This document shows positions 1-64,000 of a DNA stretch of 64,000 nucleotides, one piece after another. Position numbers and translations under genes: made by a program. The notes under the pieces are model-generated. The model saw only the letters and a program-made list of their open reading frames with translations, was not told the DNA's origin and did no database searches. Numbering within the stretch: the first letter of the stretch is position 1; every line of letters begins with the position of its first letter. Origin of the DNA: Gemmatimonadota bacterium (lineage in GTDB: Bacteria; Gemmatimonadota; Gemmatimonadetes; Gemmatimonadales; GWC2-71-9); contig JBDHKN010000009.1 of assembly GCA_039586365.1 (NCBI GenBank), positions 10,354 through 74,353 on the forward strand, written 5' to 3'.

Positions 1-2
1 AC

Positions 3-416
3 AGCTACGACATGAACGACGATCCGATCCCGTACCAGCGCGAGAAGACAAGCCAGTCGCCGACCATGGTGTTGCGGGAGGACATGCCATTCATCGTGGT
101 GGGGTCGGCAGGCAGCAGCCGGATTCCAGGTTCCATCATGCGAGCCATCGTAAATGTCATCGATCACGGAATGACACTGGGGGAGGCATTGGCCGCGCGG
201 CGCTGGTTCATCTATGAGAACGAACTCCGGATCGAGGTGACAGACCTTGCGGAATCGACTTTGGGTTCGCTCCGAGACTACGGCTACACGCTGCGTACCT
301 ACGACGGATTGGACAGCTACTTCGCCAGCGTCCACGCCGTCATGTTCGACCGCTCAGCCGGAATTCTGCACGGGGCCGCCGACCCGAGGGACTTTGGAGC
401 GGCCGGAGGGCGCTAG
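3..416 (+). CDS. ggt: Gamma-glutamyltransferase family protein, C-terminal fragment (5'-truncated by window edge)
   Basis: Frame open from the window start. Has a TSQSPTMV motif (cf. SSMSPT), GSAGSSRI (cf. GSPGGSRI), NVIDHGM...AL..RR and terminal GAADPRD-G, all typical of the GGT small subunit. Confidence 0.85.
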   Translation, partial: SYDMNDDPIPYQREKTSQSPTMVLREDMPFIVVGSAGSSRIPGSIMRAIVNVIDHGMTLGEALAARRWFIYENELRIEVTDLAESTLGSLRDYGYTLRTYDGLDSYFASVHAVMFDRSAGILHGAADPRDFGAAGGR

Positions 417-801
417 TCACGGGAGCCGTGAGCTCCACGGTCGGCCTCAGGTCGCAGCCGAGTGGGCCCCCGGCCGAGACGTTTCACGTGCGGCGAGCTA
501 GCTCGGCGTTTGTACCTGTCACGGCTGCTCTCCGCGTCATGCTCGACAGTAGCTCGTTCGGGGTCGCTCCGGACCAGTGCACCCGCAAGACCGTCACATT
601 GGCTCCGTCCCTAGCGCCGTGCAGCGGGCCTGACAGTGCCGCACCCAGACTGGGATACAGAATGAAGAAGCTACGCGAGGTCCTTCAATTGATGTCATCC
701 TTTCTTGCCTTCGAAGCACGACCCAATTGGTATGGCGCTCAATCAAGACACACCAAGTCCCGCCACGAGCCTACCAGCCCTTTTCCCAGCGCTAGGCGCA
801 T

Positions 802-1665
802 GTGTTAGAGGACACCGATTCGCGATTTAGTGGGGACCTGGGAGTTCCTGGGGCCCCTTTTCTCCGCAGGCTGCGTCATTTCGCGTGCGGTTCCGGGGTA
901 ACAACTGAAGTTGGTGACACCGGATTGTATCATGCTGTGCGGCGATTCTTTGAGGCGTTCGACGATGAGCGTGAAGACCACCATGTATCTGTCTCGCTGA
1001 TGCCGATACCCGATGGCTATGCAGTGACACAGCCGGGGGAACGGACTGTAGTGTGTGACTCAACTTCAGATGCAATAGCCGCTTATGAGTTTGCCGTTAC
1101 AAACAACCTCCTCAGAGGCTGCGATCACGTTCAGATCCACTCGTCGGGCTCAGTCCTAAACGACCGAGCCGTTCTGGCTTTGGGGGCATCGGGCGCGGGA
1201 AAGTCCAGTCTTGCACTGGCGTGGCTAGCTGCGGGTTACCCCACTCTGGGAGACGACGTCGTGCATCTCGCTGCCGACGGTCGCGCGCTTCCCTTCAAGC
1301 GACTGTTCAAGGTCTCTCCCGAGATGCTGCAACTCGTGGGAATAGATCCGGCCACAACGCCATTCTGGAATGCGGAATGCGAAGAGGCATGGTACGATCC
1401 CGACGACGCGGCGGGTTGGGCAGACACAGCTCAAGTGGAATTGGTAGCGCTGTGTCGCAGGCAGGTCGGCGCCCGGCTGTCCGTTCGACCAGTCGATCGC
1501 ACCGCCGGACTCAATGCTCTCATGCATAGCCTGATGGAGACGTGCCGCTGTGCAGAGAATAGCCTCGATATTCTGGTGGAGGTCGTCAAGCACGCTCGCG
1601 TGGTTGAGGTCACCTTCGAGTCGGCTTTGCCAGCCGCAGCAGCCATCACAGAATACCTGCAATGA
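802..1665 (+). CDS. HPr kinase-related P-loop kinase
   Basis: HSSGSV...AVLALGASGAGKSSL (Walker A) followed by GYPTLGDDVV, the HprK/PEPCK-type DD signature. Stop overlaps the next gene (ATGA). GTG start uncertain. Confidence 0.8.
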   Translation: MLEDTDSRFSGDLGVPGAPFLRRLRHFACGSGVTTEVGDTGLYHAVRRFFEAFDDEREDHHVSVSLMPIPDGYAVTQPGERTVVCDSTSDAIAAYEFAVTNNLLRGCDHVQIHSSGSVLNDRAVLALGASGAGKSSLALAWLAAGYPTLGDDVVHLAADGRALPFKRLFKVSPEMLQLVGIDPATTPFWNAECEEAWYDPDDAAGWADTAQVELVALCRRQVGARLSVRPVDRTAGLNALMHSLMETCRCAENSLDILVEVVKHARVVEVTFESALPAAAAITEYLQ

Positions 1666-2774
1666 CAGTTGAGGTAGCTCGGTCGTTCGCGCAAATCCTC
1701 GCGCGGTCCGCGGCAGAACTCGGGAGCCGGGATCCAGGTGCTGGGAACCGGCTGGCCGCGGGCTTCGGGATCCTGGGGTTCCTTGCTCGCAATACCGGCG
1801 ATGGGCGGGACGAAGCACTGGAGGGCGCCAGACTACTTGCCGGGATTATCGAGTCTACGCTGTTCGAAGCGGCGGTTCAGATCTCGCGCGCGCTGTCGGT
1901 TGGGACGGTACCGCATTTCTTCGTGAAGGGGATCGCCCTGTCCGGTCGAGCGTACCGGTCCGGCGACCGAGAAATGGCTGACATCGACCTGCACGTGATG
2001 CCTAGCCTGTGGTCCAGAGCAGTCAATATCCTGAGCGATCTGGGCTACACATTGCTGCCGCCCGAAGAACAAGACGGACCCGCAGCTCTGCGAGCTGGAG
2101 TAGCGCTGCAAAGAGGCTCAGCGGGTTCGGAGATCACCGACATTGCAGTGGACCTCAGATGGGGCCTGGATCCGGTGAACCGATTGTTGCCACGGCCCGA
2201 TCTGCCCGTCCCGCAGACTGTCTGGAGAGACCTCGATCGGACAGGACCGATACCGGTGCCGTCCGATCACCATCACGCTGCGCTGATCGTTCACCACCTA
2301 GTCCATCACGACATGTTGCACGTTCGCGGCCTACTGGATCTAGCGCTGCTATGGAGTCGACTGTTACCCGAAGGTGGCAGGAAGTTCGAAGACTTGGCGC
2401 GCGAACTCGGGGTGCTGCGGGCTTCACGAATGCTGGGAAAGGTGCTGGTGAAACACTTCGATCTCTCACCGTGCGGACTGGAAGCTCCACCGGACGATGT
2501 GAGAAGTCGCAGGGCCCTGGCACTGCTCGAACCAGTACGTTGGTGCTGCTGGGCCGCGCGCGCCAGTGAGAGCGAGTTTGTGGAGATCACGTGGCTGCGC
2601 GTTCGGAGACGGTTACTGTTTCTCGACAGCTTGCGGTCAGTGCCGGCTCTGGTACAGGACGCGGTGCTTCCGCCCAGGGAGTACCTGCGTTGGCGCTGGC
2701 CGTATTCGAGATCGGCGGCCACAGCCTTGGGCCGGCATCTCAGTCGAGTGATTGCGAAGACTTTCGTGCGCTAG
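1662..2774 (+). CDS. Nucleotidyltransferase family protein (NTP_transf_5-like)
   Basis: FVKGIALSGRAY...REMADIDLHV matches the KG-x-L...Y...R-x-M-x-DIDL signature. Also has a His-rich HHLVHH...LLDL helix. Confidence 0.85.
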   Translation: MTVEVARSFAQILARSAAELGSRDPGAGNRLAAGFGILGFLARNTGDGRDEALEGARLLAGIIESTLFEAAVQISRALSVGTVPHFFVKGIALSGRAYRSGDREMADIDLHVMPSLWSRAVNILSDLGYTLLPPEEQDGPAALRAGVALQRGSAGSEITDIAVDLRWGLDPVNRLLPRPDLPVPQTVWRDLDRTGPIPVPSDHHHAALIVHHLVHHDMLHVRGLLDLALLWSRLLPEGGRKFEDLARELGVLRASRMLGKVLVKHFDLSPCGLEAPPDDVRSRRALALLEPVRWCCWAARASESEFVEITWLRVRRRLLFLDSLRSVPALVQDAVLPPREYLRWRWPYSRSAATALGRHLSRVIAKTFVR

Positions 2775-2825
2775 AGTCGCAGGGCTCGTTCTTGCCCGGC
2801 ATGAAGCGGTTTCCTAGTTTGCGGC

Positions 2826-3113
2826 ATGACCTCATCAACCTCTGACGTGGGTCCCAAGGGCCGTTCTGACGTGGTCTTCCGGCAACTCGATGATGGATGG
2901 GTGTTGTTTGACCCACGCGCGACGAAGCTTCATGCTTTGAACCTGTCCGCGGCGCTCGTGTGGGCGCACTGTGATGGCGGGTACGATGCAGACGGAATTG
3001 CCCAGGCACTCGCTGCATCGTTCGACCCGCCGGTTTCCATGTCCCGGGCCCGACAGGACGTCGACGCAACTCTGAAACGGTTTCGAGCAGCCGGACTCCT
3101 CGAGCCGAAGTGA
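2826..3113 (+). CDS. PqqD-family protein / stand-alone RiPP recognition element (RRE)
   Basis: 95 aa. VVFRQLDDGWVLFD...LHALNLSAALVWAHCDG...IAQALAASF...DVDATLKRFRAAGLL fits the PqqD fold (3 strands + 3 helices). Confidence 0.9.
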   Translation: MTSSTSDVGPKGRSDVVFRQLDDGWVLFDPRATKLHALNLSAALVWAHCDGGYDADGIAQALAASFDPPVSMSRARQDVDATLKRFRAAGLLEPK

Positions 3114-3117
3114 CTTA

Positions 3118-4269
3118 GTGCAGTACTATCGCGATCTCTTGGCCCAGGTGCCGCGGATAGAGGCGTTCCGTGCGGCGATCCGTCGCGTGGTCCGACCGGA
3201 CGACCGTGTACTGGAGGTGGGCACCGGATTGGGTACCTACGCCTTTTTCGCGGCTGACGCGGGCGCCGCGCGCGTGTGGGCGGTGGAAGGGAATGCGGTC
3301 GTGCACGTGGCCGAGACGATCGCGCGATTGAACGGTTATGGCGGGAAGATTGACTTCATGCGAGGCTGGATACCGGAGGTCCAGTTACCCGAGCGTGCCA
3401 CGGTTCTGATTTTTGAGGATTTCCCGGCCCGGCTGCTGGACAGCAGAACCTTCACCTTGCTCAGGAATCTGCATGAGTCATATCTCGAGGCTGGTGCCCG
3501 CGTGGTCCCGGCGAAGGCCCAGTTGTTCTTGGCACCAGTTGGTTTCGCGATGTCCGTTGATCTGCTGGGTGAGGCAGATGACGTAGCGTACGGGATCGAC
3601 TGGAAACCGAGTCGGGAGTATTGGGCGAATACGCCGCACCATACCGCCGTACCCGGACACGCCGTAGCTGGCGATCCGGTGGCTATTGGAGAGATCGACT
3701 TCGGCCTCCACCCGGATGCTGGGGTCTTGGGCGGCGAGGCCAGCTGGATCTGGGACCATGATGTCGTGGTTCATGGCCTGGCCTACTGGTTCGACTTGGA
3801 TCTTGGTGGAGATCAGCACCTGTCCAACGCACCCGGGGCCGAGCCGGCTTCTTGGGGCCAACTCCTGCTGTCCATCGACTCACCCATTACGGTAGCTGCG
3901 GGGGCGGAACTGCGAGCGGCGGTGGCCTGTGACAACTTCCCAGACGGTGCGCCTGGCTGGCTCAGGTGGAGTGCCAAGACTGCCGCGATGAGCGGTGGAG
4001 GCCACGAGTTCGCAGCGAGGCCGGCATCGTTCGCTGACCTCTACAACCAATCACCCGACGCCGTGCCGCGTTTGAGCGCGCAGGGGGAGCTGGAGCTGCA
4101 AGTAATGCGGCTCACAGACGGGAAGCGGACAATATGCCAGATTGCAGAGGAAGTGCGCCGGGTGCAGCCGCGATTGAGAGAGCTCGATGCCCAGCGCCTT
4201 GTGGTGCGCATGTTGGCGGGGAAACTTGAACAGCCTGCGTGGCGTGATGTTGCCGAGGCAGGAGGTTGA
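3118..4269 (+). CDS. PRMT-like SAM-dependent methyltransferase with a C-terminal RRE/winged-helix-like tail
   Basis: N-terminal RIEAFRAAI helix, VLEVGTGLG motif I, AGAARVWAVE post-I, IFEDF..LLD in the double-E loop position, VHGLAYWFDL...LSNAP...SWGQ beta-barrel/THW-loop equivalent, and a C-terminal TDGKRTICQIAEEV helix motif. Confidence 0.8.
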   Translation: MQYYRDLLAQVPRIEAFRAAIRRVVRPDDRVLEVGTGLGTYAFFAADAGAARVWAVEGNAVVHVAETIARLNGYGGKIDFMRGWIPEVQLPERATVLIFEDFPARLLDSRTFTLLRNLHESYLEAGARVVPAKAQLFLAPVGFAMSVDLLGEADDVAYGIDWKPSREYWANTPHHTAVPGHAVAGDPVAIGEIDFGLHPDAGVLGGEASWIWDHDVVVHGLAYWFDLDLGGDQHLSNAPGAEPASWGQLLLSIDSPITVAAGAELRAAVACDNFPDGAPGWLRWSAKTAAMSGGGHEFAARPASFADLYNQSPDAVPRLSAQGELELQVMRLTDGKRTICQIAEEVRRVQPRLRELDAQRLVVRMLAGKLEQPAWRDVAEAGG

Positions 4270-4272
4270 GGA

Positions 4273-4536
4273 ATGTCGCAGGAAGATAGACGAGCCTTTC
4301 TCAAGAAGCTGGCCAAAGGAACAGTTTACGCCGCTCCGGTGGTGCATTCGCTGGCGGCACCGCTCGACCTCGTGGGGCAGGGTAAATCGTCTGAACACAA
4401 GCGCGAACGCGGGAGCCGGGCAGCGACGGCGTCCCCCGGCGGGAGCAGCGTTACTCAGCAGACGGACATCGGTGCTCCGCCGCCGGGGCAGCAACCGCCG
4501 CCGGGGCAGCCTAACCGGCCGCCATTCCAGCGATAG
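4273..4536 (+). CDS. Small peptide, putative RiPP precursor/substrate with twin-Arg-like leader and Pro/Gln-rich tail
   Basis: GGAGG about 7 nt upstream of the ATG (plus GAGGA abutting it), 3 nt after the methyltransferase stop. Sequence MSQEDRRAFLKKLAKGTVYAAPVVHSLAAP... contains a YxxP motif. Confidence 0.7.
   Translation: MSQEDRRAFLKKLAKGTVYAAPVVHSLAAPLDLVGQGKSSEHKRERGSRAATASPGGSSVTQQTDIGAPPPGQQPPPGQPNRPPFQR
4477..4510 (+). repeat. Direct repeat CCGCCGCCGGGGCAGC x2 (18-nt period) encoding PPPGQ x2
   Basis: Copies read directly at 4477-4492 and 4495-4510. Confidence 0.9.
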
Positions 4537-5082
4537 TTCCAGGAGCCCTCGATGGAGTTCTGGGGCTCGCTACAACTTGATATCTGCCGTGCTCCCTCAG
4601 CGGGCTGTCGGGCGGGGGGAGTTGCCGGAGGTGCCGCCCGCCATTCCTGCATGGAAAGCTGAGCCAGCCTGGTTTCTCCCTCGCTTCTGAATTAGTCAGG
4701 AAACCAGTCTCCCTTCACGGCGCTCTGCCTGGCCAACTATGGGCCGTTTGAATCTCGTAGCAATCGGCGGGGCAGGCAGCGTTGGCGACGGGCAGCCAGA
4801 CTCACGGCGGCTCTCGCAGAACGGGTCTCCGTCGCGGTATTCAGCCGATCCATGCCTCGCGTCTTCGCTGGCGTTTGCCGGATCGCATCCCGTGTGTTCC
4901 AGGTCACCGCAGAAATCTGCGTCACATACCATCTTGTCGTAGTCGAGCTGGAGGTGCTGCGGGAGATGGATTCAGGAGAGGATTTGGTGGTTTTGGATCT
5001 CGATTGCTCTTGACCAATGGTCGCGAAGCGGATCATATTACCCGCCCCTTCCTGGCGTTCGTAGCAAAAGGATTTCAAGCAG

Positions 5083-5328
5083 ATGGCGTGGAGAGTAATC
5101 GACACAGACGGAGAAGAGTGGCAGGTCCAAGCCGCAGCCGAACGTAGAGCCAACACCAAGCTGTGGCAACTGAGCTTGTCTTTCCGGCCGCGGAGCTCGG
5201 ACCGGGAACCTCGAGCCATCTGGGCCCAGTATCCACTAGAATCTGTCTCGAAATCCAGTCTGTTTCAGGCAGCGGACCGCATTTCGGACGAGGACCTCAG
5301 GGAGATTCTCGTCCAACACATCTCCTGA
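5083..5328 (+). CDS. Small hypothetical protein
   Basis: 81 aa of protein-like composition (MAWRVIDTDGEEWQV...L.F...ISDEDLREIL). First of three co-oriented small ORFs. Confidence 0.75.
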   Translation: MAWRVIDTDGEEWQVQAAAERRANTKLWQLSLSFRPRSSDREPRAIWAQYPLESVSKSSLFQAADRISDEDLREILVQHIS

Positions 5329-5352
5329 CCGGTCGTTTGACTGGAGTTCGAC

Positions 5353-5607
5353 ATGCCAATCGCCCCTGTGCAGGACCTCCGCCGCATAGCCGAGGCGGTG
5401 GGACAGTTGCGCGGGCGTACAGTTGAGGACGTGCAAGTACGCTCAGATTGCCGTTTCCTGCGGATAGCGTTGGAGGGAGGACAGATCCTCCTGATTTCGG
5501 CATTGATTGATGAATTCGGTAAGCCGCGTCTGGACGTAGATCTACTGCGTGCCCCCGAAGAGTTGGCTCACAGGCAGCTTGAGGTGCCGTTTAGCGTCCA
5601 GGAATAG
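5353..5607 (+). CDS. Small hypothetical protein
   Basis: GGAG RBS upstream. 84 aa of globular beta-rich sequence, co-oriented with its neighbours. Confidence 0.7.
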   Translation: MPIAPVQDLRRIAEAVGQLRGRTVEDVQVRSDCRFLRIALEGGQILLISALIDEFGKPRLDVDLLRAPEELAHRQLEVPFSVQE

Positions 5608-5627
5608 CGCCACAACAAGGAGTTGGA

Positions 5628-6041
5628 ATGACCACCGGGCGAGCGCCCGAGCGACTCAGATTCGTCGATTTCGAGTTCGCGACGGAGGCGAGTGGGCAGT
5701 GTCACTCGCGAGTGGTGCTGGAATGGACGCCGGGAGCCTCGTTCGTGGGTGAAGCGAGGGGGTTGGCGTCCGCCGCCGGGGAGTTGAGATGTGCGGCCGA
5801 AGCCACGGTTGACGCACTTGAGAAGGCTGTGGAGGGGAAAGTGAAGCTGGAGCTACTTGGAGTTAAGGCTGTGAGGGCATTTGATTCAGTCGTCGTTATC
5901 GTTTCCCTGTCTTGCCACAACGGATTCGCGCAGCGCGTCGTGGGTTCCTATCTCTCGGCAGATGAGGTCCCCCGCGGGGCCGCCTTGGCGGTGCTGAATG
6001 CCACGAACCGCCTGCTCGGGAATATCGTCTTCGTCCGATGA
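5628..6041 (+). CDS. Hypothetical protein (duplicated alpha/beta unit ending A.A.L.A.NR)
   Basis: AAGGAG RBS. Stop overlaps the mltD start (ATGA). Two similar units (CAAEATVDALE / GAALAVLNATNR). Confidence 0.75.
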   Translation: MTTGRAPERLRFVDFEFATEASGQCHSRVVLEWTPGASFVGEARGLASAAGELRCAAEATVDALEKAVEGKVKLELLGVKAVRAFDSVVVIVSLSCHNGFAQRVVGSYLSADEVPRGAALAVLNATNRLLGNIVFVR

Positions 6042-7561
6042 CAAAGCCCTGTTGGACTAACCGTTGGCTCTACGCCGGCGGGGCGATGCTGATCCTCGCA
6101 CCGGCCTGTTCGCGCGGACCAAACGACTTGGCTATCCGGCCGGATTCGTCACAGGATGTACCCGAGGAAAGACCTGTGGCGGTTGCGGCGCCGGTTCCGT
6201 CACCGGAGGACTCCGCTGCAGACCTCAGGGCACTCGAAGCGCTTAAGAACCTGGAGTATCGCAGTGTGGCGAAGGGCGCCGACCATGTGCATGGAACTCT
6301 GACGGCGTCAGACCTAGGTGATGTTGCGTCCAGCTCGGGAATCACCCCACCACGCGCGACGCCAGGCCCACGTGGTGGACCGGCGCGAGCAGCTGGGCCG
6401 AGCTACGATATCGATGTAGAGTCGTACGCGGACCATGAAAGGGTCGAGTATTACAAGGAGTTCTTCCTGGGTCCCTCCCGGGAACGTTTCTCCATCTGGC
6501 TGGGGCGACTGAATCGATATGAGGGGATGATCAGGAACCGGTTCCGTGCCTATGGCGTTCCTGAGGACCTCGTGTATCTGGCCATGATCGAGAGTGGTTA
6601 CTCGAATACGGCCGTGTCCCGGGCCAGCGCAGTGGGGATGTGGCAGTTCATGGCGGGGACGGCTCCTCGCTACGGGCTCGTCGTAGATGAATGGGTGGAT
6701 GAGCGTCGGGATCCGTTCAAGGCAACCGATGCGGCTGCGCAGTACCTAGCGGAGGCGAAAGAGCAATTCGGCTCTTGGTACCTGGCAGCGGCGGCGTACA
6801 ACGGCGGCCCGAACCGAGTATTGCGGGGTATCCGGCGGCTGGGAGATACGCTGACGAGTGACGAGACGTTCTTCGAATTGTCGGACCGGCGCTGGCTTCG
6901 GCGCGAAACCCGCGACTATGTCCCCAAGCTCATAGCCGCAACTTTGATCGCCAAGGCGCCATTGAGCTCCGGGTTCGACAGCATCCCGTACCTGCAACCG
7001 CTGGTGTTCGACGAGATTACGGTTCCCGGCGCCACAGGCCTGGACGTTCTGGCCGACCTAGCGGATACGACGGTCAGGGCGCTGGTGGAGCTCAATCCGC
7101 ACTACTACCGCGGTGTCACACCTCCCAAGAGCAACGCGATTGTTCGGTTGCCGCGTGGCACCGGCAGTATGGTCGCACGGCGCTACGCCGAGTTGCCGCC
7201 GGAGGAGAGGGTGAACTTCCTCCAGCACAAGATCGCTAGGGGCGAGACACTTGGCGAGATCGGGCAGCGCCATGGAGTGAGCGTGAGGCTCTTGATGGCG
7301 GCCAATCCCGGTGTGGAGCCACGGCGCCTGCGGATTGGGCAGCGGCTCGTAATCCCCGTTAGCTCAGCCGCAAGAGCTGCTCCCAGGTCGGCACCAAGCG
7401 TGCTGCGATCTGGTACCCGCTACCATTTAGTCAGCTGGGGCGAGAGCCTGTGGGTGATCGCTCGTAGGTATGGAGTGACGGTCGAGAACCTGCTGCGTTG
7501 GAATGGTATGGGCCGGGACGATGTGTTGCACGCAGGTCGGAGGATAGTGGTAGCGCCGTAG
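6038..7561 (+). CDS. mltD: Membrane-bound lytic murein transglycosylase D-like (SLT + two LysM), probable lipoprotein
   Basis: LAMIESG catalytic Glu, AVGMWQFM, AAYNGG, ETRDYVPK, two LysM repeats (HKIARGETL; HLVSWGESLW), and a lipobox-like LAPAC. Confidence 0.9.
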   Translation: MTKPCWTNRWLYAGGAMLILAPACSRGPNDLAIRPDSSQDVPEERPVAVAAPVPSPEDSAADLRALEALKNLEYRSVAKGADHVHGTLTASDLGDVASSSGITPPRATPGPRGGPARAAGPSYDIDVESYADHERVEYYKEFFLGPSRERFSIWLGRLNRYEGMIRNRFRAYGVPEDLVYLAMIESGYSNTAVSRASAVGMWQFMAGTAPRYGLVVDEWVDERRDPFKATDAAAQYLAEAKEQFGSWYLAAAAYNGGPNRVLRGIRRLGDTLTSDETFFELSDRRWLRRETRDYVPKLIAATLIAKAPLSSGFDSIPYLQPLVFDEITVPGATGLDVLADLADTTVRALVELNPHYYRGVTPPKSNAIVRLPRGTGSMVARRYAELPPEERVNFLQHKIARGETLGEIGQRHGVSVRLLMAANPGVEPRRLRIGQRLVIPVSSAARAAPRSAPSVLRSGTRYHLVSWGESLWVIARRYGVTVENLLRWNGMGRDDVLHAGRRIVVAP

Positions 7562-7660
7562 TGGGGGCCGCATGAGGCGCGCGAACTGTAGGGGCGCAGG
7601 AGATCGGGTCGGGACGTTACCCGCACCTCTTGAATCACGCAGATTCCCGCTGAGTCCGCT

Positions 7661-8374
7661 TCAATTCCCTCCTGGATACCCTTCCATCAATGACGACGGG
7701 TAGCCGTTGTCGGGATTCTGTCCTTCCTCCAACAGCGTCTTGATTCTGGTGGGCCCCCGGTTGTAGGCCAGCAGCGCCAGACGCATGTCACCGTAGGTTT
7801 CCATCAGGTCGCGCAGGAATCGGAAACCGATCCTCAGGTTGGTTTCCGGCTCATAGAGTTGTTCGGCTGTGATGGAGGGATCGTAAAAACGCGCTGTTGC
7901 AACCTGAACCTGGGCCAAACCGAGAGCTTTGGCTGTGCTCGTGGCCCGCGGGTTGAATCCACTCTCCAAGTTCACCAAGCGGAATCCCAGTTCCGGATCG
8001 ATTCCCTCACGGAGTGCGATGTCGTAAACCAGAGCAGTGAAATCGGCAGGAATCCGATAGCGTGTGGAGTAGAGCAATAGCGATTCGGCACGCTCGAGCT
8101 TGAGTCGGACCAACTCCAATTCAGCCGTTGTCGAGTCGAGTGTGGTCCGCAGCCTCGCGTATTCGGAAAGGACGGCCGCACCAGTGTAGGTCTCGGATTC
8201 CGCTGATGCCGTCGCCCGGGGTGGCCATCCTCCTACCACGGTCGCGAACAGAATGAGTGCTGCAAACAGGGCCAATCCCCGCAGTATCAACTTCTGTGTT
8301 GCCGAGAATCGGTTCCGACCGTGCCGCGGAGCTACGGTTGCCTCAGCGATCAGGCGCTTTGTCAGGTCCACCAT
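7661..8374 (-). CDS. Lytic transglycosylase (SLT domain) with N-terminal TM helix and coiled coil
   Basis: LVNLESGFNP.A.S...ALGLAQV...NLRIG...ALLAYNRGP SLT motifs. Confidence 0.85.
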   Translation of the reverse strand: MVDLTKRLIAEATVAPRHGRNRFSATQKLILRGLALFAALILFATVVGGWPPRATASAESETYTGAAVLSEYARLRTTLDSTTAELELVRLKLERAESLLLYSTRYRIPADFTALVYDIALREGIDPELGFRLVNLESGFNPRATSTAKALGLAQVQVATARFYDPSITAEQLYEPETNLRIGFRFLRDLMETYGDMRLALLAYNRGPTRIKTLLEEGQNPDNGYPSSLMEGYPGGN

Positions 8375-8380
8375 CCTTAG

Positions 8381-8432
8381 ATCTCTACCTCCATCTCTTA
8401 TTCTCTACCTCCATCTTTCATTCTCTACCTCT
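8381..8432. repeat. 20-bp tandem repeat (about 2.6 copies of (A/T)TCTCTACCTCCATCT(C/T)T(T/C)A)
   Basis: Units at 8381-8400, 8401-8420 and a partial unit at 8421-8432, between the moaC stop and the SLT gene start. Confidence 0.85.
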
Positions 8433-8928
8433 CCTCATGGGGAAGTTGGTTGTCTGGCTGCCGTCGCCAGTCACCGTGAGTCCCGCCGGTCTTCTCCAAC
8501 AGCCGGACCCCCCCTATCTCCATCGTGTGGCCGGCTGCTTTGACCATGTCGTAAACCGTGAGTAATGCTGCCGTAACTGCAGTCAAAGCCTCCATCTCAA
8601 CCCCCGTCTTGCCTTCCGCTTTGACCTCAGCTTCAACGCGCACGCCCGCCAAGCTCCGATCCGCAACGGCAACCACTCGGACGTGATCCAGTGGCACTGG
8701 GTGGCACAGTGGAATCAGCTCACTGGTACGCTTTGCTGCGGTTACCCCGGCCAGCTCCGCTGTCGTCAGTACGTGACCCTTGGGTCCTGAGTTCTCCTCG
8801 ACCAGTGCCAGTGCCGCCGCGGACATTCTGATGACGCCAGTGGCCAAAGCCGTGCGGACCGACGACGGTTTTCCGCCAACATCCACCATTCTGGCCCGGC
8901 CACTCCCATCCACGTGCGAGAGGGTCAC
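8425..8928 (-). CDS. moaC: Cyclic pyranopterin monophosphate synthase MoaC
   Basis: LSHVD..GRARMVDV, AAKRTSELIPLCHP, KTGVEMEALT, YDMVKA, LLEKTGG. Confidence 0.97.
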   Translation of the reverse strand: MTLSHVDGSGRARMVDVGGKPSSVRTALATGVIRMSAAALALVEENSGPKGHVLTTAELAGVTAAKRTSELIPLCHPVPLDHVRVVAVADRSLAGVRVEAEVKAEGKTGVEMEALTAVTAALLTVYDMVKAAGHTMEIGGVRLLEKTGGTHGDWRRQPDNQLPHEER

Positions 8929-9980
8929 AACAGCCGCTCCAAATCACTGGCCAAGACGGCCATGGCTAGCTGAGGGTTGGCGTTGGCTTGGGCTTCGGCT
9001 CGGGTCTCCTCGACCCGGCGCAGTGCCGCAATGCGGTACTCCAGGTCGTTGCCCGCCAACGTGTCTGCGGCCAACCTGTCACGCAGCCTGACGGCTAGCG
9101 CCTCCAGGATTGCGGAGAAGTCACCCCTTGCCGCCCAAGGCGCCTGCGCCAGTGTACGGAGTGACCACTCACTTGCTCCACCTTCGATGGCCTTGAGCAA
9201 ATCTTCCGCAGCCCTATCCGCTTCGTTGTCACTATCCTGCGCCCATAGGGCGCGTCCGATGCTCCCGTCGGCCAAGAGTGTGCGCCGTTTCAAGGCTTCC
9301 CCCTTCATGGGGGGGTCAATTTCACGTTGGAGGAATTCCTGGACCTCGGCGTCCCCCACTCGAGTAACCCGTAGGGGCACGAGCCGCGACCGTATGGTCG
9401 GCAAGAGGCCTTGTGGCTCGGATGCGGTCAGGATTATCACGGTGTCGCTCGGCGGCTCCTCGAGCACCTTGAGCAGCGCGTTCGCCGCCTCTTGACTGGC
9501 CTCCTGGACCACGAGGCGCTCGGCATCACCGAGTACGACCACCTTGCACGGACCCTGGAACGGGGTCAATGAAACCACGCGCTGAAGCAATCTGATTGAC
9601 GCCAACGCGTGGCTGACCATGCCTTCGGCACGCCGATAGAGGGGCTGGTTGCGCCGCTCCTGCATGACCTCCGCCAACAGCTCCTTCACCTGCTCGACCT
9701 GCTTGTCGGAATCCCCGGTCTTGGGACGTGGGACCGGGACGAACCAGTGCAGGTCCGGGTGACTGAGGCGGAGTACCTGAGCACAGGCCGAACATTTACC
9801 GCACGGTTCCCCTGGTCCTGTTTGGCACAACAGTCCCTGGGCAACCCAGAGCGCCAACCTCTGCTTGCCCACGCCCGGCGCGCCAGCAAACAGCGCTGCT
9901 TGCGGGAACCGGCTGGAGGCGAGGGCGCCTGCCAGCCGGTGCAACAAGGCCGTGTGGCCGTAAATTGGCCGTAGATTCAT
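8925..9980 (-). CDS. holB: DNA polymerase III delta' subunit
   Basis: GAPGVGK, zinc module C..(EP)CGKCSAC, HPDL, AANALLKVLEEP, LLPTIRSR. Confidence 0.92.
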   Translation of the reverse strand: MNLRPIYGHTALLHRLAGALASSRFPQAALFAGAPGVGKQRLALWVAQGLLCQTGPGEPCGKCSACAQVLRLSHPDLHWFVPVPRPKTGDSDKQVEQVKELLAEVMQERRNQPLYRRAEGMVSHALASIRLLQRVVSLTPFQGPCKVVVLGDAERLVVQEASQEAANALLKVLEEPPSDTVIILTASEPQGLLPTIRSRLVPLRVTRVGDAEVQEFLQREIDPPMKGEALKRRTLLADGSIGRALWAQDSDNEADRAAEDLLKAIEGGASEWSLRTLAQAPWAARGDFSAILEALAVRLRDRLAADTLAGNDLEYRIAALRRVEETRAEAQANANPQLAMAVLASDLERLL

Positions 9981-10314
9981 CGGTCCCTAATCTAGTGACC
10001 CTGGGTTTTTCGGGGTAGTGGAGGGGAGATAAATGGTTATTTGGTAAACTTTTACGCCGATTCTGCGGAGCTATGCTGGGGGTCTCGACATGGAGTGCCA
10101 ATTATGTGAGCGCTCGCTCATTTGCTGTAGTTCGGTAAGGCTACACTGCCAAGAATAGCGAAGCCAGATCTTGTAGTGACTCTATGCCAGCGCCATGAAG
10201 GTGACTTGACGGTGGCGGCATTGTGAAATGCTCTCTGCAGCACCCCGGTCCCCTATTGTACCAGTCTGGCGGGCAGACATATTTGCACCGTACGCTGGAA
10301 AATGGGGGTTGATT

Positions 10315-12027
10315 GTGAGATCCAAGTTGCTAGGCCAGGCAGCTGTTATCCTCTTCAACGGTGCGCTGGCAGGTTGTGTGTGTATCTCTGCATGTGGAGG
10401 TGCCGACGTGGCAGATCTGGCATTGACGGGAGGTTTGGTCTGGGAGGGGACGGCGCCTGTGCCGTCTGATGCCGCTGAGCCTACGGCAATAGCCATTGCT
10501 GATGGCAGAGTTATGGCTGTTGGCACAGATGCCGAAATTGGGGCGTTGGTCGGCCCCGACACACGACGCATCGAGCTGGCGGGTCGGAGGGTGGTGCCCG
10601 GATTCATGGACGCCCACACCCACTTCCTCGACGGGGGTTTTACCCTCGCGGGTGTGCAACTCAGGGATGCGGCAACACCCGCCGAGTTCGCGAGCCGAAT
10701 CGGCGCATTTGCGGGGGAACACCCGGGGGCATGGGTGGTGGGCGGTACCTGGGATCATGAGCTGTGGGGTGGGGAACTCCCCCGGCGTGATTGGATAGAC
10801 TCGCTGACTTCGGAGACGCCCGTGTTCGTTGCCAGGCTTGACGGCCATATGAGCTTGGCAAACAGCAAGGCCCTTGCGGTGGCAGGGATTACGGCCGCCA
10901 CGGTAGATCCGCCTGGAGGGACTGTGGTGCGCTATGGGGATGGCCGGCCCACTGGGATTCTCAAAGACGCTGCCCAGGATCTCGTTGCTCGAGTGATCCC
11001 GGACCGTAAAGAGGCGGAGCTGGATCGAGCTCTGGATGCAGCGGCGGAGCATGCGCTAGCCCGAGGCGTGACCTTCGTGGCAGATATGGGGACGTGGGAG
11101 GGATTAGAGGCCTATCGCCGCGCAAAGGAGCGCGGGAACCTTCCACTGCGTGTGTATGCAGTTGTGCCGCTAGTGACGGAGCAGCGCCTCAAGCAGTTCG
11201 TCGACCAACACGGGAGGGGTGACGACCGGCTGTTCTGGGGAGGTCTCAAGGCCTTTGTGGACGGCTCGCTCGGTTCCACGACAGCATGGTTCTACGAGCC
11301 CTATGAAGACGAGCCGAGCACGACGGGATTGCTGGTGACCGATACTGCGAACCTGCGAGAGGGAATGATCGCAGGCGACCGTGACGGGTTCCAGCTAATC
11401 GTGCACGCCATCGGTGATCGAGCCAACGATTGGCTGTTGGACGCTTATGCCGCGACCAGAGCGGCCAATGGAGAGCGGGACCGACGCCCACGGATTGAGC
11501 ATGCGCAGCATCTCAGCAGGGACGCGATCACGCGCTTTGCTGAACTGGGTGTGGTCCCGTCTATGCAACCGTATCACGCTATCGACGACGGGCGCTGGGC
11601 CGAGAAGCGGATCGGTCCGGAGCGAATCAAGACGACATATGCGTTCCGCGATCTGCTGGACGCGCATGCTTCGCTTGCCTTCGGCAGCGATTGGACCGTT
11701 GCCCCGATCGATCCGTTGCTCGGCATCTATGCTGCTGTAACAAGACGGACCACAGATGGAGTGACTCCCCAAGGATGGGTCCCCGAGCAGAAGATAGCGG
11801 TCGCCGAGGCCGTGAAGGCCTACACCACTGGTACTGCGTACTCGGTGTATCTGGAGGATGTGTTGGGCACGCTGGAGCCCGGCAAGCACGCCGACTTGGT
11901 TGTTCTGTCTGACGACATCTTCGCGATCGACCCAGCTGGGATCGAGGCCGTGAAGGTAGACCTGACACTTGTGGCAGGGGAGGTAATGTATGAACGGGAA
12001 GCGGGGAGCGGGGGGCCGGAGTCCTAG
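10315..12027 (+). CDS. Amidohydrolase family 3 (YtcJ-like), possible lipoprotein
   Basis: PGFMDAHTH, RLDGH, KAFVDGSLGS, HAIGDRA, RIEHAQ, GSDW. GTG at 10315 chosen because it gives a signal peptide ending ISAC. The ORF is open from 10228. Confidence 0.9.
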   Translation: MRSKLLGQAAVILFNGALAGCVCISACGGADVADLALTGGLVWEGTAPVPSDAAEPTAIAIADGRVMAVGTDAEIGALVGPDTRRIELAGRRVVPGFMDAHTHFLDGGFTLAGVQLRDAATPAEFASRIGAFAGEHPGAWVVGGTWDHELWGGELPRRDWIDSLTSETPVFVARLDGHMSLANSKALAVAGITAATVDPPGGTVVRYGDGRPTGILKDAAQDLVARVIPDRKEAELDRALDAAAEHALARGVTFVADMGTWEGLEAYRRAKERGNLPLRVYAVVPLVTEQRLKQFVDQHGRGDDRLFWGGLKAFVDGSLGSTTAWFYEPYEDEPSTTGLLVTDTANLREGMIAGDRDGFQLIVHAIGDRANDWLLDAYAATRAANGERDRRPRIEHAQHLSRDAITRFAELGVVPSMQPYHAIDDGRWAEKRIGPERIKTTYAFRDLLDAHASLAFGSDWTVAPIDPLLGIYAAVTRRTTDGVTPQGWVPEQKIAVAEAVKAYTTGTAYSVYLEDVLGTLEPGKHADLVVLSDDIFAIDPAGIEAVKVDLTLVAGEVMYEREAGSGGPES

Positions 12028-12187
12028 GAAGCTAGCCGCGGAGATGCTGAAGGGGGGGCACTACGTTACCGGGCCACTTCGTGTGGCTGTTTGGCCCCGA
12101 AAGCGCTGACGGCTGATAGTTGATCACCGCCTTTTCCCCAACCGCCGCCATCGGTACAATTCGCTGCCGACTTCCGATAGATGTGAA

Positions 12188-14263
12188 ATGACACGAGCCG
12201 AGACTGCAGTGCAGTCCGGGCCTCGACCGCCCGGAGACTTGAATCCACGACGGGATCCTCCACTGGACTTTCCCGACGCGGATTATGGGGAGCTCTCAGT
12301 TGCCGACTACCAAGCGCTGGGATTCATGGCTGGCCTCGAGGTGCATCAACAGCTGGTGACTCGCTCCAAGCTGTTTTGCCGCTGCCCGGCCGGACGCAGG
12401 GCGAAGGTATATGATGCGGAGGTACTCCGGCATATGCGCCCGACCTTGAGTGAACTCGGCGAATATGATGGTACCGCGCTCATGGAATTCAAGACGCGGA
12501 AGGAGATCGTTTACCAGCTGGAACGTGGATCCGTGTGTACCTATGAGATGGACGACACACCTCCATTTGAGGTGGATCAGGAGGCTGTGCGGGCCGCCCT
12601 CGAAATAGCACAGCTCCTTGATCTGAATCTGGTTTCCGAGTTGCATGTGATGCGGAAGCAGTATCTGGACGGCTCGATCCCCACCGGATTCCAGCGCACT
12701 GCGATGGTCGGGCTGAACGGAACAATTCCGTTCAAGGTCCCGGAACTCGGTGTGAACCGGGAGCTGCACATCCGACAACTCTCCTTGGAAGAAGACTCGT
12801 GCCGCGAAGTAACCGACATTGGTCACCGAATCACCTTTCACACTGATCGGCTGGGAACGCCACTCACGGAGACGGTCACCGAGCCGGAATTGTACACTCC
12901 TTTGGAGTTGCAGGCAGCGGGGCGGTGGTTAGCCCAGATTGCGCAGGCTACGCGCAAGGTGCGCCGAGGACCTGGTGCTGCGCGACAGGATGTAAACGTC
13001 TCGGTAGCAGGTGGTCGCCGCGTGGAGATAAAGGGCGTGGACAACCATCGGGGGTTGCCCCAGCTAGTGCACATCGAAGCGTTTCGCCAATTGAACTTGC
13101 TCCGCCTCCGCGCTGAACTCCACCGCCGCGGCGTCGTCAAGGAACTGCTCGATGTACCGGCCGTCGGCTGGCCGTGGGAGGAATCCGCGAACGTCGTCGA
13201 CGCTGGGGCCGCACTCTTGGACTGTGATTTCGCTCCTATCCAGCAGGCTTTGGAACGAGGAGAGAAGATATGTGCAGTGAGATTGCCGGGGTTCGGTGGA
13301 TTGCTGGCCCGCCGGACCCAACCTGGCACATCGTTCGCACGTGAGTTCGCGGACCGGATCCGAGTGATCGCATGCCCGGAGCACCGACCGTTCCTGATCC
13401 ACTCAGATCTCACGGATTACGGGCTGGATCCGCGGCAGTGGCGCGCCCTCGGCAAACAACTGAAGAGTGAGCCCGGTGACGCACTCATCGTGGTCTGGGC
13501 TCCGGAGCAGGATGCAGCGACGGCAGTGCGGGAACTTTTCATTCGCGCCCAAGACGCACTCGTGGGCATCCCAGCCGAGACGCGGCAGGCATTTAGTGAT
13601 GGTACGAACGGCTTTGAGCGCATCTTGCCCGGTCCTGACCGGATGTACCCCGATACGGACACTCCGCCACTGCCCATAGCGGACGCGCTAGTGGCGGAGA
13701 TAGAGGCGCTGCTGCCTGAGGCACCTTGGCAGCGGGAAGAGCGCTACCTCGAACTCGGTCTCGACGCGCGTACAGCACGGCGGTTGGTTGACTCCTGGTG
13801 GGCCGACCTGTTCGACGAGTTGGAGCCGCCGGCGGGGGACGTGGCTCGCAGGATAGCAACCGCCCTCGAAAAGCGGCTCCCGTATCATCGCCGAAAAGGA
13901 CGGCTCGAGGGTATCCGGGCGGCCAGGCGTCTGGCCCCACTGATTCACGCACTTGAGTCGGGCGAGCTAAGGCTCGAAGCAACGGAACGTGTCCTGGATA
14001 TGCTGTTCGAGCGAAGCGACATATCTGCCGACGGGGTACTCGACCAGTACTATACACGACTGCACGATCCGGCCGAACTGCAGCAACTGCTTGCCCAGAT
14101 CATCAATGATGCCGAGGAGCTGGCTGGAAAGCCCTTTGACGCAGTCGTGCGGTGGGCGACAGGGAGGGTGATACCTCGCTTCTTGGGTCGGCTGGACCCT
14201 GATGCATTGGTGGGTCAATTGCTCGCAGCGCTGCGTGAGAAGGTGGTGGAGGTGGGGACATGA
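12188..14263 (+). CDS. gatE: Glutamyl-tRNA(Gln) amidotransferase subunit E (archaeal type)
   Basis: GLEVHQQL...KLFCRCP, MRPTLSELGEYD, MRKQYLDGSIPTGFQRT, LEEDSCR, DRLGTPL.E, RRG.G..RQDVNVS, an AspRS-like insertion, and RILPGPDRMYPDTD. Confidence 0.93.
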   Translation: MTRAETAVQSGPRPPGDLNPRRDPPLDFPDADYGELSVADYQALGFMAGLEVHQQLVTRSKLFCRCPAGRRAKVYDAEVLRHMRPTLSELGEYDGTALMEFKTRKEIVYQLERGSVCTYEMDDTPPFEVDQEAVRAALEIAQLLDLNLVSELHVMRKQYLDGSIPTGFQRTAMVGLNGTIPFKVPELGVNRELHIRQLSLEEDSCREVTDIGHRITFHTDRLGTPLTETVTEPELYTPLELQAAGRWLAQIAQATRKVRRGPGAARQDVNVSVAGGRRVEIKGVDNHRGLPQLVHIEAFRQLNLLRLRAELHRRGVVKELLDVPAVGWPWEESANVVDAGAALLDCDFAPIQQALERGEKICAVRLPGFGGLLARRTQPGTSFAREFADRIRVIACPEHRPFLIHSDLTDYGLDPRQWRALGKQLKSEPGDALIVVWAPEQDAATAVRELFIRAQDALVGIPAETRQAFSDGTNGFERILPGPDRMYPDTDTPPLPIADALVAEIEALLPEAPWQREERYLELGLDARTARRLVDSWWADLFDELEPPAGDVARRIATALEKRLPYHRRKGRLEGIRAARRLAPLIHALESGELRLEATERVLDMLFERSDISADGVLDQYYTRLHDPAELQQLLAQIINDAEELAGKPFDAVVRWATGRVIPRFLGRLDPDALVGQLLAALREKVVEVGT

Positions 14264-15654
14264 GTGACGCCGACGATCGCTACAAGGGCTATCGTGGTCC
14301 GTGCGTCGAGCTCATGAAGCAGTACGGCGTAACAGTGTGGAGCGAAGTCAGGGCGCGGACCACTCGAGGGGACTTCGAGGGTCTGCTGTTGCCCCGGTCA
14401 GAGACCAGTGACGCTGAGCATTTAGTGCTCAAGCTCATCAGCGGCTACAATGTGGGCCTGCGCCATGACACGATTGTGTCAATGGAAAAGTGGGGGTATC
14501 GCGAGGCTCACTACAAGATACCTGAGAAAGAGTTCCCTGCCGATCCAGTGAATCCGAAGGTGAAGCTGCTAGGTACCGGAGGGACCATCGCCTCGAGGCT
14601 CGACTACCGCACCGGGGCGGTCATTCCCGCATTCAGTCCTGGAGAACTGTATGGCTCGGTACCGGAGCTCGCCGACATCTGCAATCTCGAGACCGAGAAA
14701 CTGTTCGGTGTGTTCTCCGAGAACATGGGACCCGAACAGTATCTGATCCTGGCGCAGAAGGTAGGTGAAGCAATCACTGAAGGATACGACGGAGTCGTTA
14801 TCGGCCATGGTACCGACACGATGCACCACACAGCCGCTGCGTTGAGTTTCATGGTTCAGCGACCTCCGGTACCGATCATCATGGTGGGAAGCCAGCGCTC
14901 CTCTGATCGCCCTTCCTCCGACGCGGCGCAGAACCTGATCAACGCCACCTGGGCCGCAGCTCACGGCCCGATCGCCGAAGTGCTGGTGTGCATGTTCGGG
15001 CCCACCTCTGATCGATACAACTTGCTGCACCGTGGGACTCGGGTGCGGAAGATGCACAGTTCCTACCGTAGCACCTTTCGCACAGTGGGGGACATACCTT
15101 TGGCCATGGTTGAGAAGGGGATAATAACCCCGCTAAAGAACGACTTCCAGCCGCGGCGCCGCGACACGGAAGTGGACGTCAGCGCCGTGTTCGAAGAGCG
15201 GGTCACGCTCACGTACTACTACCCGGGGATGCATTCAGATGTGATCGACTGTCTGATAGACCGAGGCTACAAGGGGATCGTCATCGCAGGAACTGGACTC
15301 GGGCACGTGAATCGCAAGATCTATCCCGCGCTGGAGCGGGCCCGCGATGCTGGTGTGCAAGTTTACATGACGTTGCAGACGTTGTGGGGTTTCGTGCAGA
15401 TGCATGTCTACGAAACCGGCCGTGAGATTCTGGGGCTCGGCGTGATTCCCCTCCAGAACATGTTGCCCGAAGTGGCTTACATCAAGCTGGGTTGGGCGTT
15501 GGGTGTTCACCCCGATGATCCCTCAGCGGTACGCAGTCTCATGCAAGCAGTTGTTGCTGGTGAGACGACTGAGAGAGAGCCGCACGACGGCTATCTGGTG
15601 TTGCAGGGCGGAGTGCCGGAAGTGCAAGAATTCCTGGAGAAGGTGTGGAGGTGA
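14260..15654 (+). CDS. gatD: Glutamyl-tRNA(Gln) amidotransferase subunit D (asparaginase-like glutaminase)
   Basis: GatD N-domain (GLLLPRSE...LKLISGYNVG), TGGTIASRLDYRTGAV, HGTDT, GSQRSSDRPSSD, KMHSS.R. ATGA overlap with gatE. Confidence 0.95.
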   Translation: MSDADDRYKGYRGPCVELMKQYGVTVWSEVRARTTRGDFEGLLLPRSETSDAEHLVLKLISGYNVGLRHDTIVSMEKWGYREAHYKIPEKEFPADPVNPKVKLLGTGGTIASRLDYRTGAVIPAFSPGELYGSVPELADICNLETEKLFGVFSENMGPEQYLILAQKVGEAITEGYDGVVIGHGTDTMHHTAAALSFMVQRPPVPIIMVGSQRSSDRPSSDAAQNLINATWAAAHGPIAEVLVCMFGPTSDRYNLLHRGTRVRKMHSSYRSTFRTVGDIPLAMVEKGIITPLKNDFQPRRRDTEVDVSAVFEERVTLTYYYPGMHSDVIDCLIDRGYKGIVIAGTGLGHVNRKIYPALERARDAGVQVYMTLQTLWGFVQMHVYETGREILGLGVIPLQNMLPEVAYIKLGWALGVHPDDPSAVRSLMQAVVAGETTEREPHDGYLVLQGGVPEVQEFLEKVWR

Positions 15655-15723
15655 GCGAGATGCGGTTAACGGAATCGCAGCTGCGCTCTGGTCAGCCACC
15701 ACCACATCCCGCCGCCCGCCTAC

Positions 15724-16821
15724 TCATCTGTGGCGCCAGATCCTCCAGCGGTCTGCAATGTTGTCGCCCTTGACCACGTAAAACTCATCGAACTGAGCAA
15801 CGGCAAGGCACGCATGGTTGGGGAGTATGCGGACCTTTGTCCCGACTGACAGGGGATAATTGACAGTGCCGTGCTCCTGGCTCACGGAGGTGACTCGAAA
15901 GTCACGCTGCAACACGCCATTCGAGTAGTCGTCGAATATCTCACCCATGGTCCGCGGCTGCGCGTCCACAGGTCCAGCATCCTTCGATAGAGCGAGCGCG
16001 CCGGCGTCAATGACGCAGTGTCCCATGCCTGGTTGGGTCGATACTACGCTTGCCAGAACGGTGACGGCACAATCCGGCACCGAACACGATCCGATCACTG
16101 TCTGGTTGTGATCATACAGGGCGTAGTTGCCTGGTCTCACCTCGGTAACACCGTGCAAGTGTTCGACAGAGCTCATCGCCGGTGTGGACCCGACACTGAT
16201 GTTCGACACATCGATTGCTCCGTCTCTCCTGAGCCGGTCCGCAAACTCCACCATTATCAGCCGCTCTTGCTCGGCGACCTGCTTCAGCGCATCTCTTCCG
16301 CGTGCCTGGTAAGAATGTCCCGAGTGCGTCAGAATTCCGTCGAATGTGAGCGTCGGAGACTCGAACAGCTCGCGTGCCAACGTGAGGGCGACTTCGCTTG
16401 TCGGATCCACTCCGGCTCTATGATAGCCGCAATCGACCTTGATCCAGACGTGAAACGGATAGCCAGTGCTTTGAAGCCGACAAAGGGCGTCAGGTGTGTC
16501 CACAACGAGCCGCAGCGTGAGGCGCTCAGCCAGGTGCTTTGCCTCATCGATTCGGCTCAGGACCACCGGGAACGCCCAAGTGATGTCAGCAAACCCGTGA
16601 TCAGCGAATATGCGTGCTTCTTCCAGCGTGGCTACTGTGATGCCACTTGCGCCGAGTGACTGCTGCATCCGTCCGATCTCGATGCACTTATGGCTCTTGA
16701 TATGGGGACGTAGAGCCACACCCAGCTCACGGCTCCGGGCTGCCATTGTCCCCAGATTGGACTCGAGCTTATCGAGATCGAGGAGCAACGCTGGTGTGGC
16801 TAGCTCTGCGATCTCGGTCAT
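15724..16821 (-). CDS. PLP fold-type III enzyme, D-serine dehydratase / D-threonine aldolase (DSD1) family
   Basis: TPALLLD, LRPHIKSHK (PLP Lys), GSTP, RPGNY, SQEHG, PNHAC metal site. Confidence 0.88.
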   Translation of the reverse strand: MTEIAELATPALLLDLDKLESNLGTMAARSRELGVALRPHIKSHKCIEIGRMQQSLGASGITVATLEEARIFADHGFADITWAFPVVLSRIDEAKHLAERLTLRLVVDTPDALCRLQSTGYPFHVWIKVDCGYHRAGVDPTSEVALTLARELFESPTLTFDGILTHSGHSYQARGRDALKQVAEQERLIMVEFADRLRRDGAIDVSNISVGSTPAMSSVEHLHGVTEVRPGNYALYDHNQTVIGSCSVPDCAVTVLASVVSTQPGMGHCVIDAGALALSKDAGPVDAQPRTMGEIFDDYSNGVLQRDFRVTSVSQEHGTVNYPLSVGTKVRILPNHACLAVAQFDEFYVVKGDNIADRWRIWRHR

Positions 16822-18174
16822 CTACCGCACGAGGTGGAACTCTGTCTGACGCCGCTTGATCCAGCGCATGGTCCCTTCAGCGGTCACTTCCGCGTCTTCT
16901 TCCAGCGCCATGCGGACGTTCTGGTCATCCCATTCGGCAACGGGAGTCGTCGCCTGCAACTCGATGGAGAACCAGGTGTTAGGGCGGACCAGCACGTCGC
17001 CGCGGCCAGGGACACCTTCCTGTCGGTCCCACAGGCCGATCAGTGGACCGGAACCATGCCCATGGTCACCAACCGGGTGGCTGTAAACCGACCCGTTTAT
17101 GCCGGCCTCACGCATCTTCGCCAGCGCCGAGTGCAGCACCTCGTTTCCGCTACGGCTCGTCCGCATCTCCTGCATCACGATGTCCTGCAGCTGGTTGCCC
17201 GCCGCCAGTGCGTCCTTCAGGCCCTGGGGTGCGTCCGTCTCCCCCACCCGCAGCACATATGCCATGTGCTGCGTGTCGGTATTGAGTCCCAGGGCAGTGA
17301 TACCGATGTCGCAATGCAGCACGTCGCCCTGCTGGATTACCGGTGGCTGTTCATCCGGTCCTCCGCCGCGCCGCTGCAAATCAACTGAAGGCTGGAACCA
17401 GGTGCCCAACCCCAGATCGTTGATCCGCTGCCGCATCCACCAGACCACATCCTCGGTCGTCGTCTCGCCAGGAGTTATGACGTCGCTGGAGAACGCCGTG
17501 GCGATGATTTCCCACACGATGTCCTGCATGCGCCGGTATGTGGGTAGCATCCCGGGTACGCGGACGTAGAGGTAATCGACTGCCAGTCCTTCGGCGTGGA
17601 CGATACGGCTCACAAGCTCTGGGCCGAGGGCATCCTGCATCTGAGCCCACTCGCCCGCCGTCAGGCCGTCTGCAAAAGCGTGGGTCTCTGATATGTTCAC
17701 GGCTATGACGTTGGGGTCTCTCTCACGAACCATATCCGCGAACAGATCCCACTGCTCACGTCCCCAGAGTTCCTGCTGTTGGCCGTCTGGGGTCGCCTTC
17801 GTACCTCTTACAGCCTCGTAGAGACCACCCTGACTGGAGCCACCCAAGGCGATTCGCTCAACTCCTTGCTCTGGCCCGCGGTCATAGAACAGGTATATGG
17901 TGCGTCTGCGCGCAGCAAAACTCTCGGGCGCGACCAAGCCGCGAAAGACTGGGTCTTCGTTGTATTCCCGCATGGCCAGCACCCACATGTCCACCCCGTA
18001 CTCGCGCATCAGGTTGGGGAGCACCGATTCGAGTCTATCCTTGAGCCACTCCTGCTGTAGTTTCGCCTGTTCACGCAATGTTCCCAGGGGATGCTGGGGT
18101 TGCGGCGCCTGGGCAAGCGCCGGCGAAGTCACCATCATGATCGCGAGCGCGAATTGGTGGATCGTCTTCTTCAT
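16822..18174 (-). CDS. Secreted M24-family (Xaa-Pro aminopeptidase-like) peptidase
   Basis: Signal peptide MKKT...PALA-Q. Metal ligands in HCDIG...TDTQH, YSHPVGDHGHG, SIE and LEED. Confidence 0.85.
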   Translation of the reverse strand: MKKTIHQFALAIMMVTSPALAQAPQPQHPLGTLREQAKLQQEWLKDRLESVLPNLMREYGVDMWVLAMREYNEDPVFRGLVAPESFAARRRTIYLFYDRGPEQGVERIALGGSSQGGLYEAVRGTKATPDGQQQELWGREQWDLFADMVRERDPNVIAVNISETHAFADGLTAGEWAQMQDALGPELVSRIVHAEGLAVDYLYVRVPGMLPTYRRMQDIVWEIIATAFSSDVITPGETTTEDVVWWMRQRINDLGLGTWFQPSVDLQRRGGGPDEQPPVIQQGDVLHCDIGITALGLNTDTQHMAYVLRVGETDAPQGLKDALAAGNQLQDIVMQEMRTSRSGNEVLHSALAKMREAGINGSVYSHPVGDHGHGSGPLIGLWDRQEGVPGRGDVLVRPNTWFSIELQATTPVAEWDDQNVRMALEEDAEVTAEGTMRWIKRRQTEFHLVR

Positions 18175-18337
18175 CGGTTCATCCTTTTCAAGACGCAATG
18201 AATTGCAGATCTTCAGCGGGATTCCTGGCGCTTAAGGTACCCTCAAGAGTGCCGATCCACTACGGCTGCCGCGCCAAATCCGTGGATTGAAGATTGGGTT
18301 GCAGGTGTCTTCCAAACGAGAGGATTTGATCGCAACA

Positions 18338-19765
18338 ATGAGCCCTGACGAAACACCGCTTGAGCTGAGTGGAGCGGAGCTGCGGCAGCTGGTGGATGCC
18401 GCCATGGAGCGCATTGTCCCGCATGTTGACTCCCTCCCGATCCAACCAGCGGCGGACGTAGCAGGCGGAGCCGAGCTCGCCCGCTCACTGGTTGAGCCAC
18501 TGCCGGAGCACGGGGTGCCGGTCAGTGAAGTGCTCGGATTGGTCTTCGACCGGGCGTTGCCAAAAAGCTTCAACACGGCCGGGCCTGGCTATCTCGCCTA
18601 TATCCCGGGGGGAGGGATCCTCCACACAGCCGTGGCCGAGCTCATCGCGGCTGCGGTTAATCGATACGTGGGTGTATGGATAGCGGCTCCCGGCCTCGCT
18701 CAGCTCGAAGCAAACGTGATCCGCTGGTTCTGCGGAATCATAGGGTTCGGCAGCGGTTCGTCGGGTTTTCTCACCAGTGGCGGGTCACTGGCTAATTTCT
18801 CGGCTGTGGTCGCGGCCCGGCGGAACCTCCTGGGGGAAGACTTCCTGAGCGGCACCATATATGCCTCTGACCAGGTCCATCACTCCATCCTCAAAGCTGC
18901 GATGCTCGCGGGCTTCCCAGCAGGGAACGTGCGCGAGGTGTCTTCGGACGAAGTGTTCCGGATGCGCTGTGACGAACTCACAGCAGCGATAGCGGCAGAC
19001 AAGGCATCAGGGCACTCGCCCTTGATGGTCGTGGCCAGTGCCGGCACCACCAATACCGGAGCGGTGGACGACCTTCAAGAAGTGGCGGCGATCGCGCAGC
19101 GACACGGCATGTGGTTTCACATTGACGCAGCCTACGGCGGCTTCTTCATGCTGACCGAACGTGGCAGGCGAGCAATGCGTGGGATCGAACAGGCCGATTC
19201 GGTAGTGCTCGACCCGCACAAGGGTCTGTTTGTGCCGTACGGTACGGGATCATTGCTCGTGCGCGATGGGGCAGCACTCAAACGGGCACACGCTGTGGGT
19301 GCTGACTACATGCCCCCAATGCAACAGGACGAGGATCTCATCGACTTCTGCCAGGTTTCACCCGAGCTGTCTCGTCCGTTTCGGGGGCTCGGGGTTTGGC
19401 TTCCGATCAAACTACTGGGGATCGATCCGTTTCGCCGTAGCCTAGACGAGAAACTAGACCTGGCCCAGTGGGCATGCGAGCAGCTGAGGCAGGTCGATGG
19501 CATGGAGATCGTTGCCGAGCCCCAGCTCTCCGTCGTTGCTTTCCGACTGACCCGCCCGAAGATGAATACGGAGGCGTTGAACCGCCTGAACCGTGATTTT
19601 CTCGACCGCGTCAACAGTCGCAAGCACGTTTATCTCACCGGCACCATGCTGTCGGGCCAGTTCACCGTGCGGATTTGCGTGCTTTCCTTCAGAACCCACA
19701 GGGACAGAATGGAGTGGGCAATGGAAGACATCAGGGCGGCTGCGGAGGACGTGCTGCGAAGGTAA
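18338..19765 (+). CDS. Group II PLP-dependent (aromatic) amino acid decarboxylase
   Basis: YLAYIPGGG, SGGSLAN, AGTTNTGAVD, HIDAAYGG, DPHK (PLP Lys), PELSRPFRGL. Confidence 0.9.
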   Translation: MSPDETPLELSGAELRQLVDAAMERIVPHVDSLPIQPAADVAGGAELARSLVEPLPEHGVPVSEVLGLVFDRALPKSFNTAGPGYLAYIPGGGILHTAVAELIAAAVNRYVGVWIAAPGLAQLEANVIRWFCGIIGFGSGSSGFLTSGGSLANFSAVVAARRNLLGEDFLSGTIYASDQVHHSILKAAMLAGFPAGNVREVSSDEVFRMRCDELTAAIAADKASGHSPLMVVASAGTTNTGAVDDLQEVAAIAQRHGMWFHIDAAYGGFFMLTERGRRAMRGIEQADSVVLDPHKGLFVPYGTGSLLVRDGAALKRAHAVGADYMPPMQQDEDLIDFCQVSPELSRPFRGLGVWLPIKLLGIDPFRRSLDEKLDLAQWACEQLRQVDGMEIVAEPQLSVVAFRLTRPKMNTEALNRLNRDFLDRVNSRKHVYLTGTMLSGQFTVRICVLSFRTHRDRMEWAMEDIRAAAEDVLRR

Positions 19766-19880
19766 ACGACGGTGAAGATGGGATTATGCCAAGCTGCCAC
19801 GCAGCACGATCCCATTAATGCCACAATGACAGTCCGTTGAACGGTACCTCGCCGATTCCTGCCATATCGGCCGGCTTGTC

Positions 19881-19897
19881 CTGGCACTCCACATGCT
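19881..19897 (+). promoter_or_regulatory. Putative sigma-54 (-24/-12) promoter of hsp20
   Basis: CTGGCACTCCACATGCT has GG-N10-GC with the TGGCAC core, 85 nt upstream of the hsp20 start. Confidence 0.55.
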
Positions 19898-19981
19898 ATT
19901 GGTCAGAGCAGAAGCGGGTCAAGAACCCAACGAGCCAACTAACTAGTTGTTACTAGAGACCTTAGCAAAAGGAGTTTCAAG

Positions 19982-20434
19982 ATGGTGTATCCGACTCTTT
20001 GGAGGGCGGGCCGCCCGGCGGCGTGGGAAGATCTGTTCAATGCTCGGCGTGATGTTGATAGGATCTTCGACCGGTTCTTCAACGGGGCTCCGTCAGCCGT
20101 GACCGTCTGGTCGCCCAGCGTGGATGTTCGTGAGTCAAAGGACGACATCGCGGTGTCGGTGGAGCTGCCCGGGCTGCGGCGTGAGGACGTGAATCTCACG
20201 GTCGAGAACAATGTGCTCACGATCAGCGGTGAGAAGAAGCAGGAGTTCGAGGAGGGCAAGGAAGATGGCGACTACCACCTGATCGAGCGTTGCTACGGCA
20301 AGTTCGAGCGTTCATTCACACTGCCGCGGAGCGTGGATCCGGAGAACATCACGGCGAGGTTTGACGATGGTGTGCTGAAAGTCGTTCTATCCAAGATCCC
20401 CGCTGCCAAGCCGAAGCAGATAGCGATCAAGTAG
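19982..20434 (+). CDS. Small heat shock protein (Hsp20/alpha-crystallin)
   Basis: AAAGGAG RBS. PSVDVRE, ELPGL, LTISGEK, ER.YGKFERSFTLP, GVLKV. Confidence 0.95.
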   Translation: MVYPTLWRAGRPAAWEDLFNARRDVDRIFDRFFNGAPSAVTVWSPSVDVRESKDDIAVSVELPGLRREDVNLTVENNVLTISGEKKQEFEEGKEDGDYHLIERCYGKFERSFTLPRSVDPENITARFDDGVLKVVLSKIPAAKPKQIAIK

Positions 20435-20458
20435 GCTGCGGTCGGTGACTAAGTGAGG

Positions 20459-20488
20459 GCAAAGCCCGGCTCCACAGCCGGGCTTTGC
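20459..20488. terminator. Perfect 13-bp hairpin, probable terminator between convergent hsp20 and GH65
   Basis: GCAAAGCCCGGCT-CCAC-AGCCGGGCTTTGC. Confidence 0.8.
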
Positions 20489-20533
20489 AGTTACTGAGTA
20501 GAAGAGAGATCGGCATGGTCCGACAGTGGCGAT

Positions 20534-22957
20534 TCAGAGATCTATCTCCAGAACACCCCCCGGCTCCAGCCGGTGCGGCATGCTCCTGGCCTCAATGAGC
20601 TGGAACCGGTCCGCGCAGTCCTCCAGCGCCACACGCAGCTTGCCATGAGTCACGGTGATATCAAACCAATTTCCTCGGTACTGCACTTTGAGGCTGATCT
20701 TGCGAATCTGCCTTGGCAGGTTTGGATTGATTGCGAGAGTCTCCCCCCGCGTGTCGACACCAGCGAACCGGTTGAGGACGATGCTTACGGTGCCGGCCAT
20801 CGCTCCGAGGTGTATGCCCTCCTTGGTGGTGCCACCCTGTACATCTGCGAAGTCGCTCCGTAGGGCCTGGCGGAACAACTCCCAGCTGTGCGTCCGGTCT
20901 ATGCGATCGAGCAGGGCAGCGTAGACTACACGACTGAGGGTAGAACCGTGTGAGCAGCGAGCCAGGTAGTAGCGGATGTTGTCCGAGATGGTTTCCCCAT
21001 CGAACGCGTATCCTAGCTTGCGGAAGATCCGCCCGACCTCATCTGCCCGCAGCAGGTAGAAGAGCATGGTCACATCGGGCTGCTTGGCAACCTTGTACCT
21101 GTCCGGTGTGTCGTCTTCCGCTTTGAGAATCCGGTCGAGCCGTTGGATGTCTCCGTACTTGGTGCGGTATTCAGCCCACGGGAACTCCTCGAGATCCTCG
21201 AATCCCTCGAACTGACTGATGATGCCGTTACCATGGAACCTGATGGTCATCTTGTGCGTGATTTCATTCCACCGGTTCAGCTCTGCGTCGTCAATCTCGA
21301 GCAGGCCGAGGAGCTCCTCTCGCCGCTCGGGACACATCTGCTTGAGCACCTCCTGGGCTCGTTCAATGCACCAGACAGCCATTATGTTGGTGTAGGCGTT
21401 GTTCCGGAGGCCACCTTCTGAGGCGCCCGGATAGCCCTCGTGGTACTCATCCGGGCCCATCACTCCGTGTATCTCATATCGCCCGCTTTCCTCGTTCAGG
21501 TGGGCGATGGAGCTCCAGAACTTGGCAATATCGAGGATTATCTCTGCCGCAAACTGTTCCAGGAATGGTCGTCTCCTGGTCGTCAGGTAGTGTTCCCAGA
21601 TGTTGTAGACGATGGCAGCGTTTATGTGTCTCTGATTCCTACTGTTGTCGGGATCCCACCGTCCCGATTTCGGATTGAGATGGATGTATTGAGTCTCCTC
21701 TCGACCGTTACTGCTGCTCTGCCACGGGAACATGGCACCGCGATAGCCGCACTCGCGTGCGTAGGCACGGGCTGCGCTCAAGCGGAAGTAGCGGTAGCGC
21801 GTCAGCGACCGGTCGATGTCGGGGAAACTCTCCAGATAGAACGGCAAAATGAAGATCTCGTCCCAGAAGATGTGCCCACGATAAGCCTCTCCGTGTAGGC
21901 CTCGAGCTGGAACGCTGACATCCAGGCCCCGAGTGTTCTCAGAGACGGTCTGTAGCAAGTGAAATATGTGAAATCGAACCAGAATGCCATCGTCTGGATC
22001 ACCGGGTGCTGCTGTCGGGTCGGTTTCGACGTCCACATCGGCGCGTCGCCACAGAGAGCGCCATACTATGCGTTGAGTGCGCAGCAACTCAGTGAAGTCC
22101 GGGGAGCTCGTAATTGCCAAGCGAACGTCGCGCGCACTCTCTGTGATGCCGCGATCTCGCGACGTGTGCAGAGCAACCACCTTCTCTGCCGCTATGGTCT
22201 GGCCTTTTCCGACTTCTGTTGTGAACACCTGGCCTACCTCTGCATCTTCTACGACCGTGTTCACGTGAACGTGAACCTGCGGGTCGGGATGTAAGACTCG
22301 CGTTCGAGCGGCCTCGGCAACTTCGAGGTGTGACTGGCTGGTCCTGACGAGCAGGTAGACCCCCTCCGGTGCAACGGTGCCCTTGTTGAGGATTGTCAGA
22401 TGCTTGGGATTGAGTTGGCGGTATCGTTCCACACCGGTGTTGGTGACTGTGCCGTTCAACATCGATCGAATGTGGATGGTCCCGGACCAGTCTGCTGGAG
22501 TAATGCTGTACTGCAACGCAGCCAGGTTGGGGCGGTACATGTGAACAATACGCCTGCTGGTGACGCCAGTGGTTCTCCCCTTTGCGTCCCGTACCGTGTA
22601 CGTCCGTGTCAGAAGCCCGTCATCTAGATTTAGCTCCCGTCTGTATGAAAGGATTTCGAGCCTGTTGAAATCGACCCAGTCACCGTCGTCGGGGCGCCAC
22701 GTTAGACATAACCAGTTGGGGAAGTTCACGAGATCTTCGTTCACGATTGTGCGGCCCCCTACCTCACTTGCCAACCGGTTGTAGCCGCCGGCGATGTAGG
22801 TACCGGGGTAATGGATTCCATCGGCTGACACTTCTTCTGCCGCACCGCGCGTTACAAAGAACCCGTTCCCCAACGCACAAAGAGACTCACGCAAGCCTTC
22901 TTGATTGGGGTCGTATCCGTCGAACGCAATGACCCACCTGTCGCTGTTATGTGTCAT
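20534..22957 (-). CDS. Glycoside hydrolase family 65 (trehalose/trehalose-6-P/maltose phosphorylase-like)
   Basis: RESLCALGNG, ARGLHGEAYRGHIFWDE, GPDEYHE, KQPD, HGSTLS, EGIHLGAMAG. Confidence 0.93.
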   Translation of the reverse strand: MTHNSDRWVIAFDGYDPNQEGLRESLCALGNGFFVTRGAAEEVSADGIHYPGTYIAGGYNRLASEVGGRTIVNEDLVNFPNWLCLTWRPDDGDWVDFNRLEILSYRRELNLDDGLLTRTYTVRDAKGRTTGVTSRRIVHMYRPNLAALQYSITPADWSGTIHIRSMLNGTVTNTGVERYRQLNPKHLTILNKGTVAPEGVYLLVRTSQSHLEVAEAARTRVLHPDPQVHVHVNTVVEDAEVGQVFTTEVGKGQTIAAEKVVALHTSRDRGITESARDVRLAITSSPDFTELLRTQRIVWRSLWRRADVDVETDPTAAPGDPDDGILVRFHIFHLLQTVSENTRGLDVSVPARGLHGEAYRGHIFWDEIFILPFYLESFPDIDRSLTRYRYFRLSAARAYARECGYRGAMFPWQSSSNGREETQYIHLNPKSGRWDPDNSRNQRHINAAIVYNIWEHYLTTRRRPFLEQFAAEIILDIAKFWSSIAHLNEESGRYEIHGVMGPDEYHEGYPGASEGGLRNNAYTNIMAVWCIERAQEVLKQMCPERREELLGLLEIDDAELNRWNEITHKMTIRFHGNGIISQFEGFEDLEEFPWAEYRTKYGDIQRLDRILKAEDDTPDRYKVAKQPDVTMLFYLLRADEVGRIFRKLGYAFDGETISDNIRYYLARCSHGSTLSRVVYAALLDRIDRTHSWELFRQALRSDFADVQGGTTKEGIHLGAMAGTVSIVLNRFAGVDTRGETLAINPNLPRQIRKISLKVQYRGNWFDITVTHGKLRVALEDCADRFQLIEARSMPHRLEPGGVLEIDL

Positions 22958-24542
22958 TATGTCGTTCCCTTGTGGACGACTGTGAGATCTGCCAAGAACT
23001 CAGGATTCTGAGAAATCTCCCGACTTCGACGGGATTCTTGAGTGATAGATGCGCCTTCGTGTCGCGTGGAGTCTCACTGACGAGGATGCCCAGTCCACGA
23101 TCCTGTAGCGCAGCGAAGGCGTCTTCATCGGTAACGTCATCACCGATGTACAGCGGAACCACATCAGGTGTGTCCAACTCGAGTGTTTGGAGCAGCCACA
23201 AGACGGCTCTTCCTTTGTCCCATTCCAGGTTCGGTCTGACTTCGAAGACCTTCTTGCCATGTGCCTTCCTGAGTTCGGGATGACTCTTTACGACCTCGTC
23301 AACCACACTCTCAATGCTGGACACTTCGCTCTCCTTCACGAGTCGGTAGTGAACGGCGAGCGAAAACCGCTTGTCTTCAATCAGTGCACCTTCGATAGGT
23401 GCTATTTCGTCATTAAAGACCCGCGCGGCGTCGTCGAGAATTGGCCGGTACTCAGAGCCGATCTCATGGCGTATCGCCGTAGCCTGTGGACCAGCTATGT
23501 CGAAGCCGTGGCTGCCCGCGTAGTAGAGGTTGTCGAGTGCCACCAAGGCGTGCACATCTTCGCGGCCCCTACCGCTGACGATCACGGTGGGGCATACGTC
23601 GGCCACTTTACGGAGAACCGCCCGCATCTCCTGGGATATCTTTGCTAAGTCGGGAGTTGCCACTATCGGTGTGAGAGTGCCGTCGTAGTCAAGAAACACG
23701 GCCACTCGCTTGCCGGACCATTGGCTGCTGATCTCTTCCCACTGGTCCAGCGCGGACGGCTTGGCAGAGTCTTTCATGGTGAACCACTCGTTGATTTGGT
23801 CTATCGAGGTTTCAGCGAGGTCCGACACAACGATATCAGCGCCGGCCTCACGCAGTTCCTCCTGATGCCCGGCTCGATCCACTCCGATAACTAGCCCAAA
23901 ATTCCCCCTACGACCGGCTTCAACTCCTGCTACTGCATCTTCGACAACGAAGCATTGCTGGGGCGAGACACCCAGTTCCTCGGCAGCCTTCAGATAGGAG
24001 TCAGGGTGAGGTTTGCCTCGCAAACCCAGTTCTTCTGCGACCACTCCGCAGACGCGGCTCTGGAACAAATCTTCCAACCCGGTGAGGCGGAGGATGCGTA
24101 CTGTGTTCTTACTCGAGGACATTAGTCCAACCCTGATATGTCTGCTACGCAGCTCCTGGATAAGTGCGACCGTAGAGTCGAACACATCCACACCATCGGT
24201 CTCCAGTAGTGCGTTGTACAACTCGTTCTTGCCGTTTCCCAAACCGCAATAGGTTTCCTTCCTCGGCTCGTCCTGAGGTGTCCCGAATGGAAGTTCGATC
24301 CCCCGCGACCGGAGAAAGCTCTCGACGCCCTTGTATCTGGGCTTACCGTCCACGTAGATGCGGTAGTCGTCATTGATATCGAAGGGCACGAATGCGACGG
24401 AGTTTCTATTGGCGTACAACCGGAGATATTCGTCGAACATCTCCTTCCAAGCGTGCGCATGCACTCGCGCGGTGTGTGTCACGACACCGTCCAGGTCAAA
24501 GATGCCAGCCTGGAAGTTCAGACTCGTATTGTCGGCTTGCAT
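22947..24542 (-). CDS. otsB: Fusion of beta-phosphoglucomutase-like HAD domain and trehalose-6-phosphate phosphatase
   Basis: N-domain FDLDGVV...GKPHPD...VEDA. C-domain FLDYDGTLTPIV, SGR, GSHG, WDKG, IGDDVTDEDAF with intact catalytic motifs. Confidence 0.92.
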   Translation of the reverse strand: MQADNTSLNFQAGIFDLDGVVTHTARVHAHAWKEMFDEYLRLYANRNSVAFVPFDINDDYRIYVDGKPRYKGVESFLRSRGIELPFGTPQDEPRKETYCGLGNGKNELYNALLETDGVDVFDSTVALIQELRSRHIRVGLMSSSKNTVRILRLTGLEDLFQSRVCGVVAEELGLRGKPHPDSYLKAAEELGVSPQQCFVVEDAVAGVEAGRRGNFGLVIGVDRAGHQEELREAGADIVVSDLAETSIDQINEWFTMKDSAKPSALDQWEEISSQWSGKRVAVFLDYDGTLTPIVATPDLAKISQEMRAVLRKVADVCPTVIVSGRGREDVHALVALDNLYYAGSHGFDIAGPQATAIRHEIGSEYRPILDDAARVFNDEIAPIEGALIEDKRFSLAVHYRLVKESEVSSIESVVDEVVKSHPELRKAHGKKVFEVRPNLEWDKGRAVLWLLQTLELDTPDVVPLYIGDDVTDEDAFAALQDRGLGILVSETPRDTKAHLSLKNPVEVGRFLRILSSWQISQSSTRERHNDT

Positions 24543-24764
24543 GTTTGGTGGCCTGCTGGGGATTGTGGTCGCTGTTCAGACAGCGGTACGAGGTTGACGC
24601 TGGCTGTCACCCGGGAGAAGATACTAAGAGGTAGCAATTCGCCTCCTGGGGCGCGTGCTACAATCATGACTCAGCCTATCTTCATGGATCTGGGACACCC
24701 AAGGGATGTGATCAGGCGGCGGCCGTGTCAAGATCCATCCCGAGGCTGCGTGAAAGCAAAGGCG

Positions 24765-26969
24765 ATGGCTGACCCAAAGCTAATCGTAGTTTCCGTACGC
24801 CTGCCCGTGCGGCTCTCGCACCGGCGGCAGGAGTGGCAAGTGGAGCCGAGTCCCGGAGGCCTCGCGACCGGTCTCCGCTCCGTAGCCCAAAGGCGGCCTT
24901 TCACTTGGGTGGGGTGGCCGGGAACGTTCGTTCCCGCCTCTGCGCAGGAGACAATAGTCAAGCTGCTGGAGTCACACGGAGTTCCCGTGTTTTTAGCCGA
25001 ATCCGAGTATCAAGGATTCTATGAGCAAGTCTCCAATCGGCTCCTCTGGCCATTGTTTCACAACATCTCCGGCCGCTTGAGTTTTGACCGGGACGCCTGG
25101 AACGACTACCGGACGGCCAATGAGCGGTTCGCGAACGCAGTATGCGAAGTAGCACAGCCCGGAGACACTGTGTGGATTCACGACTACCAGTTGACGCTGG
25201 TGCCAAGGATGCTGCGTGACAGTGGCCTGGATTGTGCCATCGGCTTCTTTCTTCACATTCCATTTCCTTCGCACGAGACCTATCGCACACTGCCAGTGCG
25301 CGAGGAGGTGCTGCGTGGGATGCTTGGAGCCGATCTAGTCGGATTCCACACTTACGAATTCGCCCAGCATTTCCGTAATGCTTGTCTGCGTGTCTTGGGC
25401 CTCGAATCCGAGCAGGATGTCATCTCCCTTCCCAGCCACTTGGCCCACTTGGGCGTCCATCCCATTGGAGTCGATCCGGCGGAGATTCTGGGGTTTGCCG
25501 AGCTACCTGAAGTGCAGCAAGAGCTGGCTGATCTTGAGCGGAAGTTCTCGGGGAAAAAGGTCATCCTGGGTGTAGATCGCCTCGATTACACCAAGGGTAT
25601 TCCCGAGAAGCTACTGGCCTTCGAGGAATTCTTGCAGCGCAACCCCGAATGGCGTGCCAGAGTTGTTCTCATTCAGGTAGCCTCTCCAACCCGCACCGAG
25701 GTGAAGGAGTATCGCGAGCTCAAGCGAGAAGTGGATGAGTTGGTCGGTCGGATAAATGGTAGCTACGGCAGCTTCAGTCACACCCCGATCGTCTACATAA
25801 ACCAGTCGGTGCCGCGCGAGCGCCTCACTGCGCTGTATCAGATAGCCGACGTGGCGTTTATAACGCCGCTTCGTGACGGCATGAACTTGGTGGCTCTGGA
25901 ATACGTCGCGGCGCGTGGGCCGCGTCCGGGAGTGTTGATACTCAGTGAGTTTGCTGGAGCGGCGGCGTGCTTGGGTGGCGCACGGTTGGTGAATCCGCAC
26001 AACACCAGCCGCATGGCGGATGTGCTCACTGAAGTGCTAGTCAATCCGGCAACCACCGGAGAGACATTCCGACAGATGCAGGAGTTCGTCCGTAACAACA
26101 CGGCGTACGCCTGGGCTAATCGGTTTCTTGTTCGGCTCGCAAGTGTCCACGACACCCGCCGTTTCGGGGCGCGGCGGCTCAGGTTTGCGGCAGCGCCGCC
26201 GGATGCAGCTCGACCCCAAGCAGGTGCCCTGTTCCTCCTCGACTACGCTGGGACTCTACACCCTCACGTTCCCGTCCTGAGTGAAGCTGCTCCGGATGCG
26301 CGGCTCAAAGGAGTGCTCGAGGCACTCGGTGGAATGGCACGACTCTACATAATGAGTGGCCAACCCGCGGACGTGATGGATGATTGGTTTGGTGAGCTGC
26401 CAGTTGGTCTGGTTTGCGAGGATGGTCTCGCCGTGAAGCACCCTGGCCAGGATTGGCCAGAAATGCCCGCGGTAGATCAAGCCGTGTTCGAGGAGATCGT
26501 AGAACCCGTGATGGTGGATTTCTATGAGCATACACCCGGTAGCAGGATCGAACAGAAGAAGGCAGCGATTTCGTGGCGCTACCGGGCCGCTGACCCGAAG
26601 CTCGGTCCGCGCCGTGCCAAGGAACTCTACGCTCAACTGGAGGATCTGCTTCACGGAATGCCGTACGCAGTGAAGGCCGGGAAGAGAGCGATTGAGGTCA
26701 GGCCCGTGCATCTGACAAAGACGAGTGTCGCCGGCGCGCTCCTGGCGCAGTACCCGGAAGCGGAATTTGTCTTCTGCGCCGGGAACGACGGTCCGGATGA
26801 AGAGATGTTTGAGGTTGTGTTGCGGTCAAAGCGACCACACCTGTACACATGCTACGTAGGTGGAAAGGACACGGTGGGGCAGTACTTTGTGGAGTCACCG
26901 GATGAGTTGTTGACGCAGCTCGAGACCTTAATCTCGGTGTGGTCTAGTTCTCCGGTTCCCAGTTCCTGA
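24765..26969 (+). CDS. otsA: Trehalose-6-phosphate synthase (GT20) fused to a degenerate T6P-phosphatase domain
   Basis: GGLATGL, WVGWPG, LWPLFH, WIHDYQL, FFLHIPFP, GVDRLDYTKG, DGMNLVALEY, LSEFAGAA. Start set at ATG 24765, since the upstream 104 codons look non-coding. Confidence 0.92.
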   Translation: MADPKLIVVSVRLPVRLSHRRQEWQVEPSPGGLATGLRSVAQRRPFTWVGWPGTFVPASAQETIVKLLESHGVPVFLAESEYQGFYEQVSNRLLWPLFHNISGRLSFDRDAWNDYRTANERFANAVCEVAQPGDTVWIHDYQLTLVPRMLRDSGLDCAIGFFLHIPFPSHETYRTLPVREEVLRGMLGADLVGFHTYEFAQHFRNACLRVLGLESEQDVISLPSHLAHLGVHPIGVDPAEILGFAELPEVQQELADLERKFSGKKVILGVDRLDYTKGIPEKLLAFEEFLQRNPEWRARVVLIQVASPTRTEVKEYRELKREVDELVGRINGSYGSFSHTPIVYINQSVPRERLTALYQIADVAFITPLRDGMNLVALEYVAARGPRPGVLILSEFAGAAACLGGARLVNPHNTSRMADVLTEVLVNPATTGETFRQMQEFVRNNTAYAWANRFLVRLASVHDTRRFGARRLRFAAAPPDAARPQAGALFLLDYAGTLHPHVPVLSEAAPDARLKGVLEALGGMARLYIMSGQPADVMDDWFGELPVGLVCEDGLAVKHPGQDWPEMPAVDQAVFEEIVEPVMVDFYEHTPGSRIEQKKAAISWRYRAADPKLGPRRAKELYAQLEDLLHGMPYAVKAGKRAIEVRPVHLTKTSVAGALLAQYPEAEFVFCAGNDGPDEEMFEVVLRSKRPHLYTCYVGGKDTVGQYFVESPDELLTQLETLISVWSSSPVPSS

Positions 26970-27032
26970 TCCGCACCAGTTTCACACTGCCGAGCTGAGC
27001 AGCCGGAGTGGATTAGGAGACAACGGCCGGCC

Positions 27033-29201
27033 TCACCCGGACCGAATTGCACGCGTGGCGACACCGTCCAGGAGCAACTTCGTTGCAGTACGGCGAAACA
27101 GCTCTTCCAACGAGACAGACATCCGCCGTGACCAGTTGGGGAACCGATCCATCGGTACCCCGGGCAGATTCACGGGATCTACTTCGCCGGCGAGATCGTC
27201 CACGGAGACCGCGAGGAGTGGCGCTGGCGTTTGGGCCAGGAAGGCATATATGGCAGCAGTCAGCTCGGTTAGATCGCGTGACTGATCAGTACCGGTTATG
27301 AAACCTTCCTGGCGCAGGCGTTGTACCAGCGCTCGCCGTTCTCTGTCACGCTGCTCGACTGCTTCACGTGAGAGAATATCATCCGCGTAGGCTCCCGCCT
27401 GTAGCCGCAGCTTCAGATCTCGACCGCTCCAGTAGCCCGCAAGCGGTGCCTGATCGTGCGTATTGGCTGCAACCAGCGCACGGTCGGAGTACATCCTGGA
27501 AGATCGGAACCTTCCTCGCCGATCGCGCTCGTAATACAGTACGCGTGACGACAGTATCCCCCAGCGAGACAATCGCGCCTGGAGACCAGCCGGTACGGTG
27601 CCAAGATCCTCTCCCACCACCACGGTACGGTGGCGTGTGCTCTCCAGCGCTAGGATACCAAGAAGCTCGTGCGCTGGGAAACGGATGTAAGCGCCCTGTG
27701 ATGCTGACAGTTTCTGGGGTATCCAGAACTGTCGGAACAAGCCCATCACATGGTCGATGCGCAGGGCACCGGCACCCCGGAGACAGCTGCGAACCACCTG
27801 AATCCAATAGTGGTACCGGTTCTCTCGTAGCTTCATGGGAGCAATCGGTGGCAGGCCCCAATCCTGTCCGCCGGTAGCGAAGTTGTCCGGTGGCGCGCCG
27901 ATGTGCACGCCGGTGACGAAGTGATCCTTGAATGCCCAGGTGTCGCACCCGTTTGGATGCACCCCTAGAGCCAAGTCGGCGTAGATGCCGATGGGCATCT
28001 TGGGCTTGACAGTGGCGGCCACCAACCCAAGTTGGCGGTCCAGTTCGAACTGCAAGTAGCGATGGTAGTCGATTTCGAACGCATGCTCTCGCTGGAACTG
28101 CTTCACTGCGGCGGAGTGCGGATCACGCAGAGGTGAGGGCCAGTTCTGCCACCCTCCCTGCCTTTGCTCCTGGCTCACCAGGTGGTCTTCCAATGCGCGG
28201 AACGTCGCGTACAATGCCAACGCCGATCCAGCGTTCTGTATATACCCCCGGAACTCGCCCGCCCGCCTGGTGGCGCGGTGCAGGTGTTGCTCCATGAATT
28301 CCAGATACAGCAGTCGTAAGACCTGGCGCTTCAAATCCGCAGTCCTCTGGTAATCGACTTGCGAACTCGATCTCAGCTGTCGTAGCTCCGCTGTGAAACT
28401 GTCCGACGCCACCAGTTCTTGGGCCGCATGACAGTGCTTGAACTCGGGGACTGCAGTCACGTCCAAGTAGATCTCGTTGCGGAATATGCGGCTGATTGGA
28501 CTGTAGGGGCTGATATCCTGGCCTCGATTCCAGAGTGAGTGCAGCGGGTTGACTCCGACAAAGGCGGCGCCACGGTCAGCGGCCCAGTTCACCAGCTGCC
28601 ACAGGTCCGTCAGGTCCCCCACGCCATAGTTGCTATTGCTCCTCAAGGTGTAGAGGTTCGTCCAGAGCCCGAAGCCACGCGCGGATCCCAGAACGGTGGC
28701 GACGCTGATGCACGACTTGGGAGATACGATTCGCATCTGTTCGGCACTGCGAGAGCCGCCAGGACCAGCGACAGTGATCTCCAGTGAGTGATATCCGAAA
28801 CCCAGTAGTTGTGGGATCTTGACTCGGGCGACCCCGTCACGGTGCACACTCAGTCGTCCTTCAGTCACCAGAGCGTCTTCACCTTCGGCAGTAAGAGACA
28901 GTTGATAGTCTGTTGCCGCGGATTTGACGCCGTCAGGAAGTTGCACCCGCAGAGTCTGGATCCTGGGGTCGGGGAATCTCCTGACCTCAACGGGTTCAAC
29001 TAGACGCAGGCGATCCTGTGCGTCGAGTTGTCGCAAGGACTGTCTGGCGGCGCGTTCGCTGGAGACGGAAAACCCAAGAGCTTCCAGCAGAGCTACACGA
29101 CTCGTATCGCTGGTTGTTTTGTGGCGGCCGCTGTGATCTCTGTAATGGCTCAGGATGCCGACGCGGTCGGCCAGATCTTGGATTTCCGACCTGTGTGACA
29201 C
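27033..29201 (-). CDS. malQ: 4-alpha-glucanotransferase (amylomaltase, GH77)
   Basis: GVNPLH, SPYSP.SR, DLALG, GAPPD.F...GQDWGLP, LRIDHVMGL, GEDLG, NTHD, NLPG. Confidence 0.95.
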   Translation of the reverse strand: MSHRSEIQDLADRVGILSHYRDHSGRHKTTSDTSRVALLEALGFSVSSERAARQSLRQLDAQDRLRLVEPVEVRRFPDPRIQTLRVQLPDGVKSAATDYQLSLTAEGEDALVTEGRLSVHRDGVARVKIPQLLGFGYHSLEITVAGPGGSRSAEQMRIVSPKSCISVATVLGSARGFGLWTNLYTLRSNSNYGVGDLTDLWQLVNWAADRGAAFVGVNPLHSLWNRGQDISPYSPISRIFRNEIYLDVTAVPEFKHCHAAQELVASDSFTAELRQLRSSSQVDYQRTADLKRQVLRLLYLEFMEQHLHRATRRAGEFRGYIQNAGSALALYATFRALEDHLVSQEQRQGGWQNWPSPLRDPHSAAVKQFQREHAFEIDYHRYLQFELDRQLGLVAATVKPKMPIGIYADLALGVHPNGCDTWAFKDHFVTGVHIGAPPDNFATGGQDWGLPPIAPMKLRENRYHYWIQVVRSCLRGAGALRIDHVMGLFRQFWIPQKLSASQGAYIRFPAHELLGILALESTRHRTVVVGEDLGTVPAGLQARLSRWGILSSRVLYYERDRRGRFRSSRMYSDRALVAANTHDQAPLAGYWSGRDLKLRLQAGAYADDILSREAVEQRDRERRALVQRLRQEGFITGTDQSRDLTELTAAIYAFLAQTPAPLLAVSVDDLAGEVDPVNLPGVPMDRFPNWSRRMSVSLEELFRRTATKLLLDGVATRAIRSG

Positions 29202-29205
29202 GCGC

Positions 29206-31416
29206 CTAGCCGGTTGGGGTCAGCACAAGAACAGCGAGCGGGGGTAGACGAAGGAGCAGGGACTGTTGTTGACCGTGCCATAAGATGGACTCGGTATCGA
29301 GTTGGGATAGAGTCCCAAAGTCGCTGCCTCCGTACTCCGGGCTGTCGGAGGAAAACCGCTCGACGTACTGTCCACTCAGTGGTGTCCCGACTCTGTACTG
29401 TTCGCGCGGCACGGGCGTCAAATTCAGCACGATCAGAGCGTGGTCGCTACCGTCGCGCCGCACGTACGAGAAGACGCTGTTCTCGCGATCGCCGCAATCG
29501 ATCCACGCAAATCCCTCAGGATCGACGTCCCCACGCCATAGACAGGGGGACTCGCGGTACAATGTCCCGAGGTCGGCGAGGAAGCGCATAAGCGCGGTGC
29601 GGTTGGGATCCTCAAAGAGGTGCCATCCGAGGCTCTCGTCGTGATTCCACTCCCGGTCTGCCGCGATCTCGGTGCCCATGAACAGGAGCTGCTTTCCAGG
29701 GCGAGTATACTGGTAGGTCAGCAATGCCCGTAGGTTGGCAAGCCGCTGCCACTCGTCACCAGGCATCTTCTGGAGTAGAGATCCTTTACCGTGCACGACT
29801 TCGTCATGTGACAGCGGCATGATGAACCGCTCGCTGTACTCGTAGAGCATTGCGAATGTGAGTTGGTCGTGGTGGTACTTGCGGTGCACCGAATCCTTCC
29901 GGAAGTACTCGAGGGTATCGTGCATCCACCCCATGTTCCACTTGAACGTGAATCCTAGACCCCCGTCAGCGATCGGCCGCGAAACTCCGGACCAGGCCGT
30001 TGACTCTTCAGCTACGGTGATACAGCCAGGATATTCAGTCGAGATGGTGCTGTTGAAGTCTTTGAGGAACTCCACGGCCTCCAGGTTCTCCCGCCCGCCG
30101 TGCTCGTTCGGAATCCACTGACCCTCCTCACGGCTGTAGTCGAGGTAGAGCATCGACGCCACTGCGTCGACACGCAAGCCGTCGGCGTGAAACTCCTCGA
30201 GCCAATAAAGGGCGTTGGCTACCAGAAAGTTCTTCACCTCCCGGCGGCCGTAGTTGAAGATAAGAGTGCCCCAGTCGGGATGTTCACCGCGTCTCCAATC
30301 CTCATGCTCGTAGAGTGCTGTGCCGTCGAACCGGCGTAGCGCAAAGTCGTCCTTTGGGAAGTGAGCGGGCACCCAATCCAGTATTACACCAATGTCGTTT
30401 TGGTGGCAGTAGTCGACGAGATGGCGGAAGTCATCTGGAGTGCCGTAGCGTGACGTCGGAGCATAGTATCCGGTAACTTGATACCCCCAGGAACCCGCAA
30501 ACGGGTGTTCTGCGATGGGAAGCAACTCGATGTGAGTGAAACCCAGTCGCTTGACGTGATCGACGAGTCTGGGCGCGATTTCCCGGTAGCTGAGGGGGCG
30601 GTTGAATTCTTCCGGTACCCGTGCCCAAGAGCCCAGGTGCACTTCGTAGACCGCCATTGGCTCGCGTAGCGGATCTCGGCGCGGCCGCCGCTCCATCCAG
30701 TCTCCGTCGCCCCAACGGTAGCTCGATTGCGCGACCCTCGATGCTGTGTTGGGTGCCGGTTCCGCGGCGAAGGCGAATGGATCGGCTTTGATACGGATGG
30801 ACCCGTCCTGCGTCTTGATCTCGAACTTGTACAGCGCTCCGGCATGCACATCGGGGATGAAGACCTCGAACACTCCGGATGCGCCAAGCGATCTCATTGG
30901 GAAGATCCTACCATCCCAGCGGCAGAAATCACCCACTACGCTCACCCGTCTGGCATTCGGCGCCCAGACTGCGAACGACGTGCCATCCACGCCTTCGATC
31001 TGCCGAGGATGTGCGCCGAGAACCTCCCACAACCGCCGGTGGTTTCCTTCGTTGAACAGATGGAGATCCAACTCACCCACTGTCGGAAGAAACCTGTACG
31101 GGTCGTCTGATTCCCACGCATCCCCGTTGGCGAAGTGAAATCGCCGCCGATAGTGCAGCGGCAGGTCGATCCCCGGTAAGAATCCGGCAAAGAGCCCTCC
31201 TTTCCCCAGTGGTTCGAGGAGGACCGGCTCCTGGCCGGGCAAGAGACATTCAGCGGCCCGTGCCTCGGGATGAAAGGTCCTGATGACCACGCCATTCTCG
31301 TGGCCCACGGTTGCACCATGCGCTCCGAGAATACGATGCGGTTCATAGTGATCACCCGCGAGTAATAGGCTCCGATCGGAGGGAGACACATCGAAGACTG
31401 CTTGGCGTTTGGTCAC
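29206..31416 (-). CDS. glgB: 1,4-alpha-glucan branching enzyme
   Basis: FAVWAPNA, YEVHLGSW, SWGYQ, DWVPAHFP, DGLRVDAVASMLY, AEESTAW, LSHDEVVHGK. Confidence 0.97.
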   Translation of the reverse strand: MTKRQAVFDVSPSDRSLLLAGDHYEPHRILGAHGATVGHENGVVIRTFHPEARAAECLLPGQEPVLLEPLGKGGLFAGFLPGIDLPLHYRRRFHFANGDAWESDDPYRFLPTVGELDLHLFNEGNHRRLWEVLGAHPRQIEGVDGTSFAVWAPNARRVSVVGDFCRWDGRIFPMRSLGASGVFEVFIPDVHAGALYKFEIKTQDGSIRIKADPFAFAAEPAPNTASRVAQSSYRWGDGDWMERRPRRDPLREPMAVYEVHLGSWARVPEEFNRPLSYREIAPRLVDHVKRLGFTHIELLPIAEHPFAGSWGYQVTGYYAPTSRYGTPDDFRHLVDYCHQNDIGVILDWVPAHFPKDDFALRRFDGTALYEHEDWRRGEHPDWGTLIFNYGRREVKNFLVANALYWLEEFHADGLRVDAVASMLYLDYSREEGQWIPNEHGGRENLEAVEFLKDFNSTISTEYPGCITVAEESTAWSGVSRPIADGGLGFTFKWNMGWMHDTLEYFRKDSVHRKYHHDQLTFAMLYEYSERFIMPLSHDEVVHGKGSLLQKMPGDEWQRLANLRALLTYQYTRPGKQLLFMGTEIAADREWNHDESLGWHLFEDPNRTALMRFLADLGTLYRESPCLWRGDVDPEGFAWIDCGDRENSVFSYVRRDGSDHALIVLNLTPVPREQYRVGTPLSGQYVERFSSDSPEYGGSDFGTLSQLDTESILWHGQQQSLLLRLPPLAVLVLTPTG

Positions 31417-33548
31417 CGGGCGTTCTCGGTTCGAAAGGCGTTCCCGTACCTCAGTAGCACGATCGTGTGGCTAACAAGTCGGATGCCCCGGGTTTTTCCC
31501 ACCCGTCCAAGTTTGGCCCGTGCAGTGTTCATCAAGTATTCCCACTGCCCCGGCTCAGCAAGATCTGGCAGTGTGAAGAACCGTGCGCGGGCGCTGCCGT
31601 TTAGCAGCAGTAGCAGGGTACTACCTTCGATTGGCCTGCCGCGGTCATCGACTTCATCGGTGGCTGCCCCGTGCAGTAGCATACCCAACACCCGATTCTC
31701 GGGGTCGTGCCAATCGGCTTCCGTCATCCGATTACCATCCGGACGCAACCAGTCCACGTCTTGCGTGCCGTCGTCTGCCATGGGCTTACCACTGAAGAAC
31801 CCACGGCGACGGAACACCGGATTTGCTTGGCGCAACGCCAACACTGTGCGTGTGAACCCAAGTAGCTGTCGTGCCCGCTCGTCCAAGTTCCAGTCGATCC
31901 AGGATATCTCGTTGTCCTGGCAATAGGCGTTGTTGTTGCCCCGCTGCGTTCTGCCGAGTTCGTCTCCGTGAGACAGCATAGGAACGCCCTGGGAAAACGC
32001 CAGGGTGGCAAGGAAGTTACGCTTCAACCGTTCGCGCAACCGCAATATGTGCTCTGCGCCGGTCTCTCCCTCAGTACCCCAATTGGCACTCCAGTTCGCG
32101 TCTGTTCCGTCTTTGTTGTCCTCGCCATTGACCTCGTTGCGTTTGCGTTCGTAACTAACGAGATCCCGCAACGTGAAGCCATCATGACAGGTGACGTAGT
32201 TGATGCTCGCGTGTGGGCTACGACCGCGGCGATTGTACAGATCGCTGCTTCCCGAGAGGCGATACCCCAGATGAGCCAGCTGTCCTGCATCGCCCCTCCA
32301 GAACCTGCGGACCGTGTCCCGGTATTGACCGTTCCATTCAGCCCAGCCGCCCGGGAAGTTGCCGACTTGGTACCCACCTTTTCCCACATCCCATGGCTCC
32401 GCGATGAGCTTGACCTGCGACAGAATCGGATCTTGCTGAATGAAGTCGAAGAACCGTTGCAGCCGATCGAGGTCGAACAGGTCTCTGGCGAGGGCGGGGG
32501 CAAGGTCGAACCGGAATCCGTCGACATGCATCTCTTGAACCCAATAGCGCAGGCTGTCCATCATCAGTTGCATGGTCCGAAAATGCTGCATGTTGAGCGT
32601 ATTGCCCGTAGCAGTGAAATCCAGATAAAAGCGCCGGTCATCCGGCTTGAGTACGTAGTAAGACACATTGTCGATGCCACGGAGCGACAGGGTGGGACCG
32701 AACCGCTTGCCCTCAGCAGTGTGGTTGTACACGACGTCCAGTATCACCTCGATCCCGGCACGGTGCAGCACCTTGACCATGGTCTTGAACTCTGCCACTT
32801 GTTGGCCGAGGTAGCCTGTTGCGTAACGCTGGTCTGGAGCGAAGAAACCGATGCTGTTGTATCCCCAGTAGTTCTTCAATCCCTTGTCACTGAGTGTGCG
32901 CTCCGTGACATGGTGGTGCAGTGGGAGGAGTTCGACTGCTGTGACTCCGAGGCTGATGAGGTGCTCGATTATGGGGTCCGATGCCATTCCCAGGTAAGTA
33001 CCGCGCAGCTGCTCCGGCACGCCGGGGTGTCGCGCGGTCATTCCCTTGACGTGACATTCGTAGATTAGGGTGCGGTTCCAGGGTGTCCGGGGAGGGCGAT
33101 CTCCGCCCCAGGTGAACGCGGAATCGATGACTACGCATTTCGGTATGTAAGGAGCGCTGTCTCTTTGATCGAAGGAGAGGTCTTCCCTGGGATCACCGAT
33201 GACGTAGCCGTACACCGCATCATTGCCGACAACATCCCCGGCGACGGCCTTGGCGTAGGGATCGATGAGCAGCTTGGCTGGGTTGAATCGGTGGCCTTGC
33301 TCGGGTAGGTAGGGACCATCGACGCGGTAACCATAGAGTTGACCAGGGCGCACGTCGGGCAGATAAACATGCCACACCATGTTGGTGCGCTCTCGCAGAC
33401 CAATTCGCTCGGTCTCACGTGAGTTGTCGTGGGAGTCAAATAGGCACAATTCGACCGCGCTGGCGTGCTCTGAGAAAATTGCGAAGTTGACACCTTCACC
33501 ATCCCACGTCGCACCTAGGGGATACGGCTCACCTGGCCAGGTCCTCAT
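31413..33548 (-). CDS. glgX: Glycogen debranching enzyme
   Basis: PLGATWDGEGVNFA, NYWGYN, DVVYNHT, DGFRFDLA, AEPWD, HDGFTL.D, GNNNAYCQDNE. Confidence 0.97.
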   Translation of the reverse strand: MRTWPGEPYPLGATWDGEGVNFAIFSEHASAVELCLFDSHDNSRETERIGLRERTNMVWHVYLPDVRPGQLYGYRVDGPYLPEQGHRFNPAKLLIDPYAKAVAGDVVGNDAVYGYVIGDPREDLSFDQRDSAPYIPKCVVIDSAFTWGGDRPPRTPWNRTLIYECHVKGMTARHPGVPEQLRGTYLGMASDPIIEHLISLGVTAVELLPLHHHVTERTLSDKGLKNYWGYNSIGFFAPDQRYATGYLGQQVAEFKTMVKVLHRAGIEVILDVVYNHTAEGKRFGPTLSLRGIDNVSYYVLKPDDRRFYLDFTATGNTLNMQHFRTMQLMMDSLRYWVQEMHVDGFRFDLAPALARDLFDLDRLQRFFDFIQQDPILSQVKLIAEPWDVGKGGYQVGNFPGGWAEWNGQYRDTVRRFWRGDAGQLAHLGYRLSGSSDLYNRRGRSPHASINYVTCHDGFTLRDLVSYERKRNEVNGEDNKDGTDANWSANWGTEGETGAEHILRLRERLKRNFLATLAFSQGVPMLSHGDELGRTQRGNNNAYCQDNEISWIDWNLDERARQLLGFTRTVLALRQANPVFRRRGFFSGKPMADDGTQDVDWLRPDGNRMTEADWHDPENRVLGMLLHGAATDEVDDRGRPIEGSTLLLLLNGSARARFFTLPDLAEPGQWEYLMNTARAKLGRVGKTRGIRLVSHTIVLLRYGNAFRTENAR

Positions 33549-33573
33549 GTCTTTTGCCCCGGGGGATGCAATT

Positions 33574-36500
33574 TCATTGGTGTTCCGCCGTCAGGCCGAG
33601 CAACTGAGCAATGCCGCGCAGTGGAATCCTGACCCACTCCGGACGGTTGTTGAGTTCATAGAGCAACTCGTAGAGCGCTTTGTCAAACAGGTGTGTGTCG
33701 AGCAGGATCCTCCGTTCGTCGGCAGTCTTGGGAAGGATTGTGGTGTCACCCACAGTTGCGACATAGGACTGGAGAAAAGTGAGTGCCACCCAACCGTACC
33801 ACGAATCCGCCCAGGCTTCCACCGCTGGGACGTCCTCCGGCCTCACCCTGCCACCGACTATTGCCGAGACAGACGCGTAGTGGAAGGAGCGCAACATTCC
33901 CGCGACGTCTCTCAGTGGTGAGCGTTTCAACCGCCGCTCTCCCAACGGGCGAGCCGGTTCACCCTCAAAATCCAGAATGACGAAGTCTCTTCCAGTGTCG
34001 AGTACCTGTCCGAGATGGTAGTCTCCGTGGACGCGTATTCGGGCGGCTCTGATCTTCCGATCCAACACTGCGCGGAGGCGCGGTTCGATCGCTTTGCGCG
34101 CAGCCAGCACTTGCCTCGCTTCGCGGCGTGCGTCCTTTGGCAAGTAGCGGATGCGTTTCTCGAGATGACGCAGTACCTCGTCTGCCCTACTACGCGTCGA
34201 CTGATACAGTGAACGCTGGTACATGGTGTTGAACTGTTCGGGCGCAAAGGCTGGATCGTCGGTGCGGGAGGCCAAGCTGAGGTGCAGTTCAGCCGTGCGT
34301 CTGCCGAGTAGGCGGGCAGACTCCAGGTAGAGGCCAACTTGCGCTTCGGCTGCTGCGGGGATGCTGCTATCCACGAGGTCGACGATGTGTGCGTCGGGCA
34401 GCAGGATTGGCTTCTGTCCGTCCGCTTGAGCCAGCACTCGCTCGAAATATTGCTCGATTGTGTCGAGCGTATGCTGCCAGGCGTCACCCTCACTGGGTAC
34501 GAATCCGTGCACTACCGCCAGCGTCATTGGTTCTCGCCGGGGGCGGCCATATTCCAGAGCTCCGGCGACCGGAGGCATGTGCCTGAATGACGTGCGTTCT
34601 GTGAGAAATCGACCAACCTCGAGATCGGGATTGCGGCCTTCGTCTACGCGGCGGAACAGCTTCAGAATAAACTTGTCGCCATACACGATGGAGGTGTTGC
34701 TCTGTTCGGCCTTGAGAAGTGCCGGCTCCACCGACGCACTCACTTCCTTGATTCGGTTGCGGAAGCCGCGGGTGGTGAATCCCTGCACGCTTCCTGAGGT
34801 CCCCTTCAGGAGTCTCCGACGCGCGATCGTATCAATGAGAAAAGTGCAAAAATCTGGTTCGAGCAGGGCGTCATACAATACTCCGTCGACCTGTCCGTCC
34901 TCCTGCGCCACACTCAGTCGTGCGAGAATCTCGTATGGGTGCGAATCGAAGAGCTCGGAGGCTCTATCCCCAGTGGCAAATGCAACAGGCAGGCTGTAGA
35001 AGTCCGGATCTCCTTCTGTGTAGGAGACCTCCACCAACGTGAGACATGCACCCCTTTTATCAAGTGGTGCGGCGACAGTATCGGCAATACGTGCGGAGAG
35101 AATCTGTCTCGCCTTGCCACCGAACCAGCGTCTAGCGCGCAGATATCCAGGTAGCAGGCGTTCGAGATCTTTGACCTTCTTGCCGCGGAATACGGAGTGC
35201 CAACTGCCTGGGACCGAGAGGGCGTCGGCGCGGGATGCGGTGATCGAGATGGATTCCGGCCTTTCGGGTGGCGATTCCAATCCGAACCAATAGAAGGCGT
35301 GGGGCGCCAACGTGACGAAGTAGGGCTCGGAGCGAATCTTCGGAAATGGTGTCCGCCCGAACAACTCTATCGGCACCATTCCCGCCAGCTGCTGGAGGTC
35401 GAGTTCAGCGCATTGCGCAAAGCGGGAGAGATTGGCCACGACGAGCACGCGCCCTTCGCCAGATCCGCGCAAGAACGCCAGGACTTTGCGGTTGTCCGGA
35501 TGCAGGAACTCTATGGCCCCACGCCCGAATACCGGTGATTCCTTACGGAGCGCTATGATCCGTTTCATCCACCAGAGTAGTGAGTTCGGGTTGCTCTGCT
35601 GAGCCTCGACATTGACAGCTTCGTAGTGATACTCGGGATCGATGATCACCGGCAGATAGAGTTGCTGCGGATTGCTGCGCGAGAACCCGGCATTCCTGTC
35701 AGCACTCCACTGCATCGGTGTGCGCACTCCATTCCTGTCGCCCACATAGATGTTGTCTCCGATCCCAATCTCGTCACCGTAGTAGAGCACAGGTGTGCCT
35801 GGTAGGGAGAGCAGCAGGCTGTTCATCAACTCGATCCGCCGCCTACTACGTCCCATCAAAGGAGCCAAACGCCGTCGTATCCCCAAGTTCACTCGGGCCC
35901 GGGGATCCTGCGCGTAGACCCGGTACATGTAGTCTCGGTCTTCATCGGTGACCATCTCGAGTGTCAGTTCATCATGATTGCGCAGGAACACGGCCCACTG
36001 ACAGCTATCCGGAACGCCCGGTGTCTGATCCAGTATGTCGACAATCGGGAACCGGTCCTCCATCTGAATACCCATGAACAGGCGAGGCATGAGTGGGAAA
36101 TGAAAGGCCATGTGGCACTCATCTCCGTTACCGAAATAGGCCACCGCATCTTCCGGCCACTGGTTGGCCTCGGCGAGCAGCATGCGGTCGTCGAATCTCT
36201 CGTCTACCCGTCGCCGCAGCTGTCTCAAGAATTCATGGGTCTCAGGTAGATTCTCGCAGTTGGTGCCCTCTCTCTCGTACAGGTAAGGCACCGCATCTAG
36301 TCTCAGCCCGTCGACGCCGAGTCCAAACCAGAAATCCATCAGCTGCAGAACTGCCTTGCTGACATCCGGGTTGTCGAAGTTGAGGTCCGGCTGGTGAGAG
36401 TAGAAACGGTGCCAGTAGTACGCTTGCGCCACCGAATCCCAACTCCAGTTCGAGTGCTCGAAGTCTTTGAAGATGATGCGGGTTTCTTGATATTTGTCCG

Positions 36501-36903
36501 GAGTATCACTCCAGACATAGAAGTCACGCTGCCGGCTGCCGCGCGGCGCACGGCGGGCCCGTTGAAACCACGCGTGTTGGTCTGATGTGTGATTGATCAC
36601 TAGCTCCGTGATTACGCGGAGACCACGCCGGTGAGCCTCTCTGAGGAACAGTTTGAAATCCCGCAGTGTGCCGTAATCGGGATGAACGTCTCTGTAGTCG
36701 GCAATGTCGTAGCCGTCATCTCTCAGCGGGGAAGGGTAGAATGGTTGGAGCCAGACGGTAGTAATGCCGAGATCTTCTAGGTAGTCGAGCTTCTGAGTGA
36801 GACCACGAAAATCACCGATGCCGTCTGCGTTGCTGTCGTGAAAGGCGCGAACATGCACCTGGTAGATGATCGCATCCTTATACCACAGAGTATTGCTGCT
36901 CAC
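33574..36903 (-). CDS. treS: Trehalose synthase fused to maltokinase (TreS-Pep2/Mak)
   Basis: WYKDAIIYQ, SPLRDDGYDIADY, FLRNHDELTLEMV. C-terminal AEQSNTS, RVHGDYHLGQVL and DFEGEP kinase motifs. Confidence 0.96.
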   Translation of the reverse strand: MSSNTLWYKDAIIYQVHVRAFHDSNADGIGDFRGLTQKLDYLEDLGITTVWLQPFYPSPLRDDGYDIADYRDVHPDYGTLRDFKLFLREAHRRGLRVITELVINHTSDQHAWFQRARRAPRGSRQRDFYVWSDTPDKYQETRIIFKDFEHSNWSWDSVAQAYYWHRFYSHQPDLNFDNPDVSKAVLQLMDFWFGLGVDGLRLDAVPYLYEREGTNCENLPETHEFLRQLRRRVDERFDDRMLLAEANQWPEDAVAYFGNGDECHMAFHFPLMPRLFMGIQMEDRFPIVDILDQTPGVPDSCQWAVFLRNHDELTLEMVTDEDRDYMYRVYAQDPRARVNLGIRRRLAPLMGRSRRRIELMNSLLLSLPGTPVLYYGDEIGIGDNIYVGDRNGVRTPMQWSADRNAGFSRSNPQQLYLPVIIDPEYHYEAVNVEAQQSNPNSLLWWMKRIIALRKESPVFGRGAIEFLHPDNRKVLAFLRGSGEGRVLVVANLSRFAQCAELDLQQLAGMVPIELFGRTPFPKIRSEPYFVTLAPHAFYWFGLESPPERPESISITASRADALSVPGSWHSVFRGKKVKDLERLLPGYLRARRWFGGKARQILSARIADTVAAPLDKRGACLTLVEVSYTEGDPDFYSLPVAFATGDRASELFDSHPYEILARLSVAQEDGQVDGVLYDALLEPDFCTFLIDTIARRRLLKGTSGSVQGFTTRGFRNRIKEVSASVEPALLKAEQSNTSIVYGDKFILKLFRRVDEGRNPDLEVGRFLTERTSFRHMPPVAGALEYGRPRREPMTLAVVHGFVPSEGDAWQHTLDTIEQYFERVLAQADGQKPILLPDAHIVDLVDSSIPAAAEAQVGLYLESARLLGRRTAELHLSLASRTDDPAFAPEQFNTMYQRSLYQSTRSRADEVLRHLEKRIRYLPKDARREARQVLAARKAIEPRLRAVLDRKIRAARIRVHGDYHLGQVLDTGRDFVILDFEGEPARPLGERRLKRSPLRDVAGMLRSFHYASVSAIVGGRVRPEDVPAVEAWADSWYGWVALTFLQSYVATVGDTTILPKTADERRILLDTHLFDKALYELLYELNNRPEWVRIPLRGIAQLLGLTAEHQ

Positions 36904-36921
36904 TCCACGCCTCGGCCGTGA

Positions 36922-38904
36922 TCAGCGCACCACGCGGAGTACGTGCCCCGCGCGCACAGCAGGATCGAGATCCACATAGTTGCGTACTCCCCTCCATTCG
37001 TACCGCCGTCCGGTAAGCAGATCCTCTACCTCGTAACTGCTGTCAGGGGCGAGGCCCAACACCCCAACAGGCACGTCGGCCATGCCCGCTTGGCGGTTAT
37101 TGGGATCCAGATTCACAAGTATCAGGAGATCGTTGCGCCACATGGTTCGGGAGTAGAAGATCAGTTGTTCGTTATCGGTTGGATGGAAAGCGAGATTTCC
37201 CTGGGTCTGAAGTGCTGGATTCTCCCGGCGAATGCGGTTCAGAGCCTGGATGTCGTCGTTGATGTTGCCTGGCGCCTCCCAGTCTCGCACGCGGATCTGG
37301 TACTTCTCCGAGTCTAGGTACTCCTCGCTGCCTTCCCTGATAGCCACGTTCTCGCACAATTCAAAGCCACTGTAGATGCCATACAAAGGTGAAAGCGTGG
37401 CCGCTAGCAGCAGGCGGACGCGAAACGCGGGACGGCCACCCTTCTGGAGGTAAGCATGGAGGATATCTGGGGTGTTTGTGAACAGATTGCCGCGGAAGTA
37501 CTGGACGAGCTCCGTGCTGTGCAATTCAGTAAAGAGCTCGCGCAACTCGGCGGCCGTGTTCTTCCAAGTGAAATAGGTGTAGGATTGAGTGAACCCAAGC
37601 TTCGCGAGCCCCTGCATTTTCTTGGGGCGAGTGAAGGCCTCGGACAGAAAAATGACCTCGGGATGCTCCTCCTTGATGCTTGCGATGAGCCACTCCCAGA
37701 AAACGAAAGGCTTGGTGTGCGGATTGTCCACGCGGAAAGTCTTGACACCGCGCTCGATCCAGTAATCGAGTATCTCCTTACACGCGTTCCATAGATTGTC
37801 GCGGTCCTCACACCAGAGATTGAACGGTACGATATCCTCGTATTTCTTGGGCGGATTCTCCGCATGCTTGATACTACCGTCAGGTCGAATCACGAACCAA
37901 TCAGGATGTTCGTGGATCCAGGGATGGTCCGGCGAGCACTGCAGCGCGTAGTCCAGGGCAATCTCCATTCCCAGGTCGGCTGCATGCTTGACGAACTGCT
38001 CGAAGTCCTCAACGGTACCGAGTTCTGGGGCGATCGCTAGGTGGCCACCATCACTGTTGCCGATGGCCCAGGGACTTCCAGGATCGGCCGGCTGGGCCGT
38101 CAGAGAGTTGTTAGGCCCCTTGCGGTGTGTGATGCCAATCGGGTGTATGGGAGGCAGGTAGACGACATCAAAGCCCAACTCGGCAAGGCGCCGTAACCTC
38201 TTCTCAGCATCCCTGAACTTCCCGTGTTTGCCGGGCTCTGTTCCCTGCGACCGGGGGAACATCTCATACCAAGCCGCAAACCGAGCCTCCGGGCGATCGA
38301 CCATCAAGTGGTACTCGCGGCGGTGACGAGTGATGTGTGATTCATTCACCAAGCCGGCCATGTTGGTCGCCAGTTCCGGGGCGAACGCGACCTTCAAGCG
38401 ATCCTCGAGCTTGAGCTTTGGATCGCAGAGTTGCTTGGCTGCAGTCTGGAGTTCTCGGTGAGCACACGGATCACTGTTTGGCAGGGTATTGGTGATGACC
38501 TGCGCGCCCTCGAGCAACTCGACCGCTACGTCGTGCCCCGCAGCTACTTTCTTACGCAGCTCTGCCAGCCAAGTGCCGAAGCTGTCCGGCCAGGCTTCCA
38601 CGGTAAAACGCCAGAGACCGATCACGTCGAGTGGAAACTCTGCGTTCCAACGGTCCGTGTCGTAATCGTACGACATCTCAACACTGCGCCAGACGCGATC
38701 GTTCGGTCCACGGAATCGCGCGCGGGCTGCTATCAGGTCGTGACCGTCCATGTAGATGTCCGCCCCCACCCTGCAGCTATCTCCAACAATCCGCTTGATG
38801 GGGTAGCGACCAGCGTCGAGTTGAGGGTACACGTGCTCGATCGTGATTCTTGAATACTCGATCCGGCTCTTCAACCGAGGCGCTGTCAGATCTGTGTTAG
38901 CCAC
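36922..38904 (-). CDS. glgE: Alpha-1,4-glucan:maltose-1-phosphate maltosyltransferase
   Basis: WYEMFPRS, YLPPIHPIG, ENPPKKYEDI, FRVDNPHTKP, SEAFTRP, NTPDIL, EEYLDSEKYQ. Confidence 0.96.
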   Translation of the reverse strand: MANTDLTAPRLKSRIEYSRITIEHVYPQLDAGRYPIKRIVGDSCRVGADIYMDGHDLIAARARFRGPNDRVWRSVEMSYDYDTDRWNAEFPLDVIGLWRFTVEAWPDSFGTWLAELRKKVAAGHDVAVELLEGAQVITNTLPNSDPCAHRELQTAAKQLCDPKLKLEDRLKVAFAPELATNMAGLVNESHITRHRREYHLMVDRPEARFAAWYEMFPRSQGTEPGKHGKFRDAEKRLRRLAELGFDVVYLPPIHPIGITHRKGPNNSLTAQPADPGSPWAIGNSDGGHLAIAPELGTVEDFEQFVKHAADLGMEIALDYALQCSPDHPWIHEHPDWFVIRPDGSIKHAENPPKKYEDIVPFNLWCEDRDNLWNACKEILDYWIERGVKTFRVDNPHTKPFVFWEWLIASIKEEHPEVIFLSEAFTRPKKMQGLAKLGFTQSYTYFTWKNTAAELRELFTELHSTELVQYFRGNLFTNTPDILHAYLQKGGRPAFRVRLLLAATLSPLYGIYSGFELCENVAIREGSEEYLDSEKYQIRVRDWEAPGNINDDIQALNRIRRENPALQTQGNLAFHPTDNEQLIFYSRTMWRNDLLILVNLDPNNRQAGMADVPVGVLGLAPDSSYEVEDLLTGRRYEWRGVRNYVDLDPAVRAGHVLRVVR

Positions 38905-38913
38905 TTCCTGAGC

Positions 38914-41070
38914 TCACGCGGTTGGTGGGTCGTCCTCAAGCGTGTCGCCTCTCATGATGGGCAAGTAGAAATCCTGCGCATACCGCTGAACCATGTATCG
39001 GGCAGTGAATTGCTCGCCAGCGGTCTTCACGGCGTGCTTCACACGCTGAACCCAATGAACCGGGACGCCGCGCTTATCACGCTCAAAGAACAGCGGGATT
39101 ACGTCATCCTCCAACAGAGCATAGAGGTGCTCGGCATCCCATTCGTCTGCATCGCTCCCGGCCGGGACCTCCGGAATCGACCAGCCGTTTTCTCCAGTGA
39201 AACCTTCAGCCCACCAGCCGTCGGCCGTCCCCAACTGGGGAACGCCGTTCAACGCCGCCTTCATCCCGCTGGTGCCACATGCCTCCATGGGAACCCTTGG
39301 CAGATTGAGCCACAGGTCCACTCCCTCCACCAGTCGGTGCGCTATGTGCAAGTCGTAGTCCTCCAAGAAAGCAATCCTGCCTTCGAACTGCGAATCCCGA
39401 GTGAAGGAGTAGACATCATGCATCATCCGCTTGCCATGATCATCAGCGGGATGTGCCTTACCAGCGAAGATGAACTGCACCGGCCGCCATGGGTTCACCA
39501 GGAGTTTCCGCAAGCGGTCGGGCTGCCGGAATATCAGGCTGGCGCGCTTGTAACTGGCAAACCTCCTTGCAAAGCCGATGGTGAGAGCGCCCGGGCTGAG
39601 TAGCGTGCCGGCGCCCACCAGGTGTGCCGCTTCCTGCCAGTGATCCCGCCAATGCCGCCGAGCTTCCTCGTGGATGAAGTGCAACAGCCGGGACTTCATC
39701 TGCTGGCGGAGCGTCCAGAGCCGTTGATCATCCAAAGCCAGCACTCCATTCCAGACTCCCGGCTCGTCGAGACGTGCACCCCAGTCAGGACCGAGGTGTT
39801 CGTCGAGAAGGCCCATCACCTTGTTCGACATCCAGGTGGCAAGGTGGGCTCCGTTCGTGACATGCACGATAGGAACCCTCTCCGGATTACGCTCGGGCCA
39901 CAGGCAATGCCACATGTCTCGGGTGACCTGGCCATGACGCCGCGCGACCCCGTTTACCCTGCCGGACAATCGAATCGCCGCTGCGGTCATGTGAAAACGG
40001 CCGTGATCCATGTCCGGATGATGTCCTAGCGCAAACAATTCCTCGCGGCCGATCCCCATCTCTCTCCAAACAGGACCAGTGCAGTGCTCTATCTGGTCGG
40101 AGTAAAAGGAATCGTGACCTGCGGGCACTGGGGTGTGTGTCGTGAATAAACTCGTAGCCCGTACTTGCCGCACTGCCTCCTTGAACTCGACGCCGCTCGC
40201 ACAGAGTTCGCGGACGCGCTCGACCAGCATGAATGTTGCATGGCCTTCGTTGGCATGCCACGCGGAAGGCCCGATTCCCAGCGCGCGGAGCACCCGGACT
40301 CCACCCACACCCAGTATCCACTCCTGCCGGAGACGCAATCCTGGCCCGCCGGCGTATAGCTTGTTGAGTAGTTGGCGATCATCCGGATGGTTCTCGACGA
40401 GGTTGGTGTCGAGGAGATAGACCGGTACTCGCCCCACCAGCATTTTCCACGCACCCACGTGGACGGATCGTCCGTCCGCTTGCACCGTGACGATGTAGGG
40501 TTCGTCGTTCGGTCCTCTGAGGTGCGTCAACGGTGTCGTGGCCGGATCGTACGTTTCATCGCTGTCTTCCTGCCAACCGTCGATGCGTACCCTCTGATCG
40601 AAGTACCCCTTCGTGTAGAACAGTCCCACCGCAACGAGGGGCACGCCGAGATCCGAGCATGCCTTGCAGTGGTCGCCGGCAAGGACGCCGAGACCTCCCG
40701 AGTAGATCGGCACGGAATTGTGTAACCCGAACTCGGCGGAGAAATAGGCGATCGGGCCGGTTGCGAGACCTGAGTTGCCGACGGCAAACCAGGTGTTGTC
40801 GCTAGTCTCTTCCCGTGCCAGTTCGGTGGAAACCGAGTCGTACAGGGCGAGGAAGTCCGGATCGCCTGCGCACTGCTCGAGCCGTTCTGGTGACACCCGC
40901 TGCAGTAACACGATCGGATTGTGTCGCGTCATCCGCCATAGGGTTCGGTCGATCAGGCCAAACATTGCTCTCGCACGACGGTTCCAACTCCACGAGAGAT
41001 TGGTGGCCATTGCGGCGAGATTGCCGATACGCTCGGGCAGTTGCGGAAACACTCTGACTGCTTGATCCAT
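38914..41070 (-). CDS. glgP: Alpha-glucan phosphorylase (GT35)
   Basis: YFSAEFG, YSGGLGVLAGD, LRQE, HANEGH, FTTHTP, ARRFASYKR, EACGTSGMKA. Start is ATG 41070 or TTG 41127. Confidence 0.95.
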   Translation of the reverse strand: MDQAVRVFPQLPERIGNLAAMATNLSWSWNRRARAMFGLIDRTLWRMTRHNPIVLLQRVSPERLEQCAGDPDFLALYDSVSTELAREETSDNTWFAVGNSGLATGPIAYFSAEFGLHNSVPIYSGGLGVLAGDHCKACSDLGVPLVAVGLFYTKGYFDQRVRIDGWQEDSDETYDPATTPLTHLRGPNDEPYIVTVQADGRSVHVGAWKMLVGRVPVYLLDTNLVENHPDDRQLLNKLYAGGPGLRLRQEWILGVGGVRVLRALGIGPSAWHANEGHATFMLVERVRELCASGVEFKEAVRQVRATSLFTTHTPVPAGHDSFYSDQIEHCTGPVWREMGIGREELFALGHHPDMDHGRFHMTAAAIRLSGRVNGVARRHGQVTRDMWHCLWPERNPERVPIVHVTNGAHLATWMSNKVMGLLDEHLGPDWGARLDEPGVWNGVLALDDQRLWTLRQQMKSRLLHFIHEEARRHWRDHWQEAAHLVGAGTLLSPGALTIGFARRFASYKRASLIFRQPDRLRKLLVNPWRPVQFIFAGKAHPADDHGKRMMHDVYSFTRDSQFEGRIAFLEDYDLHIAHRLVEGVDLWLNLPRVPMEACGTSGMKAALNGVPQLGTADGWWAEGFTGENGWSIPEVPAGSDADEWDAEHLYALLEDDVIPLFFERDKRGVPVHWVQRVKHAVKTAGEQFTARYMVQRYAQDFYLPIMRGDTLEDDPPTA

Positions 41071-41139
41071 AGAGGATGCAAATAAAGCTACAGGGTGCGA
41101 AATTTGCCAGGTGGACAAGTGAGGCAACTATGGTTGGTG

Positions 41140-42780
41140 CTAGCTGGAGAGCTTCGTCACGGTGATCGGTTGCGTGTTGTCAGATAGGATTGGTGTGACA
41201 CCCTGTCGCTCGACAGGTCGGTATTGGTTCCACCACTCGCGGGCCAGTTCGTCGGTCCAAGGCTGGTCAACCTCGATCGTCGCCAAATGTTGGTCGAGCA
41301 CTTCCGCTGAGGGGGGGCGCTCGTCCTTGCTCTTGCGCAAACACTGGAGCACCAAGCTGTCGAGTGCGGGTGGAACTGCGAACCTAGCGTGCCGTGACGG
41401 TGGATCAGGTGCATCGTTGATGTGTTTGACGAGCATGACCGGGAGCGTCGGGGCCCTGAATACCGTGCGTCCAGTGAGCAGCCAGAAAGCCACGCAGCCC
41501 AGAGAGTAGATATCGCTCCGGATATCCGTTTCAGGGCTGCCTGACGCCAGCTCTGGCGATCCATATGCCGGGGTCCCGATGTAGGCACCGATCCTCGTGA
41601 TTCCCACATCGCGCTCGAGTTCTTCCCCCGCCATCTTCACCAGCCCGAAATCCAATACCTTCACAAAATCAAGATCACAGCCGTAGCGGCAGACGTAGAT
41701 GTTGGCCGGTTTGATGTCGCGATGCACCAGGTTCTTTCCATGGGCCTCCGCCAGCGAATGGCAGACCTGCCGCAGAATCCTGATTGCCCGCCCCGCGGGA
41801 AGCGGACCGTAACGGCCGACCAACTCGTCGAGACTGAGTCCCTCCAGCAGTTCCATCACGTAGTAGAACGTGCGGTCCTCCGTAATGCCAAAGTCATACA
41901 GTTGGATGGTGTGGGGCGACCGAAGCTGAGCCGTGGCCTGCGCTTCACGCTCGAAGCGTAGCAAATGACTGCTTGGTGTATGTCCGGGTGTGGAATCACC
42001 GCCAGCGCTCCGGATCAGTTTTATAGCGGCCGAACGGGCTAGCATCCGGTGCTCGGCCTTCCACACCTCCCCCATTCCCCCCTTCCCCAGCAGGTCCGTC
42101 AGTCTGTAGCTACCCATCTGCCGGGCCTTGTGGACGTCGGTACCCAGGCCGTACACGACGCGAGATCCCACCATGGCCAGCCCCACGCAGATGAATGTGG
42201 GAAAGGTCACCATGAACACCATGTTTCCAGGGAGCGGTGGCAGGCCCCTGGCGACCGCGATCGAGTACATGAGCGGCTGCATGCACGCTGCGGCAATCGA
42301 AGCAAGCATTGTCTTGCCGGGTGTAGTGGGCACGAGTAGCGGAAAGATCACTATCCAGACGCAAGTCCAGCTCAAGCCCACCATGCCTCCCGATTCCGGC
42401 CACTGTCTGAGAAACACAATGCCGATCTCGATCCCGGCTGCACCCACGACTTCGTAGACGAGCCCCAGATTCATCACGAAGCAGTCGCTCAGACGGCCAC
42501 TACGTGCGAGCAGAAACATCCCTACAGACAGGAGGATGAAGGAAGCGGCGGTGATGTCACTGATGAGGGCTGTGTCGGGGTCCCATTGCTCGGGAAAGCT
42601 CTGGGCGAAACGCGCTGATCCGTACGCCAGCGTGTACACGCAGGCGTAGACAATAGCAGCCGTGCCGAGTCGGCGGGTCGCCCGCTCTAGCAGGTCGGCC
42701 GGCAGCGCTGCGCTCACTGACGCCACGCCACTCACACGAGCGGCAGTGGAATCACGCTTCCGGAGAATATCATCACGCAT
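41140..42780 (-). CDS. Hanks-type Ser/Thr protein kinase with multi-TM N-terminal domain
   Basis: About six hydrophobic segments, then GKGGMGEVW, AIK, HRDIKPAN, DFG, GTPAY.SPE, DIYSLG. Confidence 0.93.
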   Translation of the reverse strand: MRDDILRKRDSTAARVSGVASVSAALPADLLERATRRLGTAAIVYACVYTLAYGSARFAQSFPEQWDPDTALISDITAASFILLSVGMFLLARSGRLSDCFVMNLGLVYEVVGAAGIEIGIVFLRQWPESGGMVGLSWTCVWIVIFPLLVPTTPGKTMLASIAAACMQPLMYSIAVARGLPPLPGNMVFMVTFPTFICVGLAMVGSRVVYGLGTDVHKARQMGSYRLTDLLGKGGMGEVWKAEHRMLARSAAIKLIRSAGGDSTPGHTPSSHLLRFEREAQATAQLRSPHTIQLYDFGITEDRTFYYVMELLEGLSLDELVGRYGPLPAGRAIRILRQVCHSLAEAHGKNLVHRDIKPANIYVCRYGCDLDFVKVLDFGLVKMAGEELERDVGITRIGAYIGTPAYGSPELASGSPETDIRSDIYSLGCVAFWLLTGRTVFRAPTLPVMLVKHINDAPDPPSRHARFAVPPALDSLVLQCLRKSKDERPPSAEVLDQHLATIEVDQPWTDELAREWWNQYRPVERQGVTPILSDNTQPITVTKLSS

Positions 42781-42898
42781 AGTTGGAGTATGGCAATATA
42801 ATCCAGCTAGATTGCTGAGACAGGAGTGGATCCGAAATCCTCATGAGGCAGAGTTCGAGACGCGGACACGTCGTCGCGGGACCTAGAGGGACCATCAC

Positions 42899-44254
42899 AT
42901 GAAGCGTATGATCTGTCTGTCTGGCTGGATGTTCATTGCGACCAGTTCGTGTGCTGCGCCGGGTCAAGATGGTGCGGTTGACAGGGCGGCCCTTGCGCAG
43001 CAAGTGCGAAGCGAGTTCCTGCACGCCTGGGAGGGATACAAGAGCTACGCCTGGGGCCACGATCAACTCAAGCCACTCAGCCGGAGCTATCGAGACTGGC
43101 ACGCGGCGTCGCTCTACATGACCCCACTAGACGCATTCGACACGATGCTACTGATGGGCCTGGCTGTGGAAGCACAGGAGGCCAAGCAACTGATCCTGGA
43201 GAATCTCACGTTTGATCATGACTTCGATGTGCAGATCTTCGAAATCAACATCAGACTCCTGGGTGGCCTGCTGACGGCCTACCAGATGGACGGCAACAAG
43301 CGATTCCTAGAGCTTGCGACCGATCTGGCGGATCGGCTCCTGCCGGCGTTCGACTCACCGACAGGGATGCCATACGTGAGAGTGAACCTGCGGACCGGTG
43401 AGGTGAGGCAGCGGGTGAACAACCCGGCCGAAATCGGCACGCTGATGCTGGAGATGGGAACGCTGAGTAAGCTCACCGGGAATCCGCTGTACTACGAGAC
43501 GGCCAAGCGGGGAGTGGTGGCGGTGTTCGAGCGCAGGTCCGCGGTCGGTCTGGTGGGAACCACGATCGATGTCGAGAATGGACAGTGGCAGAACACCGAC
43601 AGTCATATAAGTGGCAGGATCGATTCCTACTACGAGTATCTGCTCAAGGCATGGAAGTTGTTCGGCGACGAGGACTTCAGATCGATGTGGGAAGCCAGTA
43701 TTGCAGCCGTGAATCGATACTTGGCTGACAGTGTCGAGACTGGCTTGTGGTACGGGCACGCTGACATGCACAGCGGCAGGCGAACGGCAACACGGTTTGG
43801 GTCGCTCGACGCGTTCATGCCGGCGGTGTTGGCGCTGGGAGGGCACCGGGAGCTAGCCGCACAGCTCATGCAGTCGTGTTTCGAGATGTGGCACCGCTTC
43901 GGAATCGAGCCGGAACAACTGGACTACGTGAGTATGGAGCTGGTCGATCCGGCCTACCATCTCAGGCCGGAAGCCCTAGAGTCTGCCTACTATCTGTACC
44001 GTACGACGGGTGATGACCAGTATCTGGCCATGGGCAAAACAATGTTCCATAGTATCGTAGCCCATACCCGTACGGAGGCGGGCTTTGCGGCCCTAGAGAG
44101 CGTGGCCACGAAGGAGAAGAGGGATGCTATGGACAGCTTCTTCCTCGCCGAGACGCTGAAGTATGCCTATCTGCTGTTTGCCCCCGACAACGTCCTCGAC
44201 TTCGAGTCGGTGATCTTCAACACCGAGGCTCATCCTATTAGGAAGACTTGGTGA
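42899..44254 (+). CDS. GH47 alpha-1,2-mannosidase-like protein, probable lipoprotein
   Basis: HAWEGYKSYAWGHD.L.P, FEINIRLLGGLL, TGMPY, DSYYEYLLK, LRPEALES, SFFLAETLKY, FNTEAH. Lipobox-like TSSC. Confidence 0.93.
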   Translation: MKRMICLSGWMFIATSSCAAPGQDGAVDRAALAQQVRSEFLHAWEGYKSYAWGHDQLKPLSRSYRDWHAASLYMTPLDAFDTMLLMGLAVEAQEAKQLILENLTFDHDFDVQIFEINIRLLGGLLTAYQMDGNKRFLELATDLADRLLPAFDSPTGMPYVRVNLRTGEVRQRVNNPAEIGTLMLEMGTLSKLTGNPLYYETAKRGVVAVFERRSAVGLVGTTIDVENGQWQNTDSHISGRIDSYYEYLLKAWKLFGDEDFRSMWEASIAAVNRYLADSVETGLWYGHADMHSGRRTATRFGSLDAFMPAVLALGGHRELAAQLMQSCFEMWHRFGIEPEQLDYVSMELVDPAYHLRPEALESAYYLYRTTGDDQYLAMGKTMFHSIVAHTRTEAGFAALESVATKEKRDAMDSFFLAETLKYAYLLFAPDNVLDFESVIFNTEAHPIRKTW

Positions 44255-44406
44255 GTCACATATCAATGGCGGGACTCAGCTCTCTCTTCCCATCTATCCC
44301 TTCACACTGTAAATCTACGCTGCGTTCCGCAATGGCTCCCGTTTAGGGAGGTACGCCGTCGAGCGGTGCCAGGGAAACTAACCTCGCAAGCACGGGTTGA
44401 GGGTGA

Positions 44407-46647
44407 ATGACCAACCAAAGTGACCGTTCAGGAAAGTCTCGCGAATCCGCCACGGGTCACGGATTCGGGACCTCCCCAGTCTTCTTGGCGAGCATCAGTA
44501 CGATCCTCGGTGCGATCCTATTCTTGCGATTCGGGTACGCGATAGGACACACGGGATTGTTGGGTGCGCTAGGGATCATCTTGCTGGGTCACTTAGTAAC
44601 CGTTCCCACTGCCCTAGCGATATCGGAGATCGCCACGAACCGGAGGGTTGAGGGGGGCGGAGAGTATTTCATAATCTCGCGCTCATTTGGCACGACTATT
44701 GGCGGCGCCATCGGCATTTCACTCTATCTGTCACAGGCAATCTCCGTCGCTTTCTACATGATTGCGTTTGCCGAGGCCTTTAGGCCGCTGGCGGCGTTGT
44801 TCTTGGAGGGATTCGACCCCCGTTTCGTCTCTTTGCCTGCGACGGGTGCTCTGGCCGTTTTGATGCTGCGGCGTGGTGCCAATGTGGGTGTCAAGGCTCT
44901 CTGGGGAGTGGTGGCTCTGTTGGCGCTCTCGCTCGTGCTCTTCGGCTTGGGTGGCACACCTGATGGGGTCGCGACTGGGGAGCTGGGCTTGGTCGACAGG
45001 GTGGCCGATCACGATCCGTTCTTCCTCGTATTCGCCATCGTCTTTCCCGCTTTTACCGGCATGACAGCTGGAGTGGGCTTGTCCGGGGATCTGGCCAATC
45101 CAGGCAAATCCATTCCGGTGGGCGTTATGTCGGCGACACTGACCGGCATGGTGGTGTACGTGCTGGTAGCCGCGAAGTTCGCCACCTCAGTGCCGCCGGA
45201 GATACTGGCGACAGACCAGTTCGTCATGGCCAGGGTCGCTCTGTGGGGTCCGATCATTCCAATCGGCCTGGCCTGTGCAACGATCTCCTCTGCAATCGGT
45301 TCTATCTTGGTTGCCCCGCGAACCTTGCAGGCACTTGCCACTGACCGTGTCACACCGTTCGGGCGGATCAACAAGCTGCTAGCAGCTGGGGTTGGTGAGG
45401 AGAACGAGCCACGAGCCGCCACAGTGGTTACTGTGTTCGTCGCACTGGTGATGGTGGCGGTGGGGAACGTCGATCTGGTGGCCCGCATCGTGTCCATGTT
45501 TTTCATGGTCACTTACGGGGCGCTCTGTACCATCAGTTTCTTGGAACACTTCGCCGCCCGTCCCTCCTATCGGCCGAGCTTCCGGTCCAAATGGTACTTG
45601 AGCCTGCTCGGTGCCGTGATGTGTCTGCTAATGATGTTCCAGATGGATCCGTTCTTCGCGCTACTCGCCATCCTGGTCATGGTGGGGCTGTATCGGGGAC
45701 TGCGTGCTATCCACAATGCGGACGACCTCGCCGGGATCTTCCAGGCCGTCATGACGCAGCTCTCGCGGCGGTTCCAGGTGAAGCTGCAGTCCAGCGCGGT
45801 GCACCATCGCGGTGAGGCATGGCGTCCCAGCATCATCATGGTGAACAGTCGTACCTTTGAGCGTACAGCGCCGCAACAGTTGCTGACCTGGCTATGCCAC
45901 AGATATGGGATCGGAACCTACCTCCACTACATCCAAGGCAGACTGGACTCGGAGAAGTTCAAGGAGAGCAGGCAGGTGCAGGCCAAACTGGTCAAGATGA
46001 TGCAGCAACGAGGTAGTGCGATCTACGTGGATACGATGATATCACCATCGATCCGCTCGGCCGTTGGTCAGGCGTTGCAGCTCCCCGGCGTGTCCGGTAC
46101 GGAGAACAACTCGATCCTGTCGGAGTTCATGCTCGACGACGCACCGGATGTGTTGCGTGAGATCGAGGAGACTTGTCTCATGGCGAGCGCTGCCCGGATC
46201 AGTAGCCTGGTGCTACGTCATGGGGATCACTTCTTCGGGCAGCACTCGACCATTGATGTGTGGCTGACCTGGCATGACTACAAGAACGCAAGCCTCATGA
46301 TCTTGCTGTCATATATCTTGTTGGGCCACCCCGATTGGAAGAAGGGTGAGATCAGGATCTTCGCTGCATTCCCGCAACACGAAGTGCGGGAACAGAGGGT
46401 CCAGCTACACGAAATGATCACCTCCGGCAGGCTGCCGGTCAGCAAGAAGAACCTGCGCGTGATACCAACGGACGAGAAATCAGATTTCACGCGGCTGGTG
46501 CAGAGTAGATCGTCGGACGCCGATCTGGTTATCCTCGGTTTCACCGAAGAGCGACTGCGTGAAAAGGGCATCGATCTGCTGCAGCGCCACACCGCTCTCA
46601 AAGACGTTCTGTTCGTTTCGGCAGAGGAGAGGGTCAAGATCGAGTAG
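44407..46647 (+). CDS. APC-superfamily / SLC12 (cation-chloride cotransporter)-like permease
   Basis: ILGAILFLRFG, SEIATN..V.GGGEYFIISRSFG, FAIVFPAFTG..AG..LSGDL..P.KSIP.G, PSYRPSF, and a C-terminal cytoplasmic domain starting WRP. Confidence 0.88.
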   Translation: MTNQSDRSGKSRESATGHGFGTSPVFLASISTILGAILFLRFGYAIGHTGLLGALGIILLGHLVTVPTALAISEIATNRRVEGGGEYFIISRSFGTTIGGAIGISLYLSQAISVAFYMIAFAEAFRPLAALFLEGFDPRFVSLPATGALAVLMLRRGANVGVKALWGVVALLALSLVLFGLGGTPDGVATGELGLVDRVADHDPFFLVFAIVFPAFTGMTAGVGLSGDLANPGKSIPVGVMSATLTGMVVYVLVAAKFATSVPPEILATDQFVMARVALWGPIIPIGLACATISSAIGSILVAPRTLQALATDRVTPFGRINKLLAAGVGEENEPRAATVVTVFVALVMVAVGNVDLVARIVSMFFMVTYGALCTISFLEHFAARPSYRPSFRSKWYLSLLGAVMCLLMMFQMDPFFALLAILVMVGLYRGLRAIHNADDLAGIFQAVMTQLSRRFQVKLQSSAVHHRGEAWRPSIIMVNSRTFERTAPQQLLTWLCHRYGIGTYLHYIQGRLDSEKFKESRQVQAKLVKMMQQRGSAIYVDTMISPSIRSAVGQALQLPGVSGTENNSILSEFMLDDAPDVLREIEETCLMASAARISSLVLRHGDHFFGQHSTIDVWLTWHDYKNASLMILLSYILLGHPDWKKGEIRIFAAFPQHEVREQRVQLHEMITSGRLPVSKKNLRVIPTDEKSDFTRLVQSRSSDADLVILGFTEERLREKGIDLLQRHTALKDVLFVSAEERVKIE

Positions 46648-46831
46648 CGTCGTAGCCTGGGGTGGCCACGCAGGCTAGAGAATTCGGTGTTGACCGGTAG
46701 AGACCAGCCCAGCCGTGTGCCGTAGTCGGAGCTTTGGCTGCGAACTACTAGATTCCAGCGAGACTACCGGAACCTGATCGGCTGACGAAGTCAGCCGCTA
46801 GCCCTCAGCTGCAGGATAGCCTGACTGGACG

Positions 46832-48004
46832 ATGCCAAGAAACCAAAAGGACTTGACGGCCCCACCCTCACCGGAATCTGACAACGGACTCCAGGGAACC
46901 GTCGCTTTTCCCCTCGGCACCGAGCTCGTCGCGCAGGAGATCGGCGTTGACATCGGGCTGCTCGATGGGGCGGCCAGCATACCGCCGGAGATCGATTCGC
47001 AACGGCGGGTCGCGGCGGACCTGTCACGGCCGCTCGACGAGCGGCTCGAAGCCTATGAAGACATCATCGATTCGGAGGTCGGGGATACCACTCTCACGCG
47101 CGGTCGCAACCTCGAGCGTGAAGTCGGACTGCGACAGATCTACCTGAAGTTCGAGGGGGGGAATCCCTCCGGTAGCCAGAAGGATCGTATCGCTTTCGCC
47201 CAGGCACTGGACGCGCTGCGCAGAGGCTTCGACACCGTTACCGCAGCAACATGTGGCAACTATGGGGCTGCCGTGGCACTGGCGGCGTCACTGGCCGGCT
47301 TGCGCTGCATCATCTACATCCCCACTCCGTACCACGCCAAGAGGGTTGGCGAAATCATGAAGTTCGGGGCGGCAATCGAACGACGAGGGGATGACTACGA
47401 GACGGCCGTGGTGCTGTCCCGGGAGCGCGCTGAGCGGGAAGATCTCTACGATGCCAATCCTGGTGGGCCGAACACACCGATTCAGCTGCAGGCTTACGGT
47501 GAGATAGCATATGAGATCTACGACGAACTGCGCGATGCCCCCGCAGCGGTGGCTGTACCGGTTTCAAACGGTACGACTCTCGCTGGTCTTCACAAAGGGT
47601 TCGTGAGTCTCTACCGCCGCGGCAAGACCTCCCGGATGCCCCGCATGATTGCAGGTTCGTCGTTCCGCAAGAACCCAATCGTGCGGGCCTTTGTCGGTAA
47701 ACTGCCTCGCTGTGAAGATTTAGAGCCGGGCCGCGTGCGTGAGACGTCGGTGAACGAGCCGCTCGTGAACTGGCATTCGATCGACGGAGATCACGCACTC
47801 CAGGCGATTCGAGAGACCAGCGGTTGGGCAACCGACGCCAGTGACAAGAGCATGCTCGACTACGCGCGGCTACTACGCGAACGAGAGGGCCTGAGCGTGC
47901 TTCCCGCTTCGACGGCAGGCCTGGCGGCGATGGCACAGCGACACCGAACAGAGCCGCTCCCTGGCGACAGGTACGTCGTGCTTCTCACCGGGCGCAAGGC
48001 GTGA
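46832..48004 (+). CDS. Threonine synthase-like PLP enzyme (fold type II)
   Basis: GDTTL, YLKFEGGNPSGSQKDR (PLP Lys), ATCGNYG, VPVSNGT, VVLLTG. Confidence 0.85.
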   Translation: MPRNQKDLTAPPSPESDNGLQGTVAFPLGTELVAQEIGVDIGLLDGAASIPPEIDSQRRVAADLSRPLDERLEAYEDIIDSEVGDTTLTRGRNLEREVGLRQIYLKFEGGNPSGSQKDRIAFAQALDALRRGFDTVTAATCGNYGAAVALAASLAGLRCIIYIPTPYHAKRVGEIMKFGAAIERRGDDYETAVVLSRERAEREDLYDANPGGPNTPIQLQAYGEIAYEIYDELRDAPAAVAVPVSNGTTLAGLHKGFVSLYRRGKTSRMPRMIAGSSFRKNPIVRAFVGKLPRCEDLEPGRVRETSVNEPLVNWHSIDGDHALQAIRETSGWATDASDKSMLDYARLLREREGLSVLPASTAGLAAMAQRHRTEPLPGDRYVVLLTGRKA

Positions 48005-49101
48005 CGCAGCTGCTGGATGGGAATGCGATCGTCTATTGCCAGGGAGCTTTCGGCACGACCAACGGGAAGACTGCCCACGGCCTGGTGCGTCGTACGCGGC
48101 GCTACCGGGTGCTTTCGGTGGTCGATTCGTGGTGTGCCGGTAGCGACGCGGGTGAGCTGCTGGACGGCAGATCGCTGGGCATCCCAATTCACTCAACGGT
48201 TGCTGCTGCCGTTGAGGCTACCAACGCCGGCACGAACCGGAGACCGACCCACCTCGTGGTAGGGTTGGCTCCCGACGGAGGCCGGCTGCCGGCCGAGGCG
48301 CGCGAGGAGATCATGACGGCGCTCGAACTGGGTCTCAACGTCGACTCGGGACTGCACGACTTCCTGTCGGAGGATGCAGAGCTGGCCGGCCTGGCAGCCA
48401 AACACGGCGCTACGATTCGCGATATCCGTAAGCCACCCGACCGCCGGCAGTTGCACTTCTTCAGCGGAAAGATCGAACAGGTGAGTTCGCTCAGGGTCGC
48501 GCTGTTGGGAACAGATAGCGCTGTGGGAAAGCGCACCACCGCATGGCTGCTGCTCGACGCGCTCGAAGCTGCGGGCTTCAGGGCGGAACTGGTGGGCACC
48601 GGCCAAACCGCTTGGATGCAGGGGGCTCGCTATTCGGTGATACTTGATTCGTTGGTGAACGACTTCGTGGCCGGCGAGATCGAGCATGCAGTGTGGTCGG
48701 CCTGGAACGAGACCCAACCCGACGTCATTGTGATCGAAGGCCAGGGGAGTCTAATGAATCCTGCCTACCCCGGTGGCCATGAGATCCTTGCTGCGGGGAG
48801 GCCCGATGTGGTCGTACTGCAGCACGCGCCCGCGCGCAGTGAATACGACGGTTTTCCGGGGTATCCGCTGCACCCCCTCTCACGGCAGATCCAGGCGGTC
48901 GAAATCCTGTCAGGCAAGCCCGTGATCGCAATCACCATCAACCATGAGAACCTGACAGAGTCGGAAACCGAGGCTGCCTGTGCCAGTATCAGGGCCGAGA
49001 CTGGATTGCCAACGAGTGCTCCCCTGCGTACCGGCTTGCAGCCGGTGCTGGCCGCAATCGAGCGGCACGTCACTCGGGGAGAGCAGCCGGCCCATGAATG
49101 A
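48001..49101 (+). CDS. DUF1611 family protein (DgcN-like N-acetyltransferase)
   Basis: GKTAHGL, G.A..GG.LP, SGLH, GTDSAVGKRTT, TGQT, DFVAG, EGQGSL..P are DUF1611 motifs. Confidence 0.85.
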   Translation: MTQLLDGNAIVYCQGAFGTTNGKTAHGLVRRTRRYRVLSVVDSWCAGSDAGELLDGRSLGIPIHSTVAAAVEATNAGTNRRPTHLVVGLAPDGGRLPAEAREEIMTALELGLNVDSGLHDFLSEDAELAGLAAKHGATIRDIRKPPDRRQLHFFSGKIEQVSSLRVALLGTDSAVGKRTTAWLLLDALEAAGFRAELVGTGQTAWMQGARYSVILDSLVNDFVAGEIEHAVWSAWNETQPDVIVIEGQGSLMNPAYPGGHEILAAGRPDVVVLQHAPARSEYDGFPGYPLHPLSRQIQAVEILSGKPVIAITINHENLTESETEAACASIRAETGLPTSAPLRTGLQPVLAAIERHVTRGEQPAHE

Positions 49102-50683
49102 CGCGAGGGATGATGGCGCGGTGCAGCCGCGAGCTCCTGGGGAAAGCGGCCTGGACCAATCGTTGGTAGAGGAAGATCTGTGGAGTTGCCTGCGGGTGAT
49201 TCGGCGGCTCGAGGTCGGCCCGATCAGATTGGAGCCTCAGCGGGTGGTCGCACCTTACACGGTGGTGACGGATAGCGGCAGCGACACCACGGAGCTGATC
49301 TATCGGTTCGGGCCAAAGGTGTTCGACCCGGCTGATCCCGGAGCGCACAACCTCGCTAGCATGATAGCGGCGCAGGTGGCGCTGAACTACGGGTTGTTCG
49401 CGGACGAGATCCACTTCCTGGGTACCTACGACGCGGTTGACCGGGAGTTCCTACGGGACATGGCCGAAAACACCGCACGAGAGATCGCGGTGAAGAAATT
49501 CCTCGAGCCCAATCCGTTCCTCAGGGGTCAGGCAGCGAACTTGCCGGCCATCAAACGGCAACGCTACTGCCACGCCCGTATCCGCTTCCCCGTGGCGACA
49601 GGATCAGCTGGGAGGGGCGAGGTTCGTGTGATTGAGCCGTGGAGCGACAATCCATCGCGTCACGCGATTCTCTCCAGCGGCGGGAAGGAAAGCCTGCTCA
49701 CGCTTGGCCTGCTCAGGGAGATCGGTTGCGACACATATCCCATTTTCGTCAACGAGTCGGGCAGGCATTGGCTTACGGCCCTGAACGCCTACCGCCACTT
49801 GGCTGCATCGCATCCTGGCACAGGGCGCGTGTGGACCAACTCGGACCGCGTGTTTGCGTGGTTCCTCCGTCGCCTCCCATTTGTGAGACAGGACTTTGCC
49901 AATGTGCGCTCGGATGAGTATCCGATCCGGCTGTGGACCGTTGCCGTGTTTCTTTTCGGGGTTCTCCCGCTAATGCGTGTGAACAGGGTTGGTCGCCTCT
50001 TGATCGGTGACGAGTTCGACACCACCCGCCGAGCGTATCATCGGGGAATCCCGCATTACGATGGGCTGTATGACCAGAGCCGGTACTTCGACCAGATGGT
50101 CGGCCGATATTTTCAGCGCAAGGGGTTCGCTGTCGCACAGTTCTCTGCGGTACGCAACCTGTCAGAGCCGCTGGTACAGAAGATTCTGGCAGAGCGGTAT
50201 ACGGACCTGTTTGAGCACCAGGTGTCGTGCCATGCGACACATCAAGACGGGGTACGGGTCAGACCGTGCGGGCGTTGCGAGAAGTGCCGTCGCGTCGTGG
50301 GCATGCTGGTGGCGTTCCAGCTCGATCCGAAGCGGTGCGGCTACACCGACGAGCAGGTGGCAGACTGTCTCGCAGCGTTTGCTTCAGCTGGAGTGAACCA
50401 GGAATCGATCGGAGCACAGCATCTGGCCTATCTACTGACGCAGCGAGGTCTTTTGCCCAACGGCGCCGCGGGACTGGCCGCTCCCCGTATGAGACCCGAG
50501 GTGATGATGTTACGGTTTGATCCGGACAAGTCCCCACTGGACGGAATGCCGCCGGATCTGCGAGGACCCGTATTCCGCATCTTGCTGCAACATGCCGAGG
50601 GCGCATTGAGACGAGTGGGACGAGATTGGCAGAGATTTGACCCACTCGACGACGCAGGGCGGAAACACCCTAACGATGTGTGA
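49094..50683 (+). CDS. PP-loop (adenine nucleotide alpha hydrolase) protein, MurL/QueC-like, function unknown
   Basis: LSSGGKESLL PP-loop variant and a C-terminal SCH...PCGRCEKC putative Zn site. ATG at 49094 overlaps the DUF1611 gene end. Confidence 0.7.
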   Translation: MNDARDDGAVQPRAPGESGLDQSLVEEDLWSCLRVIRRLEVGPIRLEPQRVVAPYTVVTDSGSDTTELIYRFGPKVFDPADPGAHNLASMIAAQVALNYGLFADEIHFLGTYDAVDREFLRDMAENTAREIAVKKFLEPNPFLRGQAANLPAIKRQRYCHARIRFPVATGSAGRGEVRVIEPWSDNPSRHAILSSGGKESLLTLGLLREIGCDTYPIFVNESGRHWLTALNAYRHLAASHPGTGRVWTNSDRVFAWFLRRLPFVRQDFANVRSDEYPIRLWTVAVFLFGVLPLMRVNRVGRLLIGDEFDTTRRAYHRGIPHYDGLYDQSRYFDQMVGRYFQRKGFAVAQFSAVRNLSEPLVQKILAERYTDLFEHQVSCHATHQDGVRVRPCGRCEKCRRVVGMLVAFQLDPKRCGYTDEQVADCLAAFASAGVNQESIGAQHLAYLLTQRGLLPNGAAGLAAPRMRPEVMMLRFDPDKSPLDGMPPDLRGPVFRILLQHAEGALRRVGRDWQRFDPLDDAGRKHPNDV

Positions 50684-51471
50684 TAGCAATGGACTTGATC
50701 AACCTAGGTGAACTGACTTGGCCAGAGGCCAAGGAGAGATTCGAGTTAGTCGACATCGCTCTTTTACCTGTCGGAGCAATCGAGCAACATGGACCTCATC
50801 TTCCGTTGGACACGGACGCATTCGATGCGGCATACCTTGCGAAGCAGGTCGCTACGGCCTGCAGCCAGCCGCGGCCGGTGGTCCTACCTCTGATCCCGTA
50901 CGGAGTCTCGTATCACCATGCGGACTTCAAGGGTACGATCAGCGTCAGTCCAAATACGTTGGCAGGGCTGGTGCACGACGTAGGCATGAGCGCCGCACAT
51001 AACGGAGTCAAGAAGCTGGTGATCGTAAACGCCCACGGCGGCAACGTACCGGCGCTCCACTTTGCTGCGCAAACGATCAACCGTGACGCCCGGATCTTCA
51101 CGTGCGTCGACTCAGGTGAGACGAGTGACGCCGACGTGTATGCCATGGCCGAAACCCCCAATGACGTACACGCCGGAGAGATCGAGACCAGTACGGTTAT
51201 GGCTCTACGGCCTGACGCTGTGCGGTTGGGGAAGCGGCGCAAGTTCGTGCCAAAGTTCTCGAGTCACTACCTCGACTTCACTTCGAGACGAAGTGTCTCT
51301 TGGTACGCTAGGACGGCACGTATCTCGCCTTCCGGCGTACTGGGTGATCCGACGAAGGCTAGTCGTGAGAAGGGGGAGCGGATTTGGGCCGTCATGATCA
51401 AGAACCTCGTCGAGTTGGTTGAGCACATCAAAGAGATGAGCCTCGACGAGATCTACCAGACCAAGTACTGA
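50680..51471 (+). CDS. Creatininase-family amidohydrolase
   Basis: LPVGAIEQHGPHLPLDTD, GVS.HH..F.GT, NAHGGN, HAGEIETS, GVLGDP..AS.EKG. Confidence 0.93.
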   Translation: MIAMDLINLGELTWPEAKERFELVDIALLPVGAIEQHGPHLPLDTDAFDAAYLAKQVATACSQPRPVVLPLIPYGVSYHHADFKGTISVSPNTLAGLVHDVGMSAAHNGVKKLVIVNAHGGNVPALHFAAQTINRDARIFTCVDSGETSDADVYAMAETPNDVHAGEIETSTVMALRPDAVRLGKRRKFVPKFSSHYLDFTSRRSVSWYARTARISPSGVLGDPTKASREKGERIWAVMIKNLVELVEHIKEMSLDEIYQTKY

Positions 51472-51478
51472 AGCACTG

Positions 51479-52546
51479 ATGGAGATCACTCGGGTCGAAG
51501 CCTGGCCGATAGCGCTGACCTTGACGGAGCCGTACACGATCGCCTACGAGACGATCACGAGTGCAACAAATGTGTTAGTGCGGATCGAGACCAACGGCAA
51601 GCACGTAGGCTATGGCTGTGCCGCACCTGACATGCAGGTAACCGGAGAGAATGCAGCCATCGTATTGGAGGCCATCGGCAGTACGGCAGCATCGTTGTTG
51701 CGGGGAGAGGATCCCCTGCGGACGGCGATGCTGCTGGATCGATTGCAGCCCGATCTGCGTGCGAGACCCTCTGCGATGGCGGCCGTCGACATGGCGCTGC
51801 ACGATCTTCTCGGTAAGGTGTGTGATCTGCCGCTGTGGAGAATTCTGGGTGGCTATCGGGACCGGATCGAAACGAGCGTGACGATTGGCATCTTGCCGGA
51901 GGCAGAGACCTTGGAGCGGGCGGTGGAATGGGTAGCCAGAGGTTTCCGCTGTCTCAAGCTCAAGGGTGGACGGGATGTAGATAGCGACATCGTCCGGGTG
52001 CTCAAGGTACGCGAGCGGTTCGGGGAACGCATCGAGATCCGGTTCGACGCCAATCAGGGATATACGGTGGAAGAGGCACTCCGTTTTGTGGAGCAGACAA
52101 AAGCCGCACGACTGGAGCTGTTGGAGCAACCCACACCCAAGGGACAACCGGATCTGCTTGGCGGTGTCACGCGGTCGGTACCCATCCCGGTGATGGCTGA
52201 CGAGAGCCTCATGGGTCTACGCGATGCATTCAGGCTGGCACGGGACGGGCTGGCGGACATGGTGAACGTCAAGCTCATGAAGGTAGGTGGGATAGCAGAG
52301 GCGATTCAGATCAACGCCGTGGCCCGGTCCGCCGGCGTGGAGGTCATGGTCGGTTGCATGGACGAAACCGAACTGGCCATTGCCGCCGGATTGCACTATG
52401 CGTTGGCGCGTCCCAACGTCATCTACGCGGACCTCGACGGTCACTTGGCGCTACAAGACGATCCAACGAGTGGTACGGTGCTGCTGCGAGACGGCACTCT
52501 GTACGCGAGTGAGAAACCGGGATTGGGGTTGCAATCGCTACGTTAG
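51479..52546 (+). CDS. Enolase-superfamily dipeptide epimerase (L-Ala-D/L-Glu epimerase / DgcA-like)
   Basis: KLK motif, DANQG, EQP, ADES, VNVKLMK.GG, GCM.E, DLDG. Confidence 0.9.
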   Translation: MEITRVEAWPIALTLTEPYTIAYETITSATNVLVRIETNGKHVGYGCAAPDMQVTGENAAIVLEAIGSTAASLLRGEDPLRTAMLLDRLQPDLRARPSAMAAVDMALHDLLGKVCDLPLWRILGGYRDRIETSVTIGILPEAETLERAVEWVARGFRCLKLKGGRDVDSDIVRVLKVRERFGERIEIRFDANQGYTVEEALRFVEQTKAARLELLEQPTPKGQPDLLGGVTRSVPIPVMADESLMGLRDAFRLARDGLADMVNVKLMKVGGIAEAIQINAVARSAGVEVMVGCMDETELAIAAGLHYALARPNVIYADLDGHLALQDDPTSGTVLLRDGTLYASEKPGLGLQSLR

Positions 52547-52600
52547 TCCGTCGCGCGAACCCATTCCGCCGGCGAGTCTGCCTCAGTTGTGCTGGTCTTG

Positions 52601-53842
52601 TCAAGCCCCGACCTTATGCAGACGACGAACCAACGGTCGTAGAGTGAGACCCTGCACGATGATCGAAAACGCCACGACCGTGTAGGTGATGGGCAGGATG
52701 ATGGCGCGACCCTGTGCGGCTGAGAGCGAAAGTGCCAGGGCAACGGAGATCCCACCTCGCAGTCCGCTCCACGTGAGCAACTTGATGACGTGGGGGCTGA
52801 ACGACCGTCGCGCTCGCATCGCTGTGATCGGCAGCGCCACGCTGAGCCAGCGAGCACCCAAGACCATGGGAATGCTGAGCAAGCCGGCCAGCACTGCCTT
52901 TCCCGCAATGGTGACTACGAGTAGCTCGAATCCGATGAGCATGAATAGCAGGGCGTTCAATAGATCGTCCACTAGCTCCCAGAAGACGTCGAGACGCTCA
53001 CGTGTGCGGTCGGACATGGCGAATCGCCGTCCGTGGTTCCCTATCAGTAATCCGGCCACGACCATTGCCAACGGTCCGGATAGCCGCAACTCCAATGCCA
53101 GTGCGTAACCCCCGGTTACGACAGCCAGCGTGATCAAGACTTCGATCTGATGTTGGTCGATGCGCTTCAACATGTGATACGCGATCCAACCGATGCCGAA
53201 ACCAAACGCCAGACCGCCGATCACCTCACGTATCAGTACGTCGGCGACTTCGCTCATTGCCACCTCGTGTCCCCCTCCAGTGAGTCGCAGCAACGTGAGG
53301 AAGAGCACGACTCCTACGCCGTCGTTGAACAGTGATTCACCCGCGATCTTCATCTCGAGAGTCTTCGGCACGGTGAGCTGTTTCAACACACTCATCACGG
53401 CAATGGGATCGGTGGGAGAGATCAGTGCACCGAAAAGTAGGCAGTGGATGAACGGGATCTCGATTCCGATGGCCCGGAACATGACGAACGTCCCTGCGGC
53501 AATGACCGCAGTTGAAACGAGTACACCAAGGATTGCCAGAACTCCGATTATTGCTTTTTGCCTCGCCAGGTCATCCAGATCGATATGTAGTGCGCCGGCG
53601 AATAGCAGCGCCCCCAACATTCCATGCAGCAGAGTCCTATCGAAGTCGATGTCCTCCAATACGTGGACCAACTCGGCGCCACCGGCGAAACCGAGTCGCC
53701 CAGCCGCAATGAGGCCCGCCGAGAACACGAGGGCGATTAGCATGAGCCCGACTGTCGTTGGGAGATGCAGGTAGCGGTAATTCAGCCAGCCGAAGACGGC
53801 GGCGAACGTGGTTAGCAGTGCAATAACGTTGAATAGATCCAT
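52601..53842 (-). CDS. CPA1-family Na+/H+ antiporter (NhaP-like)
   Basis: LLFAGAL, FGALISPTDPIAV, GESLFNDG, SGPLAMVVAG, GLRGGISVALAL. Confidence 0.93.
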   Translation of the reverse strand: MDLFNVIALLTTFAAVFGWLNYRYLHLPTTVGLMLIALVFSAGLIAAGRLGFAGGAELVHVLEDIDFDRTLLHGMLGALLFAGALHIDLDDLARQKAIIGVLAILGVLVSTAVIAAGTFVMFRAIGIEIPFIHCLLFGALISPTDPIAVMSVLKQLTVPKTLEMKIAGESLFNDGVGVVLFLTLLRLTGGGHEVAMSEVADVLIREVIGGLAFGFGIGWIAYHMLKRIDQHQIEVLITLAVVTGGYALALELRLSGPLAMVVAGLLIGNHGRRFAMSDRTRERLDVFWELVDDLLNALLFMLIGFELLVVTIAGKAVLAGLLSIPMVLGARWLSVALPITAMRARRSFSPHVIKLLTWSGLRGGISVALALSLSAAQGRAIILPITYTVVAFSIIVQGLTLRPLVRRLHKVGA

Positions 53843-54009
53843 GTGGTGGCTATCAGTCCCTTTCGGAATGGCGGCCGATGGTGTGGCTCGCGCTGTGGCC
53901 TCTGCCGGCGCGGAGCGACTCTCGAATCGAGCGGTGGTAAGCTGCGACGGCGCACTCCCATGATTCGCCGGCCGGCAGCCCTGCCTACCTGCTACTAGTC
54001 ATTTGCCCT

Positions 54010-54240
54010 TCAGATCTGGGTCAGCAACCTCGCGTAGTCTCCCTTGTCGGCTCCCGAAGATAGCGATCTTCGGCAGCTCCCACACTCGATATCGTGCGGA
54101 CCCCACTCTGACTTCCCGCAACGAGTTACGGGGTGTGGAGAAGCGGGATCGAAGATCAGTGTCCCCTGTGGTGTACCAGCCGGTGCCGGGTCCAGTGGTG
54201 GCTTGTTGCGTAGTCCGGGGACCTTCAACACGAGATGCAT
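54010..54240 (-). CDS. Possible small hypothetical protein (76 aa, CxxC)
   Basis: GGAGG 6 nt upstream of ATG 54240. MHLVLKVPG...DIECGSCRRSL. No family recognised. Confidence 0.35.
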   Translation of the reverse strand: MHLVLKVPGLRNKPPLDPAPAGTPQGTLIFDPASPHPVTRCGKSEWGPHDIECGSCRRSLSSGADKGDYARLLTQI

Positions 54241-54441
54241 TGCACGCCTCCATTTAGATGGGCCTGAGTGCGTTGAATCTGAGAGACCAGGTGCAACCAC
54301 ACAATCAACGGCTCCCGTTTCTCTACCGACCTGCCCTAGTCTGTAGCCTGGTTCGGCGGGGAGGAGGGATGGTGTGAAGCCCTACAGCGAGTATACGTTT
54401 ACACCCTCCCGCATAGAGGATCTAATTTGGGCGAACCCACG

Positions 54442-55659
54442 ATGTCTCCGAGAAACCTTAGCCTCGTACTATGCGCTTGGGGTCTTGCTGCTGTAGCAGT
54501 GAGCAGCTGTGGATCTGATGGGGACACACCGCGGGGGACCGCACCACCCGATTCCATCAGACCGCTTGCTTCTGAGACAACTCAGGCGCTAACGGTGGGC
54601 GACTCAGCCAGATCCGCCAGTCGGCCCGACGTTCGGCCGGACCAAGACCTCATTGTTGTCTCACTCGACAGCCTCCGCGGCGAAGTTACGCGACTCGCTG
54701 AGTCGGTGAGCGCCTTGCAGGGCTCCAGCCTTGGCATCGCAGCCGGCGGGCCCCGCCTTCCGCTCGAAATCCAGACTGATACGGCAGGCGAACAGGGGCC
54801 GAGGATAGACGTACGGCAAACGGCCAGTGAGGTCAGACACCTGGGTTTACGGGTGTTTTGGGCGATCGTTCTCTTCATCCTGGCTTGGATGCTGATAGCG
54901 GCCATCGTCTGGCTGCTGGAAACCTTGGCCGAGCGGCGTGCTGCCCGCCGCCTGTTCTTCAAGAAGTTGATCCCAGTAGCCCGGCTGGTTGTCTGGTCCT
55001 TGGCCGTTTACTACGTGATCAGCGGCGTCTTCAATGTGGATCGCACTGGTCTCCTAGCTGCCACCGCGGCCTTAGGGGTGGGTATCGGCTTCGCGGCTCA
55101 GGGCATCATCAAGAACTTCCTCGGCGGTCTGATCATCATCTTCGACCAACCGTTCCAAGTCGGCGACAAGGTCAGAGTCGGGGGAACATACGGAGAAGTA
55201 GTGTCCATCGGCATGCGAGCCACTAGAATCGTCACGCCGGATGACAGCCTGGTTTCCGTTCCTAATTCCCAAGTCGTAGAAGATCAGGTAGCCAACGCCA
55301 ACTCCGGCGCGCTCGACTGCCAGGTCGTGGTGGACCTATACCTGCCCGGATGGGTGGATGTGGTTAAGGCAAAGTCAATCGCATACGAAGCGGCCGCCAA
55401 CTCGCGATATGTTTACCTGAAAAAGCCGATCGTGGTGAACGTCAAGGACGAGTTCAAGGAGACGTTCCTGACCCATCTCGTCGTGAAGTCGTACGTAATC
55501 GATACCCGTTACGAGTTCGCCTTGGCCAGCGATGTGACCGAAGCCGCCAAGCTGGAGTTTCTCCGCCAAGGCATGCTCTGGCCGATGGCTGGCAAACGAC
55601 CATACTTCGAACCGACGGCTGAGGGCGTCTCCTCTCAGCCTCCGAAAGCCACATCGTGA
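54442..55659 (+). CDS. MscS-family mechanosensitive channel with lipoprotein-like N-terminal extension
   Basis: GIGFAAQGIIKNFLGG.II..DQPFQVGD...GEV..IG.RAT.I.T.D...V.VPN. The N-terminus ends in AVSSC. Confidence 0.9.
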   Translation: MSPRNLSLVLCAWGLAAVAVSSCGSDGDTPRGTAPPDSIRPLASETTQALTVGDSARSASRPDVRPDQDLIVVSLDSLRGEVTRLAESVSALQGSSLGIAAGGPRLPLEIQTDTAGEQGPRIDVRQTASEVRHLGLRVFWAIVLFILAWMLIAAIVWLLETLAERRAARRLFFKKLIPVARLVVWSLAVYYVISGVFNVDRTGLLAATAALGVGIGFAAQGIIKNFLGGLIIIFDQPFQVGDKVRVGGTYGEVVSIGMRATRIVTPDDSLVSVPNSQVVEDQVANANSGALDCQVVVDLYLPGWVDVVKAKSIAYEAAANSRYVYLKKPIVVNVKDEFKETFLTHLVVKSYVIDTRYEFALASDVTEAAKLEFLRQGMLWPMAGKRPYFEPTAEGVSSQPPKATS

Positions 55660-58600
55660 GCGCTCCTCGCGCGGGCTCCCATTCGGTTTCGCGGTTCACT
55701 CCGGAGACCCCGCCCGATTCCAGCTGGGTGCAGGCGGCGGCCGATCTGTCAGTCCGGCTGGAGCAGATGGAACAGGCCGCGACCACGCTGCTCGAGCAGA
55801 CCCTGACCGATACAGTCGTGCCACTGCTCCATCCATTGGCTGCCGCTCTTGAGAGGGCAGCCGATGTCCACCGTGAGCTAATAGATTCGTCTCTATCCGG
55901 TGTGAGCACTGCCGAGCCAGCCGAGCTGTGGCAGCTGGTGCGCGAGTACCGGCGCGCCGTGAGCGAAAGAGTGCTCGAGCTGGTGCGTGAGGCCCTGGAC
56001 GGCGGCCACGTTGGGAGTGGAATCGGGGAGATGTGGGTAAGGCTATTCGAGCTCATATCGGCGTTCAGTGAAGGTGTGGAAGAGGTCGAGCTGGTGCCAG
56101 AGGAGGCGGATCTGTTCGCCCCGGAAGTAGGAGAGCCTCTCAAACGTCGTTTGAGAAAGGCAATTGTGCGCGGCCATCGGAGAATGGGGCGCGTGCCGCT
56201 ACACTTCACCAACCGACTCCGCCATGTGTTCCGCCGCCCGCTCAGACAGATGCCTGCCCGCGGACGTACCGTGCTCGTGGGACAACTGGTTGACTACCAT
56301 CTCTCGGTACGTGTCCCACGCTTGCTGCTCCCGATGCACGAGAGATTTCAGCAACAAGTCGCCCAATATGTTGCCGAGTTGGAACGCGGTGTGACGGACT
56401 GGTCGCAACAGATGCTCGAGCTAGAGCATCTGCTAGACCGAGCGTGCTTCCACTTCCCTGCTGGCTCGGTCCCGCCGGAGGTTGCAGCACAGCAAGCGGA
56501 TACCGAGTCCGCGCTCGAGGTTGATCCTTTGGATCAACTGCGGCAGACGGCTGATTCGCTCCAAGCTGCTCTCCTTGAAGGTGTCGAGGTGAGAGGCGCC
56601 AGGCCCGCGTCGGTGAGAGAACAGTTGGCGGCCGCTTGGAGTGAGTTGAGCGGTGACGTTCGGGACGCGGGTACCGTTCTGCTCGGTTTCGGACAACGCC
56701 GCCTGACGGTGCGGGGAACACCACTTGTCGACACCGTCACAGCAAGCCAGGGTGCTTGGGCCGAGTGGCATCGCAAGACCGTGAGCCGGATCATACTCAA
56801 TCAGCGTCTCATTGCCCTGCGCGAGGAGCTACTGGAGACCGAGAATGCTCTACTGGAGCGGATAGCCGCTGCAACACTCAGTTGTGTGCAGACCACCTTC
56901 ACGACCCTGAAAGAGAAGCTCAAGCAAGGACAGACTGAGGCGGATCACGCATGCGACCGGGCGGAGAATGGCAACGCCGCTGTCCAGCTGGCGGCTGACC
57001 TCAATGCCGTTCAAGAGCGAGTCTTGCAGGGGCTACGCGGAGCGTTGGGCGATCTGCCCGGTATCGTTGCCGCTCACCAGGTTCTGGCAGATCCCGGTCG
57101 TCCTGAGTGGGCACGCGTGGTAGAAGCTGTCCAGCAGTTGCCCGATCGCATGGACGTCCACGTTCAGCGACCTGAGTCGGGAGAAAAGGTCGAACTGGGA
57201 AGACGGACTTTAGGCATCGATCTGCGCGAGATCGCTGAAGAAGCTCTGTCACCTCCCTGGCCGCAGCTGCTAGAGAACCAAGCTGAACAGTTGCGTCACC
57301 AGGTAGTGCAGGTGTGGAACGGGACGGAGCAGATCGAGAACATAGTCCAATTCAACCTCGGTGCTGCGGTGGACGAGCTGCAATCTACCGCGGGCCAGAT
57401 CGACGCCGACCGATCGGGGATGCGGGAGACAGAGACCACCCCCGAGGCTGCGATTGGCGTCGCGCGCAAACTCGCTGCGGATGCGCTGCGCCGTTCCAGC
57501 GACACGCTGGATGATCTGGCGGTCAAGCTGTGGGGTCCATGGGGACTCTTTGCGGCAGCGGTTTTCAACGCGGTTCAGAGTGACTGGAGAGATCTCCACG
57601 AGCGGGTTGTCTCGGAGGACGTGCTCGAGGGGCGGTGGGTCGATTTCCGAACGCGGCTAACGCGACGTGTCGAACGAACATCGTTGAAGGCAAGAGATCT
57701 GTGGAAACAGGTGGCAGCGCGAGCGCGCCGTACCTGGACTGTTGTCTCTCGGAAGGGACGCCAGCTCATCCGGCACGGACGGTCCGCTGTTGGTGTGGTG
57801 GACGTCGCCGAAATCGAACCCCTCTCCGCACTCGACGTGATCACCAGCGTTGGTGCCATGCGCGAAGAACTTCCACTGGTGTACCGGAAGCTCTTCACAT
57901 TGGGCCCGGTCAGTGAGCCTGCACTGCACGAAGGGCGCTCGCGCGATTTGGTGCAATTGCGGAATCATTTCGAGAACTGGAAGAAGGGTACTTACCCGGG
58001 AGCGATAGTCCTGGCCAGCCCCCTGGGCAGCGGTCGGACGAGTTTCCTGAACATCATCACGGCCAAGTTGTTCGACGAATGCGATGTCCACAGACTGACC
58101 CTCTATGAGCGCATAGACAGCGAAGCCTCCATCGCCGCACTCATTGCAGAACTGCTCCAATTGGAATCTCGAAACTGGGACTTGGAGCAACTGGAACAAC
58201 ACATACGGGCATCACGCCCCACTGTGGTACCGACAGTGGTCATAATCGATGATCTCGAGCATCTCCTGCTCCGGGCGCCCGGGGGCAGTCAACTCATCGA
58301 ACGCGTGCTGATCTTCTTTTCCCGGACCGATACGCGGCTATTCTGGATTGCCACGGTGGGAACGGAGGCTTGGGAGTTCGTCGGCAAGACTGCCGCGGGA
58401 GCGGTGAGCTGTGTCACGACCCATATGCTAGAGTCTATCGATCGTAAGACGGTTGAGGACATCATCGTCAATCGGCATCGACGCAGCGGAATGGCGCTAC
58501 GCTTTGCGCAGCCAACCGACCCGTCGCCGTTGCTACGCCGGCGGCTGCGCCGCGCCCGGACAGAAGAGAAGAGACAGGAGCTGTTGCGAAACTCCTACTT

Positions 58601-59018
58601 CGATCAACTCCACAAGCAGAGCGGGCAGAGCACCATGCTCGCGCTCTTCTACTGGCTCCGGTCTGGTAGCTTCGACGCTGAAGGTGACACGTGGTCTGTG
58701 AACGCGTTCGAGCCGGTCGACTTCCGCTTCCTGACGATGCTGGACCTCATGCACGCTTTCACACTGAAGGCGTTCGTGTTGCACTGCACGCTGACCTTGG
58801 ACGAACACAATCGCATCTTTCGCATGTCCAGCGATCAGAGCACGTACCTGTTCGAGTCATTGCTCAACCTACGTATCATTGAGCCCAGTCGGTTAGAGAG
58901 CGGGGCTAGTGGAACGCTCGCAAGCAGCATCCTGGTTCCCGAGCGGCGCTACCGTGTCCGCCCACTCGTGCTGCACCCGGTAACCGAATTGCTCCGCAGC
59001 AGACATATCCTGTACTAG
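55656..59018 (+). CDS. Large helical protein with C-terminal P-loop/AAA-like domain (degenerate Walker A)
   Basis: 1120 aa, GTGA overlap with mscS. YRKLF..P, GR..., SPLGSGRTS (Walker A-like), VVIIDDLEHL (Walker B). Confidence 0.75.
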   Translation: MSAPRAGSHSVSRFTPETPPDSSWVQAAADLSVRLEQMEQAATTLLEQTLTDTVVPLLHPLAAALERAADVHRELIDSSLSGVSTAEPAELWQLVREYRRAVSERVLELVREALDGGHVGSGIGEMWVRLFELISAFSEGVEEVELVPEEADLFAPEVGEPLKRRLRKAIVRGHRRMGRVPLHFTNRLRHVFRRPLRQMPARGRTVLVGQLVDYHLSVRVPRLLLPMHERFQQQVAQYVAELERGVTDWSQQMLELEHLLDRACFHFPAGSVPPEVAAQQADTESALEVDPLDQLRQTADSLQAALLEGVEVRGARPASVREQLAAAWSELSGDVRDAGTVLLGFGQRRLTVRGTPLVDTVTASQGAWAEWHRKTVSRIILNQRLIALREELLETENALLERIAAATLSCVQTTFTTLKEKLKQGQTEADHACDRAENGNAAVQLAADLNAVQERVLQGLRGALGDLPGIVAAHQVLADPGRPEWARVVEAVQQLPDRMDVHVQRPESGEKVELGRRTLGIDLREIAEEALSPPWPQLLENQAEQLRHQVVQVWNGTEQIENIVQFNLGAAVDELQSTAGQIDADRSGMRETETTPEAAIGVARKLAADALRRSSDTLDDLAVKLWGPWGLFAAAVFNAVQSDWRDLHERVVSEDVLEGRWVDFRTRLTRRVERTSLKARDLWKQVAARARRTWTVVSRKGRQLIRHGRSAVGVVDVAEIEPLSALDVITSVGAMREELPLVYRKLFTLGPVSEPALHEGRSRDLVQLRNHFENWKKGTYPGAIVLASPLGSGRTSFLNIITAKLFDECDVHRLTLYERIDSEASIAALIAELLQLESRNWDLEQLEQHIRASRPTVVPTVVIIDDLEHLLLRAPGGSQLIERVLIFFSRTDTRLFWIATVGTEAWEFVGKTAAGAVSCVTTHMLESIDRKTVEDIIVNRHRRSGMALRFAQPTDPSPLLRRRLRRARTEEKRQELLRNSYFDQLHKQSGQSTMLALFYWLRSGSFDAEGDTWSVNAFEPVDFRFLTMLDLMHAFTLKAFVLHCTLTLDEHNRIFRMSSDQSTYLFESLLNLRIIEPSRLESGASGTLASSILVPERRYRVRPLVLHPVTELLRSRHILY

Positions 59019-59179
59019 GTCGTGATATCTTCACCTGCAGTGGCTGCCACTTGGCCGACTGCCAATCCCTGAGAAGTGGACTGCGGCCACACCTTCCGGT
59101 AACCTGAGAAGCAGGAAAACCGGCAGCTGCGTCCCTGAGGCGGCAGCCAAAGTCGCGCGTGTCATGCATATTGATTTCC

Positions 59180-60127
59180 ATGCACTTTCACGCCGCTGGC
59201 ATTGATGTTGCGCTGTGGATACCGCCACTGGTGGCGCTTATGGTGTCGTTCTTCAGCTCAATGGGTGGCGTATCGGGGGCCTTCCTGCTGCTACCGTTCC
59301 AGATATCCTTCCTCGGCTACACTGCTCCCTCAGTCAGCGCGACCAACCAGTTCTTCAACATCGTAGCGATTCCCAGCGGCGTCATCCGGTACGTCCGGGA
59401 GGGCCGCATGGTGTGGCCGCTGACCTGGGTCATAATCATCGGCACCGTACCCGGCGTGCTGATCGGTGCCCTGGTGCGGGTGGTGTACCTACCGGATCCC
59501 ACAGACTTCAGGTTGTTCGCCGGCCTGGTGCTCCTGTACCTGGGCACCAGGATGATTAGGGACTTGATCCGACGGAAGGATGAAAAGAGAGGCGAAGTAG
59601 GTGCGGAGCAACGGTTCCGAGAACTGGTCACGCAGCACGGCGTGACGCTGGGAGACGGCAGCGTGCTGCCAGCTGTGGTCATGAAGCGCTTTGACGCAGG
59701 CGCCATCTGTTATGATTTCTACGGAGAGCGGTGCGAAGTTTCCACGGTGGGCATCGCTGCTTTGAGCCTCATCGTGGGTGTTGTGGGAGGGATCTATGGC
59801 ATCGGTGGAGGAGCCATCATCGCGCCCTTCCTCGTTACCTTCTTCAAGCTGCCAGTATACACCGTCGCCGGAGCGGCGCTGCTCGGAACGTTTGTGACCT
59901 CAGTGGCAGGTGTTGCCTTCTACCAGGCCATAGCCCCGCTCTATCCGGATCTCTCGGTGGCGCCGGATTGGCTACTCGGGCTGCTATTCGGCCTGGGTGG
60001 TATGGTGGGAATGTACCTCGGCGCCCGTTGCCAGAAGTTCGTACCAGCGCTGGCCATAAAGTGGATGCTCAGTGCGATCATCATCTTTATCGCGGCCAGA
60101 TATCTTCTCAGCTTCTTGGGTCGCTAG
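59180..60127 (+). CDS. TSUP (TauE/SafE) family sulfur-compound transporter
   Basis: SMGGVSGAFLLLP and GIYGIGGGAIIAP repeated Gly motifs, about 8 TM helices. Confidence 0.9.
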   Translation: MHFHAAGIDVALWIPPLVALMVSFFSSMGGVSGAFLLLPFQISFLGYTAPSVSATNQFFNIVAIPSGVIRYVREGRMVWPLTWVIIIGTVPGVLIGALVRVVYLPDPTDFRLFAGLVLLYLGTRMIRDLIRRKDEKRGEVGAEQRFRELVTQHGVTLGDGSVLPAVVMKRFDAGAICYDFYGERCEVSTVGIAALSLIVGVVGGIYGIGGGAIIAPFLVTFFKLPVYTVAGAALLGTFVTSVAGVAFYQAIAPLYPDLSVAPDWLLGLLFGLGGMVGMYLGARCQKFVPALAIKWMLSAIIIFIAARYLLSFLGR

Positions 60128-60374
60128 TCCTCGAATCTCGTTCCACACGGGTGTTTGTCGCCCGTGTGGCAGTCTGGCAACGATCACTCTTCGTCTCTTC
60201 GCCGCAGGTAATAAGGGCTACGACATCGCGATCACCCTCGACTAACAGGAGTGCAATCTCATCGCAAGCGGTTGCCGGTAGAGCTTGTGGCTATATAATC
60301 TCTGGGGGCACCGTCTGGTAGGAATAGTCTCTCTGCAGTGTTGCTCTGCCACGTGACGCGTACACAAGCGTTGC

Positions 60375-61853
60375 TCAAAACTTGAACGCCAGCCGCAGCA
60401 TTATGGCGTTTTCCCACTTGGTCTTGCGGAACATTTTGTCGGGGTCGACCTGACCTGATTTGGCACCGGACACGATGAAGTTGTCGTTCTCACCGTCGCC
60501 ATCTCGGTCACTGGCCGGGGCCCAGAGCAGGACGTCGTTCAGCTGGATACGGACCATTGGGTTTATTGTCCAGTTGAGACCGAGCGTGACTTCGCAAACG
60601 TCGTGGGCGCCGTCCGCGACTGCAGCGACGAGTGAGTTGCCGGTTCCTGGGGTGGCGCCGGTGTAGGCTTGAGGCAGGCTCGAAGAGCCGGACTCAAAAC
60701 CGGTCACAGCTATTGGTGTGAAGAGGCTGCGTGTTGTCCAGGTCTTGGAAACGCGCGCCAGCACTTCCCACGCGCCCGGCCCACCGGCACCGACCAAAGA
60801 TTGCGGCTTGGCGGTGCGCCATCCCTGGTTGGTGAGGCGCTTGGACTCGCCCGTCAGATAGACAGCCGCCCAGGTTGACCAGGAGCGAACCACACCATCG
60901 GTCCGATACAACTCGTCGTGCACAGCCCGCGAGCTGCCCACGTAGAAGTCGTGGTACAGGGCAATGTCGTTGTAGTGGACTGCAAGATACTCAGTGGAGA
61001 ATGCGAACGGGCCGGAGAGATAATGCAGTTCAGCGCCCAACCGGTAGCGCGTATCGATCAGCGCTGCGACCCGATCGGTAACCCTGCCATCGGTGCCAAG
61101 GATCTGTTCGGTGCGCCAACGCCACAGCGCCGCATCGTAGTTGGCTGACCGGTAGCCGCCGGTTTCGCTCCGGGAGGTCGGTGTTGACATTCTGCCCCAC
61201 GTGCCTTGAGCCACTAGGTATAGTCCTTCTAGTGCGTCACCCTCTGACGTGCGGAAGGGCTGCATGAAGAGCCGGGCACTCAGGTCCTTGTAGTCATCCG
61301 TATCGCCCGAGGGGACGTCCTTATCTGCGTTTGCGCCGGTGAATAGTCCCAGATTGTAGGTAAACGCCCCTGCCCACAGGTCCCCCCACAACAGCGCGCC
61401 ACGATCGAAGAATGGCAAGGTCGGGGCGGACGCTCCGCGCTCCAGGAAGTTGAGATTGTTGTCCAGGGTGAGCCAAGAGGTGCTGAACGGTACTTTCATC
61501 TGGCCCAGCCGCAGGTGTAGCGCCGGAGAGAACTGCACGTCGACCCACGCGTTGCGGACATACGGTGCTCCCGCTAGCTCCGGATGCAATCTGAAAGTGA
61601 ATCGCTCGTGAATGCGACCCTGCAAGTCAATACGCGCTCGGCGCAGGTCGATGCTGTGAGGGGCGCCTCGGGCTTCACTCTGGAAGATGCGTGTGTCGAG
61701 GTGGAAGTTGCCACGGATCTTCAGTTGAAAGGACCCGTCAATCGTTTCGAGGATGAAGTCATCGTCGTAGTAAACCCGCACTCCCTGCTGTCCCGAGCAC
61801 GGCACGGCGAGCAGCAGCAGTAATCCACACCATCCGGTGTGCTTTTTGATCAT
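60375..61853 (-). CDS. Outer-membrane porin, OprO/OprP-like
   Basis: Signal peptide, LRRARIDLQG, GQMKVPFS, FLER, TLGLNW, C-terminal Phe. Confidence 0.8.
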   Translation of the reverse strand: MIKKHTGWCGLLLLLAVPCSGQQGVRVYYDDDFILETIDGSFQLKIRGNFHLDTRIFQSEARGAPHSIDLRRARIDLQGRIHERFTFRLHPELAGAPYVRNAWVDVQFSPALHLRLGQMKVPFSTSWLTLDNNLNFLERGASAPTLPFFDRGALLWGDLWAGAFTYNLGLFTGANADKDVPSGDTDDYKDLSARLFMQPFRTSEGDALEGLYLVAQGTWGRMSTPTSRSETGGYRSANYDAALWRWRTEQILGTDGRVTDRVAALIDTRYRLGAELHYLSGPFAFSTEYLAVHYNDIALYHDFYVGSSRAVHDELYRTDGVVRSWSTWAAVYLTGESKRLTNQGWRTAKPQSLVGAGGPGAWEVLARVSKTWTTRSLFTPIAVTGFESGSSSLPQAYTGATPGTGNSLVAAVADGAHDVCEVTLGLNWTINPMVRIQLNDVLLWAPASDRDGDGENDNFIVSGAKSGQVDPDKMFRKTKWENAIMLRLAFKF

Positions 61854-62028
61854 GTGGTTGGTACCTTCTGTGCGAACGAGTTTGCGATCTCCCGATAGAG
61901 ATCCTCAGCAAGATACCTATGCGGCTGCGGCGCTCGACAAGCAGTGGGTGAGACGGGTGTGCGACACCGTGAGACGAGCAGTTGGACTCCGATCAGGGAG
62001 CGTTGCCCAAGAGAGGCAATGTGCGTGC

Positions 62029-62277
62029 CTAATCGGGTCGGCGTCTGTCTGACTTGGACCTTCGGTCACTGTCCGTCCGCGGTTCAGCCGTGTGACGTCT
62101 GACTCGCTCGCGCCGGTCGACCGCACTGCGCCTATCCCCGGGCCATACCACGGTGCTGGAACGGCGTTCCGCGGTACGCCTGTCTTCGCCCGATCTGCGT
62201 TCCGAATCTCGGCGGCGGTCGGCTTTCTTGCGCCGCTGGCGGGCTCTGCGGTCAGACTTGGTTGGCGACTGTTCCAT
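62029..62277 (-). CDS. Small Arg-rich protein with nine (D/E)RR repeats
   Basis: MEQSPTKSDRR...ADRR..SERR..EDRR.AERR...GDRR..VDRR...SDRR..SDRR. Regular periodicity makes a chance ORF unlikely. Confidence 0.65.
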   Translation of the reverse strand: MEQSPTKSDRRARQRRKKADRRRDSERRSGEDRRTAERRSSTVVWPGDRRSAVDRRERVRRHTAEPRTDSDRRSKSDRRRPD

Positions 62278-62646
62278 GCACGGTCCCGTCAAAGCACCAG
62301 TCGATCATTGGTACACTAAACTACGGTCCCAGCGACGACGTGCAACGGGTTGCGGCGGCAACGATCACCCTCGAAGCCGCCAGCTGGCTTGTCATACAAG
62401 TGGATCATCTCGGCTCACCTACGGGGCCTCGGTGAAATCGCTACGTGGTGGACGCTAGCACCCGGGTTCCGGCTCTGGTAGGTCAGACTCGACTGAACGT
62501 GCCGTGGTAGTGGAACAACGGTCAGTGGCCGGAGGCCGGAAAGAAACCGGGCCGGCGATGCTCTCGCCGGCCCATCCGGAGCCCCTCGACCGGTTGTTCG
62601 ATTGTTCGTCACTCCCGCCCAGACCTGGGCGGCAAACTCACCGCGC

Positions 62647-62856
62647 TCAGGTGAAGGCGCTGGGACCGCAGCTTCTGGAAGACCGTCCTGAACCGGAAGA
62701 GCCGGTCAGCACATTCACGGCGGTGAATCCCCGGACGGCATTGGCCGAGCCGCACTCGGGGCAGCGCGGGGACAAACCCTCGGAGTAGGCGGCAATCGAA
62801 GCGCGCACGTCAAACGCTTCACCGCAATCCTGGCAGCTGTAGTCGTATGTTGGCAC
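62647..62856 (-). CDS. FmdB-family zinc-ribbon protein (CxxC_CxxC_SSSS)
   Basis: MPTYDYSCQDCG..F...CPECGS...GSSGSG. Confidence 0.9.
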   Translation of the reverse strand: MPTYDYSCQDCGEAFDVRASIAAYSEGLSPRCPECGSANAVRGFTAVNVLTGSSGSGRSSRSCGPSAFT

Positions 62857-63040
62857 GATTTATCGATCCGGGATTACATGGTTTCAAGTTCTAATAATAT
62901 AATTATAGCAATAAGATTATGTCACCGCAATGGGACGACGTTGGCTGCTGGCCACAGCCGGTGCGGGGATCGAGGGTCAACGGCAGCGCTCGGCTCGAGG
63001 TTCTGGTCGACGGCGCATCGTACGCCGTGTGCTTCGCCCA

Positions 63041-64000
63041 TCACCAGATCGTTCCCCGGATCCGTTGTGCTGATTCCCTGCACCGGTCAGCCTTGTTCAG
63101 GTCGCCCAAAGACTCGTATGCTGCTGCCATGCCCTCCCATGCCGGTGCGTAAGTCGGTTCCTCCAGCAGGCACTGCTCGTACTCCGCGAGCGACTCGAGC
63201 GGATGCCCCGCTTGAAGCAGCGATCCTCCTTCCTGCATGTGTCCCCGGATGCTGTCGATCGCAGATGTGAGACGGGTTGCCAACACATCTTCTTCATTCA
63301 CAACCACAACCGAGCAAGGCATGGATCGAGCGACCTTCTCAGTGACACTCCCCACCAGCGCACGCGGTTGGTTGCTCATGCCCTCCACTCCCATGACCAC
63401 GAGGTCACAATCGAACTCCGCCACGGCCGACAGTATCTCCGCGTGGGGAGTACCTTCCCGCACATGAACGTCCCAATCCACACCGTCGGCGCCACACTCC
63501 CGAGCGAGGGCACTCAAGGAGTGTCGCAGCTTCTTCACCTCGCGTGACGGAAAGCGATCATCCGGCCTCATCATGCGGGCATACACCTCGGGCATCGCCT
63601 CACGAACGCTCAGCAGCGTCAGCCGGGCTTTGAACTGCTTGGCCAACCGGATCGCATTGCCCAACGCTCTGCGGGCCGCCGGGGACCCATCCACAGGGCA
63701 GAGTATGGAGGTTGGTGATGCAGCTTCAGGGCGGGCAACCAACCAGACCGGCTTTGCCGAGTTGCGAAGGACGCGACCGGCGGTGACACCCAGCCGCACG
63801 TCCTGCTTGCGCCCCTTGCTGGCGCCGACAACTATCAGGTTCGCGTTCTTCTGCTCGGCATACTGACAGATGCGGTACGACGCCTTGCCGGTAAGGACCG
63901 CTACGTCTTCGACCGGCCCTCCAGCGGTCTCGATGCCCGCCTGCAACTCCTTGAGCAACTCTGCCACCGACTCCGGGCCAATCTCATCAGTCCATGTGTC
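63041..64000 (-). CDS. Tandem universal stress protein with C-terminal TPR-like region (5'-truncated)
   Basis: ANLIVVGASKG...LGVTAGRVLR..KPV and ILCPVDGS...DLVVMG...VGSVTEKVAR..PCSV. Tail YEQCLLEEPTYAPAWEGMA. The frame is open to the window edge. Confidence 0.88.
   Translation of the reverse strand, partial: DTWTDEIGPESVAELLKELQAGIETAGGPVEDVAVLTGKASYRICQYAEQKNANLIVVGASKGRKQDVRLGVTAGRVLRNSAKPVWLVARPEAASPTSILCPVDGSPAARRALGNAIRLAKQFKARLTLLSVREAMPEVYARMMRPDDRFPSREVKKLRHSLSALARECGADGVDWDVHVREGTPHAEILSAVAEFDCDLVVMGVEGMSNQPRALVGSVTEKVARSMPCSVVVVNEEDVLATRLTSAIDSIRGHMQEGGSLLQAGHPLESLAEYEQCLLEEPTYAPAWEGMAAAYESLGDLNKADRCRESAQRIRGTIW

What the first reader, a model, noticed from the sequence alone, without database searches (positions are those of the whole stretch)
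802..4536. Candidate undescribed RiPP/peptide-modification system: HPr-like kinase + nucleotidyltransferase + PqqD/RRE + PRMT-like methyltransferase + precursor peptide
Seen: five co-oriented genes with tight junctions (ATGA overlap; gaps of 51, 4 and 3 nt), ending in an 87-aa peptide. Established: an HprK-related kinase, NTP_transf_5 nucleotidyltransferase and PqqD protein co-occur as the uncharacterised 'HPr-rel-A' triad. Similar kinase and nucleotidyltransferase tailoring enzymes act on lasso precursors (paeninodin and pseudomycoidin types). Here there is no lasso cyclase, peptidase, radical SAM or YcaO. Instead a eukaryote-like arginine methyltransferase and an apparent substrate peptide are present. 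Inference: RRE-guided phosphorylation of Ser/Thr, nucleotidylation (possibly of the phospho-residue) and methylation of a ribosomal peptide. I do not recognise this combination from any described RiPP class.
Basis: partly seen in the sequence, partly recalled or inferred. Interest (0 to 1): 0.9.

Follow-up and report, generated by a model that had tools for sequence, protein, structure and literature searches.

The report
Tat-leader peptide with PRMT-fold tailoring enzyme
This is a conserved five-gene bacterial operon whose small peptide likely gets phosphorylated, further decorated and methylated, and is then likely exported by the cell's ordinary twin-arginine secretion route; it looks like an undescribed cousin of a peptide class first reported in 2026.

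Summary
The five genes and their junctions are exactly as described. The genome is a Gemmatimonadota. Of 37 genome loci picked by the methyltransferase alone, 28 show the same five-gene order, and the peptide is present in 33 of 33 with room downstream. In three split loci the kinase and nucleotidyltransferase sit elsewhere in the same genome.

Three corrections. (1) The closest class is known: linear polyphosphorylated peptides (LPP, Nat Commun 2026). LPP's peptidase, transporter and leader motif are missing here. (2) The leader is likely dual-purpose: a twin-arginine motif, a YxxP docking motif and an L-x-G/A|Q signal-peptidase site, followed by a conserved serine. Housekeeping Tat and signal peptidase I would replace dedicated machinery. 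(3) The methyltransferase has the PRMT fold but lacks the second double-E glutamate (6 of 103 keep it) and the THW histidine (0 of 103). Cores rarely carry arginine, so classic arginine methylation is unlikely.

No activity was tested. The scan noted the same cassette and reading before on other genomes. Verdict: a real, apparently unpublished variant of LPP-like RiPPs; interest 0.66.

The parts
802..1665 (+). HprK-like peptide kinase (287 aa; start codon uncertain)
   Evidence: His113, Walker A Gly128-Lys134-Ser135, Asp151-Asp152; H113, G128, K134 and D151 invariant in 59 of 59 aligned homologues. Same spacing as BsfK H148/G163/K169/S170/D186/D187 (PMC10368454). Profile hits HPr kinases in PDB at E 2e-7.
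1662..2774 (+). NTP_transf_5 (PF14907) nucleotidyltransferase-fold enzyme
   Evidence: 63.7 bits; G90, D107 and D109 invariant in 49 of 49, D164 in 47 of 49; no solved relative by sequence.
2826..3113 (+). Discrete PqqD/RRE peptide-recognition protein
   Evidence: PF05402 51.5 bits, TIGR04353 over cut-off. Profile hits TbiB1, TfuB1 and chain 9x8z_B, the LppB entry. N39 (73 of 74) and D78 (61 of 74) align with LppB N33 and D70; the F74 position is A/T/V.
3118..4269 (+). PRMT-fold SAM-dependent methyltransferase with remodelled active site
   Evidence: Profile vs PRMT6 E 1e-41. AlphaFold2 model pLDDT 90.3; best structural matches all PRMTs, Z 22-27.5. First double-E Glu (E100) kept; second Glu and THW His lost.
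4078..4215 (+). C-terminal helical winged-helix extension of the methyltransferase, weakly RRE-like, dispensable
   Evidence: Helices 321-366 in the model; hhalign to the PqqD alignment probability 74, E 3e-5; not aligned in several homologues.
4273..4536 (+). Precursor peptide, 87 aa: predicted 35-aa leader and 52-aa core
   Evidence: Conserved beside the methyltransferase in 33 of 33 genome loci with at least 400 nt downstream; synonymous-rich divergence.
4288..4305 (+). Twin-arginine motif R6-R7-A-F-L-K
   Evidence: Only Tat models recur among 66 peptides in NCBIfam (TIGR02811 26 of 66, TIGR01409 19 of 66 at E up to 1). Hydrophobicity equals the mean of the genome's 54 long twin-arginine ORFs.
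4327..4344 (+). YxxPVV RRE-docking motif (Y19-V24)
   Evidence: Y in 128 and P in 142 of 142 library peptides; same motif as LPP and lasso leaders (PMC13381572).
4369..4380 (+). Predicted signal peptidase I site L33-V34-G35 | Q36
   Evidence: A/G at Y+16 in 132 of 142 and Q at Y+17 in 95 of 142; the (-3,-1) pattern fits in 59 of 60 at this register.
4387..4401 (+). Predicted modification patch S39-S40-E-H42-K43
   Evidence: Ser in the first 6 core residues of 53 of 59 peptides; Ser in Y+18..22 of 112 of 141, against 24-49 in other five-residue windows.

Best explanation
The operon encodes a small precursor peptide and four proteins that likely modify it: PqqD likely docks on the YxxPV motif, the kinase likely phosphorylates Ser39/Ser40, the nucleotidyltransferase-fold enzyme likely extends that phosphate with a nucleotide or sugar, the PRMT-fold enzyme likely adds a methyl group at or beside the modified serine, and the peptide is then predicted to leave through the Tat pathway and be cut by signal peptidase I. 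Shown here: the genes, their conservation and co-retention, the motifs, and the housekeeping TatC, signal peptidase I and glutaminyl cyclase genes in the same genome. Inferred: every chemical step and the export. The product would be a 52-residue, probably pyroglutamate-blocked, proline-tailed periplasmic or secreted peptide. My odds per step: peptide is the RRE/kinase substrate 0.88; Tat export with cut at G35|Q36 0.72; second modification on the phosphoserine 0.6. Methyl acceptor: the phosphoserine adduct 0.35, neighbouring Lys/His 0.33, Arg (core or leader) 0.12, Met or backbone 0.2. The biological role is most likely in the cell envelope (surface or matrix decoration, or metal buffering by Met/His-rich cores); this part is weak.
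For: Order kinase-NTP-PqqD-MT-peptide in 28 of 37 Gemmatimonadota genome loci, all five parts in 31; peptide in 33 of 33 with room. Three loci with only PqqD-MT-peptide have an adjacent kinase/NTP pair elsewhere in the same genome, 3 of 3. In a 251-genome phylum sample the peptide is in 8 genomes; all 8 have the kinase, 7 the NTP family and 7 the methyltransferase. Catalytic residues are intact. No peptidase or exporter family recurred beside the cassette among neighbour clusters of 92 loci, judged by eye from representative sequences. TatC, two signal peptidase I genes and a glutaminyl cyclase are in the genome. The leader resembles the genome's own Tat signals. A sister family fuses PqqD to the same leader in one chain (711 hits; hhalign probability 92.6), with S/T at +18 in 61 of 61 registered rows. 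G133 and G101 keep the twin arginines with no family methyltransferase found. Precedents: LppK and BsfK phosphorylate Ser3 of the core, and BsfB1 speeds BsfK; PsmN acts on phosphoserine; bufferins use Sec and signal peptidase instead of dedicated genes.
Against: No experiment. The Tat model matches are weak and below cut-off; the window's own peptide scores only E 0.16. The (-3,-1) pattern also fits at Y+9 (54 of 60) and Y+18 (47 of 60), so alone it does not fix the cut. The leader has an acidic residue near the cut in 39 of 60, and 17 of 60 lack the glutamine. In the fusion family the twin arginines lie about 100 residues from the N-terminus, unusual for a Tat signal. Six of 59 cores have no serine in the first six residues. 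Related PqqD-kinase-methyltransferase blocks sit in polysaccharide loci where I found no precursor (L071, L163, L164, L173). LppN showed no activity in its host. The RRE lacks LppB's F74. G129, G108 and G040 have the kinase without a detected peptide (fragmented assemblies).
Confidence: 0.6

Rival explanations
1. The peptide is modified but stays in the cytoplasm. The invariant arginine pair is kept because it is the target of the PRMT-fold enzyme or part of the RRE contact, not an export signal.
For: The leader's arginines are the only near-universal arginines in the precursor; the enzyme has the full PRMT fold and keeps the first Glu; internal RR in the fusion family.
Against: RR is followed by the full F-L-K consensus, an uncharged stretch and an A/G|Q site. 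RR persists in G133 (95% complete) and G101 (97%), where no family methyltransferase was found. The second Glu and the His are lost, whereas free-standing bacterial PRMT-like proteins keep them in 18 and 20 of 21.
Confidence: 0.13
2. The enzymes build or cap a glycan or other envelope polymer (kinase, nucleotide activation, then methylation of the phosphate), and the peptide is only a carrier or anchor. A kinase/methyltransferase pair caps O-antigen in WbdD (recalled, not checked).
For: PqqD-kinase-MT blocks lie among Wza/Wzc/Wzy and glycosyltransferase genes with no precursor found; LPP and paeninodin clusters also lie in capsule loci; PsmN output was hexose.
Against: The window's cassette and its Gemmatimonadota relatives have no recurring glycan genes next to them. 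An RRE and a YxxP peptide are the constant partners. The kinase matches peptide kinases residue for residue.
Confidence: 0.12
3. Export and phosphorylation are as in the best explanation, but the methyltransferase is an ordinary arginine methyltransferase acting on core arginines or on other cell proteins.
For: PRMT fold; the window's own core has R44, R46 and R49; 42 of 56 cores have an arginine somewhere after the cut.
Against: Arginine in the first 12 core residues in only 5 of 59; none after the cut in 14 of 56 and 37 of 142; catalytic motif remodelled.
Confidence: 0.1
4. It is the tailoring half of a lasso-peptide pathway whose cyclase and B2 peptidase are encoded elsewhere.
For: YxxP leader; best RRE matches are lasso B1 proteins; related methyltransferases occur in lasso-type clusters of other Gemmatimonadales (L031, L032, L216, L219, L220); the genome has three Asn_synthase hits and one weak PF13471 hit on other contigs and is 86% complete.
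Against: No lasso leader model among 66 peptides, while the L031 and L032 precursors do hit such models. No conserved Thr before the core and no conserved Asp/Glu at a ring position. Cores are 30-70 residues.
Confidence: 0.04

Closest known systems
Linear polyphosphorylated peptides (LPP; lppA-K-B-S-D-N of Paenibacillus alginolyticus and other Bacillota; Popov et al., Nat Commun 2026, PMC13381572)
   Same: Discrete RRE, HprK-like kinase, NTP transferase, no macrolactam cyclase; YxxPxV leader with variable core; serine near the start of the core (Y+18 there, Y+19 to +21 here); leader removal by a signal-peptidase-type enzyme.
   Different: No dedicated SipW-like peptidase or ABC exporter; no HQxIxFET motif; a twin-arginine motif and A/G|Q site instead; an extra PRMT-fold methyltransferase; Gram-negative phylum, whereas the paper calls LPP restricted to Bacillota; no capsule locus around the window.
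Phosphorylated lasso peptides: paeninodin (PadeK/ThcoK), pseudomycoidin (PsmK/PsmN), Bsf (BsfK/BsfB1) (PMC9266682, PMC10368454)
   Same: His-Lys-Asp-Asp kinase motif with identical spacing to BsfK; RRE-assisted serine phosphorylation; nucleotidyltransferase homologue; Tyr at -17 as in BsfA if the cut is after G35.
   Different: No cyclase or B2 peptidase, no lasso leader match, long linear proline-tailed core.
HPr-rel-A system (TIGR04352 kinase, TIGR04353 PqqD family)
   Same: Kinase, nucleotidyltransferase and PqqD side by side; PqqD passes TIGR04353.
   Different: Kinase far below the TIGR04352 cut-off; methyltransferase and Tat-leader peptide added.
Eukaryotic protein arginine methyltransferases (PRMT6, CARM1, PRMT1/3)
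   Same: Rossmann plus beta-barrel fold over about 300 residues; SAM-binding motif; first double-E glutamate; the THW tryptophan.
   Different: Second glutamate and histidine absent; Asp after the first Glu; C-terminal winged-helix extension; coupled to an RRE.
Bufferins (Sec-signal RiPP precursors; PMC11626156)
   Same: A housekeeping export pathway and signal peptidase replace dedicated transporter and protease; periplasmic product.
   Different: Sec, not Tat; the signal peptide was dispensable for modification there, while here it holds the RRE motif; unrelated enzymes.

Membership tests
LPP | Discrete RRE, HprK-like kinase and NTP transferase without a macrolactam cyclase | tested here: met
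LPP | Dedicated archaeal-type signal peptidase (LppS) in the cluster | tested here: not met
   None beside the cassette; the genome's two PF10502 genes are on other contigs.
LPP | MsbA-like ABC exporter in the cluster | tested here: not met
   None among the ORFs scanned in the window or the recurring neighbours.
LPP | Leader consensus YxxPxVLxHQxIxFETxxS | tested here: not met
   Only YxxP-x-V and a later Ser are shared; consensus here is YxAPVVxSLAAPxxLxGQGxS.
LPP | Polyphosphorylation of one serine near the core start | not testable with these tools
   A conserved serine is in place; needs mass spectrometry.
Lasso peptides | Macrolactam cyclase and B2 peptidase in the cluster | tested here: not met
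   Absent beside the cassette; Asn_synthase and a weak PF13471 hit lie on other contigs.
Lasso peptides | Leader with Thr(-2) and a core with Asp/Glu at ring position 7-9 | tested here: not met
   No such conserved columns; no lasso leader model in 66 peptides.
HPr-rel-A system | Kinase above TIGR04352 cut-off | tested here: not met
   25.5 bits against 200.
HPr-rel-A system | PqqD above TIGR04353 cut-off | tested here: met
   40.3 bits against 35.
PRMT family | Rossmann plus beta-barrel PRMT fold | tested here: met
PRMT family | Two glutamates of the double-E loop (motif name and role recalled) | tested here: not met
   First Glu in 102 of 103, second in 6 of 103; window has Ser109.
PRMT family | THW-loop histidine of type I and III enzymes (PRMT5 has Ser here, recalled) | tested here: not met
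   His in 0 of 103 cassette-type, Ser in 59; His in 20 of 21 free-standing bacterial relatives.
PRMT family | Methylates arginine side chains | not testable with these tools
   Needs an assay.
Tat substrates | N-terminal RR-x-F-L-K motif | tested here: met
   R6-R7-A-F-L-K; F 123, L/I 135 of 142.
Tat substrates | Uncharged, moderately hydrophobic stretch and a signal-peptidase c-region | tested here: met
   58 of 60 pass an uncharged-run rule recalled from TATFIND; 59 of 60 fit (-3,-1) at Y+14/+16; hydrophobicity 1.37 against 1.37 for the genome's long Tat-motif ORFs.
Tat substrates | Score above the curated Tat signal models | tested here: inconclusive
   19 of 66 match TIGR01409 and 4 of 66 PF10518 at E up to 1; best E 0.003; the window's peptide is not among the TIGR01409 matches.
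Tat substrates | TatC-dependent export | not testable with these tools
   TatC is in the genome; needs a reporter assay.

The most novel reading that the evidence does not exclude
A three-enzyme relay builds a cap on a peptide serine: phosphorylation, nucleotide or sugar transfer onto the phosphate, then methylation of that adduct by a repurposed PRMT fold. The capped peptide is exported by Tat through a leader that is at once export signal and RRE docking site, with the RRE holding it back until modification is complete. With the PqqD-leader fusion family and the other gene orders, this would be a multi-phylum class of Tat-exported RiPPs carrying a post-translational modification not yet described. 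Supporting hints: the methyltransferase was always found with the kinase where the Tat-leader peptide was present, serine is the most constant core residue, and two cores have no Lys, His or Arg at all.
Probability: 0.22. Interest if true: 0.9.

Novelty: new variant of a known kind. Interest (0 to 1): 0.66.

Why it matters
It names a concrete substrate, cut site and target serine for a kinase/nucleotidyltransferase/PqqD cassette of unknown role. It offers a compact, self-contained five-gene system in which to find what PF14907 enzymes do, a question left open for LppN and PsmN. A leader that serves as both Tat signal and RRE site would be a new solution to RiPP export, suited to bulky modifications that Sec handles poorly (point made for Sec in PMC11626156). 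A bacterial PRMT-fold enzyme with a rebuilt active site may carry out a methylation not yet seen on ribosomal peptides. It also adds a natural-product family to a barely cultured phylum.

Tried and rejected
Literature searches, none describing this cassette, a Tat-leader RiPP or a PRMT-fold RiPP enzyme: 0 papers; 1 unrelated; 1 unrelated; 0. Subscription papers and bioRxiv supplements were not visible, so 'unpublished' is limited to that library. The LPP paper has no mention of methyltransferase, Gemmatimonad or twin-arginine in its main text; its six text supplements hold PRMT5_C once as a column head in a domain matrix and no Gemmatimonad. PMC12710340 main text and one text supplement gave nothing relevant.

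A model of a natural PqqD-leader fusion from L213 puts a strand at residues 122-126, right after the invariant proline, but at pLDDT about 67 and with no report of its partner; I do not count it as evidence.

No RNA holder was listed, which says nothing about expression. No plasmid match. Promoter and terminator scans were at chance level. GC is flat at 59-64%. No solved relative of the nucleotidyltransferase by sequence. No TIGR04352 match over cut-off in five non-Gemmatimonadota genomes, so I could not check the classic HPr-rel-A cassette for Tat precursors. The protein atlas gave only unnamed clusters at 0.90-0.91 for the peptide, with low recognition. The tree is the quick version, without bootstrap.

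Rejected: the methyltransferase as independent of the kinase (split loci keep both); a single basic residue as universal methyl acceptor (14 of 59 cores have no K/H/R in the first 12 residues); the three small genes at 5083-6041 as part of the system (they follow the cassette in about 35 of 92 loci only, and travel with SLT, moaC and holB).

Full report
OBSERVATION. The five ORFs are at 802-1665, 1662-2774, 2826-3113, 3118-4269 and 4273-4536, all on the + strand. The junctions are an ATGA overlap and gaps of 51, 4 and 3 nt (read). Pfam gives NTP_transf_5, PqqD and PRMT_C over their cut-offs and Hpr_kinase_C below it; the peptide has no family. In NCBIfam the PqqD passes TIGR04353 (40.3 vs 35), but the kinase scores 25.5 against 200 for TIGR04352. 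Named close homologues are Gemmatimonadota. The genome is 86% complete and a profile search found one copy of each part.

CONSERVATION. I fetched loci with a methyltransferase alignment only: 60 from genomes and the best 80 of 175 from metagenomes, then mapped the five parts with profiles grown from the window's proteins. Of the 60 genome loci, 37 carry Gemmatimonadota-type genes (36 so named, one binned as Brocadiaceae). Of these, 28 have the exact order and 31 all five parts; three end at a contig edge and three have only PqqD-MT-peptide. The peptide is present in 33 of 33 with at least 400 nt downstream. Of the other 23 genome loci, one (Desulfobacter, L071) has PqqD and kinase. In the metagenome set PqqD was found in 63 of 80 loci and the peptide in 39; many contigs are short. 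For the three split loci, an adjacent kinase/nucleotidyltransferase pair lies elsewhere in the same genome. In a sample of 251 phylum genomes the peptide profile hit 8, the kinase 11, the nucleotidyltransferase 9 and the methyltransferase 16. All 8 peptide genomes have the kinase; 7 have the nucleotidyltransferase at this threshold (the eighth, G095, has a PF14907 gene elsewhere) and 7 the methyltransferase (not G133). The other 9 methyltransferase hits are more distant; the four I fetched with Asn_synthase neighbours are lasso-type clusters. These genomes are kin and not independent. Clustering of neighbouring ORFs over 92 loci gave small Gemmatimonadota genes, lytic transglycosylases, moaC, holB and ribosomal genes; I saw no recurring peptidase or exporter among the representatives, which I read by eye and did not scan.

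THE PEPTIDE. Registered on the tyrosine, 60 precursors (window plus 59 distinct; three without the regex motif and three with Cys for Tyr left out) read D-R-R-E-F-L-K-K-L-A-K-G-A-A-Y-x-A-P-V-V-x-S-L-A-A-P-x-x-L-x-G/A-Q-G-x-S-S. RR was required by that regex. A library search with the peptide profile gave 281 proteins at E up to 0.001; of the 150 listed, 142 could be registered (four long proteins and four without the motif dropped). They show R140/R139, F123, Y128, P142, A or G at Y+16 in 132 and Q at Y+17 in 95. The profile itself favours these columns. In NCBIfam the only recurring matches among 66 peptides are Tat models, weak and below cut-off. As a control I listed the genome's other twin-arginine N-termini: 54 ORFs of 250 aa or more have a mean best 15-residue hydropathy of 1.37 (range 0.65-2.35), and the precursor scores 1.37. 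The (-3,-1) signal-peptidase pattern fits at Y+14/+16 in 59 of 60, but also at +9 (54) and +18 (47); only at +16 does a glutamine follow (43). Glutamine after signal peptidase I cleavage, cyclised to pyroglutamate, is described for Bacteroidetes (PMC5837995, passages; no mention of Gemmatimonadota). TatC, two signal peptidase I genes and a glutaminyl cyclase are in this genome. After the predicted cut, serine lies in the first six residues of 53 of 59 cores, and in Y+18..22 of 112 of 141 library peptides against 24-49 in other windows. The rest is variable, rich in Gly, Met, Lys and His, with a proline-rich tail in 52 of 56. That Tat can move small unfolded peptides is recalled; my search for it found nothing.

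A SISTER FAMILY. In G101 the nucleotidyltransferase and kinase are followed by one ORF joining PqqD to an RR...P...A-x-A leader and a Cys-rich tail. It has 711 relatives at E up to 1e-15. Its leader aligns with ours at probability 92.6, and in 61 of 67 rows that could be registered S/T stands at +18 in all 61. This natural fusion links the RRE to this leader. No family methyltransferase was found in G101 or G133, yet both keep the arginine pair. Against the export reading, the pair is about 100 residues from the start in the fusion.

THE ENZYMES. The kinase keeps H113, G128, K134 and D151 in 59 of 59 and D152 in 53. This is the His-Lys-Asp-Asp motif of lasso kinases (PMC9266682, passages), with the same spacing as BsfK, which phosphorylates Ser3 of its core and is accelerated by its RRE (PMC10368454, passages). 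The nucleotidyltransferase keeps D107 and D109 in 49 of 49. The RRE's N39 and D78 align with LppB N33 and D70, which fix the proline and tyrosine of YxxP; the F74 position is not kept. The methyltransferase profile matches PRMT6 at E 1e-41, and the model (pLDDT 90.3) matches PRMTs at Z 22-27.5, far above other methyltransferases at 11.5 or less. Against PRMT6, E100 is the first double-E glutamate, the second is Ser109, and T-H-W reads A-S-W (motif names and roles recalled). Among 124 distinct proteins from the loci, the 103 cassette-type ones have the first Glu in 102, the second in 6 and the His in none; the 21 free-standing bacterial relatives have the second Glu in 18 and the His in 20. A quick tree of 107 of them separates the free-standing group with SH-aLRT 100. 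Arginine is in the first 12 core residues in 5 of 59; 14 have no Lys, His or Arg there and 2 have none in the whole core.

MECHANISM. Shown: genes, motifs, co-retention and housekeeping machinery. Inferred: PqqD binds Y19-V24; the kinase (poly)phosphorylates S39/S40; the PF14907 enzyme adds a nucleotide or hexose to that phosphate; the PRMT-fold enzyme methylates the adduct or the neighbouring H42/K43; TatC reads R6-R7; signal peptidase I cuts after G35; Q36 cyclises. Overall 0.6. Rivals: a cytoplasmic peptide whose RR is a methylation or binding site (0.13); enzymes acting on a glycan, as suggested by precursor-less PqqD-kinase-MT blocks in polysaccharide loci L071, L163, L164 and L173 (0.12); ordinary arginine methylation (0.10); lasso tailoring in trans (0.04).

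COMPARISON. The closest class is LPP (PMC13381572; I read the abstract, introduction, results sections 6, 7, 8 and 11, the discussion, term passages and a term search of six supplements). LPP clusters hold an RRE, HprK kinase, NTP transferase, dedicated signal peptidase and ABC exporter; Ser3 is polyphosphorylated; deleting lppN changed nothing; the class is called restricted to Bacillota. This cassette works like LPP but fails three defining features (peptidase, exporter, leader consensus), so I do not file it as a member. Bufferins show that a housekeeping export route can serve a RiPP, by Sec (PMC11626156, passages). A survey of marine Gemmatimonadota mentions lasso clusters only in the passages I saw (PMC11316326). 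Ten searches found no paper on this cassette (one search was aimed at the Q-rule); for other papers I saw listings only.

EARLIER NOTES OF THE SCAN. I had written down the Tat and LPP reading before searches showed unchecked notes with the same reading on other genomes. They are repeats, not support.

VERDICT. Real, conserved and apparently unpublished; a new variant of LPP-like RiPPs with two unusual parts, a Tat/RRE dual leader and a remodelled PRMT fold. Interest 0.66. Most novel case: a methylated cap on a peptide phosphoserine, probability 0.22, interest 0.9.

Noticed in passing
L213:5777-6307 (-) (G101): PqqD fused in one chain to a twin-arginine leader and a Cys/Lys/Arg-rich tail, after a nucleotidyltransferase and a kinase; 711 relatives. 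Its nucleotidyltransferase is close to the window's family while its kinase is more distant.
   Followed up: partly
L031:3319-9739, L032:6564-12683, L216, L219, L220: Lasso-type clusters in other Gemmatimonadales carry a related PRMT-fold methyltransferase beside Asn_synthase and kinase. Several precursors end in Lys/Arg followed by Thr/Ser, a possible methyl and phosphate pair.
   Followed up: partly
L163, L164, L173, L071: PqqD-kinase-methyltransferase blocks inside polysaccharide loci (Wza, Wzc, O-antigen ligase, glycosyltransferases) with no precursor found nearby.
   Followed up: partly
L145, L146, L158, L166, L170, L175: Second gene order (peptide-NTP-PqqD-short kinase-MT) with short Cys-containing cores after an A-R-A site; two loci lie beside a sulfotransferase and a GNAT gene.
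   Followed up: partly
L054, L056, L061, L070, L102, L104, L110, L111, L119, L130: One well-supported methyltransferase clade goes with methionine-rich cores lacking early Lys/His/Arg; several carry a CDY/WxPxxC motif. Kin share labels, so co-evolution is not shown.
   Followed up: partly
L056:9779-10312; L120:2057-2521: Two precursor genes in tandem with different cores.
   Followed up: no
L055:9921-12524: Methyltransferase gene interrupted by about 2.6 kb of other DNA; a metagenome copy (L118) is intact.
   Followed up: no
P0224: A 446-aa library protein in which the methyltransferase runs into the precursor; natural fusion or frameshift not decided.
   Followed up: no
L194:6768-7169 (-), L209, L210 (G133); L191, L192, L199 (G189): The parts are scattered over separate loci; G189 has two precursors and two kinases.
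   Followed up: partly
window 5083-5328, 5353-5607, 5628-6041: Three small conserved genes without a family over cut-off (the third weakly LeuA_dimer-like) ahead of an SLT-LysM gene; found beside the cassette in about 35 of 92 loci.
   Followed up: no
window 12-416: C-terminal part of a gamma-glutamyltransferase-family gene that begins upstream of the window.
   Followed up: yes
window 800-830: An ATG at 800 is closed after two codons; the closest relative (L029) starts its kinase with a similar Met-Cys. The window's kinase start may have shifted to the GTG at 802.
   Followed up: no
G000:C91:6625-6807 and C55:19375-19629: A second PqqD-domain gene and a weak PF13471 hit elsewhere in the genome, not linked to the cassette.
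   Followed up: no

Follow-up and report, generated by a model that had tools for sequence, protein, structure and literature searches.

PRMTs are usually viewed as eukaryotic enzymes and are defined by two glutamates that hold the arginine. Within 64,000 nucleotides of DNA from a Gemmatimonadota bacterium (contig JBDHKN010000009.1; the window), a PRMT-like protein is encoded directly upstream of a small peptide, which raises the question of what such a bacterial enzyme would methylate. A preliminary description, made from the sequence alone, had read it as a leader-dependent peptide methyltransferase with an RRE-like tail, which may act on arginine of the peptide or, given its changed loops, on histidine or lysine.

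Fold and active site of the methyltransferase

The features of the gene are as follows.

3118..4269, + strand: methyltransferase ORF, GTG start, 383 codons
3118..4014, + strand: PRMT core, residues 1-299, with Rossmann domain, arm region (YGIDW) and beta-barrel (structural match, PRMT6 alignment)
3415..3444, + strand: residues 100-109, a double-E loop that keeps its first Glu and has lost the second (PRMT6 alignment)
3847..3855, + strand: ASW where PRMTs have THW; the Trp never varies and the Ser is not unusual (alignment to PRMT6 and close sequences)
4078..4215, + strand: three-helix tail, residues 321-366, the helical half of a PqqD-like domain, strandless (models, hhalign)

The strings quoted in the preliminary description were found in the ORF, namely LLAQVPR at residues 7-13, FEDFPARLLD at 99-108, HGLAYWFD at 219-226, LSNAP at 235-239, ASWGQ at 244-248 and VMRLTDGKRTICQIAEEV at 329-346. 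When the protein was compared with solved structures by phmmer, the best match was PRMT6 (E 7e-24, residues 4-277), whose YGVDM aligns with the arm YGIDW, and the Pfam model PRMT_C (PF22528) reached 32.1 bits (cut-off 27). The structure predicted from 98 sequences had a pLDDT of 93.7 and matched PRMT3 best (2fyt; Z 28.5, rmsd 2.8 over 290 residues, model range 1-298). The top 15 structural rows were PRMTs only (Z 22.8-28.5), while the next methyltransferase scored Z 12.5, and Foldseek was concordant. These results confirmed, on the predicted model, that the gene is genuine and that its product has a full PRMT fold, well beyond chance; the complete architecture proposed earlier, including the barrel, was thus borne out. 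At E <=0.001, 184 homologues were found among 8000 scored candidates, and among the 120 matches listed, identity ranged from 43 to 93% and the organism-named ones were Gemmatimonadota. A promoter and terminator scan of positions 400-5200 returned 2 promoter-like elements against 0.9 expected and 1 terminator-like element against 3.2 expected.

Atlas searches returned bacterial clusters automatically named 'L11 methyltransferase' and unnamed small proteins. Identity as PrmA was ruled out by its Z of 12.5 compared with 28.5 for PRMT3 and by scores below cut-off in the domain scans.

In the alignment to PRMT6, E100 corresponds to the first glutamate of the double-E loop and S109 to the position of the second. 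E100 was present in 121/121 close sequences and a glutamate at position 109 in 4/121, so that by alignment the second glutamate is missing in 117/121. Asp108, one residue before this position, was found in 85/121 and, from its place in the sequence, might be a partial stand-in. The tryptophan of ASW (W246) was invariant (121/121), and serine instead of histidine precedes it in 32/49 distant relatives that keep both glutamates; PRMT5 is likewise described, in the accessible text of PMC11721204, with an FSW loop. Position 10 was Gln in 100/121 close homologues, and in the 55 precursor-linked loci it was Q in 32 and D in 14, showing that Gln10 in place of Asp is not fixed. Thus, of the three sites presented as divergent in the preliminary description, LLAQVPR and ASW carry less weight: judged from the alignments, the double-E loop alone is diagnostic, and the informative change is the loss of the second glutamate.

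The SAM-binding motifs were intact. Motif I is EVGTGLG at 33-39, with G35 and G39 invariant in the 121 close sequences, an acidic D/E at position 57 (post-I) was present in 121/121, and R13 in 117/121; a dead enzyme is therefore unlikely. The protein has the fold, the SAM motifs and a THW-loop variant of a PRMT, and the alignment points to one glutamate where a PRMT has two. With PRMT1/3/6, CARM1, PRMT5 and PRMT7 it shares the Rossmann domain and beta-barrel, the arm motif and the first Glu, as well as the helix-Y Arg and the Trp of the THW/FSW loop. Unlike eukaryotic PRMTs, it lacks the second Glu, has a Tyr where their helix Y has His, carries an extra three-helix tail and is found in a bacterial operon. 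YFxxY is a further PRMT motif, and it is missing here because the protein begins at helix Y.

More distant relatives were also observed, as 136 representatives with a full core drawn from the best 150 of 14,638 matches. Both glutamates were present in 49/136 (within P0158-P0266), 11 of these 49 had HW, and many had the same tail; by sequence, these double-glutamate proteins are candidates for true prokaryotic arginine methyltransferases. Another 15 loci (L046-L064) are lasso-type clusters with a kinase and mostly a nucleotidyltransferase, and the distant PRMT-fold relatives encoded there have a DLRG-type loop and Tyr or His replacing Trp. These relatives form another uncharacterised branch, likely with substrates of its own.

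The C-terminal tail and the gene cassette

The preliminary description had taken the last part of the protein for a leader-binding RRE. The tail consists of helices at 321-332, 339-349 and 355-366; the full model shows no strand past residue 296, and a model of the tail only shows none at all. The tail profile matched only the helical half of the cassette PqqD (hhalign 94%, 41 columns), and hhalign with this profile gave no sequence match to the strand half; PF05402 was matched at E <=0.05 by 13/98 members. Against solved structures, the tail profile matched 8hkr (Rv2067c) best, at E 4e-4, and PqqD 5sxy at E 8e-4. Fold searches with the tail only placed PqqD first but weakly (E 0.59; Z 5.3, rmsd 3.0, 52 residues), nothing reached E 0.001, and the Z lies within the range of common helical bundles. 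The tail therefore has the three-helix bundle homologous to PqqD and lacks the beta-sheet, unlike the PqqD/RRE domains (PF05402; 3g2b, 5sxy, 6jx3, 5v1u), which are whole. A similar DGxRT helical tail forms the C-terminal domain of Rv2067c (8hkr), a protein lysine methyltransferase for which the literature available to us in part reports no RiPP role. As judged from profiles and models, the tail is PqqD-related and not a whole RRE.

According to the accessible text of PMC12710340, alpha3 together with beta3 makes up the cleft of an RRE, where the leader binds by pairing with beta3. Since the tail is strandless, it could not form such a cleft alone. Precursor-bearing loci whose enzyme has a nearly complete catalytic core numbered 55, and 17 of them had no in-frame tail; in one of these, L088, the gene is interrupted and the tail lies further on, leaving 16/55 tail-less, three of them identical. 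Most tail-less loci fell into one clade (support 0.87, midpoint-rooted FastTree), which means few losses and not 16. The tail was present in 106/136 distant relatives with a full core, irrespective of the active site, and a complete discrete PqqD resembling lasso B1 is encoded directly upstream of the enzyme. The relation to PqqD helices claimed earlier thus holds, whereas the role as RRE is not supported: the tail is more probably a family-wide accessory piece than the leader reader of the cassette. In L088, the core frame covers 5869-7950 and the tail 9449-9844, with about 2.5 kb containing other ORFs between them, and the precursor follows the tail.

Three genes precede the methyltransferase.

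802..1665, + strand: HprK-like kinase with Walker A GASGAGKSSL and a GDDVV motif (TIGR04352 and PF07475, both below cut-off)
1662..2774, + strand: PF14907 (NTP_transf_5) nucleotidyltransferase (Pfam 63.7 bits, cut-off 31.2)
2826..3113, + strand: discrete, complete PqqD/RRE that probably serves as adaptor for the leader (PF05402, full-length model match at 51.5 bits)

The sub-cut-off kinase matches were E 6e-6 for TIGR04352 (HprK_rel_A) and E 8e-4 for PF07475, and the true kinase start may lie downstream of 802. The PqqD protein scored above cut-off for TIGR04353, and its profile matched the lasso B1 proteins TfuB1 and TbiB1 as well as PqqD (E 1e-6 to 3e-6). The gene order is kinase, nucleotidyltransferase, PqqD, methyltransferase and precursor, with genes abutting or overlapping.

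We examined 117 loci (1 + 36 regions, one of which is the window's own contig, + 80). Linkage was counted in loci at least 35% identical with enough flanking DNA, leaving out the window and L127 and L129, which are partial loci with distant-type loops. The precursor was present in 44/45 loci with enough downstream DNA; in the 32 loci assessable upstream, PqqD was found in 32/32, a kinase homologue in 30/32 and a nucleotidyltransferase homologue in 26/32. Among 401 genomes of the phylum, an enzyme match occurred in 40 and a precursor match in 20, the two being adjacent in 16. This conserved gene order agrees with the earlier proposal that a SAM-dependent PRMT-fold enzyme and the peptide encoded after it belong together, here within a RiPP-like cassette. 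The cassette also occurs in reduced forms: L080 and L094, with more than 5 kb upstream, have PqqD, enzyme and precursor only, and L173 and L176 are kinase-PqqD-precursor clusters without the methyltransferase.

Distant enzymes (26-32% identical) lie in clusters with ORFs read as lasso cyclase, B2 and B1. By phmmer over the 117 loci, the L060 ORFs read as cyclase and B2 had homologues in 15 and 11 loci, respectively, and no lasso cyclase or B2 homologue was found in any precursor-bearing locus. In the host genome, matches to PF00733 and PF13471 were on other contigs only. No SpI-like peptidase or MsbA-like exporter was seen among the ORFs around the window cassette or, by eye, in homologous loci, and ORFs and domain scans revealed no protease gene in the cassette.

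Other observations concern the surroundings. L032, L034, L035, L040 and L042 share the same flavoprotein oxidoreductase-like gene 3' of the precursor. What follows the cassette in the window, L001 and L037 is instead a set of small ORFs and a gene resembling lytic transglycosylases. On another contig of the same genome, a second PqqD (G000:C91:6625-6807) and an asparagine-synthase-family gene (C91:18906-20024) lie 12 kb apart. Elsewhere in the window, a short imperfect repeat of ctctacctccatct units was noticed by eye at 8370-8433, just upstream of a minus-strand transglycosylase-like gene. Adjacent gatE (12188-14263, + strand) and gatD (14260-15654, + strand) exceeded the cut-offs of archaeal-type models (TIGR00134, 413.6 against 319.55; TIGR02153, 491.4 against 324) in what is apparently a bacterial genome; GatDE is usually described as specific to archaea.

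The precursor peptide

The precursor ORF starts 3-4 bases past the methyltransferase gene.

4273..4536, + strand: precursor peptide, 87 aa, with conserved leader, short Ser/His/Lys core start and Pro/Gln-rich tail (leader profile)
4288..4305, + strand: twin-arginine (Tat-like) motif RRAFLK (R6 invariant, R7 at least 90%; 53 aligned)
4327..4344, + strand: YxxPx[V/I/L/M/A] motif YAAPVV, which the RRE is predicted to recognise (P22 without exception, Y19 in 90% or more)
4378..4401, + strand: predicted start of the mature core, QGKSSEHK, with Ser39/Ser40 as predicted kinase site and His42/Lys43 as candidate acceptors

The leader profile found 61 frames, of which 56 were unique with the anchor motif; dropping 5 cut-short ones left the core set of 51 unique precursors. 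The host genome has one strong precursor copy, and the next matches to the profile in this genome were other twin-arginine N-termini. Family models applied to the precursor identified no RiPP family. YxxPx[VILMA] was present in 53/56 leaders. RRxFLK is the Tat consensus, and our own simple pattern for a Tat signal was passed by 48/56 leaders and failed by 8. TIGR01409 was matched weakly by 16/53 (best E 9e-4) and PF10518 by 4/53, and the host genome encodes TatC (E 4e-64). Judging by these sequence features, the precursor is probably a small, exported peptide. Thirteen residues past the Pro there is Gly or Ala in 47/51, then mostly Gln (37/51), and the predicted cut Gly35|Gln36 sets Y19/P22/V24 at -17/-14/-12. 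Two tandem precursors with differing cores, one a long Met-Gly repeat, were observed in L038 (9779-10312) and L089 (1979-2518).

Core composition was compared with shuffles; as the precursors are related, these contrasts overstate significance and serve as description. The pattern after the leader is Gln-x-x-Ser-x-[Lys/His/Met]. Ser was present in the first 7 core residues of 48/51 (shuffles 26.7 +/- 3.3, max 39), and Ser followed by K/H/M within 5 residues in 44/51 (shuffles 18.2 +/- 3.3, max 31), which keeps histidine and lysine, as named in the preliminary description, plausible as targets. Arg, by comparison, was depleted, occurring in the first 12 core residues of 3/51 (shuffles 14.3 +/- 2.6, min 6). 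An Arg anywhere in the core was found in 33 precursors, mostly within the Pro-rich tail, and the KRERGSR of the window is atypical of the family. Together with the loss of the second Glu, this argues against the Arg of KRERGSR, the other target suggested earlier. Any K/H/M in the first 12 residues was only mildly above shuffles (48/51; 41.6 +/- 2.5, max 49), with K in 29, H in 21 and M in 37 of the 51, and the most constant core feature is not K/H/M but Ser (49/51 in the first 12). Met is missing from the core encoded in the window, and Lys from that of L094. Met made up 13.5% and His 5.8% of the first 16 core residues, a richness that could come from metal binding instead of methylation.

A clade with Tyr102 had Met-rich cores, but it is a single clade, and enzymes with Phe102 have Met-rich cores too; co-variation of the active site with core type was therefore dropped. 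In the cores of L038, L075, L077, L081 and L098, the Met run is followed by two conserved Cys (as in FCDYFPxxC).

Related systems, proposed pathway and alternative substrates

The closest likeness is to the LPP system of Bacillota (LppA/K/B/S/D/N). According to the accessible text of PMC13381572, LPP clusters have, as here, a free-standing RRE, an HprK-like kinase and an uncharacterised NTP transferase but no macrolactam cyclase, and their precursors keep a YxxP leader before a variable C-terminus. There, LppK phosphorylates core Ser3 of the linear peptide, and LppN had no activity in its test. A Ser stands soon after the cleavage site in both cases (Ser3 in LPP; Ser4/5 here, at the predicted cut). 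LPP clusters also contain a SpI-like peptidase and an MsbA-like exporter in that account, whereas the cassette has neither and its leader has RRxFLK instead. Compared with the LPP definition, we thus found the RRE, kinase, NTP transferase and YxxP-Ser precursor, and not the peptidase or exporter. The PRMT-fold methyltransferase is an addition to the LPP-type set; the main text of PMC13381572 contains none of the words 'methyltransferase', 'Tat' and 'twin-arginine'.

Phosphorylated lasso clusters (bsf, PMC10368454; paeninodin and pseudomycoidin, PMC8498205) likewise combine an RRE-assisted Ser kinase with a nucleotidyltransferase, as far as these sources were accessible. BsfK with the RRE BsfB1 phosphorylates Ser3, using leader Tyr-17/Pro-14/Leu-12 (PMC10368454, accessible text), and this YxxPxL register of -17/-14/-12 equals Y19/P22/V24 here, given the cut Gly35|Gln36. 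In pseudomycoidin, a nucleotidyltransferase extends the phosphate, as summarised in the review PMC8498205. However, lasso clusters have a cyclase and B2, and since neither was found in the precursor-bearing loci, the product is predicted to be linear. Lasso methyltransferases such as StspM are described, in the sources at hand, as C-terminal carboxyl O-methyltransferases, unlike the PRMT-fold enzyme here. In the literature searched, mostly open-access main texts, we found no description of a bacterial PRMT-fold peptide methylase or a Tat-leader RiPP, of RiPP clusters containing a PRMT, or of Gemmatimonadota with this cassette. The enzyme family could be contained in the co-occurrence table for LPP or in the RRE-Finder tables.

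The substrate is very probably the precursor, in one form or another, and from the sequence comparisons the target is more likely lysine, histidine or methionine than arginine. Our tentative reading, which falls a little short of an even chance, is a variant of the LPP system in which the PRMT-fold enzyme methylates a Lys or His (or Met) beside a phosphoserine before Tat export. The discrete PqqD/RRE would bind the YxxP of the leader, as the BsfA-like register (-17/-14/-12) suggests, and the HprK-like kinase would phosphorylate Ser39 or Ser40, by analogy with LppK and BsfK. The PF14907 enzyme might then place a nucleotidyl or sugar group on the phosphate, for which pseudomycoidin is a weak precedent. 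With SAM and the retained Glu100, the methyltransferase would modify a side chain 1-5 residues past the Ser, here His42 or Lys43; this step is the least certain. Finally, the RRxFLK leader would direct the peptide to Tat and a housekeeping signal peptidase would cut Gly35|Gln36, a likely exit route because the cassette has no peptidase or exporter. The helical tail would be accessory and not read the leader. A more specific version, which we consider doubtful, has a pocket rewired from arginine to accept Lys, His and Met broadly, yielding S-methylmethionine or methyl-histidine, with the leader acting as both RRE dock and Tat signal. Against the Lys/His/Met reading stands the lack of a universal acceptor, which would make the enzyme family promiscuous or split in specificity. 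A predicted complex of enzyme, PqqD, SAM and precursor residues 1-50 scored 0.65, and a control with the enzyme replaced scored higher, at 0.73, so that the prediction was given no weight for or against binding.

Other substrates were weighed against this reading. It is unlikely that the enzyme caps the adduct on the modified serine (phosphate, nucleotide or sugar) and not an amino-acid side chain. Such a role would fit the near-universal Ser of the cores and the lasso-type distant relatives, which have a kinase and mostly a PF14907 enzyme despite different precursors. Loop residue Arg105, present in 104/121 close sequences, might contact a phosphate, but it occurs in just 35/55 precursor-linked loci and the pocket is still acidic (E100/D101). 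The L080 and L094 loci, without kinase or nucleotidyltransferase, fit a target needing no prior phosphorylation, although both are metagenome contigs and the kinase may be elsewhere in those genomes. PRMT-fold enzymes are also not known to act on a phosphate or sugar. Somewhat less probable still is another near-constant group of the precursor, such as the Gln at the predicted cleavage site, the hydroxyl of a second Ser/Thr, an amide of the backbone or the N-terminus newly made by cleavage. A constant target would account for the conservation of the active site better than K/H/M, and Gln is at or near the site in 41/51 and Ser/Thr in the first 7 residues of 50/51, yet about a fifth of precursors have no Gln there. 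The new N-terminus would never meet a cytoplasmic enzyme if the leader is cut after export, and the cassette contains no protease gene.

We consider it very unlikely that the enzyme is a true arginine methyltransferase acting, perhaps guided by its tail, on a core Arg (KRERGSR) or on the twin-arginine of the leader. The second Glu is gone in 117/121, core-start Arg was found in 3/51, the tail is missing from 16/55 loci, and methylation of the twin-arginine would be expected to hinder Tat targeting. What speaks for it is the full PRMT fold with E100, R13 and W246 retained, Asp108 (85/121) as a possible substitute, the invariant leader Arg6, and the existence of relatives that keep both glutamates and have this tail as well (49/136). 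Equally improbable is a substrate other than the precursor, either a partner enzyme or a small molecule, or a precursor that is an unmethylated, Tat-exported His/Met-rich metal binder. The core Met (13.5%) and His (5.8%) contents and the DGxRT-type tail of Rv2067c, with no RiPP role in the reports available in part, are consistent with this, while the precursor is adjacent in 44/45 loci, with genes abutting or overlapping, and is kept in the minimal three-gene form.

Since the enzyme has the whole PRMT fold minus one glutamate and its candidate substrate is encoded alongside, the Lys/His/Met reading can be tested directly at little cost. The wider bacterial family is large and, in the part of the literature searched, unstudied, with double-E, single-E and lasso-linked branches. 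The cassette would carry LPP-type systems beyond Bacillota, and its leader is predicted to function in modification as well as in Tat export. Metal binding, suggested by the His/Met-rich cores, would be one testable role for the product.

Follow-up and report, generated by a model that had tools for sequence, protein, structure and literature searches.

The window analyzed here is a 64,000-nucleotide stretch from a Gemmatimonadota bacterium, and all genes and peptide features described below lie on its plus strand. At positions 802–4536, we found a tight operon of five genes in the order of HprK-like kinase, NTP_transf_5 nucleotidyltransferase, PqqD-type RiPP recognition element (RRE), PRMT-fold methyltransferase, and, as the last gene, a small peptide. 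The first gene (802–1665) overlaps the nucleotidyltransferase gene by 4 nt and encodes a 287-aa HprK-like P-loop kinase, with a Walker-A-like GASGAGKSS in the translation; its matches to Pfam Hpr_kinase_C (E 8e-4, 19.4 bits; cut-off 33.3) and NCBIfam TIGR04352 HprK_rel_A (E 6e-6, 25.5 bits, residues 89–272; cut-off 200) are both under the curated thresholds. The nucleotidyltransferase (1662–2774; 370 aa) matches Pfam PF14907 above its cut-off (E 2.6e-17, 63.7 bits; cut-off 31.2). The RRE is encoded as a discrete protein of 95 aa (2826–3113) that matches Pfam PqqD (1.3e-13, 51.5 bits) and passes TIGR04353 PqqD_rel_X (40.3 bits; cut-off 35), and scores under the cut-off of the lasso_PqqD_Strm model (NF033530; 48.6 bits, cut-off 70). 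The profile of the RRE family matches TfuB1 (6jx3) at 7.6e-6 and LppB (9x8z) at 1.9e-3. Neither a peptidase nor a transporter was found in a Pfam scan of the operon ORFs.

The methyltransferase (3118–4269; 383 aa) is SAM-dependent by family and has the PRMT fold. Its family profile matched PRMT6 (1.5e-39) and CARM1 (5e-35) in the PDB, its score against Pfam PRMT_C is 32.1 bits (cut-off 27), and its AF2 model (pLDDT 86) has PRMT6 as the top Foldseek matches (E 1e-25, TM 0.65/0.75). In PRMTs, two Glu residues of the double-E loop clamp the guanidinium group. The first of these (E100) is invariant in this family and the Trp of the THW-like loop is conserved, while the second position, S109 in this protein, varies among S, E, A, and G across 19 homologs. 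The enzyme thus has the Rossmann and beta-barrel fold in common with the eukaryotic type I PRMTs (PRMT6, CARM1, and PRMT1), but differs from them in lacking the conserved second Glu and in having an extra C-terminal tail of three helices (about residues 305–366). This tail was considered as a second RRE; its likeness to the PqqD helices is weak (hhalign probability 21%, E 0.001, 41 columns), and the idea was kept as a weak lead.

The peptide gene (4273–4536), read directly from the sequence, starts with ATG and encodes 87 aa followed by TAG. It begins 3 nt after the stop codon of the methyltransferase gene (TGA, 4267–4269) and has a Shine–Dalgarno AGGAGG (4260–4265) 7 nt ahead of the ATG; GAGG-type sites also precede the start in relatives. 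The ORF and the features listed in the first-pass annotation, namely RRAFLK, YxxP, two copies of PPPGQ, and the absence of Cys, are all present in the translation. Searches with the peptide found 21 proteins at E ≤ 0.01 and 24 genome loci, and the family extends to 142 representative clusters at E ≤ 1e-3, or 68 at E ≤ 1e-10 (50% identity clusters), with lengths of 50–130 aa in nearly all. Two alignments were used, one of the 21 close relatives (A1) and one of 38 sequences (A2). Residues R6, R7, F9, L13, A14, Y19, P22, and P30 are invariant in A2, and the median dN/dS is 0.24 for codons 2–43 vs. 0.68 for the tail. Because of these matching proteins, loci, and clusters, together with the invariant residues and the low dN/dS, we conclude that the 87-codon ORF is a real gene, with its N-terminal part under purifying selection. 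A chance ORF in GC-rich DNA could be imagined, as other frames hold overlapping ORFs of 147 and 167 aa and GC content by codon position discriminates weakly, but the probability of this reading is practically negligible, contradicted as it is by the conservation data, the Shine–Dalgarno site, and the matching length of the representative clusters.

The peptide matched no family in Pfam or NCBIfam at default thresholds. A scan of positions 300–5300 for promoters and terminators gave nothing usable, with two promoter-like sites against 0.8 expected and, on the minus strand, one terminator-like site against 3.1 expected, and an Rfam scan of positions 1–8000 gave zero matches. A search of sequencing runs listed 24 of DNA type, in 14 studies, and none of RNA, a result with no bearing on expression. 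Some of the matches obtained in the searches were set aside. The Solibacteraceae locus L024 (E 2e-4), included among the 24 loci, lacks an in-frame start codon and the RR motif; it was treated as a chance match and dropped from later counts. P0098, P0125, and P0158 are repeat proteins in which only profile positions 14–64 were matched, and P0153 (4,900 aa, nine matched stretches) was dropped from the family on the search table alone. With these four long sequences left out, 137 short representatives were used for counting motifs. In P0103, the methyltransferase and the peptide are joined in a read-through fusion, in which the C-terminus of the methyltransferase appears frameshifted; this fusion counts among the observations that link the peptide to the enzymes.

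The N-terminal part of the peptide is the part with recognizable motifs. The Tat consensus is (S/T)RRxFLK, and cleavage of signal peptides follows the rule of small residues at −3 and −1. Following D5, residues R6-R7-A8-F9-L10-K11 (R6–K11, 4288–4305) form a twin-arginine consensus, as the first-pass annotation had claimed; RR was found in 131 and RRx[FLMVI] in 127 of the 137 representatives. Two extra basic residues (K12 and K15) lie between this motif and a stretch of 16 uncharged residues (G16–L31), within which the predicted RRE-binding motif Y19-A-A-P22-V-V24 (4327–4344) is located at a fixed spacing (13 from RR to the aromatic residue in 126 of 137). For further counts, 128 representatives were selected by a regular expression (RR, 11 residues, Y/F/W, two residues, P) that by design requires the Pro at +3; the invariance of P22 in A2 is independent of this selection. 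Among these 128, the aromatic position is Y in 88%, F in 9%, and W in 2%, and I/V occupies +5 relative to it in 92%. The best conserved hydroxyl residue is S26 (Tyr+7, 4348–4350; S/T in 97%), a candidate for either an RRE contact or a phospho-acceptor. Further downstream, Pro at +11 (85%), L/A/V at +14 (92%), A/G/S at +16 (91%), and Q at +17 (65%) are consistent with a predicted signal-peptidase-I-type cleavage site at L33-V-G35|Q36 (4369–4380), assigned by pattern fit only. On this fit, the site would lie one residue upstream of the earlier guess, Q36|G37.

Taken together, the conserved leader has what appears to be the full layout of a Tat signal, namely RRxFL, 16 uncharged residues, a Pro, and (L/A/V)-x-(A/G)|Q, and export is predicted from this layout. 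Its c-region contains an Asp and no basic residue. The h-region, which the first-pass annotation regarded as weak, has a best 14-residue hydropathy of 1.35 and is mid-range for this genome, ranking 30th when its 67 RRxF-type N-terminal candidates are compared; this list is crude, and some of its entries are non-genes. The genome encodes TatC (217.5 bits) as well as two signal peptidases I of the bacterial type, and the archaeal-type SpI (TIGR02228) had zero matches across the 86%-complete genome. The model TIGR01409 (TAT_signal_seq) gave weak matches to 9 of the 21 relatives (best E 0.012) and none to the peptide of the window, which among the Tat models has only a match to TIGR02811 (E 0.16). 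In a protein language-model atlas, the nearest named clusters are Tat-signal proteins at lead level (0.79–0.82), and the best clusters overall (0.90–0.91) are unnamed. If S26 were a phospho-acceptor, the would-be h-region would carry a charge, which would argue against export of the intact signal.

The first-pass annotation had identified YxxP as an RRE-binding motif, and this agrees with what is published for the closest known system: a [Y/W]xxPx[L/V/I/F/A] motif is bound by LppB and by lasso B1 RREs, the crystal structure of LppB with its leader shows the bound motif, and the substitutions Y-16A and P-13A weaken binding (Popov et al., Nat Commun 2026, PMC13381572). Because YxxPxV matches the motif bound by LppB and the RRE profile matches both TfuB1 and LppB, we infer that the leader docks on the PqqD-type RRE. 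A predicted complex of the RRE with residues 1–48 of the peptide scored 0.59 (0.59, 0.59, and 0.61 in individual runs, with at least 92% contact agreement and a partner pLDDT of at least 65), whereas the best of three controls scored 0.00. This score is graded as weak support. Of 157 solved complexes, 116 attained the mark, as did 2 of 215 mismatches; scores of 0.60 or lower comprise only 18 of those 157 complexes and both of the passing mismatches. Solved RRE–leader complexes of a similar kind exist, and the pass may reflect memory.

The 52 residues from Q36 onward include 6 Ser, 3 Thr, 5 Arg, and 10 Pro, as counted on the translation, and the C-terminal residue is Arg. A conserved leader followed by a variable core, as anticipated for homologs by the first-pass annotation, was seen in the family alignments. 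The many Ser/Thr residues had been proposed as kinase targets, but conservation singles out only S26 and S40, the latter being kept by 90% or more of the close relatives aligned in A1 and having Ser at the corresponding position (Tyr+20) in only 43% of the family. By analogy with Ser3 of the core of linear polyphosphorylated peptides (Popov et al., 2026), S39–S40 (4387–4392) is a candidate phosphorylation site. The cluster R44-E-R46-G47-S-R49, which contains the RG motif that had been suggested as a PRMT-type target, exists in this peptide but falls within a variable and gapped part of the family alignment; with the cluster not conserved and the enzyme lacking the second Glu of the double-E loop, this target is not supported. 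Near the C-terminus, PPPGQ-Q-PPPGQ (4477–4509) is the local form of a Pro-rich motif that is APW[DE]xPPPGG elsewhere in the family. Its two PPPGQ units (P69–Q73 and P75–Q79) derive from a direct DNA repeat of 15 nt, CCGCCGCCGGGGCAG, at 4477–4491 and 4495–4509. P77 is invariant in A2, PW occurs within the last 45 aa in 91 of the 137 representatives, and a PPG-type motif is found in 88 of them.

The gene order of kinase, nucleotidyltransferase, RRE, methyltransferase, and peptide is kept in 17 of the 20 Gemmatimonadota loci. The three exceptions are L005, which is cut by a contig end, L016, which has no nucleotidyltransferase match, and L019, which is rearranged and also has no such match. A conserved kinase gene lies ahead of the peptide in 19 of these loci, and NTP_transf_5 was matched by tblastn in 17. 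The surroundings are less constant: the upstream neighbors of the operon are unrelated in the five loci examined, and a 4.5-kb block of unrelated genes lies between the peptide and the downstream genes in nine loci. No transporter was found among the operon ORFs, the window flanks, and the upstream genes of five related loci, and reading by eye the ORF lists of the 4.5-kb blocks that lie downstream in L001 and L002 showed no exporter. The peptide has a patchy distribution, with matches in 19 of the 401 sampled genomes of the phylum and 16 of 148 genera. That count includes G345 (E 1.3e-4, in a frame of 369 aa), which probably represents a Tat protein of the ordinary kind. Homologous leaders near PqqD genes, which the first-pass annotation led one to expect, were found repeatedly: in 16 of the 19 peptide-bearing genomes, PqqD has a strong match on the contig of the peptide, no more than 3 kb away, and three actinobacterial loci have a peptide or protein with the motif RRAFLKKLAxGxA[F]xxP near PqqD. 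Among the latter, NTP_transf_5 occurs in L021 and L022, an HprK-like domain in L021, and glycosyltransferases in all three. In L023, a protein of 259 aa combines the family leader with a Big_3_5 Ig-like domain, a type of domain that is typical of extracytoplasmic proteins.

Based on these observations, the 87-aa peptide is likely to be the ribosomally made substrate on which the four enzymes of the preceding genes act. Our preferred reading, to which we assign a probability of roughly 0.55, is that it is a precursor with a 35-residue dual-purpose leader, used for docking on the RRE and then for Tat export and removal by signal peptidase. Of the dual leader in the first-pass annotation, the underlying features have held up, namely a complete Tat-signal anatomy, TatC in the genome, an adjacent PqqD-type RRE, and a YxxP that corresponds to the RRE motif, with the binding and the export predicted from them. 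The binding, phosphorylation, methylation, and export of the peptide are all inferred steps. The RRE would bind Y19-x-x-P22-x-V24 as an added beta-strand, in the manner of LppB and the lasso B1 proteins, and present the peptide to the enzymes. The kinase, in analogy to LppK, would phosphorylate a Ser near the junction of leader and core, with S39/S40 as the first candidate and S26 as an alternative. The nucleotidyltransferase and the methyltransferase may then add further groups, the methyl acceptor probably being other than the RG site. After release from the RRE, the leader, with its RRAFLK, uncharged G16–L31, and P30, would act as a Tat signal, and the housekeeping signal peptidase I would cut at L33-V-G35|Q36. 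The expected product is a modified peptide of roughly 52 residues, hydrophilic and rich in Pro, Gly, and Gln, outside the cytoplasm; Tat and LepB would thus do what a dedicated SpI-like peptidase and a dedicated ABC exporter do in the Bacillota clusters. A more speculative proposal, which we hold tentatively and at somewhat less than even odds, is that the RiPP leader has merged with a Tat signal and that the RRE serves as a proofreading chaperone, withholding the leader from the translocase for as long as the kinase, nucleotidyltransferase, and methyltransferase are still at work, with Tat and signal peptidase I in the roles of the peptidase and exporter.

Other readings differ in how much of this scheme they retain. 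The peptide may have the same precursor role with its Tat-likeness unused for export, such that the N-terminal 35–43 residues are an enzyme-recognition leader only: RRAFLKKLAK would be an amphipathic helix for the kinase, the nucleotidyltransferase, or the methyltransferase tail, YxxP would be for the RRE, and the modified peptide would either remain cytoplasmic or exit through an unlinked pathway. The fixed RR-13-Tyr-17-Q spacing and the near-invariance of the leader, both unlike ordinary Tat signals, suggest that the whole leader could be such an element, and a conserved basic residue at Tyr−4, the S/T at Tyr+7 within the supposed h-region, the failure of the peptide against TIGR01409, and the need of a binding partner for the weakly RRE-like methyltransferase tail point in the same direction. 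We nonetheless consider it unlikely, since the RRxFL of 127 of 137 representatives, the uncharged stretch, the Pro at −6, the small residue at −1, and the aliphatic or small residue at −3 would all have to be coincidental. It also leaves the operon without the peptidase and exporter that the LPP clusters described below need, and does not fit with L023, in which the same leader precedes an Ig-domain protein.

The remaining two readings abandon either the modification or the linear product. An ordinary small Tat-secreted protein that is unmodified by its neighbors, with synteny reflecting shared ancestry and the enzymes acting on another substrate, would be in line with most loci coming from one order and with the downstream genes (5083–7561) being syntenic too. 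This is improbable given that only 19 of 401 sampled genomes of the phylum have the five-gene block and that the flanks differ where examined; moreover, the same leader type stands beside PqqD, HprK-like, and NTP_transf_5 genes in another phylum, and a discrete RRE is known only for peptide binding, and the peptide bears the published RRE motif. The YxxPxV in the leader and the best RRE matches to the lasso B1 model (48.6 bits) and TfuB1 could also be taken as signs of a lasso-peptide precursor. That reading is very improbable: the lasso cyclase and the B2 peptidase are absent from the operon ORFs, Transglut_core3 has a single match genome-wide, borderline at 25.6 bits and located on another contig (C55), and the NF033530 score is under its cut-off.

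Should the more speculative proposal of a proofreading RRE be true, RRE–leader recognition and Tat-signal quality control would be one event in a peptide family that comprises about 140 clusters at 50% identity. The dual leader would offer a reason why the peptidase and exporter are missing, and would provide a testable link between RiPP leader recognition and Tat signal proofreading, two fields that have so far been apart. The operon would also be the first candidate peptide-substrate context for a bacterial PRMT-fold enzyme. In the literature searched, we found no paper on a twin-arginine RiPP leader, on an RRE cluster with a PRMT-fold enzyme, or on a cluster of kinase, NTP_transf_5, RRE, methyltransferase, and peptide in Gemmatimonadota.

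The published system closest to the operon at 802–4536 is that of the linear polyphosphorylated peptides (LPP) of Bacillota, encoded by lppA-K-B-S-D-N and described as restricted to that phylum (Popov et al., 2026). The LPP precursor has the motif YxxPxVLxHQxIxFETxxS and a variable C-terminus, the clusters include a signal peptidase I of archaeal type (LppS) and an MsbA-like ABC exporter, the nucleotidyltransferase had no activity in a heterologous host, and the final product and its role are still unknown (Popov et al., 2026). Both systems have an RRE adjoining the precursor, an HprK-like kinase (here with scores under the curated cut-offs), an NTP transferase, and no macrolactam cyclase; both precursors have a conserved N-terminus bearing YxxPxV, a variable C-terminus, a Ser a few residues past the predicted cleavage site, and leader removal of the signal-peptidase type, which here is predicted. 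The operon described here differs in having neither an SpI-like (archaeal-type) peptidase nor an MsbA-like exporter, in lacking the LxHQxIxFETxxS remainder, in the position of the Ser (Tyr+20/+21 vs. +18 in LPP), in a longer leader with RRxFLK, in the extra PRMT-fold methyltransferase, and in belonging to Gemmatimonadota. The Gemmatimonadota operon may be seen as a version of LPP-type kinase/RRE/nucleotidyltransferase peptides in a Gram-negative phylum, with a clear candidate substrate.

Other known systems share parts of this arrangement. Clusters for phosphorylated or phosphoglycosylated lasso peptides of the paeninodin and pseudomycoidin type have a B1-type RRE, an HprK-type kinase, an NTP_transf_5-type nucleotidyltransferase, and a [Y/W]xxP leader, with the C-terminal Ser as the acceptor. 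The tailoring set and the leader motif are in common with our operon, but a lasso fold is not expected here and the peptide ends in Arg; because the operon has neither a cyclase nor a B2 peptidase, the analogy holds at the motif level only. For the HPr-rel-A system of NCBIfam, defined by an HprK-related kinase A (TIGR04352) and a PqqD-family peptide chaperone (TIGR04353) under a name that points to no substrate, our RRE passes the chaperone model, whereas the kinase, at 25.5 bits vs. a cut-off of 200, is not an equivalog, so that the operon matches one of the two models. Finally, in the Tat signal-binding chaperones of the TorD/DmsD/NapD type, a cytoplasmic protein holds the signal until the cargo is finished. 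The likeness consists of RRxFLK, an uncharged stretch, a Pro ahead of a small-x-small site, and a predicted cytoplasmic holder. The differences are that the holder here would be a wHTH RRE, that the cargo would be a modified, disordered peptide and not a cofactor enzyme, and that the signal is invariant in sequence.

We consider that the peptide encoded by the ORF at 4273-4536 (+ strand) serves as the substrate of the operon that it closes, with a probability of about 0.8. The 87 residues quoted in the first-pass annotation are the exact translation of this ORF from ATG to TAG, and direct reading places an AGGAGG (4260-4265) 7 nt ahead of the ATG, with the stop of the preceding gene at 4267-4269. 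The annotated duplication of PPPGQ was likewise borne out and stems from a 15-nt direct repeat (4477-4491 and 4495-4509). The gene has one copy in the window's genome, and 21 proteins of 66-87 aa match the peptide at E<=0.01. Of 1.84 billion cluster representatives searched with a profile, 142 matched at E<=1e-3, 68 of them also at E<=1e-10, and none at 1e-30; the 142 comprise 137 short proteins (40-154 aa), four unrelated repeat proteins, and one methyltransferase-peptide fusion. The start codon is ATG or GTG and lies 3-5 codons ahead of the RR in all relatives, most of which have a GAGG-type site ahead of it. Across the window and 20 Gemmatimonadota loci, median pairwise dN/dS was 0.24 for codons 2-43 (145 pairs) and 0.68 for the tail (159 pairs), with synonymous sites close to saturation and the tail alignment uncertain. 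In the fusion, P0103 (446 aa), a PRMT-fold methyltransferase runs in frame into a family peptide. The call probably reflects a frameshift or read-through, and it adds one more genome in which the two genes are adjacent. The peptide gene is present twice in some genomes (G333, G387, and G159), and the copies in G333 form a tandem pair (G333:C10:9785-10309) adjoining its RiPP recognition element (RRE) gene.

The operon consists of five genes at 802-4536 with tight spacing, namely a 4-nt overlap followed by gaps of 51, 4, and 3 nt. Ahead of the peptide, and also on the + strand, are genes for an HprK-like P-loop protein (802-1665; Pfam E 8e-4 and TIGR04352 E 6e-6, each under its curated cut-off), an NTP_transf_5 protein (1662-2774; 63.7 bits), a PqqD-family RRE (2826-3113; 51.5 bits, and 40.3 for TIGR04353, above the cut-off of 35), and a methyltransferase (3118-4269; PRMT_C 32.1 bits, cut-off 27). 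The RRE is related to LppB and lasso B1 proteins. Against known structures, the methyltransferase family profile matched PRMT6 (1.5e-39) and CARM1 (5e-35), and the AF2 model (pLDDT 86) had PRMT6 as its best Foldseek match (E 1e-25). The C-terminal three-helix tail of this enzyme (residues 305-383; 4030-4269) includes an L-T-D-G-x-R-(S/T) motif and weakly resembles the PqqD helical half (hhalign probability 21%); it may act as an additional, if degenerate, binding element for peptides.

With one genome taken per species, a scan with a degenerate pattern found 24 loci, with 20 in Gemmatimonadota, three in Actinomycetota, and one (L024) that was dropped as a chance match. In tblastn searches with the window's proteins as queries, the order hprK-ntp-pqqD-methyltransferase-peptide was found in 17 of the 20 Gemmatimonadota loci; the exceptions are L005 (cut by a contig end), L016 (without an ntp match), and L019 (rearranged, and also without an ntp match). 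The genes upstream of the operon differ across the five loci examined, and a block of ~4.5 kb separates the peptide gene from the downstream genes that adjoin it in the window in nine of the 20 loci, which argues that the five genes form a single module. When the phylum was sampled evenly, 19 of 401 genomes, from 16 of 148 genera, had the peptide. Such leaders had been expected near PqqD genes, and 16 of these 19 genomes indeed have a strong match to the RRE clade on the peptide's contig, at most 3 kb away; peptide and RRE are on separate contigs in G159 and G097, and the peptide match is weak in G345. The RRE profile matched in 107 of the 401 genomes, a count that includes G157, a genome marked as unpublished, and weak matches to other RRE systems and on which no other claim is built.

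The ~4.5-kb block is flanked by the peptide gene and the homologue of the ORF at 5083-5328 (L001:5322-9756, L002:8273-12732, and seven others) and is absent from the window and seven loci. By eye, it contains pyridine-nucleotide-disulfide-oxidoreductase-like, DedA/TVP38-like, DUF547-like, glycosyltransferase, and DUF2064-like genes. No terminator-like site or Rfam match was found in the 546-nt gap 3' of the peptide gene (4537-5082), which has one promoter-like site (5010-5039). Beyond it, three conserved small ORFs (5083-6041; 81, 84, and 137 aa) match no family beyond a weak LeuA_dimer hit on the third, and in 17 loci are always ahead of an SLT + LysM lytic transglycosylase (6038-7561 in the window).

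Positions were numbered from the Tyr (Y19 in the window), and residue frequencies were calculated from the 128 of 137 short representatives with RR-13-aromatic-xx-P spacing. Because this spacing is the selection rule, RR (-13/-12) and P (+3) stand at 100%; in the whole set, RR is present in 131 of 137. Position 0 is Y, F, or W in 88, 9, and 2%, respectively, and the other preferred residues are F at -10 (86%), L at -9 (83%), A at -5 (84%), I/V at +5 (92%), S/T at +7 (97%), P at +11 (85%), L/A/V at +14 (92%), A/G/S at +16 (91%), and Q at +17 (65%). C-terminal of the leader comes sequence of low complexity enriched in Ser, Gly, Met, Lys, or His, and most members end in APW[DE]xPPPGG, with PW within the last 45 residues in 91 of 137 and a PPG-type motif in 88 of 137; the Trp was lost in the window's clade. 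The variable middle is Met/Gly-, His-, or Lys/Gly-rich in many relatives (among them P0022, L016:8001-8249, P0042, and P0099), with runs such as MGMGMG, His9, and KGKGKG, a composition that the window's peptide does not have. By analogy, such middles recall periplasmic copper- or metal-binding segments.

Tat signals carry a twin-arginine consensus, and signal-peptide cleavage follows the -3/-1 rule. The leader has RRxFL in its n-region, followed by an uncharged stretch, Pro at -6, an aliphatic or small residue at -3, and a small one at -1, which, as judged from sequence, is the layout of a 35-residue Tat signal peptide. This layout predicts cleavage at G35|Q36, one residue earlier than the first-pass annotation had guessed. 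The window's genome encodes TatC (217.5 bits) and two bacterial-type signal peptidases I; the archaeal type was not found in this 86%-complete genome. In hydropathy, the leader ranks 30 of 67 among crude RRxF candidates of the same genome, and TIGR01409 weakly matched nine of 21 relatives and left the window's peptide unmatched. We give real Tat export of the peptide even to slightly better than even odds, and binding of the YxxP region by the RRE is likely. For the latter, a complex prediction with residues 1-48 gave 0.59 versus 0.00 for the best of three controls, rated as weak support, and this score may reflect memory of solved RRE-leader complexes. Most likely, the leader unites a motif for RRE docking with a functional Tat signal, which would explain an operon without a peptidase and without an exporter. 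As for the methyltransferase, arginine, as in the PRMT-type (RG) target proposed earlier, is an unsafe guess for the substrate because Ser109 aligns with the second Glu of the double-E loop, a position that varies among 19 homologues. R6 and R7 are the only invariant arginines of the peptide, so methylation of the twin arginines could serve as a gate, a striking if very improbable possibility.

All three actinobacterial loci encode RRAFLKKLAIGxAFAxP followed by AYAQ or SAA in a peptide or protein, with PqqD nearby. L021 and L022 encode NTP_transf_5, L021 also has an HprK-like domain (36.6 bits), and several glycosyltransferases are found among these loci. In L023 (7959-8618), a 259-aa protein joins the leader RRAFLKRLAxGxAFxxP to a Big_3_5 Ig-like domain, its C-terminal segment is hydrophobic, and its gene is divergently adjacent to that for PqqD. 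This suggests that whole proteins, too, can carry the leader.

In the literature searched, no account was found of RiPP leaders with a twin arginine, of PRMT-fold enzymes encoded within RRE clusters, or of the window's cluster, and the relevant terms do not occur in two RRE-mining papers (PMC7470986 and PMC12710340). A pathway resembling that of the linear polyphosphorylated peptides (LPP), a family described as Bacillota-restricted (Popov et al., 2026; PMC13381572), most likely has this peptide as its substrate. According to that study, LPP precursors of 35-200 aa vary at the C-terminus and share a conserved motif at the N-terminus (YxxPxVLxHQxIxFETxxS); cleavage occurs after T-1, and the kinase polyphosphorylates core Ser3. 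In the crystal structures, the cleft of the RRE accommodates Tyr and Pro of YxxP, and binding is weaker with the Y-16A and P-13A substitutions (PMC13381572). S26 of our peptide is far better conserved family-wide than S39/S40, but as a candidate phospho-acceptor it is replaced by Thr in 63% of members, whereas the LPP kinase rejected Thr (PMC13381572). S39/S40, which are conserved within the window's subfamily, are candidate acceptors that would fit the LPP geometry of a Ser 3-5 residues past the cut.
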